DNA of 64,000 nucleotides, taken from contig CALMYL010000015.1 in assembly GCA_937873695.1 (NCBI GenBank), forward strand, positions 39,247 through 103,246. Direction: 5' to 3'. The notes below the pieces were generated by a model. That model was not told where the DNA came from and ran no database searches. It worked only from the letters and a program-made list of their open reading frames with translations. Made by a program: the position numbers and the translations under genes. Origin of the DNA: an uncultured Ignavibacteria bacterium (GTDB taxonomy: Bacteria; Bacteroidota; Ignavibacteria; Tepidaquicellales; OLB5). This document shows positions 1-64,000 of this stretch, piece by piece. Each line of letters starts with the position of its first letter. Position 1 is the stretch's first letter.

Positions 1-7
1 CGGCAGA

Positions 8-871
8 ATGGTTAACTACAATGAAACCATTGCGGTCAAGAATGCCGGAATCAGCCTGGTAAGATTCATGATGCCGTTTCTTGTTATGGGTATGATAGTT
101 ACTTCTGTATCCCTTTACTTCAACAACTGGGTTGTACCTGAAGCCAACAAGAAGAAGTTTTTTATCGAACGGAACTACCTCGGAAAGAACAAGAACGTGG
201 CAGGACTGAACAAGCTATACTTTCAGGATTCAAAAAACCAGCTTGTTCTTATAGACCAGTTCAAAGAAACAGAATTGGCTGCTCTCAGGGTCTCTATTCA
301 GCAGTATAACCCCGATACATTGACACAGATGATAAGACGCGTTGATGCAGAACAAATGAAATGGGAAGATAATAAGTGGATACTTATCAATGCTGCAGAG
401 CGTGAATTAACCGACAGCACTGAAGTTTTAAAGAGCTACGGCACTATAGCCGCCGGTGATGTGCCGGGGCTGAACAAACTTAACCTGGTTCCAAGCCAAA
501 TAACCCGCCGGCAGCTGAAGCCCGATGAAATGAATTACGGCGAGCTTGAAGAGTTCATAACCAGCCTTAAAAAAGGCGGTCAGAATACTGACAGGCAAAT
601 GGTGGATTTTTATTCTAAGATATCTTTTTCATTTGCAAGCCTTATAATTGTTGTATTCGGCATTTCAATTTCAACCGGCTCAAAACGAAGGAAGGGTCTG
701 GCGCTGCAGTTTGGTATAAGCATACTTGTCAGTTTTGTATATTTGGGCTTCATAAAAATTTCGCAGTCGTTTGGTTATAACGGCGATCTCGATCCCCTGC
801 TCACCGCTTGGCTGGCAAATATCGCCTTCGCCGGTTTTGGTATGGCTAATTTGTACTTTAAGAATTATTAA
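8..871 (+). CDS. LptF/LptG-family (YjgP/YjgQ) LPS export permease, C-terminal part; frame is open to the window edge so the real start is probably upstream
   Basis: Multi-TM protein with a large periplasmic insert between TM segments; overall resemblance to the YjgP/YjgQ permease family; ORF track 8..871. Confidence 0.7.
   Translation: MVNYNETIAVKNAGISLVRFMMPFLVMGMIVTSVSLYFNNWVVPEANKKKFFIERNYLGKNKNVAGLNKLYFQDSKNQLVLIDQFKETELAALRVSIQQYNPDTLTQMIRRVDAEQMKWEDNKWILINAAERELTDSTEVLKSYGTIAAGDVPGLNKLNLVPSQITRRQLKPDEMNYGELEEFITSLKKGGQNTDRQMVDFYSKISFSFASLIIVVFGISISTGSKRRKGLALQFGISILVSFVYLGFIKISQSFGYNGDLDPLLTAWLANIAFAGFGMANLYFKNY
770..871. repeat. Direct repeat copy 1 (102 bp): the in-frame 3' end and stop codon of the permease gene
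   Basis: 100/102 identical to 2043..2144; both mismatches (gat/gac, gct/gcg) are synonymous third-codon positions. Confidence 0.9.
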
Positions 872-2042
872 TGATATTTGCAGTGTTGTCTTCCAGGTAA
901 CTTACTGAATTACGACGAGCAAAGCGACCAAGCAATCCCGAAGATATTTTAAAAAATTCTAATAAGGAATTTCTTATTTTCAGTTAAAGGCATTACCCAA
1001 ATAGTTTACTTTATACCAATTTATTGGTAATTTAGAATATTAACGGTCTGCTTTACTTGATGTCAAAAAGAGAACTTAAAATTATAATAACTGAATCAAA
1101 CAGTACTATTGTACATGAGTAAAATCAGAATTTATATTGATGAGGTAGGCAATAGTGATCTAAACAGTTCAAATAATCCAAATCACAGATTTTTAAGTTT
1201 AACGGGCGTAATTTTTGACCTCAAATACGTTTCTGAAATATTAAATCCCGAATTAGAAACTCTAAAGAAAAGATATTTTGATGCGCATCCTGATGAAGCA
1301 TTGATTTTACACCGTAAAGAAATTGTGAATAAGAAACCCCCTTTTGAGAGGTTACGTGATAAGTCAATAGAAAAGAGTTTCAATAAAGAACTTCTTTCGT
1401 CATTCGAAAAATGGGAATATAAGATCATTACCGTTGTTATAGATAAGCAAGAACATAATAACAAATATACAAAATGGAAATATGATCCGTACCATTATTG
1501 CATGGAAATACTTGCAGAGCGGTTTTTCTATTTCTTAAGCTCGGTTAATGCGAATGGTGATGTTATGATAGAATCAAGAGGAGGCAAAGAAGATTTAAGG
1601 CTTAAGCGTTCTTTCCGCAGAATTATGGAATTGGGAACGCATTATGTAAATGCAGCAGAATTGAGAAAGCGTATTTCCAGTTTAGAATTAAAAGTTAAAC
1701 CCAAATCAGCGAATATTTCAGGACTGCAGGTTGCCGACCTTCTTGCATATCCGTCACGCCGGCATGTGTTAAAACATTACGGCAGATTAGATGATGACAG
1801 GTATACTTTTAACGAGAAAATAATTGAGATAATCAAAGAAAAATATGATCGCAAAGGTAACAGGATAGAAGGATATGGTTTCAAAATGCTTCCATAAAAT
1901 GAAAAACCCCGATTGCTCGGGGCAAAGGCATTACACCTTCCACCTCCAGTTAACTGGATTACTACAAATATAACAAAATAGTTATACTTTTACAATAACC
2001 ATGTAAACTTTTGATTAACAATAAATTAAAAAAGTCCATTCT
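872..2042. mobile_element. Putative inserted cassette (about 1.2 kb) carrying one DUF3800 gene, bounded by the 102-bp direct repeats; no recombinase inside
   Basis: Bounded by duplicated gene 3' end; the apparent native terminator follows the second copy only. Confidence 0.45.
1115..1897 (+). CDS. DUF3800-family protein (uncharacterised)
   Basis: N-terminal IYIDEVGN (family-typical iYiDEsG) and C-terminal LQVADLLAY motif; ATG at 1115 preferred over the TTG at 1109 used by the track. Confidence 0.6.
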   Translation: MSKIRIYIDEVGNSDLNSSNNPNHRFLSLTGVIFDLKYVSEILNPELETLKKRYFDAHPDEALILHRKEIVNKKPPFERLRDKSIEKSFNKELLSSFEKWEYKIITVVIDKQEHNNKYTKWKYDPYHYCMEILAERFFYFLSSVNANGDVMIESRGGKEDLRLKRSFRRIMELGTHYVNAAELRKRISSLELKVKPKSANISGLQVADLLAYPSRRHVLKHYGRLDDDRYTFNEKIIEIIKEKYDRKGNRIEGYGFKMLP

Positions 2043-2144
2043 TTTGGTTATAACGGCGACCTCGATCCCCTGCTCACCGCGTGGCTGGCAAATATCGCCT
2101 TCGCCGGTTTTGGTATGGCTAATTTGTACTTTAAGAATTATTAA
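2043..2144. repeat. Direct repeat copy 2: displaced, promoterless copy of the permease gene 3' end
   Basis: 100/102 identity to 770..871; no upstream ORF continuity; followed by a terminator at 2175..2197. Confidence 0.9.
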
Positions 2145-2174
2145 CACTATCGGCAATTAAGTCAGTTAGCTCAT

Positions 2175-2197
2175 GGGGCTGCAGCCCTTGTTTTTTT
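2175..2197 (+). terminator. Rho-independent terminator, probably the original permease-gene terminator
   Basis: gggctgcagccc palindrome followed by ttgttttttt. Confidence 0.6.
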
Positions 2198-2432
2198 ACA
2201 GGTTAAGAAACCTGTTCCACACTTCCATTGGTCATATCTTCATTTGAGCATTATAATTCAGAATTCCCTGCGATAAATATCAATCTCTCCACTGAAAAAA
2301 CTCTTCGCCTGTTTTTGACAAAAAATATTTGGATATTTAAAAAAAACAAATATTGCAAATTTGCATAAGCAGAAAGTTTGCACCTACAAAGTTTTACTTC
2401 ATCCGCGCAGAAGTTTGATATATTTTGATTAT

Positions 2433-3383
2433 ATGAAAAACTTAGACAGGCGAAATTTTTTGAAAACTGCTGCAGTTGGAGCCGCTTCTCTTGCGCTGGG
2501 AAGCAGGCCGGTCAAGGCCGCAGATAAGACTCTTTCAGAAGACAGGATAGGTATTTTAATAGATACCACAGTTTGTGCCGGCTGCCGCCATTGCGAATGG
2601 GCATGCCGCACGGCACACGGGCTCCCCGCCGGTGACCTGGAAAGTTATTCCGATAATTCCGTTTTTAAGTATTACAGAAGACCCGATAACAGCTCTCTAA
2701 CGGTAGTAAATGAATTTGAAAACGAAAAAAATCCGATGCTGCCAGTTTACGTTAAATCGCAGTGCATGCACTGCGAAAAACCGGCGTGTGTATCGGCATG
2801 CATAGTAGGCGCATTAACAAAAAATGAAGACGGCAGCGTCACATGGAATGACGATAAGTGCATTGGCTGCAGGTATTGTATGGTAGCATGCCAGTTCCAA
2901 GTGCCAACATACGAATGGCACAAATCAATAGACCCGCATATAATGAAGTGCGACCTTTGCTCCGAAAGGCGCAGCAAGGGATTGCTTCCCGCATGTGTTG
3001 AAATTTGCCCGAATGAGGCATTGCTTTTTGGCAAAAGAAGCGATATTCTGAAAGCCGCTAAAAACAAGATCAAGCGTAAACCCGGCACATACATAGATCA
3101 CATCTACGGAGAGCACGAAATTGGCGGAACTACCGTGATGTACATTTCAGGTAAAAAATTTGATGACCTTAAGATGCCTCAGCTTGGAACCGCAACTGCT
3201 CCCGGAATTTCAGAGGCAATACAGCACGGCATATTTGCATACTTTGTACCGCCTGTTACGCTGTTCGCCCTGCTGGGTACTGTAATGTGGATAACGAAAT
3301 TCGGCAAATCCGGCACCGCGGGCTGCACAAAAGAAAATGAAAAATTGCAGACTGAGAACAAAAATGAAACCTCTTCCGGTTAA
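2433..3383 (+). CDS. Tat-exported 4Fe-4S ferredoxin-type subunit (NrfC/HybA/PsrB-like) with C-terminal membrane anchor
   Basis: RRNFLKTAAVGAASLALG twin-arginine signal; several CxxCxxCxxxC(P) clusters (CAGCRHCEWAC, CMHCEKPACVSAC, CIGCRYCMVAC, CDLC...C..CP); ATG 2433 preferred over TTG 2361. Confidence 0.85.
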   Translation: MKNLDRRNFLKTAAVGAASLALGSRPVKAADKTLSEDRIGILIDTTVCAGCRHCEWACRTAHGLPAGDLESYSDNSVFKYYRRPDNSSLTVVNEFENEKNPMLPVYVKSQCMHCEKPACVSACIVGALTKNEDGSVTWNDDKCIGCRYCMVACQFQVPTYEWHKSIDPHIMKCDLCSERRSKGLLPACVEICPNEALLFGKRSDILKAAKNKIKRKPGTYIDHIYGEHEIGGTTVMYISGKKFDDLKMPQLGTATAPGISEAIQHGIFAYFVPPVTLFALLGTVMWITKFGKSGTAGCTKENEKLQTENKNETSSG

Positions 3384-4548
3384 AAGAAATTTTTTCACTT
3401 TTGGAGTTTTTATTCTGATTGTACTTGCATTAAATGGCCTGGCTTTCCTGGCTATCAGGTTTTACAGCGGACTTGGCGCGGTTACAAACCTGGATAACCA
3501 AACGCCATGGGGTTTATGGATAGGCGTTGATGTTGCTGCAGGAGTGGCGCTTGCTGCAGGCGGTTTTACATCTGCCGCGCTTGCGCATGTCTTTCACAGG
3601 GAGTCATACAGCGCTATTGTAAGACCCGCATTGCTGACTGCAATGCTTGGATATACGTTCGTTGCATTTGCGGTATGTATTGATATAGGCCGGTTCTATT
3701 ACATTTGGCATCCGCTGTTAATGTGGAACGGAAACTCAGCTTTATTCGAAGTTGGTATCTGCGTAATGATATATATGACTGTCCTTTACATTGAGTTCCT
3801 GCCAATTGTTACCGAAAGATTCATTGGTAAGGTAAATTTACCCGGTGTACTTGCCGCATTCAATAAACCGGTAGAAGCATTACTGAAGCTGCTGGATAGA
3901 GGACTTGGTAAAACAATGTTCGTTTTCGTAATTGCGGGAGTTGTACTTTCCACCCTGCATCAGTCATCACTCGGCACACTAATGGTAATTGCAGGTCAGA
4001 AGATGCATCCGTTATGGCAAACCCCGGTATTGCCTTTATTGTTTTTGCTCTCAGCAATTGCGGTGGGATTCCCGATGATAATTTTTGAATCACTTTTTGC
4101 CTCAAAGAGTTTCAGGCTTAAGCCGGAGGTCAGTTTGCTTTCTAATCTTGGCGGTATGACAATTCCGCTGCTGGGAATGTATCTTGCATTCAAGTTGGGT
4201 GATATGTTCATCCGTGAAACTTTTGTTTATGTACTCCGATTCGACTACACAGCATGGATGTTTATTGCCGAAACCTTTCTGCCTTTAACTGCATTTGCAG
4301 TGCTGCTATCCGGTAAAAGGTCGCATACACAGGGTTACCTGTTACTGGCGTCATCGCTTGTGATCGCGGGTATACTTCTCAACAGGTTTAATAACTTTAT
4401 TACTGCCTACAGGCCTTTTTACGATACGGTTACCTACGTCCCTTCTGTTGGCGAAGTATCTGTTACAATAGGCTGTATAGCTCTGCTTATACTGATCTAT
4501 AGGTTAATTGTGATATACTTCCCTGTGATCAGCCACGAAAAGAATTAA
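3364..4548 (+). CDS. NrfD/PsrC-family polytopic membrane quinone-interacting subunit
   Basis: About 395 aa with 8 or more hydrophobic helices; overlaps the Fe-S subunit gene by 20 nt; gene order is typical of NrfCD/HybAB-type modules. Confidence 0.75.
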   Translation: MKPLPVKRNFFTFGVFILIVLALNGLAFLAIRFYSGLGAVTNLDNQTPWGLWIGVDVAAGVALAAGGFTSAALAHVFHRESYSAIVRPALLTAMLGYTFVAFAVCIDIGRFYYIWHPLLMWNGNSALFEVGICVMIYMTVLYIEFLPIVTERFIGKVNLPGVLAAFNKPVEALLKLLDRGLGKTMFVFVIAGVVLSTLHQSSLGTLMVIAGQKMHPLWQTPVLPLLFLLSAIAVGFPMIIFESLFASKSFRLKPEVSLLSNLGGMTIPLLGMYLAFKLGDMFIRETFVYVLRFDYTAWMFIAETFLPLTAFAVLLSGKRSHTQGYLLLASSLVIAGILLNRFNNFITAYRPFYDTVTYVPSVGEVSVTIGCIALLILIYRLIVIYFPVISHEKN

Positions 4549-4558
4549 CGAATGCTGA

Positions 4559-5764
4559 ATGAAAAAAATTCATTTTATACTTATTCCTCTTGTCTTCTTT
4601 GGTTTTATTTTGGGCAAAGTCTTTACTCCTGATACAGAAGATAAGAAACAAATTTCAACAGAGTTCTCGCAGGATAAAGCTTCGCAGAATGATGCCGGGA
4701 GATTTCATGATAACTCCCTGCTTCGTGTTACCCAAAAACTCAATTGTAAATCATGCCACGAATCTGAGTATCCAACCAAAGATTACCCCGGTTTACTGAG
4801 CTGCCCCAGGAGTGATATGATCTCTGTCTATCATTCACCTGAAGAAGGACCTGAGTTTGTTAAGATAGACGAAATGTCTGATTACTACAATGGCGTTGAA
4901 TTTTCTCATAAAGTACACGCCGAAATGTCTGAAATGTCAGGTGGCTGCACCGGATGCCACCATTATAATACAACCGGACCCGTGCTGAACTGCAGAAAGT
5001 GCCATGAAAGCTCACGCAGCCGTGAAGATGTGTCAATTCCTGACCTGAAGGCCGCATACCACCGGCAATGTACCAATTGCCATAAGCAATGGAGCAATGA
5101 AAACGGCTGCAGTAATCAGTGCCATACACCAAAAGGATCTGATGTTTCTTTGGTAAGCAGCTCAGTTAAATCAAAAACACATCCCGTGCTTACACTCCCC
5201 GCAAAACTGGTGTGGGAAACCGGAGCAAAGACAAATAAGATCGTAACCTTCTTTCACAATGAGCATGTTGAAATATTCGGCTTAGAATGCAAAAGCTGTC
5301 ATAACCAGGAAAGCTGCATAAAGTGCCACACCGTTGAGAGGAATATCGATCCCGCCAAACTTACCCGCAGGGATAGATCTATCGAAGAGCACCATAAGCC
5401 CTGCGCAAACTGCCACATGGGTAACTCGTGTCAAAAATGCCACCGTGATAGGGAGTTGAGTCCGTTTGACCACTCAAGATCAGGCGGGTGGGTCCTTAAA
5501 TCCTATCACAGCAGCATAGCCTGTGAAAAATGCCACGGCACTGCAATGCCGTATATAAGGACCGGCCATAAATGCATTTCTTGTCATAAGAAATTCAGCG
5601 AGGAATTTGACCATAAATTGGCAGGATTTACTTTTTCAGAAGGACATACCGGGCTGGAATGCAAAAATTGCCACCCGGACGGTGATTTTACAAAAACTCC
5701 TGTTTGCACTGATTGCCATGATGATAAATCATTCCCGCAAGATCTGCCGGGAACAAGGAAGTAA
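4559..5764 (+). CDS. Multihaem c-type cytochrome (cytochrome c3-family-like), N-terminal signal/anchor
   Basis: 12 CxxCH motifs (CKSCH, CTGCH, CRKCH, CTNCH, CKSCH, CIKCH, CANCH, CQKCH, CEKCH, CISCH, CKNCH, CTDCH) plus one CxxxCH (CSNQCH). Confidence 0.9.
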   Translation: MKKIHFILIPLVFFGFILGKVFTPDTEDKKQISTEFSQDKASQNDAGRFHDNSLLRVTQKLNCKSCHESEYPTKDYPGLLSCPRSDMISVYHSPEEGPEFVKIDEMSDYYNGVEFSHKVHAEMSEMSGGCTGCHHYNTTGPVLNCRKCHESSRSREDVSIPDLKAAYHRQCTNCHKQWSNENGCSNQCHTPKGSDVSLVSSSVKSKTHPVLTLPAKLVWETGAKTNKIVTFFHNEHVEIFGLECKSCHNQESCIKCHTVERNIDPAKLTRRDRSIEEHHKPCANCHMGNSCQKCHRDRELSPFDHSRSGGWVLKSYHSSIACEKCHGTAMPYIRTGHKCISCHKKFSEEFDHKLAGFTFSEGHTGLECKNCHPDGDFTKTPVCTDCHDDKSFPQDLPGTRK

Positions 5765-5806
5765 CGCTTCGGGATTAAAATAAGAGATTTAAGTTCGAAT
5801 TTAATG

Positions 5807-5833
5807 AAAAAGCCTGCAATTGCAGGCTTTTTT
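5807..5833 (+). terminator. Rho-independent terminator after the cytochrome gene
   Basis: agcctgca-at-tgcaggct hairpin followed by ttttt. Confidence 0.7.
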
Positions 5834-5909
5834 GGCTCCGAAGGCAGGACTTGAACCTGCGACCCTCTGATTAACAGTCAGATGCTCTAACCAACTGAGC
5901 TACTTCGGA
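5833..5909 (-). tRNA. tRNA-Asn (anticodon GUU), CCA encoded
   Basis: Folded by hand: acceptor TCCGAAG/CTTCGGA, D stem GCTC/GAGC, anticodon stem TCTGA/TCAGA with loop CTGTTAA, T stem GCAGG/CCTGC with loop TTCAAGT, then G-CCA. Confidence 0.95.
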
Positions 5910-6016
5910 ATAAAAATGTTACAGAAAGCAAATATATTCAAACTAAAAAATAAAATCAATGAAAAATGCTTTGTATCTCTCAAAAAATGCAATTATTTTC
6001 GTAAAAAGGAACAATT

Positions 6017-6355
6017 ATGTCAAACGAGGAAAATAACAACTTACAGCAGCAGATTAATATTGAAATTGGAGAAAAGGAGGCGGAAGGGATATATTCGAAT
6101 CTTGCGATAATTTCTCACTCCCCCGCTGAATTTATACTTGATTTTACGCGCGTACTTCCGGGAATCCCGAAATCAAAAATAAGCGCAAGAATCATAATGA
6201 CACCGCAGCACGCAAAGATGCTGCTTGGCGCGCTTAAAGATAATATCGATAAGTTCGAAAATCAATTTGGTGAGATACAACTTGTAGGCGCTCCGCCGCA
6301 GGGCGGCTTTGGCTTTCAGCCAACAATCAATCCAAAAGACGAGAAGATAAATTAA
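6017..6355 (+). CDS. DUF3467-family small protein
   Basis: YSNLAIISHSPAEFILDF core resembles the DUF3467 signature; 112 aa. Confidence 0.55.
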   Translation: MSNEENNNLQQQINIEIGEKEAEGIYSNLAIISHSPAEFILDFTRVLPGIPKSKISARIIMTPQHAKMLLGALKDNIDKFENQFGEIQLVGAPPQGGFGFQPTINPKDEKIN

Positions 6356-6377
6356 TCATATTTTATTTTACATATAC

Positions 6378-6406
6378 AAAACCTGCTGATAACAGCAGGT
6401 TTTTTT
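6378..6406 (+). terminator. Rho-independent terminator
   Basis: acctgctg-ataa-cagcaggt followed by tttttt. Confidence 0.75.
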
Positions 6407-6556
6407 ATGATATAAAGCGATTGACATCTTTGTCATTTATTTCCGGTACAAGTCAGAACCTTTACAAGCAAAAACAATAACTTATTACTTGGCATAATAT
6501 TTGTGTTTATTTTTCTTTAATAAATTATGTTCAATAAAAATTAAGGAGAATAAGAA

Positions 6557-7819
6557 ATGAAAATAATTATTAGTTTTTCTGCAATGCTGGTACTATTTCT
6601 GACCAGCACAGGAATTGTCCGCTCGCAATGGCAGGAGCAAACTTCCGGACTGACAACCTCGCTGAATTCCGTATCAGGTGTCACCGATAATATTGCTTGG
6701 GTTTGCGGTAATGCAGGTAAAGTGCTAAGAACAAACAACGGAGGCATAAACTGGATAAATGCAACAGGAACCGGAATACCCGGGACACTTGACCTTTATA
6801 ACATTTTCGCACTTGATTCCACAACTGCTCTTGTAACAGGATCAAATACCACGGCATATGTGTTCCGTTCAACAAACGGCGGTTTATCCTGGGTTCAGGT
6901 ATTCACACAATCAGGCGGATTCTTAAATGCAATATGGATGACAACACCGCTGACCGGAGTTATGTATGGTGATCCTGTCGGTGCAAGATGGTCGTTATGG
7001 CGGACAACAAACGGCGGTGTTAACTGGGACTCAACAGGAATGTTCGTTGCTCAGGCAGGCTCAGAAGCAGGGTGGAATAATTCCATGTATGTTTCCGGTA
7101 CAAGTGTGTGGTTCGGTACAAACAACAGCCGTGTATATTATTCACCGCTTGGCGGTTTAACCGGAACGTGGCAGGTCCAGTCAACCACACAGGCAAGTTC
7201 TTATGCGGTTTGGTTCAATACCGCTGCAAACGGGATGCTTGGCGGCACACAGCTTATGGCCACAGTTAACGGCGGTGTTAACTGGACTGCAGTCACATCT
7301 CCCGGTTCAGGGAATATCTCGGGTATAACAGGAAGCGCTTCTAACTGGTGGTTCACAAGGCAGGCCACATCAATTTACCGTACAACTGATAACGGCGTCA
7401 CTTTTACAACAGATTATACTGCGCCGGCAGGAACATTTACACACATCCAAAAGGCAGCCACAGGAAGCAGAATGTGGGCTGTAAGGAACAACGGCGGAAT
7501 TGCTTCGTCATTAAGTACAGTTGGTATTGACCCGGTTTCCACTGAAATACCAAACTACTACAGTCTTTCACAGAATTATCCGAATCCGTTCAACCCGGCA
7601 ACGGAGTTCCGGTTTACTTTACCTCAGTCTTCAGCAGTTACAATTAAAATATATGACATAGCCGGACGTGAAGTTGATGTTCTGGCCAACGATGTATTTA
7701 TGTCTGCAGGTGCATACGAAGTTAATTACAGTGCCGACAGGTTAAGCAGCGGGGTATATTTCTACAGGATCACTGCAAATGACTATGCAGAAACTAAAAA
7801 AATGGTATTAACAAAATAA
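6557..7819 (+). CDS. Secreted beta-propeller protein with BNR/Ycf48-like repeats and a T9SS C-terminal sorting domain
   Basis: Signal peptide; repeated (S/T)xNGGxxW motifs (TNNGGINW, STNGGLSW, TTNGGVNW, TVNGGVNW); C-terminus NYPNPFNP...IYDIAGREV...GVYFYRI...KKMVLTK. Confidence 0.65.
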   Translation: MKIIISFSAMLVLFLTSTGIVRSQWQEQTSGLTTSLNSVSGVTDNIAWVCGNAGKVLRTNNGGINWINATGTGIPGTLDLYNIFALDSTTALVTGSNTTAYVFRSTNGGLSWVQVFTQSGGFLNAIWMTTPLTGVMYGDPVGARWSLWRTTNGGVNWDSTGMFVAQAGSEAGWNNSMYVSGTSVWFGTNNSRVYYSPLGGLTGTWQVQSTTQASSYAVWFNTAANGMLGGTQLMATVNGGVNWTAVTSPGSGNISGITGSASNWWFTRQATSIYRTTDNGVTFTTDYTAPAGTFTHIQKAATGSRMWAVRNNGGIASSLSTVGIDPVSTEIPNYYSLSQNYPNPFNPATEFRFTLPQSSAVTIKIYDIAGREVDVLANDVFMSAGAYEVNYSADRLSSGVYFYRITANDYAETKKMVLTK

Positions 7820-7866
7820 AAAGTCTGTAAAGATTCCTGCTTTCGCAGGAATAACAAGGTAGTTTT

Positions 7867-7895
7867 AAAAAGCCCGGTTTAAGCCGGGCTTTTTA
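7867..7895. terminator. Bidirectional hairpin terminator between convergent genes
   Basis: aaaaagcccgg-ttta-agccgggcttttt. Confidence 0.65.
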
Positions 7896-7924
7896 CTTCA
7901 GAAGTGTATTTCCACTTTCAAGTG

Positions 7925-8278
7925 TTATTCATCTTCCGAAATTTCATTATTATCGCTGCCCAGGCTGTAATAGTTATTTTCCTCATCTTCATCTCCCGCT
8001 GCTTCAAGTGTATCATCCAGTTCACTTCCGGGAGTATCAATTGGGTCAGTAACCGGGTGCGGGTTCTTTTTTAATAACTCATCATCTGCTCCGCTTTCAG
8101 CTTTCAGCGGTCTTTCGGCAAGCTTTTCAGGATCAATTTCCGTTTCTTTATCCTTTGAATAAATATCATCACCATCCGGGTACTCCACATAATCCGGGTA
8201 TTCGACTTTGGGAATGTCATCCGGCAACCCGGTTAATTTGCTGCTGTTTTTGGGTTTAAAAAAATTCTTTTTCTTCAT
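7925..8278 (-). CDS. Hypothetical highly acidic small protein
   Basis: 117-aa ORF rich in D/E; no recognisable motif. Confidence 0.4.
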   Translation of the reverse strand: MKKKNFFKPKNSSKLTGLPDDIPKVEYPDYVEYPDGDDIYSKDKETEIDPEKLAERPLKAESGADDELLKKNPHPVTDPIDTPGSELDDTLEAAGDEDEENNYYSLGSDNNEISEDE

Positions 8279-8500
8279 AATGTTACCCTCGTTTCAAATA
8301 GAATAATTGACTTCTCTTAAATATTAAACACTGTGAATTCCTTTGGTGTTTCTATAGTGTTTTTCTTACTTCATTAAAGCAAAAAGAAGTGCATATAATT
8401 AACCCTTTTACGTTAGATTTCTGTGGATTTGGTATATTGCTAACTTCCTAAAAAATCACTAATTTTCTTTAAGTTTTTTCAAAAATTAAACAAAACACAA

Positions 8501-10213
8501 ATGAAATTTTTTGCGGTACTACTTATTACCATATTTGCTATTGCCAATGTACCGGCACAGGAAAAATGGTCAACATCCAGAAAACCCGTTACGGGAAATT
8601 ATACAAAACTCCCTTCTGAAAACTACTCATGGCAGAACACCAACAGAACAACAGCAGTATACCAGCTTGATAACATGGTTATCACAGTGGGCCCCAGTGT
8701 ACGTGTTTTACCATCATCAAATGCACAGCAGGATGAGATAGTTCTTGTTAGACATCCCATTAATCAGAATATTATGTTTGGCGGCGCTAATACAACTGCC
8801 GGCGGTGTCTATGGCCAGGGCGGTTATATCACAACAGATGGCGGAGCAACATGGACAGGAAACAATCTGCTTTCACCGTTCACCCAATCATCAAGTGATC
8901 CGGGTCCAACCATAGATAAAAATGGCGTTATTATTTTCACAACATTAGATTCACCGGGAATGGTAGCGGCATATTCAACTAACAACGGCGTAAGCTGGTC
9001 GGGCAGAATAACTATCCAATCAGGGAGTGTTGACAAAAATTTTGCAGCATCAGATGACGCTCCATCGAGTCCGTATTACGGCAGAAGCTATTGTGTATGG
9101 AGCAATTTCGCAGTAGGACAGCCGCCGATAATGTGCGGTTATACCACAAACAGCGGTGTATCGTGGACCGGCGTAATGCAGGTGAACACACCGCTTTCAG
9201 GTCATTATTCACAGGGATGTGATGTTATGTGCGGACCAAACGGTGAAGTATACATCTGCTGGGCTGCTCCAACATCAGCATCACCTTACACTGAAGATTA
9301 CTGCGGGTTTGCAAAATCAACAAACGGCGGTACTTCATGGACAGTTTTGAATAACGCTTTTGATATGAACGGTATACGTGCAACAACCTTCAACGGGTGG
9401 AATTTCAGAGTAAACGGTTTCACAAGGATCGGCGTTGACAGGTCAGGCGGACCGAGGAACGGCTGGATATACGTAGTTGCAGCAGAGAAAAATCTTGCCC
9501 CGGCCGGATCTGATGCAGACGTGATCCTTCATAGTTCTTCAGATGGCGGTGCTACATGGTCAGCCGGCGTCAGAGTCAACCAGGATCCTTTGAACAACGG
9601 TAAAGTTCAGTTCTTCCCTGCTATCAGGGTTGATGAAAACGGCGGAGTGAATATTTGCTACTATGATAACAGGAATTATCCCTCAATTGGTGACTCATGT
9701 GAAACATACATGTCACGTTCAGTTGATGGCGGCGCAACATGGGAAGACGTAAAAGTGAGTGACCATGCATGGAAAGTTAAAGGAGAAGCAGGCTTAGGTA
9801 CATACGGCGGCGACTATATTGGTATTTCTTCGGGCAATGGCAAAATATTCCCGTTCTGGTTTGATGATAAAACCGGAACAATGCAAGCCTGGGTTGCAGC
9901 AGTTACCCCCGGGACCGTTGGCATAAACGGCAATACCAATGAGATACCGGCTTCATTTGAACTGAACCAGAATTACCCCAACCCGTTTAACCCGAATACT
10001 ACTATTGGTTTTGCACTGCCAAGTGAGCAGAATGTAAAGCTTGAAGTTTTTGATATGACGGGCAAAAGTGCGGGCGTATTGGTAAACAGTGACTTAAAAG
10101 CAGGCACATATAAATTTGATTTCAATGCTTCAGAACTTGCAAGCGGAATTTATTTCTATAAACTCACCGCAGGCAATTTTGTTAGCACAAAGAAAATGAT
10201 CTTAGTGAAGTAA
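8501..10213 (+). CDS. Secreted BNR-repeat (sialidase-like beta-propeller) protein with T9SS C-terminal sorting domain
   Basis: Signal peptide; six SxDxGxTW-type Asp-box repeats (TTDGGATW, STNNGVSW, TTNSGVSW, STNGGTSW, SSDGGATW, SVDGGATW); C-terminus NYPNPFNPNTTI...GIYFYKL...KKMILVK. Confidence 0.7.
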   Translation: MKFFAVLLITIFAIANVPAQEKWSTSRKPVTGNYTKLPSENYSWQNTNRTTAVYQLDNMVITVGPSVRVLPSSNAQQDEIVLVRHPINQNIMFGGANTTAGGVYGQGGYITTDGGATWTGNNLLSPFTQSSSDPGPTIDKNGVIIFTTLDSPGMVAAYSTNNGVSWSGRITIQSGSVDKNFAASDDAPSSPYYGRSYCVWSNFAVGQPPIMCGYTTNSGVSWTGVMQVNTPLSGHYSQGCDVMCGPNGEVYICWAAPTSASPYTEDYCGFAKSTNGGTSWTVLNNAFDMNGIRATTFNGWNFRVNGFTRIGVDRSGGPRNGWIYVVAAEKNLAPAGSDADVILHSSSDGGATWSAGVRVNQDPLNNGKVQFFPAIRVDENGGVNICYYDNRNYPSIGDSCETYMSRSVDGGATWEDVKVSDHAWKVKGEAGLGTYGGDYIGISSGNGKIFPFWFDDKTGTMQAWVAAVTPGTVGINGNTNEIPASFELNQNYPNPFNPNTTIGFALPSEQNVKLEVFDMTGKSAGVLVNSDLKAGTYKFDFNASELASGIYFYKLTAGNFVSTKKMILVK

Positions 10214-10243
10214 AACATCTATTTCACAACGCAGCTTTATTCA

Positions 10244-10272
10244 AAAACCCCGCTTTACAAGCGGGGTTTTTA
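10244..10272 (+). terminator. Rho-independent terminator
   Basis: aaaaccccgc-tttacaa-gcggggttttt. Confidence 0.75.
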
Positions 10273-10333
10273 TTTAAAATTAAAGATGTTTATTGGAAAG
10301 AAACACAGGCAGGAATGCCTGTGCTACCGGTTA

Positions 10334-10657
10334 TCATATACCCATACTGGCAAGCATTGCGGAAATATTATTAACTTTTTCAAACAGCTTAGGGTGTGAA
10401 ACCTCAAATTCAGTTACTGAATCCCTTAGTTCATTTATTGCGCTTTCAATCAGGTCAGGGTCTTTTTCTTCCTTTGTAAGTTCATCAGCTGAGCGTTTAA
10501 CACTCGACGAAATATTTTTCATCATCTCCGGTTTACCTGCCGCTCCCATTTCACTTTCAAGTTCATCAAGCAAACCCAGAAGTTCCCTCTTCTTTTCTTC
10601 ATTTATCGAGCCATCGGCTGTGAGCTTATCCTTTATTTCCTGCAGAGTATCTTTCAT
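10334..10657 (-). CDS. Small helical acidic protein, possibly DUF4404-like
   Basis: 107 aa, coiled/helical and E/K-rich; the family call rests on general resemblance only. Confidence 0.35.
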   Translation of the reverse strand: MKDTLQEIKDKLTADGSINEEKKRELLGLLDELESEMGAAGKPEMMKNISSSVKRSADELTKEEKDPDLIESAINELRDSVTEFEVSHPKLFEKVNNISAMLASMGI

Positions 10658-10767
10658 TTATAATATAATTTAATTTTAATTCACAAATATAACCATTTTA
10701 AGGAAATAAAAAATCAAATAATAAATTTGAAAATACCCTAAAACATTATAGGTTATAGACTATGAAT

Positions 10768-10928
10768 GACGCCGTAGGCATCAAACATTTATAATTAACA
10801 TTAAGATAACATACGACACCGTAGGTGTCGCACATTGGACAACTTAAAGGATAAATTTATGTGCGATGCCTACGGCATCGGATAATAATGAAAACTTCAT
10901 CTATAAATGTGGAATCCCTACGGGATTC
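10768..10928. repeat. Four REP-like hairpin elements, two in each orientation
   Basis: Consensus ATGTG-[7 nt]-TAC-[7 nt reverse complement]: cgatgcc/ggcatcg, gaatccc/gggattc, and in reverse orientation cgacacc/ggtgtcg and gacgcc/ggcatc. Confidence 0.7.
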
Positions 10929-11054
10929 TTGTTAGGTCTAATCCGGATGCAAAGAACTTTTTGTATTTATGACGTGCTCATGACTGTGCGTGTAATATAA
11001 AAAAAGAGACATCCGCACAGGACGCCTCTTTAATAGAAATGATTCAATTTTCTG

Positions 11055-12182
11055 TTATTCTAATACATGAATATTCTTTTCAGCGCATATTTCTTTAAGC
11101 TGTTTTGGCCATATTGTTACGCTAACTTCGCCTAAATGGGCTTTCCTTAAAAGCAGCATTTGCAGCCTTGACTGTCCTATACCACCGCCAACACTTAATG
11201 GCACTTCATCATGAAGTACAGCGCTGTGGTATGGTGTAGAAACAAGATCAAGCTGGTTAGAAAGTTTTAACTGCTCTCTTAGTGTTTCAGCATTAACCCT
11301 GATACCCATTGAAGAAAGCTCATGTCTGCGTTTTGTTAAATGGTTCCAAACAAGGATATCGCCATTCAAGCCGTGATACTGTTCACCATTTTTGGTTACA
11401 GTAGGTGTTACCCAGTCATCATAATCAGCAGCGCGCATTTCATGCGGGTAGCCATCATTTAATACCCAGCCAATACCAATTATGAATACAGCGGGATACT
11501 TCTGTAAAATCTGAGTTTCCCTTTGTTTCCTCGGCAGGTCAGGGAACATCTCAAGAATTTCTTCTGCATGAAGGAAAACCAATTCTTCCGGTAAATTGGG
11601 GAATCTTGGATCTTTAAGCTGCGGGAACATTTCCTGAACGTGTTTTTCTGCGCCAACAAACACTTTCCAAATCCCTTTAACAATCATTTTCAGGAAATCA
11701 AGATTGCGGTCTTTGGCAGTAATTACTCTTTCCCAATCCCACTGGTCAACATAGCTTGAGTGGTCATGATCGAGGAAGTAATCTTTCCTGACTGCTCTCA
11801 TATCTGTGTTCAGACCTTCGCCGGGCTGCATACCAAACTGCTTCAGGGCAACTCTTTTCCATTTTGTAGCTGCCTGAACAACCTGTGCTTCCATACGTTT
11901 TGGTAATCCAAGTCCGCAGGGGAATTCAACCGGTGTCCTTGAGCCGTCACGGTCAAGATTATCATTTACGCCGCTTTCCTTATCAACTATCAGCGGTACC
12001 TGCACCATCATCAGGTTCAGTTCCTTGCAAAGATTTTCTTCAATATAGCTCTTTACGGCATATATAGCTTTTTGTGTATCTTTTTTATTGAGTATTGATG
12101 AATAGTTTTCGGGAAGTATTTTTGATACTTCCGGGTAAGTGCTGATTCCCGGGCCTGCGAGATCCGCTTTTTTATCTGACAT
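11055..12182 (-). CDS. asnA: Aspartate--ammonia ligase (asparagine synthetase A)
   Basis: YVDQWDWERV, GLNGDILVWN, ELSSMGIRV and GGGIGQSRLQMLLL match E. coli AsnA blocks. Confidence 0.9.
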   Translation of the reverse strand: MSDKKADLAGPGISTYPEVSKILPENYSSILNKKDTQKAIYAVKSYIEENLCKELNLMMVQVPLIVDKESGVNDNLDRDGSRTPVEFPCGLGLPKRMEAQVVQAATKWKRVALKQFGMQPGEGLNTDMRAVRKDYFLDHDHSSYVDQWDWERVITAKDRNLDFLKMIVKGIWKVFVGAEKHVQEMFPQLKDPRFPNLPEELVFLHAEEILEMFPDLPRKQRETQILQKYPAVFIIGIGWVLNDGYPHEMRAADYDDWVTPTVTKNGEQYHGLNGDILVWNHLTKRRHELSSMGIRVNAETLREQLKLSNQLDLVSTPYHSAVLHDEVPLSVGGGIGQSRLQMLLLRKAHLGEVSVTIWPKQLKEICAEKNIHVLE

Positions 12183-12391
12183 TGTTAATTCTCCGTTATA
12201 TTATGTTATATGAATCAAAAAAAACAATTCGCCTAATTACACAAAATTATCTGTTTTTCAGAATTTTAACTATGATATGGGTCAACCGGAGAAATGATAT
12301 AAATCATATGGATACCCGATAATTATCGGAAATATCCTGAAATCAAGCTGCAAATCACCTGCAAGCAGCACTAAATCACGGCAAAAAGGAT

Positions 12392-13141
12392 CTATACCGC
12401 TGTTAATTCCTCACTATAGTAATTTAAAGCAAGCTTTTCCTTAAGCAGTTCTATATGATCCGAGATCAAAGCTATTATCTCCTGCGGCAATAGCTTGTCT
12501 GTATTTATCACAAGGTCATAATGATGCGGGTCATTAAGATCCACGCCAAAGAGTTTTTTCACGTAATCATGTCTTTGGCAGTCTTCTTTTTTAATGTATT
12601 CTTCAGCCTGCTTAAGAGTGAGTGTGTACTCATCAACCATGTGTTTTACCCTTTGCTGCAGCGAACCGATAAGCCTGATATGCAGCCCGTTCCGGTGGTG
12701 CCTTGTAATGTAAAACGACCCCCTCCCAACAATTATTACATTTCCCATATCAGCAAGTTTAATAATTGATTTACTGATATTATGCGCCATTTCGCGCTTG
12801 GTGGGATGAAGCCCAAAGAGCTCTTCGAACATTGTCTGAATATCGGAAAATTTCCTTTCGGGCAGCAAGCCCTGGATACCCGTTAAATTGTAATCCTGTA
12901 CAACCCGTTTAACCAGGTCCTTATCGTATAACGTCCACGGACACTCGCCGGAAGGCTGTTTACTGCTCAGTTCATCAAGAAGTGTATTGGTTATGGCAGA
13001 CTCACCAGTTCCGGCTTCTCTTGAAATTGTGATAAAAGGCAGTAATCTGGGATGGTAACCCTCGCTTTTGGTAAGCTCGTTGCGTTTTAACTGGCAGAAA
13101 AGGTATGATTTGCTTAGATCAACAAACTTGTTGTATTCCAT
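12392..13141 (-). CDS. Cytidylate-kinase-like family protein (predicted nucleotide kinase fold)
   Basis: ITISREAGTGES P-loop-like start and length typical of the cytidylate kinase-like family; weak by-eye call. Confidence 0.45.
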   Translation of the reverse strand: MEYNKFVDLSKSYLFCQLKRNELTKSEGYHPRLLPFITISREAGTGESAITNTLLDELSSKQPSGECPWTLYDKDLVKRVVQDYNLTGIQGLLPERKFSDIQTMFEELFGLHPTKREMAHNISKSIIKLADMGNVIIVGRGSFYITRHHRNGLHIRLIGSLQQRVKHMVDEYTLTLKQAEEYIKKEDCQRHDYVKKLFGVDLNDPHHYDLVINTDKLLPQEIIALISDHIELLKEKLALNYYSEELTAV

Positions 13142-13313
13142 TACACTCTACCTCCTTTTCAGTAGGTTGGCGCTATTTTTTATTCAGAAAGCAAAGCAGA
13201 GACACTTTACCTTCCAAACAAATATAATACAGCAAACAAGTTTTACCAATGATTGTTATCAGGCGGGGTAGTGATATATATCCTTCAGCGGGATATAAAG
13301 AATTCCCGGAGTG

Positions 13314-15515
13314 TCAAAAGAATATTTTCTTGGCTCTTGATATTTCTTCCTGCAGCAAACGGTAGTTTTCGGGGAATTTATCTTCAGTGAAAATCTTCAG
13401 CGCATCATCAAATGATGCGATCGCTTTGTGGTAATTCTCTGTTTTATCTTCGTAGCCTGAAAGGCTTAGGTAAGCTTTGCCAAGCCCGAATTTACACTCC
13501 GCAAACTGAATAGGATATTTGTTTTCAGTGCGTATCTTCATTGATTCCTCAAAAGCATCAATAGCCCGGTAAAGCGGTTCAGCATCATTTTCAAGCTCGC
13601 TCTTCACAAGGCAGGCATCACCCAGATTAAACATTGTATTGGCATACTGAATTGGAACCTGCTCAGGCTTTCTAACTTCAAGCGCTTCTTCAAATGCACT
13701 GATAGCTTTATCCAGATTTTGTTTTTTATCCTTTATCAAAGCAAGCATTGAATATGCGTTGCCGATATTATTCTTTGTTAAACCGTACTGCAGCGGTGCT
13801 TTTTCTTTTGATTGCAGTGCAAGCACATCGTTATATGCTTCTATTGAACGCTTCAGATTGCTTTCAGCATCTTCGATATCTGAAAGCCGCGCATATGTAT
13901 TTGCGATATTATTTTTAGTAAGAGCGTATAATTTCGGGCTCTCCTTAATTATTTCTACCTGCAGTGCTTCTTCAAAAGAAGCAATTGCCTTCCTGTAATT
14001 AGTTGTTTTATCTTTTACTTCAGCTAAAATCAGGTAAGCGCCGCCAAGGTTATTATGCGCCCTTGCGTATTCCTGCGGATAAGCCCTTTTGCTGAATACT
14101 TTTAACGCTTCATTGTAAGCATTAATGGCAACCAGACAATTCTCTTCCCGTGATTCTACCTCAGCAAATGCAGTATATGTGTTGCCTATCCTGTTCTTAA
14201 TTCTCGCGTATTCAACCGGGTGAGATTCTATGCTTATTGTTTTTAAAATTTCATTAAAATACTCAATTGATCTCGCGCAGTTTACAAGTGTATCCTGTAC
14301 TTTGGAAAGCGACCAGTATGACTGTCCAAGGTAATTTTGCGCTTTGATATATTCTGTGTGCTGGTTTTCTTTATCTATCAATGCAAGTACCTTTTCGAAT
14401 GAGCCAATAGCAATTTTCATATAATCACCAATTTTAGTATCAACTATACCTATATCATAAGCTCTTTCGCCAATCATCTGCAATACTTCCGCGTTATCTG
14501 TAAATACCTCGGCCATGCTTTCAAAAATATCAGTCTGCTGAAGCTCGACTTCGGGTTTTACTACGAATTCCAGGTAAGCATCTTCTGCCCATATTTTATT
14601 TCTGCGCGCGATCTTAACAAATTCTTTATCTTCAAGATTTTTTATCCATCCCGTCCACTCAAAATCCCTGCCTTCAAGCTCAAACATTCCCGCGGCCTTT
14701 TTTATCCACTCAAGTCTGAAAATACTGTTCTCTTCATATATGCCGCTTTTATAAAGATTCCGTAATGAGCGGAGTATGGTCTTTTCGATGTTGTCGCAAT
14801 TATCAAAACGTCTTTCCATTTCGCTTAGCCGCATAAAAATGGAACCGATCGTTCCGTTGAATTTAACGGTATCCCATTTCATCCCCAGCTTTTCGGAAAC
14901 AAGTTTTCCTTCATCAGCGGAAATTTTTTCCATCTCAATTATATCATCACCGAAAATAATATCAAGGTCAAGGTTCTGCTCTACCATTTTGTTCTTTACC
15001 TTTTTGAATTCCCTGCCGGAATGGCAAGTTGCCGCAATTGGAATTCCTCTTTCTTTAGCTTCGCGAAAGAGTAAATGAAAACTATCCTGCCTTTCAATAT
15101 AATACTGAAGGTCATCAATAAATATCATTTGCGGTTTCCAGAAAATAAAATCTTTGGGGAACTGAAAGTTCTGTATAGGCACGCTCCTGGGAACAAGGAG
15201 GTGTATGGAAGATTTCTGCTGCTTCAGCGCATTGTAGAACGCGCGCGTCTTGCCGCTAAGCGGCGGTCCGACAATAATTACATTTCGCCTGCGCTCCAAT
15301 GAACGCTGTATCTGGTTATCAATACTTCGGGCGTAATAATACTCTTCAAACGGGCGTTCACCAAGAAGCTCCCTGGCTTTGAGTTTGTTGCTGCTTTTCC
15401 AGATAACGGAATAGTAATTTTTGTACTCTTTCCGGAGCTTTATAATATAACCCGCGGCGGGAGCCGCAATGGTGGCTATAATTCCCAGAATAGTCAATAA
15501 AATTGTCAGATCCAT
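13314..15515 (-). CDS. Membrane-anchored P-loop NTPase fused to seven tandem 47-residue TPR-like repeats (STAND-like architecture)
   Basis: N-terminal TM helix; Walker A GPPLSGKT; Walker B-like MIFIDD; C-terminal repeats of the form YPxEYAxxxNNLGxAYxxLAEVxDKxxNxxKAIxAFEEAL. Confidence 0.7.
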   Translation of the reverse strand: MDLTILLTILGIIATIAAPAAGYIIKLRKEYKNYYSVIWKSSNKLKARELLGERPFEEYYYARSIDNQIQRSLERRRNVIIVGPPLSGKTRAFYNALKQQKSSIHLLVPRSVPIQNFQFPKDFIFWKPQMIFIDDLQYYIERQDSFHLLFREAKERGIPIAATCHSGREFKKVKNKMVEQNLDLDIIFGDDIIEMEKISADEGKLVSEKLGMKWDTVKFNGTIGSIFMRLSEMERRFDNCDNIEKTILRSLRNLYKSGIYEENSIFRLEWIKKAAGMFELEGRDFEWTGWIKNLEDKEFVKIARRNKIWAEDAYLEFVVKPEVELQQTDIFESMAEVFTDNAEVLQMIGERAYDIGIVDTKIGDYMKIAIGSFEKVLALIDKENQHTEYIKAQNYLGQSYWSLSKVQDTLVNCARSIEYFNEILKTISIESHPVEYARIKNRIGNTYTAFAEVESREENCLVAINAYNEALKVFSKRAYPQEYARAHNNLGGAYLILAEVKDKTTNYRKAIASFEEALQVEIIKESPKLYALTKNNIANTYARLSDIEDAESNLKRSIEAYNDVLALQSKEKAPLQYGLTKNNIGNAYSMLALIKDKKQNLDKAISAFEEALEVRKPEQVPIQYANTMFNLGDACLVKSELENDAEPLYRAIDAFEESMKIRTENKYPIQFAECKFGLGKAYLSLSGYEDKTENYHKAIASFDDALKIFTEDKFPENYRLLQEEISRAKKIFF

Positions 15516-15543
15516 TTACCAGGTCTTTAAAGAAGCGGGAATG

Positions 15544-16401
15544 CTATTTTGTTTTTCTAACCTTTTTGTAATTCACACCGCGTTTTTGGTTGAACGCGCT
15601 TATACCTTCTTTTACTTCACCGCTCAGGTTGTGTAATGAGAGCCAATCGCGTGCATGGCCAATAGTAGTATGCCATGAAAGATCACGCCAGAAGTTAAGC
15701 TGCTGTTTAGTATACCTAAGGCACTCAGGCAGCTTGTTATACAGCTTCTTCGCAAGAAGGTCGACGGCTTCATCAAGTTTTTCATACGGTACAACCTGGT
15801 TAACAAGTCCCCACTCAAGCGCTTTTGCTGCGGGTATTTCTTCGCAGAGGAATAATATTTCACGGGCGCGCCTGTCGCCAACCATGATAGGCAAAAATTG
15901 AGTTGCCCCCGCGGCAGCTACGCTGCCTCTTGCTGCGCCAACCTGCCTTATATAGATATGATCAGAAGCAATGGCAAGATCGCAGCTCATATTAAGCTCA
16001 TTGCCGCCTCCAACAACAATACCGTTCAGCCTTGCAATAGTTGGCTTGCCAACATTGCGCATAACTTCGTGCAGCTGAATGAATTCATACATCCATTTAT
16101 AATAATCGTTCGGATTGCCGAGGAAATATTCCTGCTGTTCATTAAGGTCAGCCCCGGTTGAAAATGCCTGTTTGCCCGCGCCGGTTAAAATAATTACAGC
16201 AATATTATCATCCCACGAAGCATCCTTAAATGCAGCGGTAAGCTCGTGTATTGTGGTCAGGTCAAGGCAGTTTAGTACTTTTACCCTGTTGATAGTTATA
16301 GTAGCCTTATAATCCTCTTTTTTGTAGATTATGTGCTTAAACTTAAAACTTTTGGGTGATTTACCCGAATAGATATTTTTCTTTCCCTGTTTCTTTGGCA
16401 T
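15544..16401 (-). CDS. Enoyl-CoA hydratase/isomerase (crotonase) superfamily protein, MenB/BadI-like subgroup
   Basis: ITINR...DDNIAVIILTGAG...AFSTGAD, AREILFLC and EGISAFNQKR blocks parallel MenB; MenB-specific GGDQ/GGWG residues are absent. Confidence 0.75.
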   Translation of the reverse strand: MPKKQGKKNIYSGKSPKSFKFKHIIYKKEDYKATITINRVKVLNCLDLTTIHELTAAFKDASWDDNIAVIILTGAGKQAFSTGADLNEQQEYFLGNPNDYYKWMYEFIQLHEVMRNVGKPTIARLNGIVVGGGNELNMSCDLAIASDHIYIRQVGAARGSVAAAGATQFLPIMVGDRRAREILFLCEEIPAAKALEWGLVNQVVPYEKLDEAVDLLAKKLYNKLPECLRYTKQQLNFWRDLSWHTTIGHARDWLSLHNLSGEVKEGISAFNQKRGVNYKKVRKTK

Positions 16402-16460
16402 ATTAATGTGTTAATTTTTTTGCAAATTATTCATTATTGCAAAGAGTTACAATTCAATAA

Positions 16461-16606
16461 ATAGTGAAATAGCGGCATAGTGAGATAGTGACTCTTTTGT
16501 ATTTTCCGTTTTGTGCATTGGATAGCTGATTCAGGATTTCGGGATTTCATCATTCCCTAACTTAAAATCACCCTATTTATCTATTTCACTATTTCTTTAT
16601 TTCACT
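16461..16606. repeat. Inverted pair of octamer-periodic arrays in a divergent promoter region
   Basis: atagtgaa|atagcggc|atagtgag|atagtgac at 16461..16492; ctatttat|ctatttca|ctatttct|ttatttca at 16573..16604. Confidence 0.7.
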
Positions 16607-16630
16607 TTTTAGATTAAGTTAGCAGTATAA

Positions 16631-17479
16631 ATGACAGATATTTCAGTAATAATAGTAACGTGGAACAGCCGTGATGAAATTGTTAATTGCGTTAGCTCTG
16701 TAATTAGCGCATTGCAGGGGTTTGATTCGGAGCTGATCATTATTGATAATAATTCCCAGGATGATTCCTTTGCAATGGTTAACAAAATTGATTTTCCAAA
16801 ACTCAATGCGGTACAAAATTCGGAAAATCTTGGCTATACAAAAGCTATAAACCAGGGGATAAAGCTATCCAAAGGAAAATATGTTTTACTGCTGAATCCC
16901 GATACAGCGTTAAATGATAGCAGCATTAAGGTTATGTATGATTTCCTGGAAGCAAACCCCGGCTACGGCGCATGCGCCCCGTTAATGAAAAATCCCGATG
17001 GCAGCGTACAGTATTCAGTGCGTAACTTCCCCACATACTGGCGTATGTTCTGTGAATTCAGCCTGCTTGCATATATATTTCCTAAAACAAGACTCTTCGG
17101 CTCATGGAAAGCGAAGTATATGGATTACAGCCTGGAGCAGGATATCGAGCAGCCTATGGCTGCGGCGTTTATGGTACGCAGTGAACTGCTGGCTGAAATT
17201 GATAATATGGATGAACGCTTCAGGATGTTCTTTAATGATGTTGACCTGTGCAAGAAGATCTATGATGCAGGTTTTAAGATAAAGCTTCTGCCCTCTTCAG
17301 TTGTAACACACGAACACGGCGCGAGCATTAAAAAAGACCGTGCTAATATGATTAGAGTATGGAACGATGATTGCGGGAAATATTTTGAAAAACATTTCGG
17401 GAAAGGTTTCATGCTGATCTGGCTTAAGATAAACCTTAAAATTTCCGGGATCATTCGTGTTTTTTTGACTAAAAAATAA
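16631..17479 (+). CDS. Family 2 glycosyltransferase
   Basis: VIIVTWNS...IIIDNNSQDDS...LLLNPD motifs typical of GT2. Confidence 0.85.
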   Translation: MTDISVIIVTWNSRDEIVNCVSSVISALQGFDSELIIIDNNSQDDSFAMVNKIDFPKLNAVQNSENLGYTKAINQGIKLSKGKYVLLLNPDTALNDSSIKVMYDFLEANPGYGACAPLMKNPDGSVQYSVRNFPTYWRMFCEFSLLAYIFPKTRLFGSWKAKYMDYSLEQDIEQPMAAAFMVRSELLAEIDNMDERFRMFFNDVDLCKKIYDAGFKIKLLPSSVVTHEHGASIKKDRANMIRVWNDDCGKYFEKHFGKGFMLIWLKINLKISGIIRVFLTKK

Positions 17480-17608
17480 AGATCATTTTCATATATTTTC
17501 CCTCATAATAGCAATAAACACAATAGTTTATATGTTATACCAAGTAGTATTATACCAATTAGTATAATACCATATGGTATAATGATATTATTATTCGTAT
17601 TTTTGTAT

Positions 17609-18739
17609 ATGAAAAGTCCATTCACATTCGGTAAAATTGCAAAGGGAAGTAATTTTACAAACCGCGCATTTGAAACAAAGAGGTTAAAAGCAAATTTTGA
17701 TGACAAGGTAAACACTATACTTATTTCCCCGAGAAGGTGGGGGAAATCTTCATTGGTGAACAAGTCAGCTTTCTTATTCCAAAAAGAAAAGAACAAACAT
17801 TCCGTTATGATAGATCTATTTAATATCAGGGATGAAGCTCAGTTCTATTCTTACTTCGCTAAAAAGATCATACAGGAAACATCCTCAAAGCCAAGAGAAT
17901 GGATGGATACAGCAATGTCATTCTTAAAAAGGCTTTCGCCTAAAGTATCCTTCCCTATAGATATGGTTAACGATTTTGAAATAACATTTGAGCTTAGGGA
18001 TAAAGCTGAAGATTTTGAAGATATATTGAACCTTCCGGAAAAGATAGCTCATGCAAAGAAAATTGAAATTGCCGTATGCATTGATGAATTCCAGAACATA
18101 GCGAATTTCAATCAACCCCTGTTATTTCAGAAAAGGCTCAGGGCTTCGTGGCAGAAACATCAGGATACGGTCTATTGTTTATACGGAAGTCAAACCCACA
18201 TGATGACAACTCTTTTCGAAAAAAAAAGTATGCCCTTCTATAAATTCGGTGACGTAATGTATCTCGGTAAAATTGATAGTTCTTATTTAACAGAGTATAT
18301 TATCACACAATTTAAGAATTCAGGTAAAAAAATTGATCCTGAATTCGCAAAACAGGTCACAGAAGAAGTACAGTGCCAGCCTTACTATACGCAGCAGCTT
18401 GCTCATATTATCTGGATAAATACTGAAAAGACTGTCACATCAGAAATTCTTGAGCTGTCACTTAGAGAACTGATCGAACAAAATGCGCCGTTATATATAA
18501 AGGATATAGAAACACTCAGCAACACACAGGTGAATTTTTTACATATGCTAATCAAAAGCAACAGAAAAGATATCTTTTCCAAAGAATTGATAACGCAATT
18601 TGAACTGGGTACACCGGGTAACGTTACCAAAATACGATCGGTCTTAATTAACAAAGAGATAATCCACCTTGTTGATTCAAAATATGAGCTTGTTGACCCG
18701 GTTTTCAGGCTGTGGCTTAAGAACATTTATTTCAAATAA
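17609..18739 (+). CDS. AAA+/Arch_ATPase-type ATP-binding protein (COG1672-like)
   Basis: FTNR...ISPRRWGKSSL Walker A and CIDEFQ Walker B; ATG 17609 preferred over 17582. Confidence 0.7.
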   Translation: MKSPFTFGKIAKGSNFTNRAFETKRLKANFDDKVNTILISPRRWGKSSLVNKSAFLFQKEKNKHSVMIDLFNIRDEAQFYSYFAKKIIQETSSKPREWMDTAMSFLKRLSPKVSFPIDMVNDFEITFELRDKAEDFEDILNLPEKIAHAKKIEIAVCIDEFQNIANFNQPLLFQKRLRASWQKHQDTVYCLYGSQTHMMTTLFEKKSMPFYKFGDVMYLGKIDSSYLTEYIITQFKNSGKKIDPEFAKQVTEEVQCQPYYTQQLAHIIWINTEKTVTSEILELSLRELIEQNAPLYIKDIETLSNTQVNFLHMLIKSNRKDIFSKELITQFELGTPGNVTKIRSVLINKEIIHLVDSKYELVDPVFRLWLKNIYFK

Positions 18740-18778
18740 TAGTACATATAGGTATATTTGTACATATAAAAATAACAT

Positions 18779-19642
18779 ATGAAATTCAAAGTATCGTGCG
18801 CGCAGATATCACCTGTATTGGGTGATATTGAAAAAAACATAAAGCTGCATTTAAAATATATTGATAAGGCTATCGCCAAAAAGTCTGATATGGTGGTATT
18901 TCCTGAGCTATCCCTCACGGGGTACTCGGTTAAGGACCTTAACCTGGAATTGGCGCTGAATCCGTTTACAAGCAAGCTGCTTGAGCCGCTTAAACAGAGA
19001 TCAAAGAAAATTTCAATTGTATGCGGCGGAATTGAAGAGGACGATAATTACGGTATTTTCAATTCAGCTTTTTATTTTGAAGCAGGCAGGCTGCAGTTCA
19101 CACATAAAAAAGTTTACCCGCCTGATTACGGAATGTTCGAAGAGATACGATACTTTTCGCGGGGCAGACAGGCTGATGTGCATGATACGAAATTCGGCAA
19201 GCTTGGAGTATTGGTATGTGAGGACTTGTGGCACATGTCATTGCCATTGCTGCAGGCGTTGAAAGGCGCTAAAGTGATTATCGGTATTGCAGTTTCTCCC
19301 ACAAGACTTGCGCTGAACTCAAAAAGCAAGATACTCAAGAATTATGAGATAAATTCCGAGCAGCATAAAGCTTATGCAAGGCTGCTTTCATTATACCTTG
19401 TATTCTGTAATCGTGTTGGATATGAGGACGGTGTGAATTTCTGGGGCGGCAGTGAAATAGTTGATCCGTTCGGCACGGTTGATAAAGTAGCTAAATTTTT
19501 TGATGAGGATCTAATCACATCGGAGATAAATATGAATTCCGTTAAGCGCGCAAGACAGCTGGCCCGCCACTTCCTTGATGAAGATGTGAATTTTCTGAGG
19601 AATGAAGTGCAGTTACTGCATGAGGGATTGAGAAAGATATAA
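18779..19642 (+). CDS. Carbon-nitrogen hydrolase (nitrilase superfamily)
   Basis: VVFPELSLTGY (catalytic Glu) and VLVCEDLWH (catalytic Cys) blocks. Confidence 0.85.
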   Translation: MKFKVSCAQISPVLGDIEKNIKLHLKYIDKAIAKKSDMVVFPELSLTGYSVKDLNLELALNPFTSKLLEPLKQRSKKISIVCGGIEEDDNYGIFNSAFYFEAGRLQFTHKKVYPPDYGMFEEIRYFSRGRQADVHDTKFGKLGVLVCEDLWHMSLPLLQALKGAKVIIGIAVSPTRLALNSKSKILKNYEINSEQHKAYARLLSLYLVFCNRVGYEDGVNFWGGSEIVDPFGTVDKVAKFFDEDLITSEINMNSVKRARQLARHFLDEDVNFLRNEVQLLHEGLRKI

Positions 19643-19722
19643 AACAATATTATATCCTCCGTTATTTCTTAGCTAAAATACGAAATTTCTCTTATTATTG
19701 TAATATCAATAATTTATAAATT

Positions 19723-19770
19723 AACTTACCGTGAAAAAAGTGATAAATATATGACTATTCACGGTAAGTT
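19723..19770 (+). promoter_or_regulatory. 12-bp perfect inverted repeat just upstream of the fic gene (candidate operator, or a weak terminator for the upstream gene)
   Basis: aacttaccgtga (19723..19734) and tcacggtaagtt (19759..19770), spacer 24 nt, ending 13 nt before the ATG. Confidence 0.4.
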
Positions 19771-19783
19771 GTTATATTTGTAA

Positions 19784-20674
19784 ATGATCAATCAAACAAC
19801 CAGGGATAAACTTAAGGAACTACAAGTCCAATTTAAAAAACTCGCAAAAGGCAATGAAGACTTACTGAAAGAAATTGCAATCGCTGAAATCCCGGAAATG
19901 GTTTACAATTCAAACGCGATAGAAAATTCGACTCTTACGCTTGAAGATACTGAAAACATACTTTCCGGCGGCACTATAACAAGAGCTGTAAGCATTCGGG
20001 AATTGTTTGAAGCAAAAAATTTAGCAAAAATTACTGAAAGCCTTTTAATTCAGCCCAAACAAAAATTGACGGTAAAGATGATATTAAGGCTGCACAAAAT
20101 GCTGCTCACAAATATCGATGATAAAATAGCAGGACGTTTCAGAAGCGGTAAAGAATGGGTGCGTGTAGGAAATCATCTGGGAGCAAATCCGCTGTATACA
20201 GAAGGTTTAATAAAAGAGCTTGTTTATGATTACAACAATAATCAGACAAGGTTTTACCTGGATTCAATAGCAAGGTTTCATGCTGAATTTGAAACGATAC
20301 ATCCGTTTACAGACGGAAACGGCAGAATTGGCAGAGTATTGATAAATTTACAATTAATGAATGAAGGTTTGCCACCAATTATAATCCAAAACAAGAGCAA
20401 ACACAAAGAATATTATCCTTTATTCACAAACTATCCAGTAACCCTAAAGATTGGCGGTTTCACAAGGTTATTCGCTCTGCTTCTGCAGGAATCTTTGCAT
20501 AAAAGAATAGCAATGCTAAGCGATAGAAAGATCATACCCCTTTCGTTGTGGGCTTCGCAAAATAGAATTATGCCAAATACTGCAGCCAATAAGGCTAAAC
20601 GCCAAACCATCCCGGCTTTTCGCCTGCGAGAAAAATGGATGATATCAGCTAATTTTAAGCTAACAAAAAAATAG
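19784..20674 (+). CDS. Fic/Fido-domain protein with an N-terminal inhibitory-helix motif (class II-like)
   Basis: Active-site HPFTDGNGRIGR (HxFx[D/E]GNGRxxR); upstream SNAIEN matches [S/T]xxxE[G/N]. Confidence 0.9.
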   Translation: MINQTTRDKLKELQVQFKKLAKGNEDLLKEIAIAEIPEMVYNSNAIENSTLTLEDTENILSGGTITRAVSIRELFEAKNLAKITESLLIQPKQKLTVKMILRLHKMLLTNIDDKIAGRFRSGKEWVRVGNHLGANPLYTEGLIKELVYDYNNNQTRFYLDSIARFHAEFETIHPFTDGNGRIGRVLINLQLMNEGLPPIIIQNKSKHKEYYPLFTNYPVTLKIGGFTRLFALLLQESLHKRIAMLSDRKIIPLSLWASQNRIMPNTAANKAKRQTIPAFRLREKWMISANFKLTKK

Positions 20675-20707
20675 AACCTGCAGCATATGTATTTTTATAA
20701 ATGAACT

Positions 20708-23623
20708 CTATTTCAGCATCTTCTTCAAAAATCCCGCAGTAAATGAATTTTTACTCTTCGCTACTTCTTCGGGGGTTCCTTTTGCAACAACCTCTCCGCC
20801 CTTGTTGCCGCTATCGGGTCCGATATCAATAACGTAATCAGCGCACTTTATTACCTCCAGGTTATGCTCAACAACTACAACGGAATTCCCTTTGGCGATA
20901 AGTTCATTAAAACACTTCAGCAGTTTTGATATATCATACAAATGCAGACCCGTTGTAGGTTCATCAAAAATGAACAGCGTCTTCTCCCCTGCGGTTTGGA
21001 ATGAAAGATGGAATGCAAGTTTGATTCTCTGGGCCTCGCCGCCGGAAAGCGTTGTTGCTGATTGTCCAAGCCTTAAGTAGCCAAGACCTACTTCATCAAG
21101 TATCTTTAACTTTGCTGTAATTCGGGGATAATCCTTAAAGAAAGCAATTGCTTCGGTTATACTTAGCTGCAAAACATCACTAATGCTTTTTCCTTTATAT
21201 TCAGCTTCAAGTATTTCGCTCTTATAACGCTTACCTTTGCATACATCACACTCAAGATAAATATCAGCCATGAATTGCATCGCAATTTTTATTACCCCTG
21301 AGCCCTCGCAGGTTTCACACCTGCCGCCCGGCACATTGAAGGAAAAATTGCCCGCTGAAAATCCGCGCAGCTTGCTTGCAGGCAGGCTGCCGTATACATC
21401 ACGGATAAGATCGAATATCTTCATATAGGTAACCGGATTTGAGCGCGGCGACCTGCCAATGGGCGTCTGGTCAACAAGCTCAATAGCGTTAATGTGCTGG
21501 TGACCCGTGATTTCACGGTACTGTCCAATTTTTTCGTTGTATATTCCTTCAAGGCGTTTTTTGATAGCGCCGTAGAGTATATCGCTTATTAAAGTTGATT
21601 TTCCGGAACCGCTGACGCCTGTAATACAAACAAAAATTCCCAGCGGAATATCAACATTCAGGTCTTTCAGATTATTTTCCGATGCGCCGCGGATAGATAT
21701 TACGTGGCCGTTCACTGCCCGTCTTCTTGCGGGCAGATCAATTTTCATTTTGCCGGTAAGATATTTTGCGGTTAGAGAATCTTTTGATTTGGTAATATCT
21801 TTGATATCACCTGCAAAAACTACTTCACCACCAAACTCACCTGCCTTTGGACCGATATCTATCATGTAATCGCTGGCGTTTATCATATCAGGGTCATGCT
21901 CAACTACAATAACTGAATTACCTATATCACGAAGTGATTTTAGTATTTTTATAAGCCTGTCATTATCGCGCGGATGCAAGCCCACACTTGGCTCATCAAG
22001 CACATAAATTGAGCCTACCAGCGATGACCCAAGCGATGTTGCAAGATTTATCCTCTGGCTTTCGCCTCCGGAAAGAGTGCTTGTGAGCCTGTCAATTGTT
22101 AAGTAACCAAGCCCGACTTCAAAAAGATATTTTAAACGGTTCTTTATTTCTTCAAGTATTCTTCCTGCAATTTCCTGCTGCATTTTATCAAGCTTCACTT
22201 CATTGAAGAAAAAGTACAGTTCTTCAATGCTGCTTTGTACAAGGTCTTTGATAGTCTTGCCGGCTACTTTAACATACAGTGCTTCTTTACGCAGCCTGGA
22301 GCCTTCACACTCTGTACACTTTGTGTACGCGCGGTAACGGCTCAGCAGCACACGGTAGTGTATCTTATACGCGGCTTCACGCTCAACCATCCTGAAGAAT
22401 TTATTCACACCAAGATACTCGCCCATTCCTTTATAGACCTTTTCAACTTCTTCTTTGGTAAGATCTTTAAATGGAACGTGAACTCTAACATTATTTTTTT
22501 TACCTTCAAAGATAAGATCGCTTAAATGTTTGCTGTGTTTTGGAGTTGAAAAAGGATGAATAGCATTCTGGAAAATTGATTTATTCCTATCGGGTACAAT
22601 TAAATTCTCGTCGATATCAATAGTTTCACCAAAACCCTGGCATTTGGGACATGCTCCAATCGGATTATTGAAAGAAAACATCAGCGGTTCCGGTTCTTCA
22701 AACCTAATGCCATCAGCTTCAAGGTGCAGATTAAATGGAGTTAAAGTAAAACCATCTGCCTCAGTCATCACATACAAATAGCCATCACCTTCAACATAAG
22801 CCTGCTCAAGTGAGCCTGCGATTCGCTGCAGCTGTTCTTCATCTGTTTTATTTAAAGCAAGTCTATCTACAACAACTTTAATATCGGCAAGTTTAATTTT
22901 CTTTTCATCATATCCCTGGTTCAGTTCAATAATTTTTTTACCGTCAAAAATTCTTATAAACCCTTTTTGAATCAGGTTTTCAATTTCCTGTTTAACTGAT
23001 TTTTTTTCGTGCGTATGCACAGGAAAGAGGATGTAGAGTCTTGTCTTATTTTCCAGGGTGTTTATGAACTTGAGTATACCTTCAATTGTATCGCGCTGCA
23101 CTTCTTTACCGCTTACGGGACTATATGTTTTTCCTGCCCGTGCATAAAGCAGCCTTAAATAATCATAAATTTCAGTGGAAGTCCCTACTGTACTTCTCGG
23201 ATTGCGTGTAGTGGTTTTAACTTCAATTGCCATTGATGGAGCTAAGCCGGTAATGGAATCAACGTCAGGTTTATTTATCCTTTCAAGGAACTGCCTTGCG
23301 TAGGATGACATGCTTTCAATATAGCGGCGCTGCCCTTCGGCGTAAATAGTATCGAAAACAAGGGACGTTTTGCCGGAACCGCTCAGGCCGGTTACAACCA
23401 CAAACTTGTTGTGGGGAATATCAACGCTTATGTTTTTGAGATTGTTTACGCGTGCACCTTTGACTTCTATCATGTTCCCGCGGATGCGGGAATCTCTATT
23501 TTCTAAATCTGTTGAATTTGGGGTTTTACTAACTTTTCGGTTGGATTTATTACTTAATGAGAGTTTCTTTGCAGAACCCTTTGATGCATCTTTGCTGACT
23601 TTTATTACGGCTTTTCTTGGCAT
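20708..23623 (-). CDS. uvrA: Excinuclease ABC subunit A; carries a possible 50-aa Lys/Ser-rich N-terminal extension (alternative start at about 23473)
   Basis: Two ABC modules ([20 protein letters not shown]; [16 protein letters not shown]) and zinc-finger CxxC pairs. Confidence 0.95.
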
Positions 23624-23866
23624 TCAGAAATGATTTAACTACAAAAATCGGTATAATATTGGATATATAAAATGAAGAAAATGAGTGCAAATGGTGAATA
23701 ATTGAATAAATCATCTCATGGAAGAATCAAGCGCTTATCATTGAGAGTCAAAACTTGATCAAAAAATCTCATAAATGAGAAAAATTCTGCATAAACCCCG
23801 CATTTTCCTGCCTTGAAAATTAATTCCCAAAAACCTATATTAGTAGCTAAAATTTAACATAATTTA

Positions 23867-24304
23867 ATGAGCACAAAAGCACACAAGTATTACGAAACGA
23901 CTTTTATAGTTGACTCGATATTCGAAGACGAAAGAGTTGATTCAATAGTCAACAAATATGCAAACTTCTTCAAGAAAAACGAAGGCGAAGTAATAAAAAC
24001 AGAAAAATGGGGCAGAAGAAAGCTGGCTTATCCTATAAAGAACAAGCCGACAGGTTCCTATGTTTCTATAGAATTTACTGCTGATCCATCCGTTATTGCA
24101 AAGCTTGAAAGAGCATACCACCTGGATGATGATATACTCAGATTTCTGACAGTATCTTTTGACAAGAAGACTCTTGACGAGCGTAATGCTTACCTCGTTA
24201 AAAAAGAGCAGATAATGAAAGAAAGAGAAGCTGCAGCTCAGCAATTACAGCAGCAGCAGTCAGCCGAAGCAGACACGGTTGCAGAAGCGAAGACCACTGA
24301 ATAA
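23867..24304 (+). CDS. rpsF: 30S ribosomal protein S6
   Basis: YETTFIV start, WGRRKLAYPI block, Q/E-rich tail. Confidence 0.9.
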   Translation: MSTKAHKYYETTFIVDSIFEDERVDSIVNKYANFFKKNEGEVIKTEKWGRRKLAYPIKNKPTGSYVSIEFTADPSVIAKLERAYHLDDDILRFLTVSFDKKTLDERNAYLVKKEQIMKEREAAAQQLQQQQSAEADTVAEAKTTE

Positions 24305-24352
24305 ACAAGTTTAGTCAACAATTAACATTTAACCGAAACCATCGGAGGAACA

Positions 24353-24817
24353 ATGGCTGATTTAAAGATGCCCGAACTAAATTCGGTAATTATTGCAGGT
24401 AATCTTACAAAGGACCCAATATACAGACAGACTACAAACGGAACACCCGTAGTAAACTTTTCAGTTGCTTCCAACAGAAGGTACCGTGACAGCAAAGACG
24501 AATGGCAGGAAGATGTATGCTACGTTGGGATTGTTGCATGGAATAAACTTGCAGAAAGCTGCAGAGATAAACTTAAAAAAGGCAACGCCTGTCTTGTAGA
24601 AGGCGAACTTCAGTCAAGAACATTTAAGACTGAAAGGGGCGACAGCAAAACTATTGTGGAGATCAAAGCCAGGCGGATCCAGTTCCTGAATAAAAAGGGT
24701 TCAGGTCCGGGTGAGCATCATGATGAGCCGTCCTCTTTTGAAGATGATTCATTTGAGAAGCATTTATCTCCTGAAGATACGGCATTACTCGGCGAGTCAA
24801 CTCCGCCGGTTGTATAA
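24353..24817 (+). CDS. ssb: Single-stranded DNA-binding protein (OB fold), without the usual acidic D-D-D-[IL]-P-F tip
   Basis: NSVIIAGNLTKDP...VVNFSVA...RIQFL OB-fold blocks; C-terminus ends STPPVV. Confidence 0.8.
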   Translation: MADLKMPELNSVIIAGNLTKDPIYRQTTNGTPVVNFSVASNRRYRDSKDEWQEDVCYVGIVAWNKLAESCRDKLKKGNACLVEGELQSRTFKTERGDSKTIVEIKARRIQFLNKKGSGPGEHHDEPSSFEDDSFEKHLSPEDTALLGESTPPVV

Positions 24818-24834
24818 AGAATTTATAAACATAC

Positions 24835-24864
24835 GCAGGCTGGCTTTTGCAGCCTGCATTTTTT
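24835..24864 (+). terminator. Hairpin plus T-run between ssb and rplI (attenuator or terminator)
   Basis: gcaggct-ggcttttgc-agcctgc followed by atttttt. Confidence 0.5.
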
Positions 24865-24879
24865 CCTGATATATACCAA

Positions 24880-25329
24880 ATGAAAATAATACTAAAACAA
24901 GATCACGACAATTTAGGTAAAACCGGTGAAGTAGTTAATGTAAAAGACGGCTTTGCAATGAATTACCTTATCCCGAACGGTGTTGCGATGAAAGCAAATA
25001 CCAGCAACATGAAAGTCCTGGACGAGATAAAAAAACAGCAGGCAAAGAAGCTTGAAAAGGTTATCGCCGAGTCACAGAAACTCGCAGGCGAACTCTCAGG
25101 CGTTCAGCTTGAAATAAAGGCAAAAGCAGCCGATGATATTAAGCTTTTCGGTTCTGTAACCAATGGCACCATCGCTGAAGCACTTATTCATAAAGGATAC
25201 ACTATAGATAAAAGAAACATATTGCTGGAGGAGCCTATTAAAGAGATAGGTTCAAGAACCGTTGATATAAAGCTTGCAGGAAACGTTATGGCACAAATTA
25301 GCGTTTCAGTTGTAAAAGACGAAGCATAA
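24880..25329 (+). CDS. rplI: 50S ribosomal protein L9
   Basis: MKIILKQD...[22 protein letters not shown]-terminus; ATG 24880 preferred over the track start 24847. Confidence 0.9.
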
Positions 25330-25429
25330 TGCTTCGGGAAGCTTAAACTGTATTACAAGCCCGGCTTTTTTTGCAAATCCGGGCTGCGATTCACAGCTCA
25401 ATCGTTTCTTTAGGAGCAAAAAACAAATA

Positions 25430-27262
25430 ATGGAAAAAACCGTTGAGGTTTTAAAAAGCGCGACCGTAAGGTTCGCGGGAGATTCCGGCGACGGAATGCA
25501 GATCGTCGGATCAAGATTCACAGAAACATCAGCTTTTTTTGGCAACGACCTAAGCACTTTCCCTGACTATCCTGCGGAAATAAGAGCACCTGCAGGTACT
25601 TTATTTGGTGTTAGCGGATTCCAGATTCAATTCTCAAGCCAGGATGTTTATTCACCCGGCGATGAACCGGACGTACTTGTTGCAATGAACCCGGCAGCTC
25701 TTAAGGTTAACTTAAAAGACCTTAAGAAAAACGGAACCATTATTGCCAATGAAGACGCATTCATAGAAAAAAATCTGAATCTTGCCGGTTACAAAACAAA
25801 CCCTCTTGAAGACGGATCACTTGCCGGATACAAATTGATCAAAGTTCCCGTAACAAGAGCCACCAACAATGCCGTGAAGGATTTGGGCTTAACCGCAAAA
25901 GATGCCAACCGCTGCAAAAATTTCTACGCACTTGGTATCACATACTGGTTATATGACAGACCGCTGGATATAACCATGCACTGGCTTGAAAGCAAGTTCA
26001 GTAAAAACCCCGTAATTGCCGAAGCGAACATAAAGGCACTGAAAGCCGGATATTATTTTGGTGAAACTGCCGAAATATTCACCACAAGATATAAAGTTGC
26101 CCCTGCAAAACTTCCAAAAGGAATTTACAGAAACATCACAGGAAATCATGCCGCAGCCTTGGGTATACTTGCAGCATCGCTCAAGAGCGGTTTGCCGCTA
26201 TTCCTGGGCTCATACCCTATTACTCCGGCCAGTGATATTCTGCATGATCTTTCCAGCTTTAAGAATTTTGGTGTAAAAACTTTCCAGGCAGAAGATGAGA
26301 TCGCCGCAATCTGCGCTTCAATTGGCGCAGCTTTCGGAGGGTCACTCGCCTTCACCAGCACAAGCGGACCCGGAATGGCATTAAAGCAAGAGGCAATCGG
26401 TCTAGCAGTAATGGTAGAACTTCCTTTGGTTATCGCAAATATTCAAAGAGGCGGCCCTTCAACAGGTTTGCCCACAAAAACGGAACAAGCTGATCTTTTC
26501 CAGGCAATATTGGGCAGGAACGGCGAGTGTCCGCTGCCGGTAGTTGCCGCATCATCGCCGGCTGATTGCTTTATGATGATGTTTGAAGCTGCGCGTATTG
26601 CCTGCAAATTCATGACGCCTGTAATATTCCTTTCTGACGGATACCTTGCAAACGGCGCTGAGCCGTGGAGGATTCCCCATGAAAGCGAATTGCCGGTTAT
26701 TGAAGGTGAATTCAGAACCGAGAAGGAAGGTTACTTCCCGTATATGAGAGATGAATTCCTTGCCCGTCCCTGGGTAAAACCCGGCACCCCCGGAATGGAG
26801 CACCGCATTGGCGGCCTTGAAAAACAGCACATCACCGGCAATGTAAGCTACGATACAGCTAACCATGAATTTATGGTGAATTTGAGGGCTGAAAAAGTGA
26901 AGAACATTGAAAATTATATTCCGCCCGCAGAAGTTGAAGGCGACCCCGAAGGTGAGCTGCTTATTATCGGATGGGGAAGCACTTACGGCTCTATCACATC
27001 GGCCCGTGAAAGACTTCTGGCTAAGGGATATAACGTTTCGAGGGTACACTTAAAGTATCTTAACCCAATGCCGAAAAATTTAGGAGAAATTCTGAATAGA
27101 TTTAAGAAAGTACTTGTTCCTGAATTGAATCTCGGGCAGCTAAGCATGCTTCTCAGGGCAAATTATCTGAAAGATGTTATTGGGTTCAACAAAGTTCAGG
27201 GCCTGCCTTTTAAAGCCAGTGAACTTGAGAAAAAAGTCATAGAATTGTTAACAGAAAAATAA
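25430..27262 (+). CDS. korA: 2-oxoacid:ferredoxin oxidoreductase alpha subunit (two-subunit KorAB type); substrate cannot be fixed from sequence
   Basis: 610-aa fused gamma/alpha-type subunit; [11 protein letters not shown]-terminus; 1-nt gap to the beta subunit gene. Confidence 0.8.
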
Positions 27263-27263
27263 A

Positions 27264-28313
27264 ATGGAAACAGAAACAACTACAAACGGAACATCTGAAG
27301 CGGCGGCGCAGGTTAAGTTAACAGCAAAGGATTACGCATCAGATCAGGATGTAAGATGGTGCCCCGGCTGCGGAGATTATTCTATCCTCGCACAGGTGCA
27401 GCGCGTTATGCCATCGTTCAATTTACCTAAAGAAAAGACCGTGTTTGTCGCAGGTATCGGCTGCTCAAGCCGCTTTCCGTACTACATGGATACATACGGT
27501 TTCCACGGAATACATGGAAGAGCTTCCTCTATTGCTTCAGGGTTAAAAATGGCAAGACCCGATCTTGATGTATGGGTTACTTCAGGCGATGGCGACTTAT
27601 TGAGTATTGGAGGTAATCACTTTATTCATACCTTAAGAAGGAACCTTGACATTGTTATTCTGATGTTTAATAACAAAATATATGGGTTAACCAAGGGGCA
27701 GTACTCCCCTACTTCTGAGCATGGCAAGATAACAAAATCTTCGCCGTTCGGAACACTGGAAGAACCATTCAATCCTTTAACGCTTGCATTGGGTTCAGGC
27801 GGATCATTTGTCGCAAGATCAATGGACCGTGACCCTAAACACATGCAGGATACTATTTCAAAAGGTAAAGGACATAAAGGAACAGCATTTATTGAGATCT
27901 TCCAGAATTGTAATATTTATAATGACGGTGCTCATGAATTATATACCGAAAAGGATACCAAGCCTGATCATACTATTTATGTAGAAAACGGCAAACCTTT
28001 GCTTTTTGGAGCAAAAAAAGATAAAGGTATAAAACTTAATGGATTCAGACCTGAAATTATTAATATTAATGAAGGCAATAATTCTGTAAACGACGTGATA
28101 GTATATGATGAGACTTCAAAAGAACTTGCAATGATTGTTGCGCAATTATCTGATTTTGAAGATTATCCTGTGCCTTTCGGTGTGTTGTATAAGGTTACCA
28201 AACCGGTATATGAAGCACAGATGGAAGAACAGATAACAGACTCGATAGAGAAGCTTGGCAAAGGCAGCCTCGAAAAACTACTTTTTACAGGCAATACATG
28301 GGAAATTAAGTAA
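27264..28313 (+). CDS. korB: 2-oxoacid:ferredoxin oxidoreductase beta (TPP-binding) subunit
   Basis: WCPGCGDYSIL, GIGCSSRFPYY and SGDGD TPP/Fe-S motifs. Confidence 0.85.
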   Translation: METETTTNGTSEAAAQVKLTAKDYASDQDVRWCPGCGDYSILAQVQRVMPSFNLPKEKTVFVAGIGCSSRFPYYMDTYGFHGIHGRASSIASGLKMARPDLDVWVTSGDGDLLSIGGNHFIHTLRRNLDIVILMFNNKIYGLTKGQYSPTSEHGKITKSSPFGTLEEPFNPLTLALGSGGSFVARSMDRDPKHMQDTISKGKGHKGTAFIEIFQNCNIYNDGAHELYTEKDTKPDHTIYVENGKPLLFGAKKDKGIKLNGFRPEIININEGNNSVNDVIVYDETSKELAMIVAQLSDFEDYPVPFGVLYKVTKPVYEAQMEEQITDSIEKLGKGSLEKLLFTGNTWEIK

Positions 28314-28338
28314 ATTTAAAGTCACATGTTACAAGTTA

Positions 28339-28369
28339 AAAGGCATTCAATTACTTGAATGCCTTTTTT
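28339..28369 (+). terminator. Rho-independent terminator
   Basis: aaggcattcaa-ttac-ttgaatgcctt followed by tttt. Confidence 0.8.
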
Positions 28370-28471
28370 CATTACCACTTTACTTAAATTTCTTTTAAGA
28401 GACTTGACGTGACATTTAAACAAAAAGCCATTCAGATAACTGAACGTCTTTTGAAGTTAGTTTTATTTAAT

Positions 28472-28951
28472 TTATTTCACCTGCATGCTCTGCTTCATCT
28501 TTCCTCTTAAGAAGAGACGCTCCCCAACAAGGTAGATTACCGCAACCAGTATCACAACAAGTATGATGTTAATTGAGCTTGAACTCAGGGATAGACCAAA
28601 GAATGAGAGTACATTGGTAAAGAATCCCTGTATGTAATATACCATTGATTCAAGCCATGAACTTGAGCGCTGCATTGTATCAAAGGCTACGCCGGTAGTT
28701 TCATCAGTGTTAACAGCGGCAGATTTTGATATCAGTCCTATGGCAAAAGTAAAAGCGAGCATCATAAAGCTGAAAGAACCGATGATGTACTTCACAACAC
28801 GGTCGCTTTTCTTTTCTTCCATTAACGCCTTATTTTCGGCGGTGATGCGCTTCATCAGGTGCGATGTAAAATCACCCGATGCAGTGCTGAGCCTGCTCTT
28901 GCGCAGCTTCGCATCAATTATTTCATCTATGTATTTATTTTTTTCTCTCAT
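28472..28951 (-). CDS. Membrane protein downstream of the ECF sigma gene (candidate anti-sigma factor)
   Basis: 159 aa; cytoplasmic N-terminal segment then TM helices; 23 nt downstream of the sigma gene. Confidence 0.4.
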   Translation of the reverse strand: MREKNKYIDEIIDAKLRKSRLSTASGDFTSHLMKRITAENKALMEEKKSDRVVKYIIGSFSFMMLAFTFAIGLISKSAAVNTDETTGVAFDTMQRSSSWLESMVYYIQGFFTNVLSFFGLSLSSSSINIILVVILVAVIYLVGERLFLRGKMKQSMQVK

Positions 28952-28974
28952 TATAAATCTTTTTTAAACTTCTT

Positions 28975-29676
28975 TTATATCAGCTCCAGAATTTCGGTTT
29001 CTGAATATTTCTTCATTAATACTTCTTTCAGTTTGTCTTTTGCCCTGAATATCCGGTTCTTTACAGTTCCCAAAGGAAGTTTCAGTGTTTCAGCGATCTC
29101 TTCATGCGAAAGATCGTTAACATAAAAAAGCGTTAATATGGTTGAGTATTTTTCAGGGATCTCTTCAAGATACCTGTTTACAACTTCCTGCATTTGGTTA
29201 TCCAGTGTCATCCTGTCAGTATCATAAACACCGCTCATATGATATTTGTCCCTGTCAATTGACATCTCAAAGCTGTTAATATCGGTAACTTCACCTTCAT
29301 CGTTTCTTTTTGTATCATCAATATTAATCAGGTTATATGTTTTTGCTTTGTGTTTCTTGTAGAAATCAATAGCCGTGTTGTAAACGATCCTGTAAAAATA
29401 AGTTGAGAATTTAGACCTCTCTTCGAACTGCTTATCGGCTATGGCTCTGAAAGTTTTTATGAAAGCCTCCTGCAGCGCGTCTTCGGCATCTTCGGAATTC
29501 TTGAGTATCCTCATAGCAAGCGTCATCGCTCTATCCTTATACCTGTTGACGATCTCTTCGAACTCTTCGATCTTCCCAGCCTGGATCTTCTTGATTATAT
29601 TCAGTTCCAGATCATTCATGCATGATTCTACCTGCTGTTTTGACACCGGTTTTCTATTTTCACTAAATATAAACAA
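28975..29676 (-). CDS. ECF-type sigma-70 family RNA polymerase sigma factor with a long region 2/region 4 linker; the start may be the internal Met near 29619
   Basis: Region 2 DAEDALQEAFIKTF...YFYRIVYNTAIDFYKK; region 4 LSHEEIAETLKLPLGTVKNRIFRAKDKL. Confidence 0.85.
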   Translation of the reverse strand: MFIFSENRKPVSKQQVESCMNDLELNIIKKIQAGKIEEFEEIVNRYKDRAMTLAMRILKNSEDAEDALQEAFIKTFRAIADKQFEERSKFSTYFYRIVYNTAIDFYKKHKAKTYNLINIDDTKRNDEGEVTDINSFEMSIDRDKYHMSGVYDTDRMTLDNQMQEVVNRYLEEIPEKYSTILTLFYVNDLSHEEIAETLKLPLGTVKNRIFRAKDKLKEVLMKKYSETEILELI

Positions 29677-29715
29677 AAATGTTTTAACTTATTATTTATT
29701 AACTGTTAGATACCG

Positions 29716-30702
29716 TTATTTCCTGGTAGAATCAGCGTTTTTAGGTGCCCCCTGCAGATCATTTTGTGTACCTTTTGGCGTATCCAAGCGTGTATTACCG
29801 GTTGCGTCCTTATCACCATTTTCATCTACGTTTTCAATATTGATAGAAGGTCCATCGTCATCGTCAAAATCAATTTTAAATTCAAAAGAATCATCCTTTT
29901 TGGGAAGATATTTGGAAGCATCAAAAGAAATACTGCCATTTGTGCATTCAATCCGGATCATGCTGCCGCCCTTTCCAAGTATCCCGCTGAGATTACGTCT
30001 TTCTGAGTTCACATCTGTAAAAGCAATATCTTTAAACTTCACCCTTCCGTGAACTGTAGATGCATTTACTTCAGCGTCAACATTCTTTAATCCGCCTATC
30101 TTAACATCACCATTTACAACACTTATGTTAATTCCCGGTGTTATTGAGTCAACATTGCATACAACCAATCCGTTAACCCCCTCAACATCTATCCTTCCGC
30201 GGCAATTGAATATATTGATCTTACCGTTCACAGTTTCTGCTCTTACATCGTTCATAATGCGGGTAATAGTTGTGGTTCCGTTCACAGTTTCAGTATACAC
30301 TTTCATATTGGCGGGAACTTTAATATCATAATTCACTTCTGCATTATTGCTTCTTCTGAAGATTCCCGAGTTTGAGTTATTTATTTCAGTTTCTATTTTT
30401 ATATCATTGCCTGTTGAATCGATAATTATCTTAACATTCTCAATTGATCTGTCCTGTTCATCGTGTTTAACATCAGCAACAATTTCAGCTGCAATCCTGA
30501 TCTCGCCTGTAGTATCGCTGCTGCTGGAAACATTTATCCTGCCGTTGATATTATCAATATGAATTGAAGTTTTTCCGTTTCCGTTCAAGGTATACTTCAC
30601 GTTCTCTTTCTTTTCAACCCTTTTTTTCAGCAGGCTGCAGCCGTTAAACCCGATCATCATCGTGCCCAGGACTGCAGCTATTATTATATTTCTTAAGTTC
30701 AT
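29716..30702 (-). CDS. DUF4097-type (LiaG-like 'putative adhesin') beta-helix repeat lipoprotein
   Basis: Lipoprotein-like signal (FNGCS); repeated VNG-x-I/V strands (INGRINV, TVNGTTTI, TVNGKINI, VNGLVVC, VVNGDVKI, TVHGRVKF, CTNGSISF). Confidence 0.65.
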   Translation of the reverse strand: MNLRNIIIAAVLGTMMIGFNGCSLLKKRVEKKENVKYTLNGNGKTSIHIDNINGRINVSSSSDTTGEIRIAAEIVADVKHDEQDRSIENVKIIIDSTGNDIKIETEINNSNSGIFRRSNNAEVNYDIKVPANMKVYTETVNGTTTITRIMNDVRAETVNGKINIFNCRGRIDVEGVNGLVVCNVDSITPGINISVVNGDVKIGGLKNVDAEVNASTVHGRVKFKDIAFTDVNSERRNLSGILGKGGSMIRIECTNGSISFDASKYLPKKDDSFEFKIDFDDDDGPSINIENVDENGDKDATGNTRLDTPKGTQNDLQGAPKNADSTRK

Positions 30703-30746
30703 TTTTGTTTAGAATTAATGTGTGTTAATAATATGCCCCGGTTCAA

Positions 30747-31148
30747 TCAGGAATTCTGATTTGAGCTCTGCTGGATCTGAGCGTCCTTTTTCAGCTTTGA
30801 ATTTGCCACGAAGTAATAGATTATGAATCCAAGACCTCCGAATACCAGTACCATTACACCGGTCAGTTCATCTTTGAAACCTGCTTCATCAAGCAGGATA
30901 CCAAAGAATAAACCAATACCTATCATTGAAAGAAGTATTCCCCATTTTAATGAACCCAGTGGATTTTTAGGTCTTTTTTCCGTCTCACGGAAGTAATCTC
31001 TGGCTTCCTGTGGTGTTAAACCCATATCCATCAGCTTGGTTCTTTCTTTGTGTTTTACATATATTGCCCAGAAAATAAGCGCACCGGGAATACCAAATGT
31101 GAATATTATTGCGATTATCGGGATAAATGCTTCTGCTAGACTGTTCAT
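30747..31148 (-). CDS. Small 4-TM membrane protein, first gene of the ECF sigma operon
   Basis: 133 aa with hydrophobic helices flanking a charged loop. Confidence 0.45.
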   Translation of the reverse strand: MNSLAEAFIPIIAIIFTFGIPGALIFWAIYVKHKERTKLMDMGLTPQEARDYFRETEKRPKNPLGSLKWGILLSMIGIGLFFGILLDEAGFKDELTGVMVLVFGGLGFIIYYFVANSKLKKDAQIQQSSNQNS

Positions 31149-31463
31149 TTTATTATGCTCCTTTAAAGTGCCAATCTCCTGAAAATGGAGAATTTTGGCG
31201 ATTTTATATTATTTTTTTACGTTTTTCATCATGTAGATATCTGTTTATTATGACTTGTAAGGGATGATGAAGGTTGCAAATTTTAATGTTTGAAAATAGT
31301 GAAAAACGTAGTGTTTTTGAGGATTTCAGCATTTAATTTGTTGGACAAAGACTTCAAGCCATGTTTTAACAAACTATAGACCTATTTTTGTGCATATCTG
31401 AGAAAGCCGCCAGGTCATTTCTAAAATCTCTCTTTCTTAACCAATTATTGTATATTTTTGAAT

Positions 31464-32135
31464 ATGAAACTGATAATATTTGATATAGATGGTACTTTGT
31501 GCCACTCAAAATATGTGGATGATAGATGCTTTATCAGGGCTTTTGAGATTGTATTAGGTATTAAACTAAAGAATACAGACTGGAATAGTTATGGCCATGC
31601 AACCGAACTTCACATTACAAAACAAATCTTAAATGATCTAAAAGAAAACTCCGATATCGGTACTATTAACAAAATTATAAATGCTTACACAGATGAGCTT
31701 AAAACATCCCTGGAGAAAATTGAAAACTCATTTATTGTGATTCCCGGAGCAAGAGAGTTATTTGAATATTTAATAAATCATAAAGATTATAAAGTAGGTG
31801 TTGCCACCGGGGGATTCTTAAAACCCGCTAAATATAAATTATCAGCTTTAGGCTTCAATATTCAAGATATTAAAATATATAGTTCAGATGATATAAATAC
31901 TAAATATGAAATGATTTCTCTGTTGATTGAGAATTATAAAGAAATATTTGATATATCACATTTCAATAAAGTATTTTATGTCGGAGACAGAGAATATGAC
32001 TATAGCACAACCGTTGAACTTGGAATAAATTTCATTGGAATAGATTATGATGAGAACAACAGACTAATGGAACTTGGAATAGAAAATGTAATTAACAATT
32101 ATGAACCAATCGAGAAATTTTTGGCATTAATTTAA
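31464..32135 (+). CDS. HAD-superfamily hydrolase
   Basis: LIIFDIDGTL motif I and GDREYD motif IV; ATG 31464 preferred over TTG 31458. Confidence 0.8.
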   Translation: MKLIIFDIDGTLCHSKYVDDRCFIRAFEIVLGIKLKNTDWNSYGHATELHITKQILNDLKENSDIGTINKIINAYTDELKTSLEKIENSFIVIPGARELFEYLINHKDYKVGVATGGFLKPAKYKLSALGFNIQDIKIYSSDDINTKYEMISLLIENYKEIFDISHFNKVFYVGDREYDYSTTVELGINFIGIDYDENNRLMELGIENVINNYEPIEKFLALI

Positions 32136-32150
32136 GTTTTTTATTGGATT

Positions 32151-32190
32151 GCATCAACTGTGTTGATGCACGCACTGACATAGTCAGTGC
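32151..32190. repeat. Two-hairpin palindromic element, copy 1
   Basis: gcatcaac-tgt-gttgatgc, then ac, then gcactgac-ata-gtcagtgc; second copy at 47128..47185. Confidence 0.75.
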
Positions 32191-32234
32191 ATTTCAAAAT
32201 GAAAATATTCGTGGCACGAGTAATCACTGTATAC

Positions 32235-32298
32235 CTACTCACCAAATTACCTACTTACCTACTTCACCATTTCACTATTTAGCTATTTCACTATTAGA
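32235..32298. repeat. Octamer-periodic array (consensus CTATTTCA, about 8 units) overlapping the MFS gene 3' end
   Basis: ctactcac|caaattac|ctacttac|ctacttca|ccatttca|ctatttag|ctatttca|ctattaga. Confidence 0.7.
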
Positions 32299-33483
32299 AT
32301 CCGTTCCCCTGCCAAAAAGAGCAAAATACAGAGTGCCTAGTACGCCAAATCCGGCAGCTAAGAATAGGTTAAGCTCAGGCGAGACTTGCCACAGCACGCC
32401 GCCTAAAAATCCCGCGAATGCCACAATACCATCACGAATGAAGTAATACATTCCAAAGCTTCGCGCTTCTGTCCCCTTTTTGGAAAGCTCCAGTATGAGA
32501 GCTTTTCTGGTTGGCTCACCGAATTCTTTAAGTCCCCGTATAAAGAACGCAACTGCAAGCAGTCCGAATGAATTGCTGAAATATAACATAAACGGAAAAA
32601 TTGTAAAAAATATAAATGTGATTACTACGAATGGTTTCTTCTCAAGCTTATCAGAATAATTTGCTACCGGAATGAATATCAGTGCAGAGGTAACCATTTC
32701 AATTGCTGTAAGGTAACCAAATTCACTGGCAGAAATTTTGACTACATTTAAACACCATATCACCACAAATACATACGGTATCTGCTCGCAAAATCTGACC
32801 AATATATCTGATACAAGCAGGTTCTTTAATTTCTTATCAAATGTCTTCCAAAGCTGAATTGGATGTATTTTTTCAGGCTTCTCTTCTCGGGTATCTGTAG
32901 TAAGTTTATTTATGAAGATCATTCCGATAAGTGAGAGTGCTATTGATATCCCGAAAGCAATTTTTATCCCGGTTAGTAAACCGAAAGAAACAATCAAATA
33001 TCCCCCTATAATAGGTCCCAATGCCATTGGTACACGGCGTATCAATGAGTGCATTGATATCCCCATAACGGTTTTACCTTTACCCAGAGTTTTGGTTATC
33101 AGGCTCATTGAGCCCGGCAATGCGACGTTAGACCATCCAAAAAAGAACAGCATACCAATGAATACGGCTATCCAGCTATTGAATATTATTGCTATGACAT
33201 ATCCAAATATTGCCAATATGCTGAATACCAGAAAAGCCTTGCGGTTTCCTAAATGATCGGCAATGTAACCGCCCGGCAATGCCCATACAGCGCCCAGGAA
33301 ATTCTGCAGGAAACCAAACGCACCGATAATGAGTATTGATGCGCCAAGTCCATCAAGATACTTAGGAATAAACCGTTCCCACAGCTTTTCGCCCGTGTAC
33401 ATAAGTACAGTTAAGCCCAGCATCAGGATGATGTTGCGCTTAAGTCCGAGGTAGTTAACAGTATCGGTGAGTTTCTTTTTCAA
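32275..33483 (-). CDS. MFS transporter
   Basis: 402 aa, about 12 TM helices, 6+6 layout with a central charged loop. Confidence 0.75.
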   Translation of the reverse strand: MKKKLTDTVNYLGLKRNIILMLGLTVLMYTGEKLWERFIPKYLDGLGASILIIGAFGFLQNFLGAVWALPGGYIADHLGNRKAFLVFSILAIFGYVIAIIFNSWIAVFIGMLFFFGWSNVALPGSMSLITKTLGKGKTVMGISMHSLIRRVPMALGPIIGGYLIVSFGLLTGIKIAFGISIALSLIGMIFINKLTTDTREEKPEKIHPIQLWKTFDKKLKNLLVSDILVRFCEQIPYVFVVIWCLNVVKISASEFGYLTAIEMVTSALIFIPVANYSDKLEKKPFVVITFIFFTIFPFMLYFSNSFGLLAVAFFIRGLKEFGEPTRKALILELSKKGTEARSFGMYYFIRDGIVAFAGFLGGVLWQVSPELNLFLAAGFGVLGTLYFALFGRGTDSNSEIAK

Positions 33484-33550
33484 TATCAGAATTATCCTAA
33501 TGTAATTTCAATTATAAGGATTAAATGTGTACAAAATGGTTCAATTCGGT

Positions 33551-33775
33551 TTATAATATACTAATTAAATCATCCCTTGAAATTTCACAACTTTTTAGTA
33601 TCTTATTTAACAAACCCGGTCCTAATGTTTCATTTGAATGAACCGGTACAACAGTTGCTCTGCCATCTTCATGTTCCATAAAGTGATGGCTCCCTCTTAT
33701 GCGGATTACCGCAAAACCAATTTTTGACAAAGCTTTCACAAGATCTTTTCCGGAAATTCTAGGAAGCCTTGTCAT
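33551..33775 (-). CDS. hicA: HicA-family type II toxin (mRNA interferase)
   Basis: GKDLVKAL...RGSHHFMEH...VPVH motif pattern; 74 aa; overlaps hicB by 17 nt. Confidence 0.85.
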   Translation of the reverse strand: MTRLPRISGKDLVKALSKIGFAVIRIRGSHHFMEHEDGRATVVPVHSNETLGPGLLNKILKSCEISRDDLISIL

Positions 33776-33986
33776 ACTCTATAATAATTCGCTGAACGCC
33801 TATGAAATCGTTCTGCTCGAGATCCTTTCCTTCAACTTCAAGACACAGCTCTATTGCTTCCTGCATTCTTTCCATTAATTCATCCAAAGACTTAGCCTGC
33901 GAATGGCATCCTTTTAGATCAGAAACTGAACCAACATAGTATCCTTCAGAATCACGCTCAATTATTACATTAAATTCTTTTTTCAT
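33759..33986 (-). CDS. hicB: HicB-family antitoxin (short form without an obvious DNA-binding extension)
   Basis: FNVIIERDSEGYYVGSVSDLKGCHSQAKSLDEL is the typical HicB N-terminal fold signature. Confidence 0.8.
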   Translation of the reverse strand: MKKEFNVIIERDSEGYYVGSVSDLKGCHSQAKSLDELMERMQEAIELCLEVEGKDLEQNDFIGVQRIIIEYDKAS

Positions 33987-34032
33987 AGTATATATTTTAG
34001 TAAAGTTATCTATTTTTCTTATAAAAAACTAT

Positions 34033-34060
34033 TAAAAAAAAGGGCTGATAATTCAGCCCT
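34033..34060 (-). terminator. Rho-independent terminator of gcvP
   Basis: On the minus strand: agggctga-atta-tcagccct followed by tttttttt. Confidence 0.8.
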
Positions 34061-34091
34061 TAACTGTAAACTATCAATTGTCAAATATCAT

Positions 34092-36938
34092 CTAAGCTGT
34101 TGCTTCAGAGTAGCTTTCAATCGGCTCACATGAGCACATAAAGTTCCTGTCACCATAGGCATCATCAACCCTTGCGACTGCAGGCCAGAATTTGCTCTCT
34201 TTGATCCCCGCAACAGGGAACGCAGCTTTTTCACGGGAATATTTGTGATTCCAGTTATCTGATGCAATTTCAAATGCCGTATGCGGTGCATTTTTAAGTA
34301 CGTTATCAGTTTTATCTGCATTGCCGCTTTCTATTTCTATTATCTCCGCTTTAATTGCCATCATTGCGTCACAGAACCTGTCAAGCTCATACTTCGATTC
34401 TGATTCTGTTGGCTCTACCATCAGTGTTCCGGCCACCGGGAAAGATACCGTCGGTGCGTGAAAACCGTAATCCATCAATCGTTTCGCAATATCGCCAACT
34501 TCAATTCCAACCTTTTTGAATTCCCTCATGTCAAAAATCATTTCATGGGCAACTCTATCATTGGCACCGGTATATAATACTTTGTATTCATCTTTAAGTT
34601 TTGAAGCGATGTAATTGGCATTCAGTATTGCGGCTTTGGTTGCATCGGTTAGTCCCTTACCGCCCATCATCCTAATATATGCGTATGATATCAATAGTAT
34701 ACTCGAGCTTCCCCAGGGCGCAGCTGATACTGCGTGAATAGCTTTATCTCCGCCGGTTTTAACTATAACATGTCCCGGTAAGAATGGAGCCAGATGTTTC
34801 GCAACGGCTATGGGTCCCATTCCGGGTCCGCCGCCGCCATGCGGTATGCAGAAAGTTTTATGCAGGTTAATATGACAAACATCCGCGCCAATGTAACCCG
34901 GACTTGTCAAACCAACTTGTGCATTCAAATTCGCGCCATCCATGTAAACCTGACCGCCGTTAGCGTGAATTATCTCACAAACTTCCTTTATCTTGGTTTC
35001 AAATACACCATGTGTTGAAGGATAAGTAACCATCAAAGCTGAAAGGTTATCTTTATGCTGCTCTGCCTTAGCCTTAAGGTCATCAACATCAATATCACCA
35101 TGCTCCATAGTTTTAACCACCACGACCTTTAAGCCTGCCATAACAGCGCTTGCGGGATTTGTGCCGTGTGCTGAAGCTGGTATGATAACAACATCACGGT
35201 GTCCTTCACCAACTGACTTTTGGTATGCCCGAATCACCATTAAGCCTGAGTACTCACCCTGTGCGCCTGAATTAGGCTGCAGTGAAACTGCGGGGAGATC
35301 TGTGATTTCTGCAAGTGCGCTCTCGAGTCCCTTAAATAATTCTGCATAACCCTCAGCCTGCTCTACCGGAATGAACGGATGAAGTGTGCCGAACTCCGGC
35401 CATGTGACAGGGATCATCTCTGTGGTAGCGTTTAGCTTCATTGTACATGAGCCTAATGGTATCATCGACATGTTCAGCGAGAGATCTTTGTTTTCGAGTT
35501 TCTTCATGTAACGCAGCATCTCAGTTTCGCTGTGATGTACATTGAATACAGGATTCTGTAAATACTTTGTATTTCGTTTTAAATTTTCGGGAAGCGATGT
35601 TCCGTTTGATGAAGATGAAGATAATTTGCCTCCGAAAATATTAAGAATTTCGTTTACATCTTTTTCGGTAGTAGTTTCATCAAGCGATATTCCGATATAT
35701 TTCTCATCAAAATACCTCAGATTAATTTTTGCTGCTTCAAATTTCTTCTTCAGATCATTTAATTTTTCTTTTGAACCTGCATCAACTTTCAGCGTATCAA
35801 AAAAGTGACCATTGCTCTGTTTATAACCAGCCTGCTTTAATCCATTATTAAGCATTGCTGTTAAGCCATGAATACGTTCAGCAATCACTTTTATCCCAAC
35901 CGGGCCGTGATATACTGCATACATTCCCGCCATAATAGCAAGCAGTACCTGCGCGGTACAGATATTACTTGTAGCTTTTTCCCTGCGGATATGCTGCTCG
36001 CGTGTCTGCAGTGCCATTCTGTACGCGCGGTTACCAAGCCTATCTATAGATACACCGATAATTCTTCCCGGCATAATCCTGCGGAATTCATCCTTGCATG
36101 CGAAGTAAGCTGCATGCGGTCCGCCATATCCCATCGGTACACCAAATCTTTGAGTAGAACCCACTGCGATATCGGCGCCAAATTCACCGGGCGGTGTAAG
36201 TAATGCAAGGCTCATAATATCAGCTGCAGCCACGCAATAAATTCCTTTTGCGTGAGCTTTTTCAAAGAGTGCTTTATAATCATTCACTTCGCCATCGGCA
36301 GTTGGGTACTGTACAAGCAATCCGAAAATATCATCGGTAAGTTCAGTGGTATTTATATCACCTACAACAAGATCAACACCTATTGGTTCTGTGCGCGTCC
36401 TTAATATATCAATTGTCTGTACAAGGCAATCATTTGAGACCAAAAACTTATTGGCGTTCTTTTTTTCGGGTTTTCTTGCGGCAAAAAGCACATGCATTGC
36501 CTCTGCGGCAGCGGTTCCTTCATCAAGAAGCGAAGCATTGGCAACAGGAAGCCCCGTCAGGTCAATTACCATTGTTTGGTAATTCAGCAGCGCTTCAAGT
36601 CTGCCCTGCGATATTTCAGCCTGGTAAGGTGTATACTGCGTGTACCATCCCGGATTCTCCATGATATTGCGTAGTATCACAGTTGGTGTGATAGTACCGT
36701 AATATCCATATCCTATATATGAGCGGTACATTTTATTTTTCAAAGCCATTTCATGCAGATGCTGCAGCAATTCCTGTTCACTTAAGGCATTGCTTAGTTT
36801 TAATTCACTTTTTAATCTTATAGCCGTTGGTACGATCTGGTTCATCAGGTCATCTACCGAAGCTGCGCCAATAACATCAAGCATTTGTTTTACTTCATGC
36901 TCAGTTGGTCCAATGTGTCTGTTAACAAAAGTATGCAT
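34092..36938 (-). CDS. gcvP: Glycine dehydrogenase (decarboxylating), single-chain P protein of the glycine cleavage system
   Basis: 948 aa; FxxRHIGP N-terminus, [14 protein letters not shown], and a PLP-lysine region [16 protein letters not shown]. Confidence 0.95.
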
Positions 36939-37012
36939 TTTTTTATATAGAAGAGGTGAGTTTTAGTAGTATATTTTGATTTGCAAAAAAACAGTCTAAC
37001 AATCTTGTTTAT

Positions 37013-37834
37013 TTAAGCCCCTTTTTTCTTTTTCTTTAAGCCCATTTTTTCGATCACATCCAGGTTTTTCAAAGCATTGCTGGCAGCTTCCTGCTCAGCG
37101 GTCTTTTTGGTTCTGCCTTTACCGATACCAAGCGCACGCTGGTTTATCTGCACTTCAACCGTGAAAAGCTTATTGTGTTCCGGACCTTCCTGGTTAATGA
37201 CCTTATACTCAGGAATATAGTCTGTATTCGCCTGTGTATATTCAAGCAGTTTGCTTTTATAGTTCTCATCAAACTGGTTAAGCCACTTTACATCAAGCTT
37301 TTTGAATATCTGGTTATTCAGGAAATCTTTTGCAGCATCGTAGCCCCTATCCAGAAATATAGCTCCAACCAATGCTTCATATGCATCAGATAGTATCGTA
37401 TCGTAGCCGTCTTCGATTGATTTAAGTGCTGTAGGTGCCGCAAGCAGAAAACTTTGCAGGTGTATTACTTTTGCGCGCTCCGCAAGGAAGCGCTGGTTCA
37501 CCAGTACAGAGCGGTATTTTGTCAGGTCACCTTCTTCTGAATCAGGGAAATTCTTGTAAAGGTATTCAGCAACAACTGAATCAAGCACGGCATCACCAAG
37601 ATACTCCAGCCTTTCATTGCTTGCCAGCTTAACGCCGTTGGTTCCCTTTGATTTAAGGAATGACCTGTGCGTTAAGGCATTTATAAAAAAATTCTTATGG
37701 ATTATCTGGTAGTCAATACTTGCCTGGAAGGTCTTAAAATCGAAGGAGGCGATAGCGGAGTATATATCATCTTCCTCTTTGCGCCTTTTTAAAACTGGGA
37801 CAAATTTCCTTAGGGTTTTTAATATGCCGAACAT
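37013..37834 (-). CDS. rnc: Ribonuclease III
   Basis: ERLEYLGDAVLD signature and a C-terminal dsRBD (GRTKKTAEQEAASNAL). Confidence 0.9.
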   Translation of the reverse strand: MFGILKTLRKFVPVLKRRKEEDDIYSAIASFDFKTFQASIDYQIIHKNFFINALTHRSFLKSKGTNGVKLASNERLEYLGDAVLDSVVAEYLYKNFPDSEEGDLTKYRSVLVNQRFLAERAKVIHLQSFLLAAPTALKSIEDGYDTILSDAYEALVGAIFLDRGYDAAKDFLNNQIFKKLDVKWLNQFDENYKSKLLEYTQANTDYIPEYKVINQEGPEHNKLFTVEVQINQRALGIGKGRTKKTAEQEAASNALKNLDVIEKMGLKKKKKGA

Positions 37835-37911
37835 ATTATCCTATTCGTAAAATATTCTCTTTTCTCTTGCTTTAAGTACTGCTGATTTATGCACTGCTGC
37901 ATCAAAAAATT

Positions 37912-39162
37912 TTATTCAGTGTACTTTTTGAACACCAATGCAGTGTTATGTCCGCCAAATCCGGAATTATCACACATGACTGTATTGATCTCTTTTTTTA
38001 TAGCTCTGTTAGGTACATAATTCAGGTCCAGTCCCTCATCAGGTGTTTCGTAATTAATAGTCGGGGGAACTATACCCTTATTGATTGTAAGCACTGAAGC
38101 AATTGATTCAACAGCGCCTGCTGCGCCCAAAAGGTGGCCTAACATACTCTTTATTGAATGAACCGGAATATCATAAGCATGTTTGCCGAATACACTTTTA
38201 ATAGCGGCTGTTTCGTTCTTATCGTTGTAATATGTTGAAGTACCGTGCGCATTTACGCAATCAATATCGTTCGGTGTCATATCCGCATCTTTTATTGCTA
38301 TTCTCATAGCCTCGGCAACTCCTTCACCTTCAGGTGCAGGCTCAGTGATATGATGCGCATCTGCTGTCATTCCAATACCTGCAATTTCAGCGTAGATCTT
38401 CGCGCCGCGTGCTTTTGCGAATTCAAGTTCTTCAAGAATCAGTGTTGCACCGCCTTCGCCCATTACAAATCCATCCCTGTTCTTTTCAAAAGGACGGGAT
38501 GCTTTTTCGGGAGCGTCGTTACGGGTTGAAAGCGCTTTCATTGCGTTGAATCCGCCGACACCCATCGGGCAGATAACTGCCTCTGAGCCGCCGGTAACCA
38601 TAACATCCGCGTTACCGCGCTGAATTAACATAACGGAATCTGCAATTGAATGAGCTGATGTAGTACATGCAGAAATTGTAGCGTAGTTGGGTCCCTTAAG
38701 GCCGAACATCATCGAGATCCTGCCTGCTGCAATATCTGCAATAAGCATCGGTATAAAGAACGGACTTATCCTGTCGGGGTTGCCGTTCTTATCATATAGT
38801 TTTCTCTGCTCCTTGTCATAGGTCCACATACCGCCAATACCTGAGCCGTAAACAACGCCAACCCTGTACGGATCAACCTTTGTCATATCCAGCCCGGAAT
38901 CTTTGAAAGCCATTTGTGAAGCTGCAAGTGCAAATTGAGTAAATGGGTCCACACGTGAAGAAAGTTTTCTATCCATGTAATTCAACGGATCGAAATTCTT
39001 TACTTCGCAGGCAAACTTTGTATCAAAGTGTTCAGTATCAAAGTAAGTAATAGGCCCTGCACCGCTTTTTCCCGCAACTATATTATCCCAGAAATCAGCA
39101 ACAGTGTTACCAACAGGTGATACCACACCAAGTCCGGTTATAACAACACGCTTTTTTTCCAT
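37912..39162 (-). CDS. fabF: Beta-ketoacyl-ACP synthase II
   Basis: Active-site ACTTSAH, HGTSTxxND and GHLLGAAG blocks; sits downstream of acpP. Confidence 0.95.
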   Translation of the reverse strand: MEKKRVVITGLGVVSPVGNTVADFWDNIVAGKSGAGPITYFDTEHFDTKFACEVKNFDPLNYMDRKLSSRVDPFTQFALAASQMAFKDSGLDMTKVDPYRVGVVYGSGIGGMWTYDKEQRKLYDKNGNPDRISPFFIPMLIADIAAGRISMMFGLKGPNYATISACTTSAHSIADSVMLIQRGNADVMVTGGSEAVICPMGVGGFNAMKALSTRNDAPEKASRPFEKNRDGFVMGEGGATLILEELEFAKARGAKIYAEIAGIGMTADAHHITEPAPEGEGVAEAMRIAIKDADMTPNDIDCVNAHGTSTYYNDKNETAAIKSVFGKHAYDIPVHSIKSMLGHLLGAAGAVESIASVLTINKGIVPPTINYETPDEGLDLNYVPNRAIKKEINTVMCDNSGFGGHNTALVFKKYTE

Positions 39163-39205
39163 TATATAAATTGAATGATCTTTATATAAAATCGCTTAAA
39201 AGCTA

Positions 39206-39445
39206 TTAAGCAACTTTTGATTTTACATAGCTAACTGCATCTCCAACAGTCTGGATCTTCTCCTGGTCTTCATCGGGGATCTGAATATTGAAACGGTTTT
39301 CAAGCTCCATAATGAGCTCAACTGTATCAAGTGAATCCGCGCCGAGATCATTTATGAATGAAGCGTTTGGTGTTACTTTTGATTCTTCAACGCCTAATTT
39401 TTCTACAATAGCGTCTTTTATCTGAGCTTCTACGTCTACTGACAT
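39206..39445 (-). CDS. acpP: Acyl carrier protein
   Basis: [16 protein letters not shown] phosphopantetheine-attachment motif. Confidence 0.95.
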
Positions 39446-39646
39446 TTATGTCCTCCTGTTTGAGAATTTGAATTTTTATAGAATAATCACAAAAATAGTA
39501 ATAAAATTACTAATTTTAAAGGGGTGATTAAAAGACCAAAATTACAAATAAAGACAGAAAACTGCTCTATTTTATAACAGACAAATTGTGATCCAATGAG
39601 TCCAATTTCCGGATATTCAGCAATAAATAAGAAAACGTGATCTTAG

Positions 39647-39773
39647 CCCACGACTTCAGTCGTGGGTTTAGTTAAATTTGGGAGAAAATAACCGTTTTAA
39701 CGGTTTATTGAATAAACCCCTGAAGGGGTTATTTTACTGTGACCAACTTTAATCCCACGGATAAATCCGTGGG
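39647..39773. repeat. Array of four short perfect hairpins in the 484-bp acpP / NlpC-P60 divergent intergenic region
   Basis: cccacgac-ttca-gtcgtggg; aaccgtt-tt-aacggtt; aacccc-tgaa-ggggtt; cccacgga-taaa-tccgtggg. Confidence 0.7.
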
Positions 39774-39938
39774 CTACTTAGACCGACTTTCCGAAAAAAT
39801 CTTATAACATCTATGGATTTGCAGGATATGAATATATATTCCGTGAAGTGAACCAGTGGAAACTTTAATAATTTAAGACGATTAAATAATTTGTTAACTA
39901 CTTTTGAATTTTCTTAAAATATCTATATTTTGCACAAA

Positions 39939-40799
39939 ATGAAAATAATAACAGTTACTATTATAGTACTAATGACAATTTTGAGCGCCAAATCACAGGA
40001 TTTTTACTATGCTGTTGCCAAAGAACCAACCCCGGTACTGAATTCACCTGATTTTGAAGCTGTGTTCGGCGGAAGCGACGGCATGACCGTTAAAACGGAT
40101 AATTCAGGACTCATACGTGAGATGGAATTCATTGCCCTGCCCGGAACAGTGTTTGAGCTGCTGGGTGAATTTGACCACGGCAATTACAAGATTTTTAAAG
40201 TTGAATGTAAAGAATATGAGTACGGCAGTGAGTTATTTATTGACAGTCGTTTTGTTGAGCTGAAGAAATCCAGACCCGGTGAACGATTTGTAGCGCTGCC
40301 AAAAAAAGAAGATATATACAAAGTACTGGATAGGGCTGTTGGCAACCGTTACTGCTGGGGCGGAAATTATAACGATGGAATAAAAAAACTGATTGAGCTC
40401 TACCAGCCGAAAGGCAATATTACCGATGGAGTAAAAAATGAATGGATGTTAACAGGCTGCGATTGCTCCGGTCTGATGTATGAAGCAACGAACGGTTTCA
40501 CTCCCCGCAACACAAGTAAACTTGTTGATTACGGCACACCCGTAGAAATTGAGGGACTAAGCGCAGAGGAAATTGCAGCCAAATGCAAACCTTTGGATAT
40601 GATAGTGTGGAACGGTCACGTGATTTATGTTTACGATGAGAAGACTTCAATTCAAAGCAGCCTTTCCAAAGGCGGAGTAATAAAACTTGATCTTGTTGAA
40701 ACGCTTAGTGATTTAATGAGCTCACGAACTCCTGTGAACGATTATAATTCATCGCAGGGCTCAACATTTGTGATAAGACGCTGGTACAACGACAATTAG
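39939..40799 (+). CDS. NlpC/P60 (C40 peptidase)-like secreted cell-wall hydrolase
   Basis: Signal peptide; GNRYCWGGN ... GCDCSGLMYE catalytic-Cys block; later NGHVIYV (His). Confidence 0.6.
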   Translation: MKIITVTIIVLMTILSAKSQDFYYAVAKEPTPVLNSPDFEAVFGGSDGMTVKTDNSGLIREMEFIALPGTVFELLGEFDHGNYKIFKVECKEYEYGSELFIDSRFVELKKSRPGERFVALPKKEDIYKVLDRAVGNRYCWGGNYNDGIKKLIELYQPKGNITDGVKNEWMLTGCDCSGLMYEATNGFTPRNTSKLVDYGTPVEIEGLSAEEIAAKCKPLDMIVWNGHVIYVYDEKTSIQSSLSKGGVIKLDLVETLSDLMSSRTPVNDYNSSQGSTFVIRRWYNDN

Positions 40800-40800
40800 C

Positions 40801-40900
40801 AATGAACAATGTACAATGATCAATATAATATGAACAATAAACAATAGAATATAGGAGTTCTGCAGTTATAATTGTTAATTGCTCATTGTTAATTGATAAT
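40801..40900. repeat. Inverted heptamer-periodic arrays forming a long imperfect hairpin between convergent genes
   Basis: Left arm aatgaac|aatgtac|aatgatc|aatataa|tatgaac|aataaac|aatagaa; right arm contains gttaatt|gctcatt|gttaatt|gataatt (about the reverse complement). Confidence 0.65.
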
Positions 40901-41833
40901 TGCCTTTTTAAGCCTGTTCATTATCGCTGCCCCTATCCCCTTTTCACTTACCTTTTCGCAGTAGATGGTTTTGATTCCCTTTTCATCACACTCCCTGAAG
41001 AATGAAAATAAATTCTTTGCATAATCTTCAATTGACCTGCAAATTTTCACAACCTCAAAACCCTTCGCATATTTTTTATTCAATCCAATAAACGCTGTCT
41101 TTGACTTTTTATTCGTAATTCGTAATTCGTAATTCGTAATTATCTTTACCTTCGCCTTCGGCGCATAATGTTTATACTTCTGCCCCGGACTCTTTACCTT
41201 TCCAACCCTTTTTTGATACACTGCATTCTTATCCAGCTTCCTGATCTGCTCAAGTGTAATGCTTCCGGGTCTGAGTATAACCGGAAATTTACCTGTGCAG
41301 TCAATTACTGTGGATTCAAGTCCATACCTTGCAGCGGGACCCACAAGCACACAGGGAATTTTATTCCTCATATCCCTTAACACATGAATAAAATTCGTTG
41401 GTGAGGGCGAACCTGAAAGGTTCGCGCTTGGTGCCGCTATTGGCACTCCACTTTGCTTAATAAGCTCGCGTGAGATTTTTGATGCGGGCATTCTGATTGC
41501 GATGGTATTGAGACCCGCGGTGACAATATCTGGGACAATCTCATTTTTTTTGAGTATTACCGTAACGGGTCCCGGGAAAAACACACTGATTATTTTTTTT
41601 GCCGATGGCGTGATTTCTTTTGCAAGGATCAATATATCCTTCTTCCGGGCTATGTGTACAATTAACGGATTATCAGCGGGTCTGCCTTTGGCTTTGAATA
41701 TCTTGCGGACAGCTTTTTCATCATAGGCATTTGCGCCAATGCCGTAAACTGTCTCCGTCGGGAATGCCGCAACTTCACCGGATTTGATGAAATCCGCTGC
41801 AATTTTTACTGAATTTGTTATTGTGGTTTGCAT
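40889..41833 (-). CDS. tsaC: L-threonylcarbamoyladenylate synthase, long Sua5-type (YrdC plus Sua5 domains)
   Basis: VAAFPTETVYGIGANA, KGRPADNPLIVHI and SANLSGSPSPT blocks plus a C-terminal Sua5 domain. Confidence 0.9.
   Translation of the reverse strand: MQTTITNSVKIAADFIKSGEVAAFPTETVYGIGANAYDEKAVRKIFKAKGRPADNPLIVHIARKKDILILAKEITPSAKKIISVFFPGPVTVILKKNEIVPDIVTAGLNTIAIRMPASKISRELIKQSGVPIAAPSANLSGSPSPTNFIHVLRDMRNKIPCVLVGPAARYGLESTVIDCTGKFPVILRPGSITLEQIRKLDKNAVYQKRVGKVKSPGQKYKHYAPKAKVKIITNYELRITNKKSKTAFIGLNKKYAKGFEVVKICRSIEDYAKNLFSFFRECDEKGIKTIYCEKVSEKGIGAAIMNRLKKAIIN
41111..41141. repeat. Perfect tandem heptamer (attcgta x4.4) inside the tsaC coding sequence
   Basis: attcgtaattcgtaattcgtaattcgtaatt; encodes ITNYELRITN on the minus strand in the interdomain region. 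Confidence 0.9.
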
Positions 41834-41957
41834 AGAATGCCTAAAATAACTCTAAAAATATAAACATTTAATCCACATATTTTCCTATTAAGTAATTAAG
41901 GTTCAAATAATAGATAGTTTAAAATGAATAGAATTAATAAGTTTGCTACATCACATT

Positions 41958-43037
41958 ATGCCCACAAAAAGAAAAAATACTAAAAAAACAGAAAATCAGG
42001 GAGTACTTTACGTTCAGAATGTAATCAACGATTCTAATTGCATATTTAATAAAATTGATACTTCAAATGATATTGGTTTAGATGGTTATCTCGAATTTGT
42101 TGAAAGAGAAACAGTGTCCGGTCTATGTTTAGGAGTACAGATTAAGTCTGGTAATTCAAATAAAAATAAACAAAATTATGTAACAATTAAATCTGACAAA
42201 GAACATTTCGAATACTGGTTTAGCCATAATTTACCTATAGTGGGAATTGTTTACATACCCGAAGATTCCTTAGCTTACTGGATTGATATAACTGAATATT
42301 TAAGATTAAATGAGAATATAGTAGAAACTGGACCCTATGTAATACATATTGGAAAAGAAAATGTTTTCACTTCAGAGACATTTCCACAATTTTATGAAAA
42401 ATTAATCCATTACAAAAACTCTTTCAATCAAGAATGGTCCTTTGGTAGAGCGTTAAAATCTCTAGCTGACTTTCATTCTAAAGATATACGTTTTGATGCA
42501 TTAAAATCTTTGTTTTATTTCCATAGAAATGAACCTGCAGCATGGTACTATATTATTAATCAATTTAAAATTGAGACAGATTCAAAAATACAATACTTAA
42601 TTATTTATTTGATGAGACATTTGACAAACCATGGTGATATTTTTTGGCATAACAACAATATCATTCAACAAGATACAAGAACTTACGGCAGAGAAATTAT
42701 TACTAAATTATTCAGCAATAATGAAATATACAAACTCTTGAATTTCATAGACGAAAATGGAATTGATCGAGGTAGTGTTGGACAGGATATTTACGCAATA
42801 ATAGATTTAATCAATAACAAAATTGAAATTTTGAAAGAAATAATTTTAAGGAACGATTGCACTGACGAAATAAGATTTTGGGCAGGGATGATAATTATTG
42901 AAGAAATATATCCTTACGATTTAAGACGAGCAATAAATTTTTGTGAAAGTATGATAAATAATTTTCCGGATTCACCATACAAAGCAAATTTTGTAGAAAT
43001 TGGATTGAATTTGCTCGAAGAAGAACAGATCCAATAG
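41958..43037 (+). CDS. DUF4365-like (restriction-endonuclease-fold) N-terminal domain protein with an uncharacterised helical C-terminal region
   Basis: N-terminal ...DIGLDGYLEFVE...GVQIKSGNS... pattern resembles DUF4365 (DxGxDg.ie ... vQvKs); AT-rich gene; ATG 41958. Confidence 0.5.
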   Translation: MPTKRKNTKKTENQGVLYVQNVINDSNCIFNKIDTSNDIGLDGYLEFVERETVSGLCLGVQIKSGNSNKNKQNYVTIKSDKEHFEYWFSHNLPIVGIVYIPEDSLAYWIDITEYLRLNENIVETGPYVIHIGKENVFTSETFPQFYEKLIHYKNSFNQEWSFGRALKSLADFHSKDIRFDALKSLFYFHRNEPAAWYYIINQFKIETDSKIQYLIIYLMRHLTNHGDIFWHNNNIIQQDTRTYGREIITKLFSNNEIYKLLNFIDENGIDRGSVGQDIYAIIDLINNKIEILKEIILRNDCTDEIRFWAGMIIIEEIYPYDLRRAINFCESMINNFPDSPYKANFVEIGLNLLEEEQIQ

Positions 43038-43074
43038 AATAGGCTTAACCATTGAAAGAATAATGCCAAAAAAT

Positions 43075-43365
43075 CTACTTATTTGAGGCATATTCTATAT
43101 TCTCATTTTTCCACTCATCAAAACTCTTGCCAATTAACTTCAGGTATAGACTGTTCACATCAAGCTCAAGATCTTCACTCCATGCAATAGCTTTTGTTTC
43201 TGTATCGATATGAACTTTCTCAAATAACCCGTTTTTATCCCATGCTTTAAAAACACCTTTTCCGCGGAATTCGGAAAGATCAACAATCCCTTGGTTTCCA
43301 TCAGAAAACTTCAAAAAAATGCGGTAATTTTCAAGCGCTTTAACTTCTTTTGGTTCTGATATCAT
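43075..43365 (-). CDS. DUF2442-family small protein
   Basis: VKALENYRIFLKFSDGNQGIVDLSEF resembles the DUF2442 signature. Confidence 0.55.
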   Translation of the reverse strand: MISEPKEVKALENYRIFLKFSDGNQGIVDLSEFRGKGVFKAWDKNGLFEKVHIDTETKAIAWSEDLELDVNSLYLKLIGKSFDEWKNENIEYASNK

Positions 43366-43528
43366 ACCTTATTAACAATTTACCTAAATATATACTTTTT
43401 TTAAAATTTTTTGTACGTAATAAATAGTATGCTGAATATTATGTACAAATATGACTGAAATCATATTTAATAATGACCAATAGTGTTAATTTTGAGTAGA
43501 AATTATTTGATTTAAACGTAAAAATTCA

Positions 43529-46500
43529 ATGGAACGCAGAAAAGTAACTATAGACGGAAATGAAGCAACTGCATATGTTGCTTACAATCTAAACGAAGTT
43601 TGCGCAATCTACCCTATTACTCCATCATCAAACATGGGAGAGCTTTGCGACGAGTGGGCATCACAAAATAAACCGAACATGTGGGGAATAATCCCCACCG
43701 TACAGGAAATGCAGTCAGAAGGCGGAGCCTCAGGAGCTGTTCACGGCGCACTGCAGAACGGCGCGCTGACTACAACATTCACCGCATCGCAGGGTTTGCT
43801 GCTGATGATACCAAACATGTACAAAATTGCCGGCGAGCTAACTTCAACAGTGTTCCATGTTTCCGCGCGCTCAATTGCAGCGCAGGGACTTTCTATCTTT
43901 GGAGACCATAGTGACGTTATGGCTGTTAGGCAAACAGGGTTCGCCTTGCTTGCATCAGCATCAGTACAGGAAGCAATGGATATGGCGCTAATCGCGCAGG
44001 CATCAACGCTTGAAAGCAGAATACCTTTTCTGCATTTCTTTGATGGCTTCAGGACATCTCACGAAGTAATGAAAATTGAGCAGCTTACTTATGAAGATAT
44101 GAAAGCAATGGTAAGCGAAGAGCTTATTCTTGAACACAGAAAAAGAGCGTTAACGCCTGATAATCCTTTTATACGCGGTACTGCACAAAACCCGGATGTA
44201 TATTTCCAGGCAAGAGAAACTGTTAACAAGTATTATGATAAATGCCCTGCAATTGTTCAGAAGTATATGGATAAATTCGGTGAGCTGACCGGCAGGAAAT
44301 ACAGATTGTTTGATTACTACGGTCACCCTGAAGCTGAAAGAGTTATAGTATTAATGGGCTCAGGCAATGAACCTGCAAAGGAAATTACTGACTGGTTAAT
44401 TGCCAAAGGCGAGAAAGTGGGTTTAATAACAGTAAGGCTCTATAGACCGTTTTCAATGGAGCATTTGCTTGAAGTAATTCCCGTGACTGCTGAAAAAATA
44501 TCAGTGCTTGACAGAACAAAAGAACCGGGTGCAGGCGGCGAGCCGCTGTATCTTGATATAGTGAATGCAGTTACTGAATCATACAGCAATGGTACACTTA
44601 AGCTTAAAAAATTCCCTAAAATTACAGGCGGCCGGTATGGCTTATCTTCAAAGGAATTTACCCCTACAATGATAAAAGCTGTTTATGATGAAATGAAGAA
44701 AGATGATTCCAAAAATCATTTTACAGTTGGTATAATTGATGATGTTACACACACAAGTCTAGAATTTGATGCCGCACTATCAGTAGAAGACCCGCAGACA
44801 TTCCGCGGAATGTTCTTTGGGCTCGGAGCAGATGGCACGGTAGGCGCGAACAAGAACTCGATCAAAATTATCGGTGAAGAAACAGATAATTTTGCTCAGG
44901 GTTATTTTGTATATGATTCCAAAAAATCAGGTTCAATGACAACCTCGCATTTAAGGTTCGGACCCAAGCCAATACGCTCAACTTATCTTATCACAAAAGC
45001 TAATTTTATAGCATGCCACCAGCCTTCATTTTTGGATAGAATTGATATGCTGGCAAATGCTGATGAAGGCGCAACATTCCTTTTAAATACATTAATACCA
45101 AAAGAGCAGATATTTAATGAACTGCCTAAAAAAGTTCAGCAGACGATAATTGATAAAAAAATTAAGTTTTATGTAATTGATGCCTATAAAGTAGCCAAAG
45201 AAACAGGCATGGGATTAAGAATAAATTCCATTATGCAGACATGTTTCTTCGCAATATCAAACATTCTTCCGCGCGAAGAAGCGATCGCAAAAATTAAGAA
45301 GAGCATTGAAAAAACTTATGGCAAAAAAGGCGAAGCGGTTGTGAAGATGAATTTTGATTCAGTTGATAAAACGCTTGCTAATTTGTTTGAAGTTGAGATC
45401 CCGAAAAATACTTCGGGTGAACTTAAAATGAGAGATGCTGTTTCAGCCAAAGCGCCTGAGTTTGTAAGGAATGTTACCTCTATGATGATTGAAGGGAAGG
45501 GTGACCTGATACCGGTAAGTATGCTGCCGGATGACGGTACATACCCATCGGCAACAGCAATGTGGGAAAAAAGGAATATTGCTCTTGAAGTCCCGGTATG
45601 GGATATGGCTGTCTGCATTCAGTGCAACAAGTGCGCAATAGTTTGCCCGCATGCTGCAATCAGACCTAAAGTTTATGACCAGAGCGAGCTGATTAATGTT
45701 CCTGAAACCTTCAAGTACACCAAATACAAAGGCAAAGAGTACGGAGAAAGCGCTCAATACAGCCTGCAGGTTGCAGTTGAAGACTGCACCGGCTGCGGAA
45801 TCTGTGTTGAGGTCTGCCCGGCAAAGAATAAACAGGAAACCCGTTTCAAAGCTATCAATATGGTATCGAATGAAACAGACGGTTTAAGGGAAAAAGAAGC
45901 GGTCAATTTTGATTACTTCCTCACCCTGCCTGAAGTTGACAGGACAAAAGTAAATACTTCCGCGGTCAAAGATTCACAGTTCTTACAGCCATTGTTTGAG
46001 TTTTCGGGGGCATGTTTAGGCTGCGGTGAGACTCCATATGTAAAACTGGTTAGCCAGTTGTTTGGTGACCGTGCAATAATAGCAAATGCCACAGGATGCT
46101 CCAGTATATACGGCGGCAACCTGCCAACAACACCTTGGACAAAGAATAAAGATGGCCGCGGACCCGCTTGGAGCAATTCATTATTTGAAGATAACGCTGA
46201 ATTCGGTTTAGGCTACCGCCTTGCTGTTGACAAGCACAAAGAGCAAGCTGAATTCCTGCTGAAGAAATTCGCTCCGGAAATCGGCGAAAAACTGACCGAC
46301 GAAATACTGAAAGCAAATCAGGGTGATGAGCTCGGATTATTCAATCAAAGGGCAAGAGTTCAGGACCTGAAAAAGAAATTGAAGAATATCAAAGGTGATG
46401 GAGCAAGGTCACTCGAATGGTTAAGCGATTATCTCGTGAAGAAATCTGTGTGGATAATGGGCGGTGACGGATGGGCGTATGATATAGGATTCGGCGGATT

Positions 46501-47107
46501 GGATCATGTATTGCTCTCGGGCAAGAATGTTAACCTGCTGGTACTGGATACTGAAGTTTATTCTAACACAGGAGGACAGACATCAAAATCAACCCCGCGC
46601 GGAGCTGTTGCAAAATTTTCAGCGGCAGGTAAAACCACCGCCAAGAAAGACCTCGGTCTTCTTGCGGTTAGCTATGGTAACGTATATGTTGCAAGGGTTG
46701 CGTTGGGAGCAAGTGATTCACAGACCCTAAAGGCATTCACAGAAGCTGAAAAATACGACGGACCTTCGCTCATAATTGCTTACAGTCACTGCATTGCACA
46801 CGGAATAACCATGAGGACAGCTAACCAGAACCAGAAAGCTGCAGTTGAATCAGGTTACTGGCCGCTCTTCAGGTTCAACCCTGAACTCATAGAACAGGGT
46901 GAAACCCCGTTCAAACTGGATAGCAAACCGCCAAAGATAAAACTTGCTGATTATGCATATATGGAAACAAGATATAAGATGTTGACAAAGAGTCACCCTG
47001 AACAGGCTAAACAGCTTATGATTGAGGCACAGGAAGATGTTAACAAACGCTGGAAGATGTATGAAGATCTGACAGCAGATTACCAGAAAGCATTTGTGAA
47101 GATTTAA
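43529..47107 (+). CDS. nifJ: Pyruvate:ferredoxin (flavodoxin) oxidoreductase, single-chain NifJ type
   Basis: 1192 aa; DGNEA..YPITPSS N-terminus; two 4Fe-4S motifs (CIQCNKCAIVCP, CTGCGICVEVCP); TPP motif GGDGWAYDIG. Confidence 0.95.
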   Translation: MERRKVTIDGNEATAYVAYNLNEVCAIYPITPSSNMGELCDEWASQNKPNMWGIIPTVQEMQSEGGASGAVHGALQNGALTTTFTASQGLLLMIPNMYKIAGELTSTVFHVSARSIAAQGLSIFGDHSDVMAVRQTGFALLASASVQEAMDMALIAQASTLESRIPFLHFFDGFRTSHEVMKIEQLTYEDMKAMVSEELILEHRKRALTPDNPFIRGTAQNPDVYFQARETVNKYYDKCPAIVQKYMDKFGELTGRKYRLFDYYGHPEAERVIVLMGSGNEPAKEITDWLIAKGEKVGLITVRLYRPFSMEHLLEVIPVTAEKISVLDRTKEPGAGGEPLYLDIVNAVTESYSNGTLKLKKFPKITGGRYGLSSKEFTPTMIKAVYDEMKKDDSKNHFTVGIIDDVTHTSLEFDAALSVEDPQTFRGMFFGLGADGTVGANKNSIKIIGEETDNFAQGYFVYDSKKSGSMTTSHLRFGPKPIRSTYLITKANFIACHQPSFLDRIDMLANADEGATFLLNTLIPKEQIFNELPKKVQQTIIDKKIKFYVIDAYKVAKETGMGLRINSIMQTCFFAISNILPREEAIAKIKKSIEKTYGKKGEAVVKMNFDSVDKTLANLFEVEIPKNTSGELKMRDAVSAKAPEFVRNVTSMMIEGKGDLIPVSMLPDDGTYPSATAMWEKRNIALEVPVWDMAVCIQCNKCAIVCPHAAIRPKVYDQSELINVPETFKYTKYKGKEYGESAQYSLQVAVEDCTGCGICVEVCPAKNKQETRFKAINMVSNETDGLREKEAVNFDYFLTLPEVDRTKVNTSAVKDSQFLQPLFEFSGACLGCGETPYVKLVSQLFGDRAIIANATGCSSIYGGNLPTTPWTKNKDGRGPAWSNSLFEDNAEFGLGYRLAVDKHKEQAEFLLKKFAPEIGEKLTDEILKANQGDELGLFNQRARVQDLKKKLKNIKGDGARSLEWLSDYLVKKSVWIMGGDGWAYDIGFGGLDHVLLSGKNVNLLVLDTEVYSNTGGQTSKSTPRGAVAKFSAAGKTTAKKDLGLLAVSYGNVYVARVALGASDSQTLKAFTEAEKYDGPSLIIAYSHCIAHGITMRTANQNQKAAVESGYWPLFRFNPELIEQGETPFKLDSKPPKIKLADYAYMETRYKMLTKSHPEQAKQLMIEAQEDVNKRWKMYEDLTADYQKAFVKI

Positions 47108-47127
47108 AAAAATAAACTAATACTTTT

Positions 47128-47185
47128 GGAGTGCATCGACTGTCTCGATGCTGTTCGATTGGCACTGACAAAGTCAGTGCACTCC
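47128..47185. repeat. Two-hairpin palindromic element, copy 2, closed by an outer 5-bp stem
   Basis: ggagt-[gcatcga-ctgtc-tcgatgc]-tgttcgattg-[gcactgac-aaa-gtcagtgc]-actcc. Confidence 0.75.
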
Positions 47186-47226
47186 GAAAAAAAATACAAA
47201 GCTGGTTTTTGAGCGTGTACAATTAA

Positions 47227-47580
47227 ATGAAACATTTGATAATAATAAATGAGCAGCCGTACGGAAGCGAAAAGCCATACAATGGCTTAAGGCTTGCAAT
47301 GCAGATTCAGAAAGATTTCCCGGGCGAAGTTGTGAGGGTATTTCTGATGGCAGATGCAGCATCATGCGCAAAACCCGGACAAACTACTCCTAATGGCTAC
47401 TATAACATTGAACGGATGATAAGATCTGTGCTGACTAATAACGGTGAAGTAAAGATATGCGGTTCCTGCGCCGCAGCAAGGGGTATCAGCGAAAAGGATA
47501 TTATAGAAGGCAGCAAAATGAGCACTATGTCTGAATTGACAGCCTGGTATATGGATTCAGATAAAATAATAAGTTTTTAA
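47227..47580 (+). CDS. DsrE/DsrF/TusD-like family protein
   Basis: 117 aa; NEQPYGSEKPYNGLRLA and ICGSCAAARG blocks. Confidence 0.65.
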   Translation: MKHLIIINEQPYGSEKPYNGLRLAMQIQKDFPGEVVRVFLMADAASCAKPGQTTPNGYYNIERMIRSVLTNNGEVKICGSCAAARGISEKDIIEGSKMSTMSELTAWYMDSDKIISF

Positions 47581-47630
47581 AATCAGTCAATAATTTAAAT
47601 GGTATCCTGCAATAGCGGGAATAGACGATC

Positions 47631-48620
47631 ATGATAGACCTCTCAACACATTATCTTGGAATGAACCTGAAGAACCCGATAGTTCCTTCGGCTTCTCCGT
47701 TAACCAAGGATATAAGTAATGTAAAAAAAATGGAAGATGCCGGAGCATCGGCAATTGTAATGTACTCTCTTTTTGAGGAACAGATAACTCATGAAGCTCT
47801 TGAGCTTTATCATCATACTTCCTACCATGAAGATACGCATGCCGAAGCATTAACATATTTCCCCGAGCAGAGTTATAACCTCGGACCGGAAGAATATCTT
47901 GAGCATCTTCATAACATTAAGAAAAGTGTGAACATTCCGGTTATTGGAAGCTTAAATGGTTGCACAGATGGCGGTTGGACAAAATACGCCAAACTTATTG
48001 AAGAAGCCGGCGCTGATGCGCTTGAACTGAATATGTATATGCTTGCTACTGATTTTGATACCACTTCAGAGGACATTGAAAATATTTATGTAGAAACGCT
48101 CCGCTCCGTGAAGGCAAATATCGGAATACCTGTTGCAATGAAGATAAGTCCCTACATAAGTGCGCTTGGCCATTTTGCCAAACGTCTTGATAATGAAGGC
48201 GCAGACGGATTAGTGCTCTTCAACAGATTTTACCAGCCTGATATTGACCTTGAAAATCTTGAAGTGGTGCCAAATGTGCTGCTCAGCAACAGCCAGTCAA
48301 TGCGCCTGCCGCTCAGGTGGATAGCAATACTATGCGGCAGGTTAAATGCTTCTCTTGCCGCAACAAGCGGTGTAAACACCGCCGAAGATGTGCTGAAACT
48401 CACAATGACAGGTGCAGCGGTAACACAGATCTTTGCAGCACTGCATAAATACGGCATTGACCATATTAAGACAATTCTTGCAGATATGGAAAAATGGATG
48501 ACCGAACATGAATATGAATCGCTTAAAATGATGAGGGGCTCAATGAGCTACAGATCAGCTGCCAACCCAGGTGCTTTTGAAAGAGCAAATTATATGAAGG
48601 CGCTGAATAGTTTTAAGTGA
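47631..48620 (+). CDS. Dihydroorotate dehydrogenase-like (class 1 DHOD/DPD TIM-barrel family) protein
   Basis: LKNPI.PSASPL start, ADALELN, LFNRFYQPDID and GG.TAEDV-like blocks. Confidence 0.6.
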   Translation: MIDLSTHYLGMNLKNPIVPSASPLTKDISNVKKMEDAGASAIVMYSLFEEQITHEALELYHHTSYHEDTHAEALTYFPEQSYNLGPEEYLEHLHNIKKSVNIPVIGSLNGCTDGGWTKYAKLIEEAGADALELNMYMLATDFDTTSEDIENIYVETLRSVKANIGIPVAMKISPYISALGHFAKRLDNEGADGLVLFNRFYQPDIDLENLEVVPNVLLSNSQSMRLPLRWIAILCGRLNASLAATSGVNTAEDVLKLTMTGAAVTQIFAALHKYGIDHIKTILADMEKWMTEHEYESLKMMRGSMSYRSAANPGAFERANYMKALNSFK

Positions 48621-48714
48621 GGCGGTCAAAAAGCAAATGGGAAAAAGCAAAAAAATCAGCAGATTTAATAATTAGTTAAGTTATTACATAATTTCTCTGA
48701 AAAAGAGGTGTAAG

Positions 48715-49104
48715 TTGAAACTTGGTATTATTGCAGCTTCACTTATTTTTATACTTTTCCTTTCCTGCGGTGATGATAACGTTATTGTTCAGACAAATAG
48801 TCCGCAGCCCATTTATTCACATGCATTAATTGAGCTTTCCGGTCCCGGACTAAGAGAATATCATGATACTATTCCTTTAACTATTGAAAATACCGATTCA
48901 ATTTATGTTGAGTTCTGGTCTGAAACTGATATTGATACAACTGATTATATAGTTGTGAGTGCTGCGGTATATGATACACTAACCGGTGGTTCTACATATT
49001 TCAGTAATTACTTCACTGAAAATACCCGGGATCTGAGTCGTGTACACAGGTTCGGTTTTAAGATGGTAAATTCAACAATAAAATTTGAATGCACATTGCT
49101 TTAG
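48715..49104 (+). CDS. Hypothetical small lipoprotein
   Basis: Signal with lipobox LFLSCGDD; TTG start in the track. Confidence 0.4.
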   Translation: MKLGIIAASLIFILFLSCGDDNVIVQTNSPQPIYSHALIELSGPGLREYHDTIPLTIENTDSIYVEFWSETDIDTTDYIVVSAAVYDTLTGGSTYFSNYFTENTRDLSRVHRFGFKMVNSTIKFECTLL

Positions 49105-49188
49105 GGAAGCATTGATGATATATACCTGAGGATAAGAAACCTGAATATTTAAAAAAAAATAATTTACTAAATTTTATTACTACTCAAT

Positions 49189-49899
49189 ATGGATGAAAAA
49201 ATATTTTCAATGCCAAGAATTGGCGATAATGCGCCTGAATTTAAAGCTGTAACAACTCAAGGTGAAATTAATTTCCCCGCTGATTTTTCAGGAAGCTGGG
49301 TAATTCTATTCAGTCACCCCGCGGATTTTACACCTGTATGCACATCAGAGTTCATGACATTCGCGAAGATGGAAGATGATTTCGCAAAAGCTAACTGTAA
49401 ACTTGTTGGACTTTCAGTTGACGGGCTGTACAGTCACATTGCATGGTTAAGGACTATTAAAGAAAAGATCGAATACAGGGGAATGAAGGAAATAGAAGTT
49501 AAATTTCCGCTCATAGAAGATATCACAATGGAAGTTGCGAAGAAATACGGAATGATACAGCCGGGTGAGAGCGCAACAAAAGCAGTCCGCGCGGTATTCT
49601 TTATTGATCCCAAAGGAATTATCAGAACAATTGTATATTATCCTTTGAATGTAGGAAGGAATTTTGATGAATTGTACCGAGTGCTTACAGCACTGCAGAC
49701 TTCTGATAAATTCGGTATAGCTACTCCCGCTGACTGGAGACCGGGTGATGATGTTATAGTTCCTCCGGCTGGCTCATGCGGCGTTGCCAAAGATAGAATG
49801 GACGGTAAGGAAGAAGATGTGAAATGCTATGACTGGTTTTTCTGCACAAAGAAGCTTGGAAAAGAAAAGATATTTGATGAGATCCTGCAGAAAAATTAG
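49189..49899 (+). CDS. Peroxiredoxin (Prx6/archaeal-type with a C-terminal Cys pair)
   Basis: FSHPADFTPVCTSE peroxidatic-Cys block; C-terminal CYDWFFC. Confidence 0.9.
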   Translation: MDEKIFSMPRIGDNAPEFKAVTTQGEINFPADFSGSWVILFSHPADFTPVCTSEFMTFAKMEDDFAKANCKLVGLSVDGLYSHIAWLRTIKEKIEYRGMKEIEVKFPLIEDITMEVAKKYGMIQPGESATKAVRAVFFIDPKGIIRTIVYYPLNVGRNFDELYRVLTALQTSDKFGIATPADWRPGDDVIVPPAGSCGVAKDRMDGKEEDVKCYDWFFCTKKLGKEKIFDEILQKN

Positions 49900-50045
49900 A
49901 TCAAGTGTATTTGGGAATACTTTTGATTAATTTTTGGTTATATTGGTATGTGGGGAAATAAAAGCAGACCCACTGAGAAAGGAGCGTGTATGATAAGTAT
50001 AAGTTTTAGGAGGGCAAGGGCATAACCTGCCCAATCCTATTTGAA

Positions 50046-50075
50046 GCCTCTCATATATCATATGAGAGGCTTTTT
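50046..50075. terminator. Hairpin terminator between convergent prx and SET genes
   Basis: gcctctcata-tatca-tatgagaggc followed by ttttt. Confidence 0.7.
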
Positions 50076-50077
50076 GT

Positions 50078-50491
50078 TTATAATCCTTCGTAATCAATAA
50101 AAAGTTCTTCTCCGGGCTGTATATCGCGGGAAGCATAATATTCATACTCCTCATCTGAATGCAGGTTGGGGTTATCGGAGTGATTCAGGTACCACCCAAC
50201 GCTTATTCGGTTAAAATCACCCGGCATAGAGTATCCGTCTTCAAATTTGATAGAGAAATTCTCCTTTAGCTCATGAGAAATATCCAGTTTATCATAATCT
50301 TCGTTTGATACCCATATCACATCATTTTCATGGAACAAAGTGTGGAGCTTATCGCCCTGCTTAATAAAAGAGGTTGCGAAAACACCTATACCGGCATCTT
50401 CGATCGTTGATTTCTTAAGTCTGAATTGCATTAATAAAGTTAAATTTTTTGTATTAATATTCCCGTAAGGGATATTATATTGACTGATCAC
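50078..50491 (-). CDS. SET-domain protein (putative protein-lysine methyltransferase)
   Basis: GIGVFATSFIKQGD, YLNHSDNPN (NHSxxPN) and ELFIDY motifs. Confidence 0.75.
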   Translation of the reverse strand: MISQYNIPYGNINTKNLTLLMQFRLKKSTIEDAGIGVFATSFIKQGDKLHTLFHENDVIWVSNEDYDKLDISHELKENFSIKFEDGYSMPGDFNRISVGWYLNHSDNPNLHSDEEYEYYASRDIQPGEELFIDYEGL

Positions 50492-50509
50492 GGAAAAATT
50501 ACGGATCTG

Positions 50510-51400
50510 TCAGGGAAAGTTTATACTGAAACCTGACAACAAAAATTTGATTTTATTTCCGCCGGCTTCAACATATTTTAATGAATAACTTTCCTTACTG
50601 CCTGCCCTGAAACTGAATTTGCGTTCTGAATCACTAATCCTGAAACCCACAGGCTTATCTGAAAATTTTGTGCGAACACTGCAGTAAAATTCATTTTTCC
50701 CGCCTTCAGTAACTGTCATACCTGAAATTGAGTTTATACCAATATCAACATCATAATACATTGGGATATCGATCTCCTTATCAGTTATCCGCTCTACATT
50801 CATAGGCTGATATTCATATGCGAAAACAAGATTCTGGATCTCCACAACCATTTTGTTTTCTACAATAGTTTCGGTTTTATTTCCAAACCTGAGTCCTTCG
50901 GACAAAGCGTTCTTCGTATCAGGGTTAAATTCAGCTGCGCCCGATTCTGTGATTTCCAGTACTGCATTCCCTGTCCGGAATAATCTTGTAACCAAAAACA
51001 TCTTATCAGCGGCATACTTCACGGAAAAATCATCAAGAAATACCACATCATTTTTATCAATACCTCTTTCTTCTACACCTGTGCTTTTAAAATTGATCTT
51101 CAGCCTGCCAATATTCTCATCAGTAATACTGGCTTTTACAAGTATATCATTTATTATCTTCTTTATTCCGGTCTCAGGAGAAGTGGAAAAACTCTCAAGC
51201 ATTGATTCAACCGAAGGATCAGAAGATGTTGTCCATTTAGTTTCAATTATCCCGAGGCCAGTCGACTTAGGAACACCGTTCTCATCTGCTAATACTGATG
51301 GCAGAGAAATGTTTCCGGGCGGAGCCTTGAACAAGACGATCTGCTGGGAGTATAAATATAAATTTAACAGAAGAAACGTAATAGATATTCTGAATATCAT
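50510..51400 (-). CDS. Hypothetical secreted protein
   Basis: 296 aa with an N-terminal signal peptide; no recognisable motif. Confidence 0.4.
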   Translation of the reverse strand: MIFRISITFLLLNLYLYSQQIVLFKAPPGNISLPSVLADENGVPKSTGLGIIETKWTTSSDPSVESMLESFSTSPETGIKKIINDILVKASITDENIGRLKINFKSTGVEERGIDKNDVVFLDDFSVKYAADKMFLVTRLFRTGNAVLEITESGAAEFNPDTKNALSEGLRFGNKTETIVENKMVVEIQNLVFAYEYQPMNVERITDKEIDIPMYYDVDIGINSISGMTVTEGGKNEFYCSVRTKFSDKPVGFRISDSERKFSFRAGSKESYSLKYVEAGGNKIKFLLSGFSINFP

Positions 51401-51661
51401 AGTGTAAGTTACTAAACTTATTGACTCTTTACAAATTTACAAAAACATATTCCTATAAAAAAGCTAATTTTTTTGTGTTTTTCATTTGGGTAACAACATA
51501 TACAACAATCTTGAAGAAACAGTTATAGCAGCTTCATAAAACGGTTATTTGCTTAATTATATGTATATATCAGTGTTTTCTAACTCCCACTGTAATATTA
51601 AGTTGAAATGAAACAAAGAAATGATTATGTTTTGTGATAAAAAACTAATAACGGAGGAGAA

Positions 51662-52723
51662 ATGAGACAACTTTTCACGATTCGCAAGGTTCATTTATTC
51701 ATCTTAATTTTTGCAGTTGTATTTTTTTCATTCAACGGTAGTTTTGATCTTGCAGTTGATAAAGATTTGGACGAAATTCAATCAGAGAATTTTTATCTGA
51801 GCAGCGTAAATATCAGTTCAGCAGATGAAGTTACTGATCTTAGTGCTTCAGTTCAATTAAACAGACATTTTAGTTTTAACTCTGATTTCAGCCTTGCCGA
51901 TACAATAATATTGCCCGCTAATCCCGGTCCCGCAAATAATGGTCTCAGTGCAGCCGGAGCGGGAATACTTTTTAACCTGATCGGCGGAACAAGAGATCTG
52001 TATGTTACTGCCATCAAAACGGCTTTATCACTGACAGCGGGCTCCCCGGTAAGATTTGAAGTGTACATACGTGAAGGAAACGCATTAGGCGGCCCGGTGG
52101 GTTCCGGACCCGGCAGTTCTCTGGCAGGATGGACATTGATTGATACCGCTGATGGTTTCCAGGGTTCAGTTTCAAACGGAATTTCGGAATTGATCAATCT
52201 GGGACCTATTCCGGTTCCCGCTAATGATACTGTTGGAGTGGCACTGAAGTTTGTACTTGGCGGACCCCGGTACTTTGGTACTGGAACACCTCCGCTTGAA
52301 AATTATCTGGATACGAATTTAAGATTGATAACCGGTGATGCACGTTCAGCTGTATTTACGACCGGAGGCACATGGTTCTCTTCACGTGCTTTGACAGGTG
52401 AGCTGCGTTATGTTGTTAGCACTACTACAGGTATAACAAACCTGAACACAGGTATACCCGAAGGTTATAAGTTATCACAGAATTACCCGAATCCGTTCAA
52501 CCCGAGCACAAATATAGAATTTGCTATTCCCGAAAAGAACAATGTTACACTAAAAATTTACAATGTTCATGGTCAGGAAGTAGCAGTACTGGCAAATGGT
52601 GAGTATGCGGCGGGCTCATATATTGTAAACTGGAATGCCGAAGGCATTGCAAGCGGAGTATATTTCTATACGATACAATCCGGAAGTTTTACTCAAACTA
52701 AGAAGCTTTTGTTGGTTAAATAA
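51662..52723 (+). CDS. Secreted protein of unknown function with a T9SS C-terminal sorting domain
   Basis: C-terminus NYPNPFNPSTNI...KIYNVHGQEV...GVYFYTI...KKLLLVK. Confidence 0.6.
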   Translation: MRQLFTIRKVHLFILIFAVVFFSFNGSFDLAVDKDLDEIQSENFYLSSVNISSADEVTDLSASVQLNRHFSFNSDFSLADTIILPANPGPANNGLSAAGAGILFNLIGGTRDLYVTAIKTALSLTAGSPVRFEVYIREGNALGGPVGSGPGSSLAGWTLIDTADGFQGSVSNGISELINLGPIPVPANDTVGVALKFVLGGPRYFGTGTPPLENYLDTNLRLITGDARSAVFTTGGTWFSSRALTGELRYVVSTTTGITNLNTGIPEGYKLSQNYPNPFNPSTNIEFAIPEKNNVTLKIYNVHGQEVAVLANGEYAAGSYIVNWNAEGIASGVYFYTIQSGSFTQTKKLLLVK

Positions 52724-52743
52724 TAGCAAAAACTGTTTTTTTC

Positions 52744-52773
52744 AAAAAACCCCTCTCAAATGAGGGGTTTTTT
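52744..52773 (+). terminator. Rho-independent terminator
   Basis: aaaaaacccctc-tcaaat-gaggggtttttt. Confidence 0.8.
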
Positions 52774-52846
52774 GTTAAATTTGCTGAATTTTCTTTTCAC
52801 CTTTACAACAAAAATCAAAATTGCTATATTTGCAGGTATTAAAAAT

Positions 52847-52916
52847 TGCGCGATGGTGTAACTGGCAATCCTGCTCAAGCGGGATTTCATTCGGCGGCCG
52901 CCGAATTCAACACGCC
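52847..52916 (+). pseudogene. Partial duplicate of the tRNA-Gln 5' part (acceptor 5' strand plus D arm), interrupted by a roughly 42-nt GC-rich palindromic insert
   Basis: tgcgcgatggtgtaactggcaa matches tRNA 52946..52967 at 21/22; caacacgcc (52908..52916) matches 52965..52973; no anticodon or T arm follows. Confidence 0.6.
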
Positions 52917-52945
52917 ATTTGATGTTCTAACTAAATAATATTCAT

Positions 52946-53018
52946 TGCCCGATGGTGTAACTGGCAACACGCCTGATTCTGGATCAGGAAAGTCTAGGTT
53001 CGACCCCTAGTCGGGCAA
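52946..53018 (+). tRNA. tRNA-Gln (anticodon CUG), CCA not encoded
   Basis: Folded by hand: acceptor TGCCCGA/TCGGGCA, D stem GTGT/ACAC, anticodon stem CCTGA/TCAGG with loop TTCTGGA, T stem CTAGG/CCTAG with loop TTCGACC. Confidence 0.95.
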
Positions 53019-53035
53019 CAAGCTCCAATAGCTAA

Positions 53036-53075
53036 TAAAAAAAGACGGTTAGAATAATTCTTTCCGTCTTTTTAC
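53036..53075. terminator. Bidirectional terminator between tRNA-Gln and the integrase gene
   Basis: aaaaaaagacgg...ccgtcttttt. Confidence 0.6.
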
Positions 53076-53095
53076 TTTTTACAATGAACTTCTGG

Positions 53096-54067
53096 CTACG
53101 AACCGGCTACGATTTCTAGCATTTGAAGATATCCTTGAGTAGTACTCAAATTCTTGTGCCCCAGAAGATTCATCACTTCATATATCGGCCGATTTTCTAG
53201 ATTCGCCCAAATACTAGCTCTCCTGTGCCTCAAGTTATGAAAATTCCAAGTCCGTTGACCAAGTTGTTTAACAAAAACTTCAAGAAATTGGGGACGGTTA
53301 TTCCAACGTTTGAACAAGCGTTCATCATCATTTATCTTTGGTAACTCAAGCGTTAGCGGAACCCGTCGCGGCATAAGATCTGAATTTCTGCTTTTCCTTG
53401 TTCTTAAAATAACATGCCCTGGGCTTACATCTGCTCCGGTTAGACGCAAGGCTTCGGAAACTCTTGCTCCTGTTTGCTCTATAAATGTTATTAGTAATCT
53501 TTCTTCAGAATCGCACATTTCCAAAACCTCATCAATATCTTTTCTTTTAGGAATATATTTTAACTTTCTATTGATAGAGAAAAGAGAAATTCCTATACAT
53601 GGGTTTTTTATTTCTACCTCATGATTTTGAATGACATAATTAAATAATGCTTTATAAACCCGTAAAGCTGCATTTGCAGCGTAATTGTCTTTGTTTTTGG
53701 ATTTGAGTGATTCAGACATTATTAGCAGGTACTTGTTTATATCATTTCGAGTAATTTCAAATAATAGTTTATCACCAATATAATCAAATAAACCCTTATA
53801 ATATTTTTTACAATCGTAATAATATTTGTTAGATTTTTTAGTTTTAATATAATCAAGGCGTTCATTAATAGCCTCTAAAAGCCTCAAATAGGACTTCTGT
53901 GAGGATTTATGCTGTCGATTAATGATTTCATCATATCTTCTATTTTCGGCTTTTCTAGCCTCATTTTTGGTTGAATATATAGCGGTCGAAAAATAGGTAC
54001 TTCCCGCAAAATCGAATTTGTACCACCATCTAGCTCCTTTTTTTAGTTTTCTCAAATATTGTGCCAT
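53096..54067 (-). CDS. Tyrosine-type site-specific integrase
   Basis: C-terminal catalytic pattern ...ARVSE(A)LRL..., HNLRHRRAS, LLGHKNLSTTQGYL (R..H-x-x-R..Y). Confidence 0.85.
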   Translation of the reverse strand: MAQYLRKLKKGARWWYKFDFAGSTYFSTAIYSTKNEARKAENRRYDEIINRQHKSSQKSYLRLLEAINERLDYIKTKKSNKYYYDCKKYYKGLFDYIGDKLLFEITRNDINKYLLIMSESLKSKNKDNYAANAALRVYKALFNYVIQNHEVEIKNPCIGISLFSINRKLKYIPKRKDIDEVLEMCDSEERLLITFIEQTGARVSEALRLTGADVSPGHVILRTRKSRNSDLMPRRVPLTLELPKINDDERLFKRWNNRPQFLEVFVKQLGQRTWNFHNLRHRRASIWANLENRPIYEVMNLLGHKNLSTTQGYLQMLEIVAGS

Positions 54068-54400
54068 TATTTTCCCTTTCTTTATGGCTTATTGGTTTTG
54101 TTTTTATATATTTAAATGTTTGACTAATAATCTATGTTTGAATAATATTAAACTAAATAGTATCTCAAAATTATGTATTGGCTTTGAAAAGTACATTGAA
54201 CGAAAATAGAATAATTAAGAACATTTTATCTCATTTTCTCATCATCGAGTCTATAAAGAAAGCCCGAAATGATATAATCATATCGAGCTAAAATGAATGG
54301 AAAAATTACCACTTTAATATTTTATCGCATATTCAGAGATAAGTCAATTTAAATATGGAATGAGTTATCATATACTACAATTTCTAACAGAAAGAGTCAT

Positions 54401-54436
54401 AAAAAACAAACCCCTGAAAACAGGGGCTGTTTTTTG
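54401..54436. terminator. Bidirectional rho-independent terminator about 180 nt downstream of the cargo operon
   Basis: aaaaaacaaacccctg-aaaa-caggggctgtttttt. Confidence 0.7.
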
Positions 54437-54617
54437 TTATGTGCATATAGAGGGGCAACATAACAAACGGAAGTAATATCCGTATTTTTATCTCATATTA
54501 AAGGTATAAATTTCAATCTTCATTTTTAGTGCTAAATGGAAGTAAATATCTTTATTCCCATCCCGAGCAACAATTCCCTGAATAGACTACTTACTTCACT
54601 GTCTCAAAGTATTTATC

Positions 54618-55700
54618 CTAGAAATGAAAATTCTCTGGTAAAGAAAATTTCATATTAAATGAGGATACAAATTTTGCATCAGTATGATCATCATTCAAAT
54701 TATTCCATTCTATACCTGCCGTTAAATCAACCCAAATCCCGTCAAATACTCCTAATTCCGAACCGAAGTTCAATAGGGCGTTTGAAGATTTTGTTTGTCC
54801 ACTGTAAGAAAATTGACCCTCAACAAAGGCTTTTATTCTGTTAATACCACCATAAAATCTAGTTCCAACTGAATATTCTTGGTAATTGCTTGAATCTTTG
54901 AAATGACTAAAATTTCCTCCCAAAATCAACTGTCCCCAACTACTAATTGGATGTGAGTAAGAAACCCAAAACGATAATGATTTGAATTGCAGCCTCTTAA
55001 CCAAACTGTCACTTGACTGACCCAAAACAGCCATTGCCACATCTAACTTTTGTTTATTCCAATTAATGGATTTGTAATGTGATTTAATACTCTCTAAGGA
55101 GTCATCATATGACGATTGGATCCTTGATTTAACATAATCCTCCATCCTCTTATGAGTGCTTGAATCACTAATCGCTAATTGTATTGTTAAGTGATTTTGT
55201 TTCAAAAATTCATCTTGATATTTATCTTTTTCAGAGACAATCTTAGAAGTTAAGTTATACAATTCATCCCTGAATAAGCGATCATTCTTCAAATCGCCTT
55301 TGTCAATTATGCTAATTCGAGTTCCAATCGACAATTTAGTAGTGTTATCATTTGAGTCAAGCAATGTGCCTACAGAAAGTCTTAAGCTGTATAACTGACT
55401 GTTATTGTCATATTGCTGTAAAGTTAGTCCTTTATTGAATAATAGAAATGGAGCTATTTCAACTGAAATTGACTTAGGTAATACTAGATTGGTTCCATTT
55501 ATGAATTGGGCAGCAATTAAAGAAATACTTTCGGGAGTAGAAGGTTTTAAGATTTCGCTTGGTGAAGTACCAAGCATCTTGAAAGCCGGTATATCCGGTA
55601 CAGCAAAATTCAGTTTAAATCGCTTCACCAGATTTGTATCTTGTGAGTTTACGTTTAACGCAAAAATGATTAAAACCACTATACTAACAATCTTGTTCAT
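54618..55700 (-). CDS. Signal-peptide protein, possibly an outer-membrane beta-barrel; function unknown
   Basis: Signal MNKIVSIVVLIIFALNVNSQ; alternating-residue strands near the C-terminus; terminal aromatic ...ENFHF; start overlaps the upstream stop (TAATG). Confidence 0.4.
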   Translation of the reverse strand: MNKIVSIVVLIIFALNVNSQDTNLVKRFKLNFAVPDIPAFKMLGTSPSEILKPSTPESISLIAAQFINGTNLVLPKSISVEIAPFLLFNKGLTLQQYDNNSQLYSLRLSVGTLLDSNDNTTKLSIGTRISIIDKGDLKNDRLFRDELYNLTSKIVSEKDKYQDEFLKQNHLTIQLAISDSSTHKRMEDYVKSRIQSSYDDSLESIKSHYKSINWNKQKLDVAMAVLGQSSDSLVKRLQFKSLSFWVSYSHPISSWGQLILGGNFSHFKDSSNYQEYSVGTRFYGGINRIKAFVEGQFSYSGQTKSSNALLNFGSELGVFDGIWVDLTAGIEWNNLNDDHTDAKFVSSFNMKFSLPENFHF

Positions 55701-56077
55701 TAGTTTTTATGTTTAATAATTATATAAATTAGTGAGGCTTGGAAGCCGCCGGTAATTTTTCCAGAATCGCTTAGTTCGCCCAACAGTTTTCCCCCCTGAT
55801 GAATTTGAGCTTTTATCTCATAAGATCTTCCCGAACTTTGATCTAATCCGACAAATTCTGTTCTGAGTTGCAACAGTCTTCCATGATTTGTGCTTACCGG
55901 TAGCGGTAATTTGAATGAATCATCATCAATATTCTGATTATTTCCTTCCTCATATTTCACTCTATCATTACTGTTTGCTTCCCATAAAGTAAAAGAATAC
56001 GAAGCAACAATTAGGTCATCAAAAGTAAATGAAGCCGTTAATCTTTCTCCGTTTGGATCAAACTCAATTGTTTTCAT
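55700..56077 (-). CDS. Hypothetical 125-aa cytoplasmic protein directly downstream of the nuclease gene (candidate nuclease inhibitor/immunity; inference only)
   Basis: No signal peptide; 31 nt after the nuclease gene; no recognisable motif. Confidence 0.35.
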   Translation of the reverse strand: MKTIEFDPNGERLTASFTFDDLIVASYSFTLWEANSNDRVKYEEGNNQNIDDDSFKLPLPVSTNHGRLLQLRTEFVGLDQSSGRSYEIKAQIHQGGKLLGELSDSGKITGGFQASLIYIIIKHKN

Positions 56078-56108
56078 GAATTACATAATTGATTTAATTT
56101 GGAATTAT

Positions 56109-56912
56109 TTATTTTCTTTCTAAAGCATCTTGAATGCGAGTAGGCAAATCACTGAAAAAATCATACCCGCTTGAAATCTCTATATTATCCACAGTTGTTT
56201 CATAAGTTTCCCATTTTACTTTTTTTATACCAGACTCATTGGGCATCATGACAGCAATTACTTCTGTATTTTCAGTAATGGCTTTTGGAGTTTCGTAACG
56301 TCTCAGAATTACAATAATCTTGTAGCAACTGTCGGGTATGGCAATATCATTATCTAGTTTTTTAGCTGTGCTAAAAACTCCACCAGCTATCACATACAGT
56401 TCTTTGTTATTTCTCAAACACAACTTACGGCAATATTCTTCAAGTTGCTTCCACGGACCTTGATTCAAATCCGGTTCTTGCGGGTATATGTTGGACATCA
56501 AAAACGTTGCTTTATTATTCGTTGTACTGTTTGACCGATCTTTACTGGCAACAATATGCCCTCGGTCGTAGCCTGTATTAGTGTAGTCTCTTGTAGTTAC
56601 TTTGTGATAATTATTCGGTAATTCATATTCTGGTTTAAAACCAGAAACACGATTGTATTTCCCATACCATTTTTTATTTAAATTCCAGCTTGCCCAATTA
56701 GCTACATTTTTATTCTTGTTGTAACTGATTACATATTGTTTTCTTTTTATGAGAAAATCATCAGTTGGGTCAGAATCAGTTGGAATGCCAAGTTCGACAT
56801 TAATCATCCAAGAATCATTAGTTTGAGAATAAATAGATGATAGAAACAGTATCAAACTAACTATGAGGATTTTCACTGTGATATGCGGATCAAATCTGAT
56901 TGTAATTTCCAT
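56109..56912 (-). CDS. Secreted DNA/RNA non-specific endonuclease (Serratia NucA / Endonuclease_NS, beta-beta-alpha-Me family)
   Basis: GYDRGHIVAS (DRGH catalytic motif) and SNIYPQEPDLNQGPWKQLE (NxxPQ...NxGxWxxLE); hydrophobic N-terminal signal/anchor. Confidence 0.85.
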   Translation of the reverse strand: MEITIRFDPHITVKILIVSLILFLSSIYSQTNDSWMINVELGIPTDSDPTDDFLIKRKQYVISYNKNKNVANWASWNLNKKWYGKYNRVSGFKPEYELPNNYHKVTTRDYTNTGYDRGHIVASKDRSNSTTNNKATFLMSNIYPQEPDLNQGPWKQLEEYCRKLCLRNNKELYVIAGGVFSTAKKLDNDIAIPDSCYKIIVILRRYETPKAITENTEVIAVMMPNESGIKKVKWETYETTVDNIEISSGYDFFSDLPTRIQDALERK

Positions 56913-56940
56913 ATTTAAAGCAATTTATGTTGTTTGATTT

Positions 56941-58245
56941 TCAAGCTTTTTGTTCGGGAATTTTAAAGCCCAAATATGCCCCGGAACTAATTCCCATTAA
57001 AGCTAACAAAGTGTCATCAAATTCAGGCAGAACTATATTTTTGAGTACCATAATTATATAGACTACTCCAAGAGCTACCGTCCATCCAACAATCTGAAAA
57101 CGATGCAAGCTAACACCGTTGCTATCTGATAATATATCTTTGATGAAACTTTTATGCCTGTCTATAGGATTAACGATTTCTGCCTCGCTTATCAATAATT
57201 TCAATTCCTTCAAACGGTCTTTACCGTCTAAGATTTCTTTCTTTAGTTTTTCAGCATACTCTAATGTATTCTGAGAGTTCAAATTCAATTCCAATTCATT
57301 CAGACGAAGCTCTAAAACTTCCTTTTCATTTTGTATTTGCAATAATTTATTTCTCTCTTCGACTTTCTTATTCGTGTTCATTGAATTTGCTACCACACCT
57401 GTAATAGTACTTATACCCATTAAAACTAATGCCGTTTTGTTTAAAACAGGCGCTTCCTTATTAATCATATAAATAAATACCGTTGAAGACATAATGAGAA
57501 CGTACCAGAATGCCATTTGAGTCAATGCCAAACTATACGGAGCCTTATATTTTTGTTCTCCAGTTATCTGAGGTTCGCACAAGATACTTGATCTTCTGGC
57601 AAGAATGATTAGTGGCAGCCAAAATACACCCGCTATAAAAGTTATCATTATCCAAAATTGCGAAGATCGCATTGTAGAAAATCTAAAACCGGTAACGACT
57701 GTTCTTTGCTCTTGTTCACCCTCTATGCCTACACTTAGTTTAAATGTATTTATACCGATTAACTTGAAATTATTACGACCGATTAAATCTTTCCATGCTG
57801 GATTTGTAAGCTCATTACGTTTTAGTATGAATAATAATACTTCTTTAAAGCCTCCTTTATCATCCGGAATCATTGTTGTTTTGCCAACAATACCTTTCAT
57901 TTCTATACCATTGATGAATAAGTGTATCTGTTTATTAACTCTTCCTGAGAATTCGTTAAGTTTGTTCAAACTATCCATCTCAATAATGATTTCATCACCA
58001 TAAACGCTAAAATCGTTATCCCGATTTATGTTATATGCTTTCAATACTATAGTATTAAAAACTTTTTCATTTCCACCCTTCTTTGATGTGTCAGCTTTTA
58101 GTTTATTGTCATCACCTTTTTTTTGGTCATTGCCTTCGAGTTCTGGCTTCAGTTTAGAGACATTGACAATACTACTATCAGTTTGTGCATAAATGTGCAA
58201 AGTCAAAAAACACAGTGTTATAATAATAATAGATTTCATATTCAA
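56941..58245 (-). CDS. Hypothetical multi-TM envelope protein with an N-terminal exported domain and a central coiled coil
   Basis: Signal peptide, about 5 hydrophobic helices, and heptad-rich KKVEERNKLLQIQNEKEVLELRLNELELNL...KELKLLISEAE. Confidence 0.45.
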   Translation of the reverse strand: MNMKSIIIITLCFLTLHIYAQTDSSIVNVSKLKPELEGNDQKKGDDNKLKADTSKKGGNEKVFNTIVLKAYNINRDNDFSVYGDEIIIEMDSLNKLNEFSGRVNKQIHLFINGIEMKGIVGKTTMIPDDKGGFKEVLLFILKRNELTNPAWKDLIGRNNFKLIGINTFKLSVGIEGEQEQRTVVTGFRFSTMRSSQFWIMITFIAGVFWLPLIILARRSSILCEPQITGEQKYKAPYSLALTQMAFWYVLIMSSTVFIYMINKEAPVLNKTALVLMGISTITGVVANSMNTNKKVEERNKLLQIQNEKEVLELRLNELELNLNSQNTLEYAEKLKKEILDGKDRLKELKLLISEAEIVNPIDRHKSFIKDILSDSNGVSLHRFQIVGWTVALGVVYIIMVLKNIVLPEFDDTLLALMGISSGAYLGFKIPEQKA

Positions 58246-58278
58246 ATCAATCTATTTGATTAACAAACATTTATAAAA

Positions 58279-59160
58279 CTATTTTGTATGCAATAAACCT
58301 TGCTCATCCAACATTTTACGTAAAATATCTTCAACTCCAAGCATTTTTGCATTCTGAGATATACCAATTTTTAATTTTTCTTTTAGGTCAGGTTCTTTGA
58401 CTTCAGAAATCTGATAGGTTAACATCTTTGTCATTTTTAGATATTTTTGTTTCTGATACCATACATAACCAATGATTATACAAACAATGACTCCGGTTAA
58501 GAGCAGTATCTCGGTTATATTTCTTTGTAAAAATCCCCAGTCTTGTAACTCCGGCTTTAAATCCGATCTATAGCGATTAGCAATTGTTATCATGGCGGAA
58601 TCTACTATAGTATTAATTCCTGATCTAGTTTCCGGACCCAACAATACATTGCGAATCGTAGATAACTTTTGCGAGGTTGTATCATTTAATAATTCATTTC
58701 TCAATTCAGATATTATCAACTTCAATAGTTCTCTGGTATTATAACCAATCAATTCATTGCGAACATTCATTAAATATATTAAGGTTTTGTCTCCCAATAG
58801 CTCATCTCTGATTCTACCCAGTTGTCTTCTCGTAACATCACCGATAATATCGTTCTTGACTTCATTTAACCACTGACGTGTATATTCTCCCAATAACGAA
58901 TCGCGAATTCGTATCATTTCAACATTTGTTGAATTACCTACAATTTTTAACAATGAATCCAGCTTTTGACGCAATTTCACTTGAGAGTCTTCGGTTGTAA
59001 AGCCATCTACTACTCCTAGAATTAAATGCCTCCCAACCGAATCAGCTTTATTTTGCAAACCTTCTCCCAAATCTTCTCCGACACCTTTGAAATTAAAACA
59101 ACTGCTGAACACAACAATTGAAAAAAAGGAAATGATTAAAGATAAGCAAATCCCTTTCAT
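58279..59160 (-). CDS. Hypothetical lipoprotein-like protein with six tandem R(D/N)ELLGxxT repeats and a C-terminal TM helix
   Basis: Signal ending VFSSC; repeats IRDSLLGEYT, KNDIIGDVT, IRDELLGDKT, VRNELIGYNT, LRNELLNDTT, IRNVLLGPET; TM ILLLTGVIVCIIIGYVWY. Confidence 0.45.
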   Translation of the reverse strand: MKGICLSLIISFFSIVVFSSCFNFKGVGEDLGEGLQNKADSVGRHLILGVVDGFTTEDSQVKLRQKLDSLLKIVGNSTNVEMIRIRDSLLGEYTRQWLNEVKNDIIGDVTRRQLGRIRDELLGDKTLIYLMNVRNELIGYNTRELLKLIISELRNELLNDTTSQKLSTIRNVLLGPETRSGINTIVDSAMITIANRYRSDLKPELQDWGFLQRNITEILLLTGVIVCIIIGYVWYQKQKYLKMTKMLTYQISEVKEPDLKEKLKIGISQNAKMLGVEDILRKMLDEQGLLHTK

Positions 59161-60422
59161 TGGATCGCCCTTTCTTTTTTATCAGCATATAGATATGGCT
59201 TATTTCGTAGTTCAGCATTATGAATAGCAAAATCATTGCCAATAATTTTTCCGTTTTGTAAATCAGCTTCCCATTCCTCTGAAATTATTAGTTCATTTTC
59301 GTCATAATAATCAGTTTTTAAGTTAGAATTATTGATTGTCATAATAATATAGCCGTTATGCCCAATCTCGACTTTTTCAACTTCTTTACAAACCCGGTTA
59401 TCGAATAAAACTAGATTGCTTTCACTCGCTTTTTGATGTTTGATTTTAGATACATTCACTAATTCAATAGGCATACCTCCATGACCAAGACATCTGCCAT
59501 AAGCAGTGAGTCCTTCATTTGTTTGGTATTTGCCATAAATAGCCAATCTATGTTCATGACCCCAATACCAAAGTATTGCTCTATCTTTACCTATAATTTC
59601 TGCTAATTGCTCTGCTGGGCGCAGATATTGACTTTCAAATGCAGAACAATATTGATGATGACTCAACAATACAATACCTCGTTTGTCATTTTTTAAATCA
59701 TATTTTGATTTGAGCCAATTGATGAAGGAATTCTCAAGTTTGCAATCAGGTTTAAATCGGGAAATAGGAATATACTCCAAGATAGGCTTTCCTACAGAAT
59801 TATATCCTGTATCCAGTCCGATGATTATCCAATAATCATTGCTTAGGCTCATATAGCTTGCACCCTGCCCGAGTTCACCATGCGCCCCCATCGAAGGTAA
59901 CAAATCTCGAAAATATGAGACACCTCTGGCATACATTTCATGATTTCCCAGTAAAGCAAAGCTGCCTAACGTTCCTCTATACCAGGAACTTCCGGGATTT
60001 ATAAAGTTACTTTTAATCTCGTGAGAGGCTCCCACATAATACGTATCTCCAAGATGTATTGTATAATCCGGCTCATGTGTGGCAATTTGACCCCCAATAA
60101 AATCAGATTCATCAGTATCGTTTGCCCAATCAGCAACAAGAGCTATTTTTGCAGTTCCTTTAAAATTGTACACTCCTTCTGAAGGATTCATTGATGGGTC
60201 ATAAGACTTATAATCAGCTTTCGGTCCAAAACGGCTTTTAATATAGTGTTTAAACCAACCTAAAATATTATTCTCGAAAAAATCCTTAATTTTGTATGAA
60301 GTAGGCTGTTGCGCAGTAGCCACCGCTTTTGCTGCCTGCTGAGTCTTACTGGCTTCTGTTTTGTAATGATTCTCAACAAAAGTTCGACCTAAATTTATAT
60401 ATTTCTCAAAATTTCTTTTCAT
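59157..60422 (-). CDS. Calcineurin-like metallophosphoesterase
   Basis: LVADWAND, HLGDTYY, LLGNHEMY, LLSHHQ and WGHEHR match the five metallophosphoesterase motifs; no signal peptide. Confidence 0.8.
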   Translation of the reverse strand: MKRNFEKYINLGRTFVENHYKTEASKTQQAAKAVATAQQPTSYKIKDFFENNILGWFKHYIKSRFGPKADYKSYDPSMNPSEGVYNFKGTAKIALVADWANDTDESDFIGGQIATHEPDYTIHLGDTYYVGASHEIKSNFINPGSSWYRGTLGSFALLGNHEMYARGVSYFRDLLPSMGAHGELGQGASYMSLSNDYWIIIGLDTGYNSVGKPILEYIPISRFKPDCKLENSFINWLKSKYDLKNDKRGIVLLSHHQYCSAFESQYLRPAEQLAEIIGKDRAILWYWGHEHRLAIYGKYQTNEGLTAYGRCLGHGGMPIELVNVSKIKHQKASESNLVLFDNRVCKEVEKVEIGHNGYIIMTINNSNLKTDYYDENELIISEEWEADLQNGKIIGNDFAIHNAELRNKPYLYADKKERAIQ

Positions 60423-60431
60423 ATCTATTTT

Positions 60432-62120
60432 TTAGTCAATAAATGGGCGGTTATATTTTTCAACAAGTAACTTGCAATTTCTTTCTGTAATCGCAGAAAT
60501 GGTAAACAACGGATTTGTTCCCAATGATGTAGGAATCATTGATCCGTCCATAACATACAATCCCTCGTGAATGCTATGAGCGTCATTACCGGAAAAAGCT
60601 TCACTTCTATGATTGACAACACCATCCCTGCTTGTATCTGCCATTCTAGAGCCTCCCAAGGGATGGACGGTAACTAATGCATTTTTAAATAGTTTTACCC
60701 AGACCGGATCTTGGATATAATTTCCATGAAGAGCTTTAGTGCATTTCAATAACGACTCATTTATTTTTTTAAAAATCTCTTTTTCACCGAGTCCTTCCCA
60801 GCTTATACGAAGTCTGTCGTTCTCAAGGTACATTCTCCCATCACTACCATCGTGTCCCATAGCTAAATAGATTTGTGTTTGATTTACCGCTCCATGATAA
60901 GAGCCGAGCAGTAAGCTTTTTAAGGTTCGATATTTTTCAGCAAAAATATCGCTAAAAGTTTCACGCCCGATTAACATCTTGGCAAATAAAAGTGAAAAAG
61001 GAAGTAAGCGACCTTCTGCCAATGCGACCGGGATAGAGCCTTCTTCTATACAAATACCATCTTGATAATTTTTTACATCATTTCTATTATCGATTAACGT
61101 TGTAATGTTTGGTCCGCAATATGTTGTATCGTTGAGCGAATTTTTAAGATAGCCCAACCCATTAATTTTAGTATTAGTATTATAAGCAATGCCTAAAAAG
61201 TCCGCATTTCCACTAAAACCAAATCCGAGGTTATCTGACAAAGGCAAACCAAAGTTTCTTGATCGCAGTAGAATTTCGGTTGTGCCCAAAGTACCTGCTG
61301 AAATAATCACAATGTCAGCCTGTACGCAAGTTAAGACATCTTCAATATCATCTTGGTTCGTGTTAGTTGGATAATAATATACATTCCATTTATTATTGTC
61401 TTTTTTGATACTGTAGACTTTTACACCGGTAAATATTTGGGCTGAATGATTATATGCGTCAGGTAAATAATTCATTTGAGTTGTGTTCTTAGCCGTTGTA
61501 TTACACCCAGAACAACAATTTCCACAGTTATTGCAAGCCTCCTGCTTAACCCCTGCTTTATTAACTCTATCTGTGAACGTTACATTTAATGGCGCAAAAC
61601 TAACTTCTGCACCTTCAATTGTCGATGCCGACTTAAAATGAGCATTAGCTTTATATAGCTGCTTAATATTAGGATAGGCATTAGGTCCGAACATCTCCCA
61701 AGCTCTTCGATAACCATCTTTCACTCCATTTTCCATATCATCAACAATCTCGGCTGGCCATTGACCGTTTGTAAAAACTTCCTTGTGTGGTTTAAGGACT
61801 ACATTTGCATTAATCAACGATGTTCCTCCAAGTCCACAGCCCACCAGAACGCTTTGTTCATCATTGACCCTAAAATCAAACAAAGCATCATTGTTTCCCT
61901 TTTTTTTGTCGGCAAAATCATATTGAGTTTCTTTACTAGTTGCTTTAAGAGTTTCCGGAAACTCAGTTGGTAAAAATTCCTTGCCTCTTTCCAAAAGACA
62001 AACCTTCATCCCTGCTCGTGCTAATCTTGATGCTGAGATACTTCCACCATAACCTGAGCCAACTATGACAACATCATACGATTTTTTGATCTTATCAATC
62101 GATTGAGAAATTTTTTCCAT
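60432..62120 (-). CDS. GMC-family FAD oxidoreductase (cholesterol-oxidase-like subgroup)
   Basis: YDVVIVGSGYGGS dinucleotide fold; GCGLGGTSLINANV; CNNCGNCCSGCNTTAKNT; C-terminal HPLGGSRM and GLYVMDGSMIPTSLGTNP. Confidence 0.85.
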   Translation of the reverse strand: MEKISQSIDKIKKSYDVVIVGSGYGGSISASRLARAGMKVCLLERGKEFLPTEFPETLKATSKETQYDFADKKKGNNDALFDFRVNDEQSVLVGCGLGGTSLINANVVLKPHKEVFTNGQWPAEIVDDMENGVKDGYRRAWEMFGPNAYPNIKQLYKANAHFKSASTIEGAEVSFAPLNVTFTDRVNKAGVKQEACNNCGNCCSGCNTTAKNTTQMNYLPDAYNHSAQIFTGVKVYSIKKDNNKWNVYYYPTNTNQDDIEDVLTCVQADIVIISAGTLGTTEILLRSRNFGLPLSDNLGFGFSGNADFLGIAYNTNTKINGLGYLKNSLNDTTYCGPNITTLIDNRNDVKNYQDGICIEEGSIPVALAEGRLLPFSLLFAKMLIGRETFSDIFAEKYRTLKSLLLGSYHGAVNQTQIYLAMGHDGSDGRMYLENDRLRISWEGLGEKEIFKKINESLLKCTKALHGNYIQDPVWVKLFKNALVTVHPLGGSRMADTSRDGVVNHRSEAFSGNDAHSIHEGLYVMDGSMIPTSLGTNPLFTISAITERNCKLLVEKYNRPFID

Positions 62121-62160
62121 ATTGCGAATAGATTATGATTTTAAGTTCACAAATGACATT

Positions 62161-63699
62161 TTAGAGTTCACAGCTTTCCGTAAACAAATTATGAAAGGTC
62201 TTATATTGATTCATTCTATTAAAAATTTCCTTCCATTTATCAAATGATGGGTACAACTCTTGAATACGTTCATTATTCAAGTGATTCCATTGTCCCCAAT
62301 GGGGTCTAGCACCAAGTGGTTTTAGCTCGTCTTCTATTCTGTTAAGTGTTTCAAAGCCAGCTTGCGTATCTAATAAAATCGGTACTTCAATTGTACATTT
62401 AGCCTCACGATTAAACATCGAGAGTAGACCATCACTCTTTGCTACAAAACGAACACCAAGTGGAGAGGAATGACAAAGTTTGCCGAGTTGTCTCTTTTTT
62501 TCAGCAAGGTCCAGTATCGTATCAATTGTTGTAATATGCTTATCACCACGTAAAGAAAGTGCAAATTCTGCGGCATATCCTTTGATAAAGTTAGCTGCGC
62601 CTAAGTTAAGTACATAATAACTTTTATGAGTATACCCGTCTTTGTCAATTAACTGATTCATAGCGATTTGAATCAAAGTTGGAGCATGTTCTGGGAAAGC
62701 TATGAACCACCATCTAAAAATAAATTCTAATGGTTTGGCTATTAGTTCTAAAAACCATTTCCTGCTCCGTTTACCAAGAGGCAAGTGTCCCGGTATTTGT
62801 TGCGGTATATTTCTTCTTGTTATAAGACAGTTATTTTTACCGTTAACCTTATATGGATTAATATAAACTTCAAAATGACGATTACTTTCTAAATAATTTG
62901 GTTCGGTCTCTGAAAATACCACTTCCTCGCATATTAATTTTTTAACATCTTTCCAATCAACTTCATTTAACTTCCCCAATCTCTCTTCTTCCAGGTAATA
63001 ACTGGATCTAACTTCTAAAATGACAGAATATATGACACCCATACAACCCATACTAATTAAGACGGCATTAAAACAATCATCATCCTGAATCAAGTTGTTA
63101 TTAGGATATTGTTCTCTGTACTTTTCCGGATCAGTGATTCCGTTTTGTGGTTCAATCCTATAAATTTGTCCTTTTTCACCTACCAAAACAATAGATTTAA
63201 TGCTTGAAGCAATCGGACCCAATCCAAAGCCGGAACCATGCGTAGAAGTACAGGCGGCGCCAACAATAGTTTGAGCATCATAACTACCCATGTTTATCAA
63301 TGCTTTATTTCTTGAATCTAAATATTCATTTAAGTTTTTTATAGTGATTCCGTTTTCAACTTGCTCCAAGTAAGTTACATCGACATATTCTTTTAATAAT
63401 CTCCTTTCCAGTTCAATTGGTTTATTCATTCTTTTACAGTCGATCAGAAAATCATTCGTCTGTGTAATATTAGTAAAAGAATGACCTGAACCAACAGCTT
63501 TAACCCTGCAATTCTTTATATATGCAAGATGAAGTATCTTGTGAAGCTGTACCAGAGTTCTTGGCTCATAGTAACGCAATGGTTTTACTATTTGATTACC
63601 TACACAATTTTCCCAAGATTTTCTGATACTATAAGGAATCGTACCTTCGATCTTATGTGAAACTTCCGGAATAGATTCCATTGCGTTTAGCATAGACAT
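62161..63699 (-). CDS. FAD-binding PCMH/VAO-type oxidase of the D-arabinono-1,4-lactone / L-gulonolactone oxidase-like family
   Basis: VKAVGSGHSF (flavinylation-type His), GAACTSTHGSG, and a C-terminal ARPHWGQ (HWGK-like) block. Confidence 0.7.
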   Translation of the reverse strand: MSMLNAMESIPEVSHKIEGTIPYSIRKSWENCVGNQIVKPLRYYEPRTLVQLHKILHLAYIKNCRVKAVGSGHSFTNITQTNDFLIDCKRMNKPIELERRLLKEYVDVTYLEQVENGITIKNLNEYLDSRNKALINMGSYDAQTIVGAACTSTHGSGFGLGPIASSIKSIVLVGEKGQIYRIEPQNGITDPEKYREQYPNNNLIQDDDCFNAVLISMGCMGVIYSVILEVRSSYYLEEERLGKLNEVDWKDVKKLICEEVVFSETEPNYLESNRHFEVYINPYKVNGKNNCLITRRNIPQQIPGHLPLGKRSRKWFLELIAKPLEFIFRWWFIAFPEHAPTLIQIAMNQLIDKDGYTHKSYYVLNLGAANFIKGYAAEFALSLRGDKHITTIDTILDLAEKKRQLGKLCHSSPLGVRFVAKSDGLLSMFNREAKCTIEVPILLDTQAGFETLNRIEDELKPLGARPHWGQWNHLNNERIQELYPSFDKWKEIFNRMNQYKTFHNLFTESCEL

Positions 63700-63770
63700 T
63701 TATAATACTTCAAATTCTTTAAGAAATCTGCAAACTGAATTTAAAATTTCCACATTTTAATTTCTTTATT

Positions 63771-63788
63771 TTTGAAAAGCTTTTCAAA
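63771..63788. promoter_or_regulatory. 18-bp perfect palindrome upstream of the cargo operon (candidate operator)
   Basis: tttgaaaagcttttcaaa lies 72 nt upstream of the first operon ATG and 12 nt before a divergent small ORF. Confidence 0.4.
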
Positions 63789-63799
63789 TAATAGGTAGA

Positions 63800-63973
63800 A
63801 TGATTGAACAATCTTACTTCTTAAATGAAGATTTAGAAAAATTACATCTATTGATTATTCTTGATTTGATTGAGGGGATAAAATCGGTTTATATTACAGA
63901 TTTTTCAAATATAAATTTTACAGTTTGTTGCAGAATTTTATCGATATATACCGTAAATTGGGTAGGAATGTGA
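63800..63973 (+). CDS. Possible divergently transcribed 57-aa ORF (below the ORF-track length cut-off)
   Basis: Hand translation: MIEQSYFLNEDLEKLHLLIILDLIEGIKSVYITDFSNINFTVCCRILSIYTVNWVGM*; no motif recognised. Confidence 0.2.
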   Translation: MIEQSYFLNEDLEKLHLLIILDLIEGIKSVYITDFSNINFTVCCRILSIYTVNWVGM

Positions 63974-64000
63974 AGAATATTGCAGATTTTTAAAGATATT

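What the first reader, a model, noticed from the sequence alone, without database searches (positions are those of the whole stretch)
54618..63699. Candidate undescribed system: tightly coupled 8-gene operon mixing three cytoplasmic enzymes with five envelope or secreted proteins
Eight co-directional ORFs have spacings of 40, 9, -4, 33, 28, 31 and -1 nt, including two translational-coupling overlaps (ATGA and TAATG). One palindromic upstream region and one strong terminator (54401..54436) bound the operon.

Gene order:
- ALO/GULO-like FAD oxidase
- GMC flavoenzyme
- metallophosphoesterase (these first three lack signal peptides)
- lipoprotein with six R(D/N)ELLGxxT repeats and a C-terminal TM helix
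- multi-TM coiled-coil protein
- secreted DRGH nuclease
- 125-aa cytoplasmic protein
- OMP-like protein

I know of no described pathway, secretion apparatus or defence system with this composition. Four of the eight products have no recognisable family.

Possible readings, all of them inference:
- an envelope-spanning antagonism or defence module with a nuclease effector
- an extracellular nucleic-acid scavenging unit
- a small-molecule (sugar, polyol or lipid) oxidation pathway coupled to export
Basis: partly seen in the sequence, partly recalled or inferred. Interest (0 to 1): 0.75.

Follow-up and report, generated by a model that had tools for sequence, protein, structure and literature searches.

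The report
Mosaic eight-gene island operon
A tightly packed eight-gene block in an uncultured Ignavibacteria chromosome is real and matches no described system. It is a patchwork of three smaller recurring gene modules carried on an integrase-linked variable islet, not one conserved eight-part machine.

Summary
All eight minus-strand ORFs, their spacings, the upstream palindrome and the terminator are confirmed. Four products have families: a VAO/ALO flavin oxidase, a GMC flavoenzyme with a Cys4 motif, a metallophosphoesterase and a NucA-type secreted nuclease. The other four (g4, g5, g7, g8) match nothing in Pfam, NCBIfam, PHROGs or PADLOC.

The block is the entire variable cargo between conserved genes and a tyrosine integrase next to tRNA-Gln. 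A sister genome keeps g4, g5, g6 and the integrase at that site. It swaps the enzyme trio for an analogous membrane-GMC/PhoD-like set, and swaps g7-g8 for TIR-SLATT-TIR-TIR-TPR-S.

The eight-gene combination was seen only in this lineage, but sub-modules recur:
- GMC + phosphoesterase, usually with a patatin or other lipase, and sometimes with ALO or g4.
- g7-g8 as an obligate pair (6 of 6 loci), with patatin nearby in 3 of 6.
- g5 next to g8-like genes in two distant metagenome loci.

Best reading (about 0.4): a mosaic accessory "conflict" cassette that combines envelope proteins with degradative, lipid- and nucleic-acid-directed enzymes. Function is inferred, not shown. A single eight-part apparatus is unlikely (about 0.1). 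Scavenging and envelope-lipid remodelling remain live rivals.

The parts
63771..63788 (.). Perfect 18-nt palindrome TTTGAAAAGCTTTTCAAA, 72 nt upstream of the g1 start. It lies inside the variable part of the islet and is a possible operator or promoter element.
   Evidence: Read directly. A second imperfect inverted repeat lies at 63737-63764. Function not tested.
62161..63699 (-). g1: VAO-family flavin oxidase (FAD_binding_4 + ALO domains) with no signal peptide. It carries a GSGHS motif, the position of the covalent-FAD histidine in ALO/GULO/AldO enzymes.
   Evidence: Pfam 7e-16 and 2e-16, above cut-offs. It scores below the NCBIfam sugar-lactone-oxidase cut-offs. Closest solved structures are an FAD-binding protein (8ot8) and xylitol/alditol oxidase (2vfr), E about 1e-16. 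Homologues lie next to the MPE in L022, and fused to patatin in L061.
60432..62120 (-). g2: GMC flavoenzyme, closest to cholesterol oxidases, with an inserted CxxCxxCxxxC motif (residues 196-206). No signal peptide.
   Evidence: Pfam GMC_oxred_N/C. The NCBIfam cholesterol-oxidase equivalog scores 166 bits against a cut-off of 850. PDB cholesterol oxidase 1b4v, E 2e-17. The Cys4 motif is conserved in 7/7 g2-type homologues.
59157..60422 (-). g3: calcineurin-like metallophosphoesterase (MPE) with GDxY, GNHE and GHEH motifs. It resembles the purple-acid/PhoD type and has a roughly 90-aa conserved N-terminal extension. Its stop overlaps the g4 start by 4 nt.
   Evidence: Pfam Metallophos 1e-7, above cut-off. 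The family has more than 1100 members. Invariant motif residues are listed. The only PDB sequence matches are weak, to purple acid phosphatases.
58279..59160 (-). g4: bitopic lipoprotein-like protein. It has a signal ending in Cys21, five to six 16-residue helical repeats, a TM helix at 215-233 and a roughly 60-aa tail.
   Evidence: No family. Homologues: 90% identical in the sister islet L083; directly upstream of the MPE in L026 and L082; upstream of GMC-MPE-ALO in L022.
56941..58245 (-). g5: member of a large unannotated inner-membrane family. It has a signal peptide, a periplasmic beta-sandwich (about 62-190), TM1, then two copies of a 2-TM hairpin flanking a long coiled-coil hairpin (270-356).
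   Evidence: More than 1200 homologues in many phyla. AF2 model pLDDT 78. No PDB fold or sequence match. Internal duplication: hhalign 97.7%, E 2e-12. Not SLATT-like.
56109..56912 (-). g6: Sec-exported sugar-non-specific nuclease of the NucA/Serratia type (DRGH, beta-beta-alpha-metal).
   Evidence: Pfam Endonuclease_NS 7e-54. Anabaena NucA structures 1zm8/2o3b, E 2e-56. Hydrophobic N-terminal signal. 76% identical copy after g5 in L083.
55700..56077 (-). g7: 125-aa all-beta sandwich with no signal peptide. Obligate partner of g8; the genes overlap by 1 nt.
   Evidence: AF2 pLDDT 95. Best fold matches are Bacteroides DUF4425 proteins 4qey/3u6g (TM 0.5, probability 1.0), then lipid-binding sandwiches UNC119/PDE-delta/C2 at lower scores. 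144 cluster representatives. Sits directly upstream of g8 in 6/6 loci.
54618..55700 (-). g8: predicted outer-membrane protein with a signal peptide and a C-terminal aromatic beta-signal (...FSLPENFHF). The central region (about 140-215) is charged and probably helical.
   Evidence: Small family of 23 clusters. No Pfam or PDB match. g8-like genes lie beside g5 homologues in L102 and L141. Fold not modelled.
54409..54428 (-). Intrinsic-terminator-like hairpin with a T-run, 190 nt after the g8 stop. It lies in the part of the islet conserved with the sister genome.
   Evidence: sequence; conservation boundary.
53096..54067 (-). Tyrosine recombinase (phage-integrase family), 85% identical to the integrase at the same position in the sister islet.
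   Evidence: Pfam Phage_integrase 7e-12 and PHROG integrase 6e-36.
52946..53019 (+). tRNA-Gln(CTG), 77 nt from the integrase stop. This is the likely integration landmark.
   Evidence: ARAGORN; Rfam tRNA 61.6 bits. No att-type repeat of its 3' end was found in the 20 kb available.
54494..63864 (.). Variable cargo segment. DNA similarity to the sister genome stops at about 63865 on one side and resumes at about 54493 on the other. Inside it, only g4 (58287-59109, 84%) and g5-g6 (56149-58107, 77%) are shared.
   Evidence: blastn of L001 against L083, with coordinates converted to window coordinates.

Best explanation
The eight genes form one co-directional, probably co-transcribed block. That block is the whole variable cargo of a small integrase-associated islet beside tRNA-Gln in an Ignavibacteria chromosome. 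It is a mosaic of three modules, and each module recurs independently elsewhere.

Module A (g1-g4): an ALO/VAO-type flavin oxidase, a cholesterol-oxidase-like GMC flavoenzyme with a Cys4 motif, a purple-acid/PhoD-like metallophosphoesterase, and the bitopic repeat protein g4. Elsewhere the GMC + phosphoesterase core travels with a patatin-like or alpha/beta-hydrolase lipase. I therefore infer that it acts on a membrane lipid or polar head group: ester or phosphoester cleavage followed by oxidation of the freed alcohol.

Module B (g5-g6): a new 5-TM inner-membrane protein with a periplasmic beta-sandwich and a cytoplasmic coiled coil, followed by a Sec-exported NucA-type nuclease.

Module C (g7-g8): a DUF4425-like beta-sandwich plus a predicted outer-membrane barrel. 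These two are an obligate pair.

The modules are cross-linked more often than chance allows, and the sister islet mixes them with TIR/SLATT genes. I therefore read the block as an accessory conflict cassette for inter-bacterial antagonism or defence. In this reading, degradative enzymes (a nuclease and lipid-directed enzymes) are the effectors, and g4, g5 and g7-g8 are envelope-located accessory parts acting as anchor, sensor or conduit.

Shown here: the anatomy, the domain identities, the island context and the recurrence patterns. Inferred: co-transcription, the lipid substrate, the effector role, and any physical link between the envelope proteins.
For: Island context.
- Integrase and tRNA-Gln are adjacent, G+C is lower, and the left flank is housekeeping.
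- The sister genome L083 has the same flanks and integrase but different cargo: TM-GMC(817 aa), 136, PhoD-like(493), 251, g4 (90%), 260, 299, 243, g5 (81%), nuclease (76%), CAP12-type TIR, SLATT, ThsB-TIR x2, TPR-S.
- The 136-aa protein is homologous to the protein that sits between the TM-GMC and the MPE in L011 and L035. The sister islet therefore carries an analogous GMC + phosphoesterase module.

Module A recurrence among 80 MPE loci.
- A GMC gene lies within 3 kb in 23 loci, and a patatin-like gene lies on the same strand in 13.
- L026 has patatin, then g4-like, MPE and TM-GMC. L061 has a patatin-ALO fusion. L025 has an LCAT/PGAP1-like lipase.
- L022 has g4-like, GMC, MPE and ALO.

Module C recurrence.
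- g7 sits directly before g8 in 6/6 loci. Patatin is adjacent in 3/6, and a CHAP + PG_binding protein in one.
- The Spirosoma and Arcicella copies sit among AbiGi, AcrVA2-like, resolvase and SocA/Panacea genes.

Links between modules B and C.
- L141 has g5, then g7-like, then g8-like.
- L102 (from the Thermodesulfovibrionales-labelled protein P0149) has patatin, a 120-aa gene, g8-like, then g5.
- g8-HMM hits occur nowhere else among 1922 ORFs.

Partner enzymes near g5 or g7-g8 (CHAP, M15, patatin) lack signal peptides, as exported effectors or endolysins do.
Against: - No PADLOC model hits any of the eight proteins. No NTPase or other recognisable sensor is present.
- The nuclease is Sec-exported, so it cannot attack DNA in the cytoplasm.
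- The MPE family sits in stable housekeeping synteny in Dyadobacter and other Cytophagales, without GMC or patatin nearby.
- Most g5 homologues are stand-alone genes with unrelated neighbours.
- No immunity-like gene can be assigned.
- No relatives of g5 or g8 were found in phage or viral collections.
- Only 18 of 81 g5 loci have at least 3 kb on both sides, so co-occurrence frequencies are poorly bounded.
- No att repeat delimiting a mobile element was found.
Confidence: 0.4

Rival explanations
1. Phosphorus/nutrient scavenging operon. The secreted nuclease degrades extracellular DNA/RNA. The purple-acid/PhoD-like phosphoesterase (with lipases in related loci) releases phosphate and alcohols from nucleotides and phospholipids, and the flavin oxidases oxidise the freed polyols. 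g8 would be the uptake channel, and g4/g5 envelope helpers.
For: - NucA-type secreted nuclease.
- g3 has PAP/PhoD-like motifs, and the sister islet has a PhoD-like protein instead.
- g1 is closest to alditol/xylitol oxidase.
- Lipases recur beside the MPE.
- In two loci (L022, L035) a histidine-kinase/response-regulator pair lies next to the module, which suggests physiological regulation.
Against: - g1-g3 have no Sec or Tat signal, although their presumed substrates would be outside the cell.
- No transporter for nucleosides, phosphate or glycerophosphodiesters is present.
- Placement on an integrase islet whose sister copy carries TIR/SLATT genes is unusual for a Pho-type operon.
- g7-g8 elsewhere sit with Abi/anti-CRISPR-like and toxin-antitoxin genes.
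Confidence: 0.2
2. Envelope-lipid remodelling or transport accessory module. The phosphoesterase and flavoenzymes modify one of the cell's own membrane lipids. g7 (a lipid-binding-like beta-sandwich) and g8 (an outer-membrane barrel) move it across the envelope, and g4/g5 are membrane organisers. The nuclease is a hitch-hiker.
For: - Many Ignavibacteria homologues fuse the GMC domain to a roughly 650-aa multi-TM domain.
- Lipases are recurrent neighbours.
- g2 is closest to cholesterol oxidases.
- Secondary fold matches of g7 are lipid-binding sandwiches: UNC119, PDE-delta, C2 and MmpS5.
- The MPE is vertically conserved in Cytophagales, as expected for a physiological function.
Against: - The g7 matches to lipid binders are weak (TM about 0.4, E above 0.1).
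- g7 has no signal peptide, so it could not shuttle lipid across the periplasm.
- The cargo is variable between sister genomes, which does not suit a core envelope function.
- No lipid substrate can be named.
Confidence: 0.18
3. One dedicated eight-component, envelope-spanning apparatus. All eight products would work together as a single machine that delivers the nuclease.
For: - Very tight spacing with two overlaps and a single terminator.
- Products are predicted in the cytoplasm, inner membrane, periplasm and outer membrane.
- The sister islet also combines a GMC/phosphoesterase set with g4, g5 and the nuclease.
Against: - The eight-gene set was found only in this lineage.
- The sister islet lacks g1, g3, g7 and g8.
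- None of the 80 MPE loci has g5, g6, g7 or g8.
- None of the 5 g8 loci with DNA has g1-g6.
- The nuclease already has its own Sec signal.
Confidence: 0.1
4. Functionally unrelated genes compacted into one transcription unit by repeated insertion and deletion at a recombination hot spot. There would be no joint function at all.
For: The cargo differs greatly between sister genomes. Most g5 homologues and many MPE homologues occur alone.
Against: - Partial combinations recur in distant lineages: g4 + GMC + MPE + ALO in L022, and g5 + g8-like + patatin in L102.
- Analogous GMC/phosphoesterase modules sit next to g4-g5-g6 in both islets.
- Translational-coupling overlaps occur at g3/g4 and g7/g8.
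Confidence: 0.12

Closest known systems
tRNA-adjacent, integrase-associated genomic or defence islands with variable cargo
   Same: A tyrosine integrase lies 77 nt from tRNA-Gln. G+C is lower than in most of the window. The cargo is exchanged between close relatives at the same site, and the sister cargo contains TIR, SLATT and TPR-S conflict domains.
   Different: No flanking att repeat was found. No mobility genes other than the integrase are present. None of the window's eight genes matches a described defence protein.
Anabaena NucA / NuiA secreted nuclease with intracellular inhibitor
   Same: g6 is a close NucA homologue (E 2e-56 to 1zm8/2o3b). It is followed by a small cytoplasmic protein of similar size (g7, 125 aa).
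   Different: g7 is an all-beta, DUF4425-like sandwich with no NuiA family hit. It pairs with g8 in loci without any intact nuclease gene, and the sister nuclease has no g7. To my knowledge NuiA is an alpha/beta protein; this is from memory and was not tested here.
Effector sets of contact-dependent or secreted antagonism systems (T6SS Tle lipases, Tae/Tge wall hydrolases, Tde nucleases) and holin/endolysin-type (type 10) export
   Same: The recurrent partners of g5, g7-g8 and the MPE are signal-peptide-less patatin lipases, CHAP, M15 and GH19-like wall hydrolases, and nucleases. These are the same enzyme classes. A Dyadobacter g5 homologue sits beside an M15 peptidase and Tle1-like fragments.
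   Different: No T6SS, holin, spanin or wall-hydrolase gene lies in the window. The window's nuclease uses Sec. No immunity gene is identifiable. g5 has no fold match to holins or any solved structure.
Cholesterol-oxidase-like GMC flavoenzymes (Streptomyces ChoA structures; mycobacterial ChoD-type enzymes with a Cys-rich insert, the latter from memory)
   Same: GMC N and C domains are present. The best solved relatives are cholesterol oxidases. A conserved CxxCxxCxxxC insert is present.
   Different: g2 scores far below the cholesterol-oxidase equivalog cut-off (166 against 850 bits). The substrate is unknown. The genomic partners (MPE, ALO, lipases) are not those of sterol catabolism.
Thoeris / TIR-SLATT conflict systems
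   Same: These genes follow g5 and the nuclease in the sister islet, in the same orientation.
   Different: They are absent from the window: no TIR or SLATT domain is present, and g5 is not SLATT-like.

Membership tests
Described anti-phage defence systems (PADLOC-DB v2) | At least one protein matches a model of a known or candidate defence system | tested here: not met
   0 hits for all eight proteins and the integrase at E<=0.01.
tRNA-integrated genomic island | Integrase gene adjacent to a tRNA gene | tested here: met
   Integrase 53096-54067 and tRNA-Gln 52946-53019.
tRNA-integrated genomic island | Direct repeat of the tRNA 3' end (att) at the far boundary | tested here: inconclusive
   No repeat of 12 nt or more was found to the right of the tRNA in the window plus 9.7 kb beyond it. 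The true boundary may lie further out, or the repeat may be short.
tRNA-integrated genomic island | Cargo differs between close relatives at the same site, and base composition deviates | tested here: met
   L083 shares the flanks and integrase (67-82% DNA identity) but only g4 and g5-g6 of the cargo. G+C is 0.32-0.37 against about 0.40.
GMC oxidoreductase | GMC_oxred_N and GMC_oxred_C domains above Pfam gathering scores, plus an N-terminal GxGxxG FAD motif | tested here: met
   61 and 38 bits against cut-offs of 23 and 24.6. VGSGYGG at residues 19-25.
Cholesterol oxidase ChoA/B (NCBIfam NF058674 equivalog) | Score at or above the curated cut-off (850 bits) | tested here: not met
   166 bits. 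g2 is only a distant relative.
Sugar-1,4-lactone / alditol oxidase (VAO family, ALO type) | FAD_binding_4 + ALO domains | tested here: met
   Both domains are above the Pfam cut-offs.
Sugar-1,4-lactone / alditol oxidase (VAO family, ALO type) | Score above the NCBIfam subfamily cut-offs (TIGR01678 and TIGR01679) | tested here: not met
   114 and 135 bits against cut-offs of 397 and 292. g1 has the fold and cofactor class, but its substrate class is not established.
Calcineurin-like metallophosphoesterase | Pfam Metallophos above cut-off, and the metal-binding motifs GD, GNH(D/E) and GHxH conserved | tested here: met
   32.8 bits against a cut-off of 21.5. G125-D126, G159-N160-H161-E162 and G288-H289-H291 are invariant in 21 homologues.
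DNA/RNA non-specific endonuclease (NucA/Serratia type) | Endonuclease_NS domain with the DRGH catalytic motif | tested here: met
   183 bits. YDRGHIVAS is in the translation. E 2e-56 to NucA 1zm8.
NucA-NuiA nuclease-inhibitor pair | A NuiA-family inhibitor encoded with the nuclease | tested here: not met
   g7 matches no Pfam family at all. It is an all-beta fold. It co-varies with g8, not with the nuclease.
Outer-membrane beta-barrel protein (g8) | Signal peptide, C-terminal aromatic beta-signal, and a barrel fold | tested here: inconclusive
   The signal peptide and terminal ...FHF are present, and the terminal motif is conserved in the family consensus. No Pfam or PDB match.
Holin/endolysin/spanin (type 10) secretion | A peptidoglycan hydrolase and a holin encoded together with the cargo | tested here: not met
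   No wall hydrolase lies in the window operon. Such enzymes occur only in some related loci. g5 has no detectable similarity to any solved protein.
DUF4425 (Bacteroides structural-genomics family) | Sequence match to the family, or a clear fold match | tested here: inconclusive
   Fold match TM 0.50, E 1e-3, 8% identity. No sequence-level match to the Pfam library or to PDB chains.

The most novel reading that the evidence does not exclude
g5, the g7-g8 pair and possibly g4 may belong to a previously undescribed, modular envelope system found in Ignavibacteriota, Bacteroidota and at least one Nitrospirota-type genome. This system would partner with interchangeable, mostly signal-peptide-less degradative enzymes: patatin and other lipases, CHAP/M15/GH19-like wall hydrolases, metallophosphoesterase plus flavin oxidases, and nucleases. 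It would either export them as antibacterial effectors or unleash them on the cell's own envelope as a suicide defence. That would make it a new secretion or abortive-defence principle built from protein families with no annotation.
Probability: 0.2. Interest if true: 0.8.

Novelty: new variant of a known kind. Interest (0 to 1): 0.45.

Why it matters
If the conflict reading is right, this islet and its relatives point to several uncharacterised players in bacterial antagonism or defence:
- a large inner-membrane family (g5, more than 1200 members) with no solved structure or annotation;
- an obligate small-protein/outer-membrane pair (g7-g8);
- a recurrent lipase + GMC/ALO flavoenzyme + metallophosphoesterase module that could be a new lipid-directed effector chemistry.

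These occur in phyla (Ignavibacteriota and environmental Bacteroidota) where such systems are little studied.

If the scavenging or lipid-remodelling readings are right, the value is smaller. The finding would then amount to annotation of four orphan families and of a widespread enzyme neighbourhood.

Tried and rejected
- PADLOC, PHROGs and NCBIfam gave no system-level assignment.
- g5 has no relatives in GenBank phages and only short C-terminal matches in three plasmids. g5 and g8 have none in IMG/VR viral contigs. A prophage or plasmid origin is therefore not supported.
- The g5 model had no significant Foldseek match in the PDB (best E 0.098, TM <=0.21), and the sequence profile had none.
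- The idea that g5 is SLATT-like was rejected (hhalign probability 0.5%).
- g7 as a NuiA-type nuclease inhibitor was rejected: wrong fold and wrong co-occurrence.
- The weak annexin-repeat similarity of g4 (E 8e-4, with no stretch passing on its own) is treated as spurious.
- The search for att repeats of tRNA-Gln found only an 18-nt copy of the tRNA 5' part upstream of the tRNA.
- A Pfam census of 73 co-directional neighbours of g5 showed no dominant partner family.
- Literature searches for GMC + metallophosphoesterase + patatin and for DUF4425 found nothing relevant.
- Rfam found no RNA element in the region apart from the tRNA.
- An integron reading was considered and dropped on gene layout. 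The integrase lies downstream of, and co-directional with, the cargo instead of divergent from it. attC-type repeats were not searched for.

Full report
OBSERVATION

The window comes from an uncultured Ignavibacteria chromosome. Identical proteins are found on ENA contig ERZ794926 NODE_48 (154 kb), and NCBI labels them "MAG TPA: Ignavibacteria bacterium".

The eight minus-strand ORFs exist at exactly the stated coordinates, with gaps of 40, 9, -4, 33, 28, 31 and -1 nt. A hairpin with a T-run at 54409-54428 follows the last gene. A perfect 18-nt palindrome at 63771-63788 precedes the first gene. No convincing internal terminator is present, so a single transcript is likely but not shown.

Gene products:
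- g1: FAD_binding_4 + ALO.
- g2: GMC oxidoreductase N + C domains.
- g3: Metallophos.
- g6: Endonuclease_NS with DRGH. Its closest solved relative is Anabaena NucA, E 2e-56.
- g4, g5, g7, g8: no match in Pfam, NCBIfam, PHROGs or PADLOC, whether searched singly or as families.

A tyrosine integrase (53096-54067) and tRNA-Gln (52946-53019) lie directly downstream of the terminator. The block has 0.32-0.37 G+C against about 0.40 elsewhere. Left of the tRNA the genes are housekeeping: PFOR, FabF-like, Sua5 and peroxiredoxin.

The most informative comparison is a sister Ignavibacteria contig, L083. Its DNA matches the window's flank up to about 63865 and again from about 54493 through the integrase. 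Between those points the cargo differs. In order, L083 carries:
- a membrane-anchored GMC enzyme (817 aa);
- a 136-aa protein;
- a weakly PhoD-like 493-aa protein;
- a 251-aa protein;
- a g4 homologue (90% identity);
- three unknown proteins;
- g5 (81%);
- the nuclease (76%);
- a CAP12-type TIR, a SLATT protein, two ThsB-type TIR proteins and a TPR-S protein.

The window's eight genes are therefore the complete variable cargo of an integrase-associated islet. That cargo is modular.

DOES THE SET RECUR?

The complete set was found only in this lineage. Parts of it recur.

(A) The phosphoesterase g3 belongs to a family of more than 1100 proteins. I examined 80 genomic loci.
- A GMC gene lies within 3 kb in 23 of them. 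In the closest Ignavibacteria relatives it is a 1175-aa multi-TM + GMC fusion. In Chitinophagaceae and Mucilaginibacter it is a 45%-identical g2 orthologue.
- A patatin-like phospholipase lies on the same strand in 13 loci.
- L026 has patatin, g4-like, MPE and TM-GMC in that order.
- L061 has a patatin-FAD_binding_4-ALO fusion beside the MPE.
- L025 has an LCAT/PGAP1-like lipase beside it.
- L022 has g4-like, a 115-aa gene, GMC, MPE and ALO. That is four of the window's eight genes in an unrelated Bacteroidota MAG.
- The 136-aa protein of the sister islet is homologous to the protein that sits between the TM-GMC and the MPE in L011 and L035. Both islets therefore carry variants of one "GMC + phosphoesterase" theme next to g4, g5 and g6.
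- By contrast, in Dyadobacter and other Cytophagales the MPE sits alone in conserved housekeeping synteny.

(B) g5 has more than 1200 homologues across many phyla.
- Its AF2 model (pLDDT 78) shows a signal peptide, a periplasmic beta-sandwich, five TM helices and a long coiled-coil hairpin.
- The two TM hairpins are an internal duplication (hhalign 97.7%).
- Nothing in the PDB resembles it.
- In 81 further loci its neighbours are mostly unrelated. A few are CHAP, PG_binding or M15 wall hydrolases. A Nitrotoga copy is plainly stand-alone.

(C) g7 and g8 form an obligate pair.
- In all six g8 loci examined, a 123-126-aa g7 homologue sits immediately upstream.
- Patatin is adjacent in three of the six, and a CHAP + PG_binding protein in one.
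- Two of the loci lie among AbiGi, AcrVA2-like, resolvase or SocA/Panacea genes.
- g7 models with pLDDT 95 as a beta-sandwich. Its best structural neighbours are Bacteroides DUF4425 proteins of unknown function (TM 0.5). Lipid-binding sandwiches follow at lower scores.

CROSS-LINKS BETWEEN MODULES

- g8-type genes were detected next to g5 in two of the 81 independent g5 loci. L141 has g5, g7-like and g8-like. L102 (whose g5 homologue is the Thermodesulfovibrionales-labelled P0149) has patatin, a 120-aa gene, g8-like and g5. They were detected nowhere else among 1922 ORFs. Only 23 clusters of the g8 family were found, so this is very unlikely to be chance.
- A 377-aa family flanks g7-g8 in two loci and the MPE in a third. 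A GH19-like protein occurs near both the MPE and g5.
- The wall hydrolases and patatins in these neighbourhoods lack signal peptides.

INTERPRETATION

The block is not one conserved eight-part machine. It is also not a random juxtaposition.

The best-supported picture is a mosaic cassette on a variable islet. It is drawn from a loose network of co-occurring genes. That network combines envelope proteins (g4, g5, g7-g8) with interchangeable degradative enzymes. Here those enzymes are a Sec-exported nuclease and a lipid-directed-looking phosphoesterase with two flavoenzymes. Elsewhere they are lipases, wall hydrolases and TIR/SLATT proteins. These enzyme classes and the island setting are typical of conflict systems (antagonism or defence). 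I rate this reading at about 0.4.

The proposed chemistry of module A is inferred only from neighbours and distant homology. It would be ester or phosphoester cleavage of a membrane lipid or head group, followed by oxidation of the released alcohol by the cholesterol-oxidase-like GMC enzyme and the alditol-oxidase-like g1. The conserved CxxCxxCxxxC insert in all g2-type enzymes suggests an Fe-S centre, and therefore a dehydrogenase rather than a peroxide-forming oxidase. That is untested.

Rivals:
- A phosphorus or nucleic-acid/phospholipid scavenging operon (0.2). It fits the nuclease and a PAP/PhoD-like esterase. It does not fit the lack of export signals on g1-g3 or the island context.
- An envelope-lipid remodelling or transport module (0.18).
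- Unrelated genes compacted together (0.12).
- The single-apparatus reading (0.1).

COMPARISON WITH KNOWN SYSTEMS

- No PADLOC model matches.
- The NucA/NuiA analogy fails for g7.
- A holin/endolysin-type or T6SS-effector analogy rests only on partner enzyme classes seen in related loci. No defining component is present in the window.
- The integrase-islet framework is a known kind of element. Its cargo is new.

VERDICT

This is a new variant of a known kind: variable, integrase-linked accessory or conflict islet cargo built from unannotated families. Interest is moderate (0.45).

The most novel reading not excluded is a new modular envelope system that exports or unleashes signal-peptide-less lytic enzymes. 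I give it about 0.2 probability; it would be of high interest if true.

Noticed in passing
window 52851-52868: An exact 18-nt direct copy of bases 5-22 of tRNA-Gln lies about 95 nt upstream of the tRNA. It may be a scar of an earlier integration or duplication. No copy of the tRNA 3' end was found on the island side.
   Followed up: partly
window 41943-43037 (+): A DUF4365-domain protein (Pfam 1.8e-23) lies between the housekeeping Sua5 and PFOR genes, in a local G+C dip (0.335 for 42-44 kb). It may be a small inserted gene.
   Followed up: no
window 61503-61535 (g2 residues 196-206): A CxxCxxCxxxC motif (CNNCGNCCSGC) is inserted in the GMC fold. It is conserved in 7/7 g2-type homologues and in two membrane-fused GMC homologues. 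It may bind an Fe-S cluster.
   Followed up: partly
L083 12166-15993 (sister Ignavibacteria contig): Directly after the g5-nuclease pair come a CAP12/Pycsar-type TIR, a SLATT protein, two ThsB-type TIR proteins and a TPR-S protein, all co-directional. This looks like a TIR/SLATT conflict module occupying the position where the window has g7-g8.
   Followed up: partly
L061 11167-13719: An 850-aa fusion of patatin-like phospholipase with FAD_binding_4 + ALO (32% identical to g1) lies 330 nt downstream of an MPE homologue. A lipase fused to an ALO-type oxidase argues for a lipid-derived substrate.
   Followed up: partly
L005 6405-9932 and 15 similar loci: In the closest Ignavibacteria relatives of g3, the neighbouring GMC domain is fused to a roughly 650-aa multi-TM N-terminal region with no Pfam match. 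It is preceded by patatin and a GH19-like protein, neither of which has a signal peptide.
   Followed up: partly
window 56941-58245 (g5): g5 contains an internal duplication of a 2-TM hairpin: motifs PYSLALTQMAFW...GIS..T and SLHRFQI..WT...GISSG.Y (hhalign E 2e-12). The C-terminal unit alone matches hypothetical proteins on Rhizobium, Ralstonia and Polymorphobacter plasmids.
   Followed up: partly
L169 6786-7094 (Spirosoma endbachense): A fragment resembling the N-terminus of the g6-type nuclease (33% identity over 101 aa) lies about 3 kb from the g7-g8 pair on the opposite strand. The region also holds AbiGi, AcrVA2-like and resolvase genes.
   Followed up: no
window 51662-52723 (+) and beyond the window end (L001 3470-9288): Both sides of the islet carry genes for T9SS-sorted proteins (Por_Secre_tail), including a 1487-aa sortilin-like protein. 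Whether these belong to the island is unknown.
   Followed up: no
L008 12912-13229: A second, partial copy of the MPE C-terminus (41% identity to g3 residues 292-400) lies 1.7 kb downstream of the full MPE gene in one Ignavibacteria MAG.
   Followed up: no
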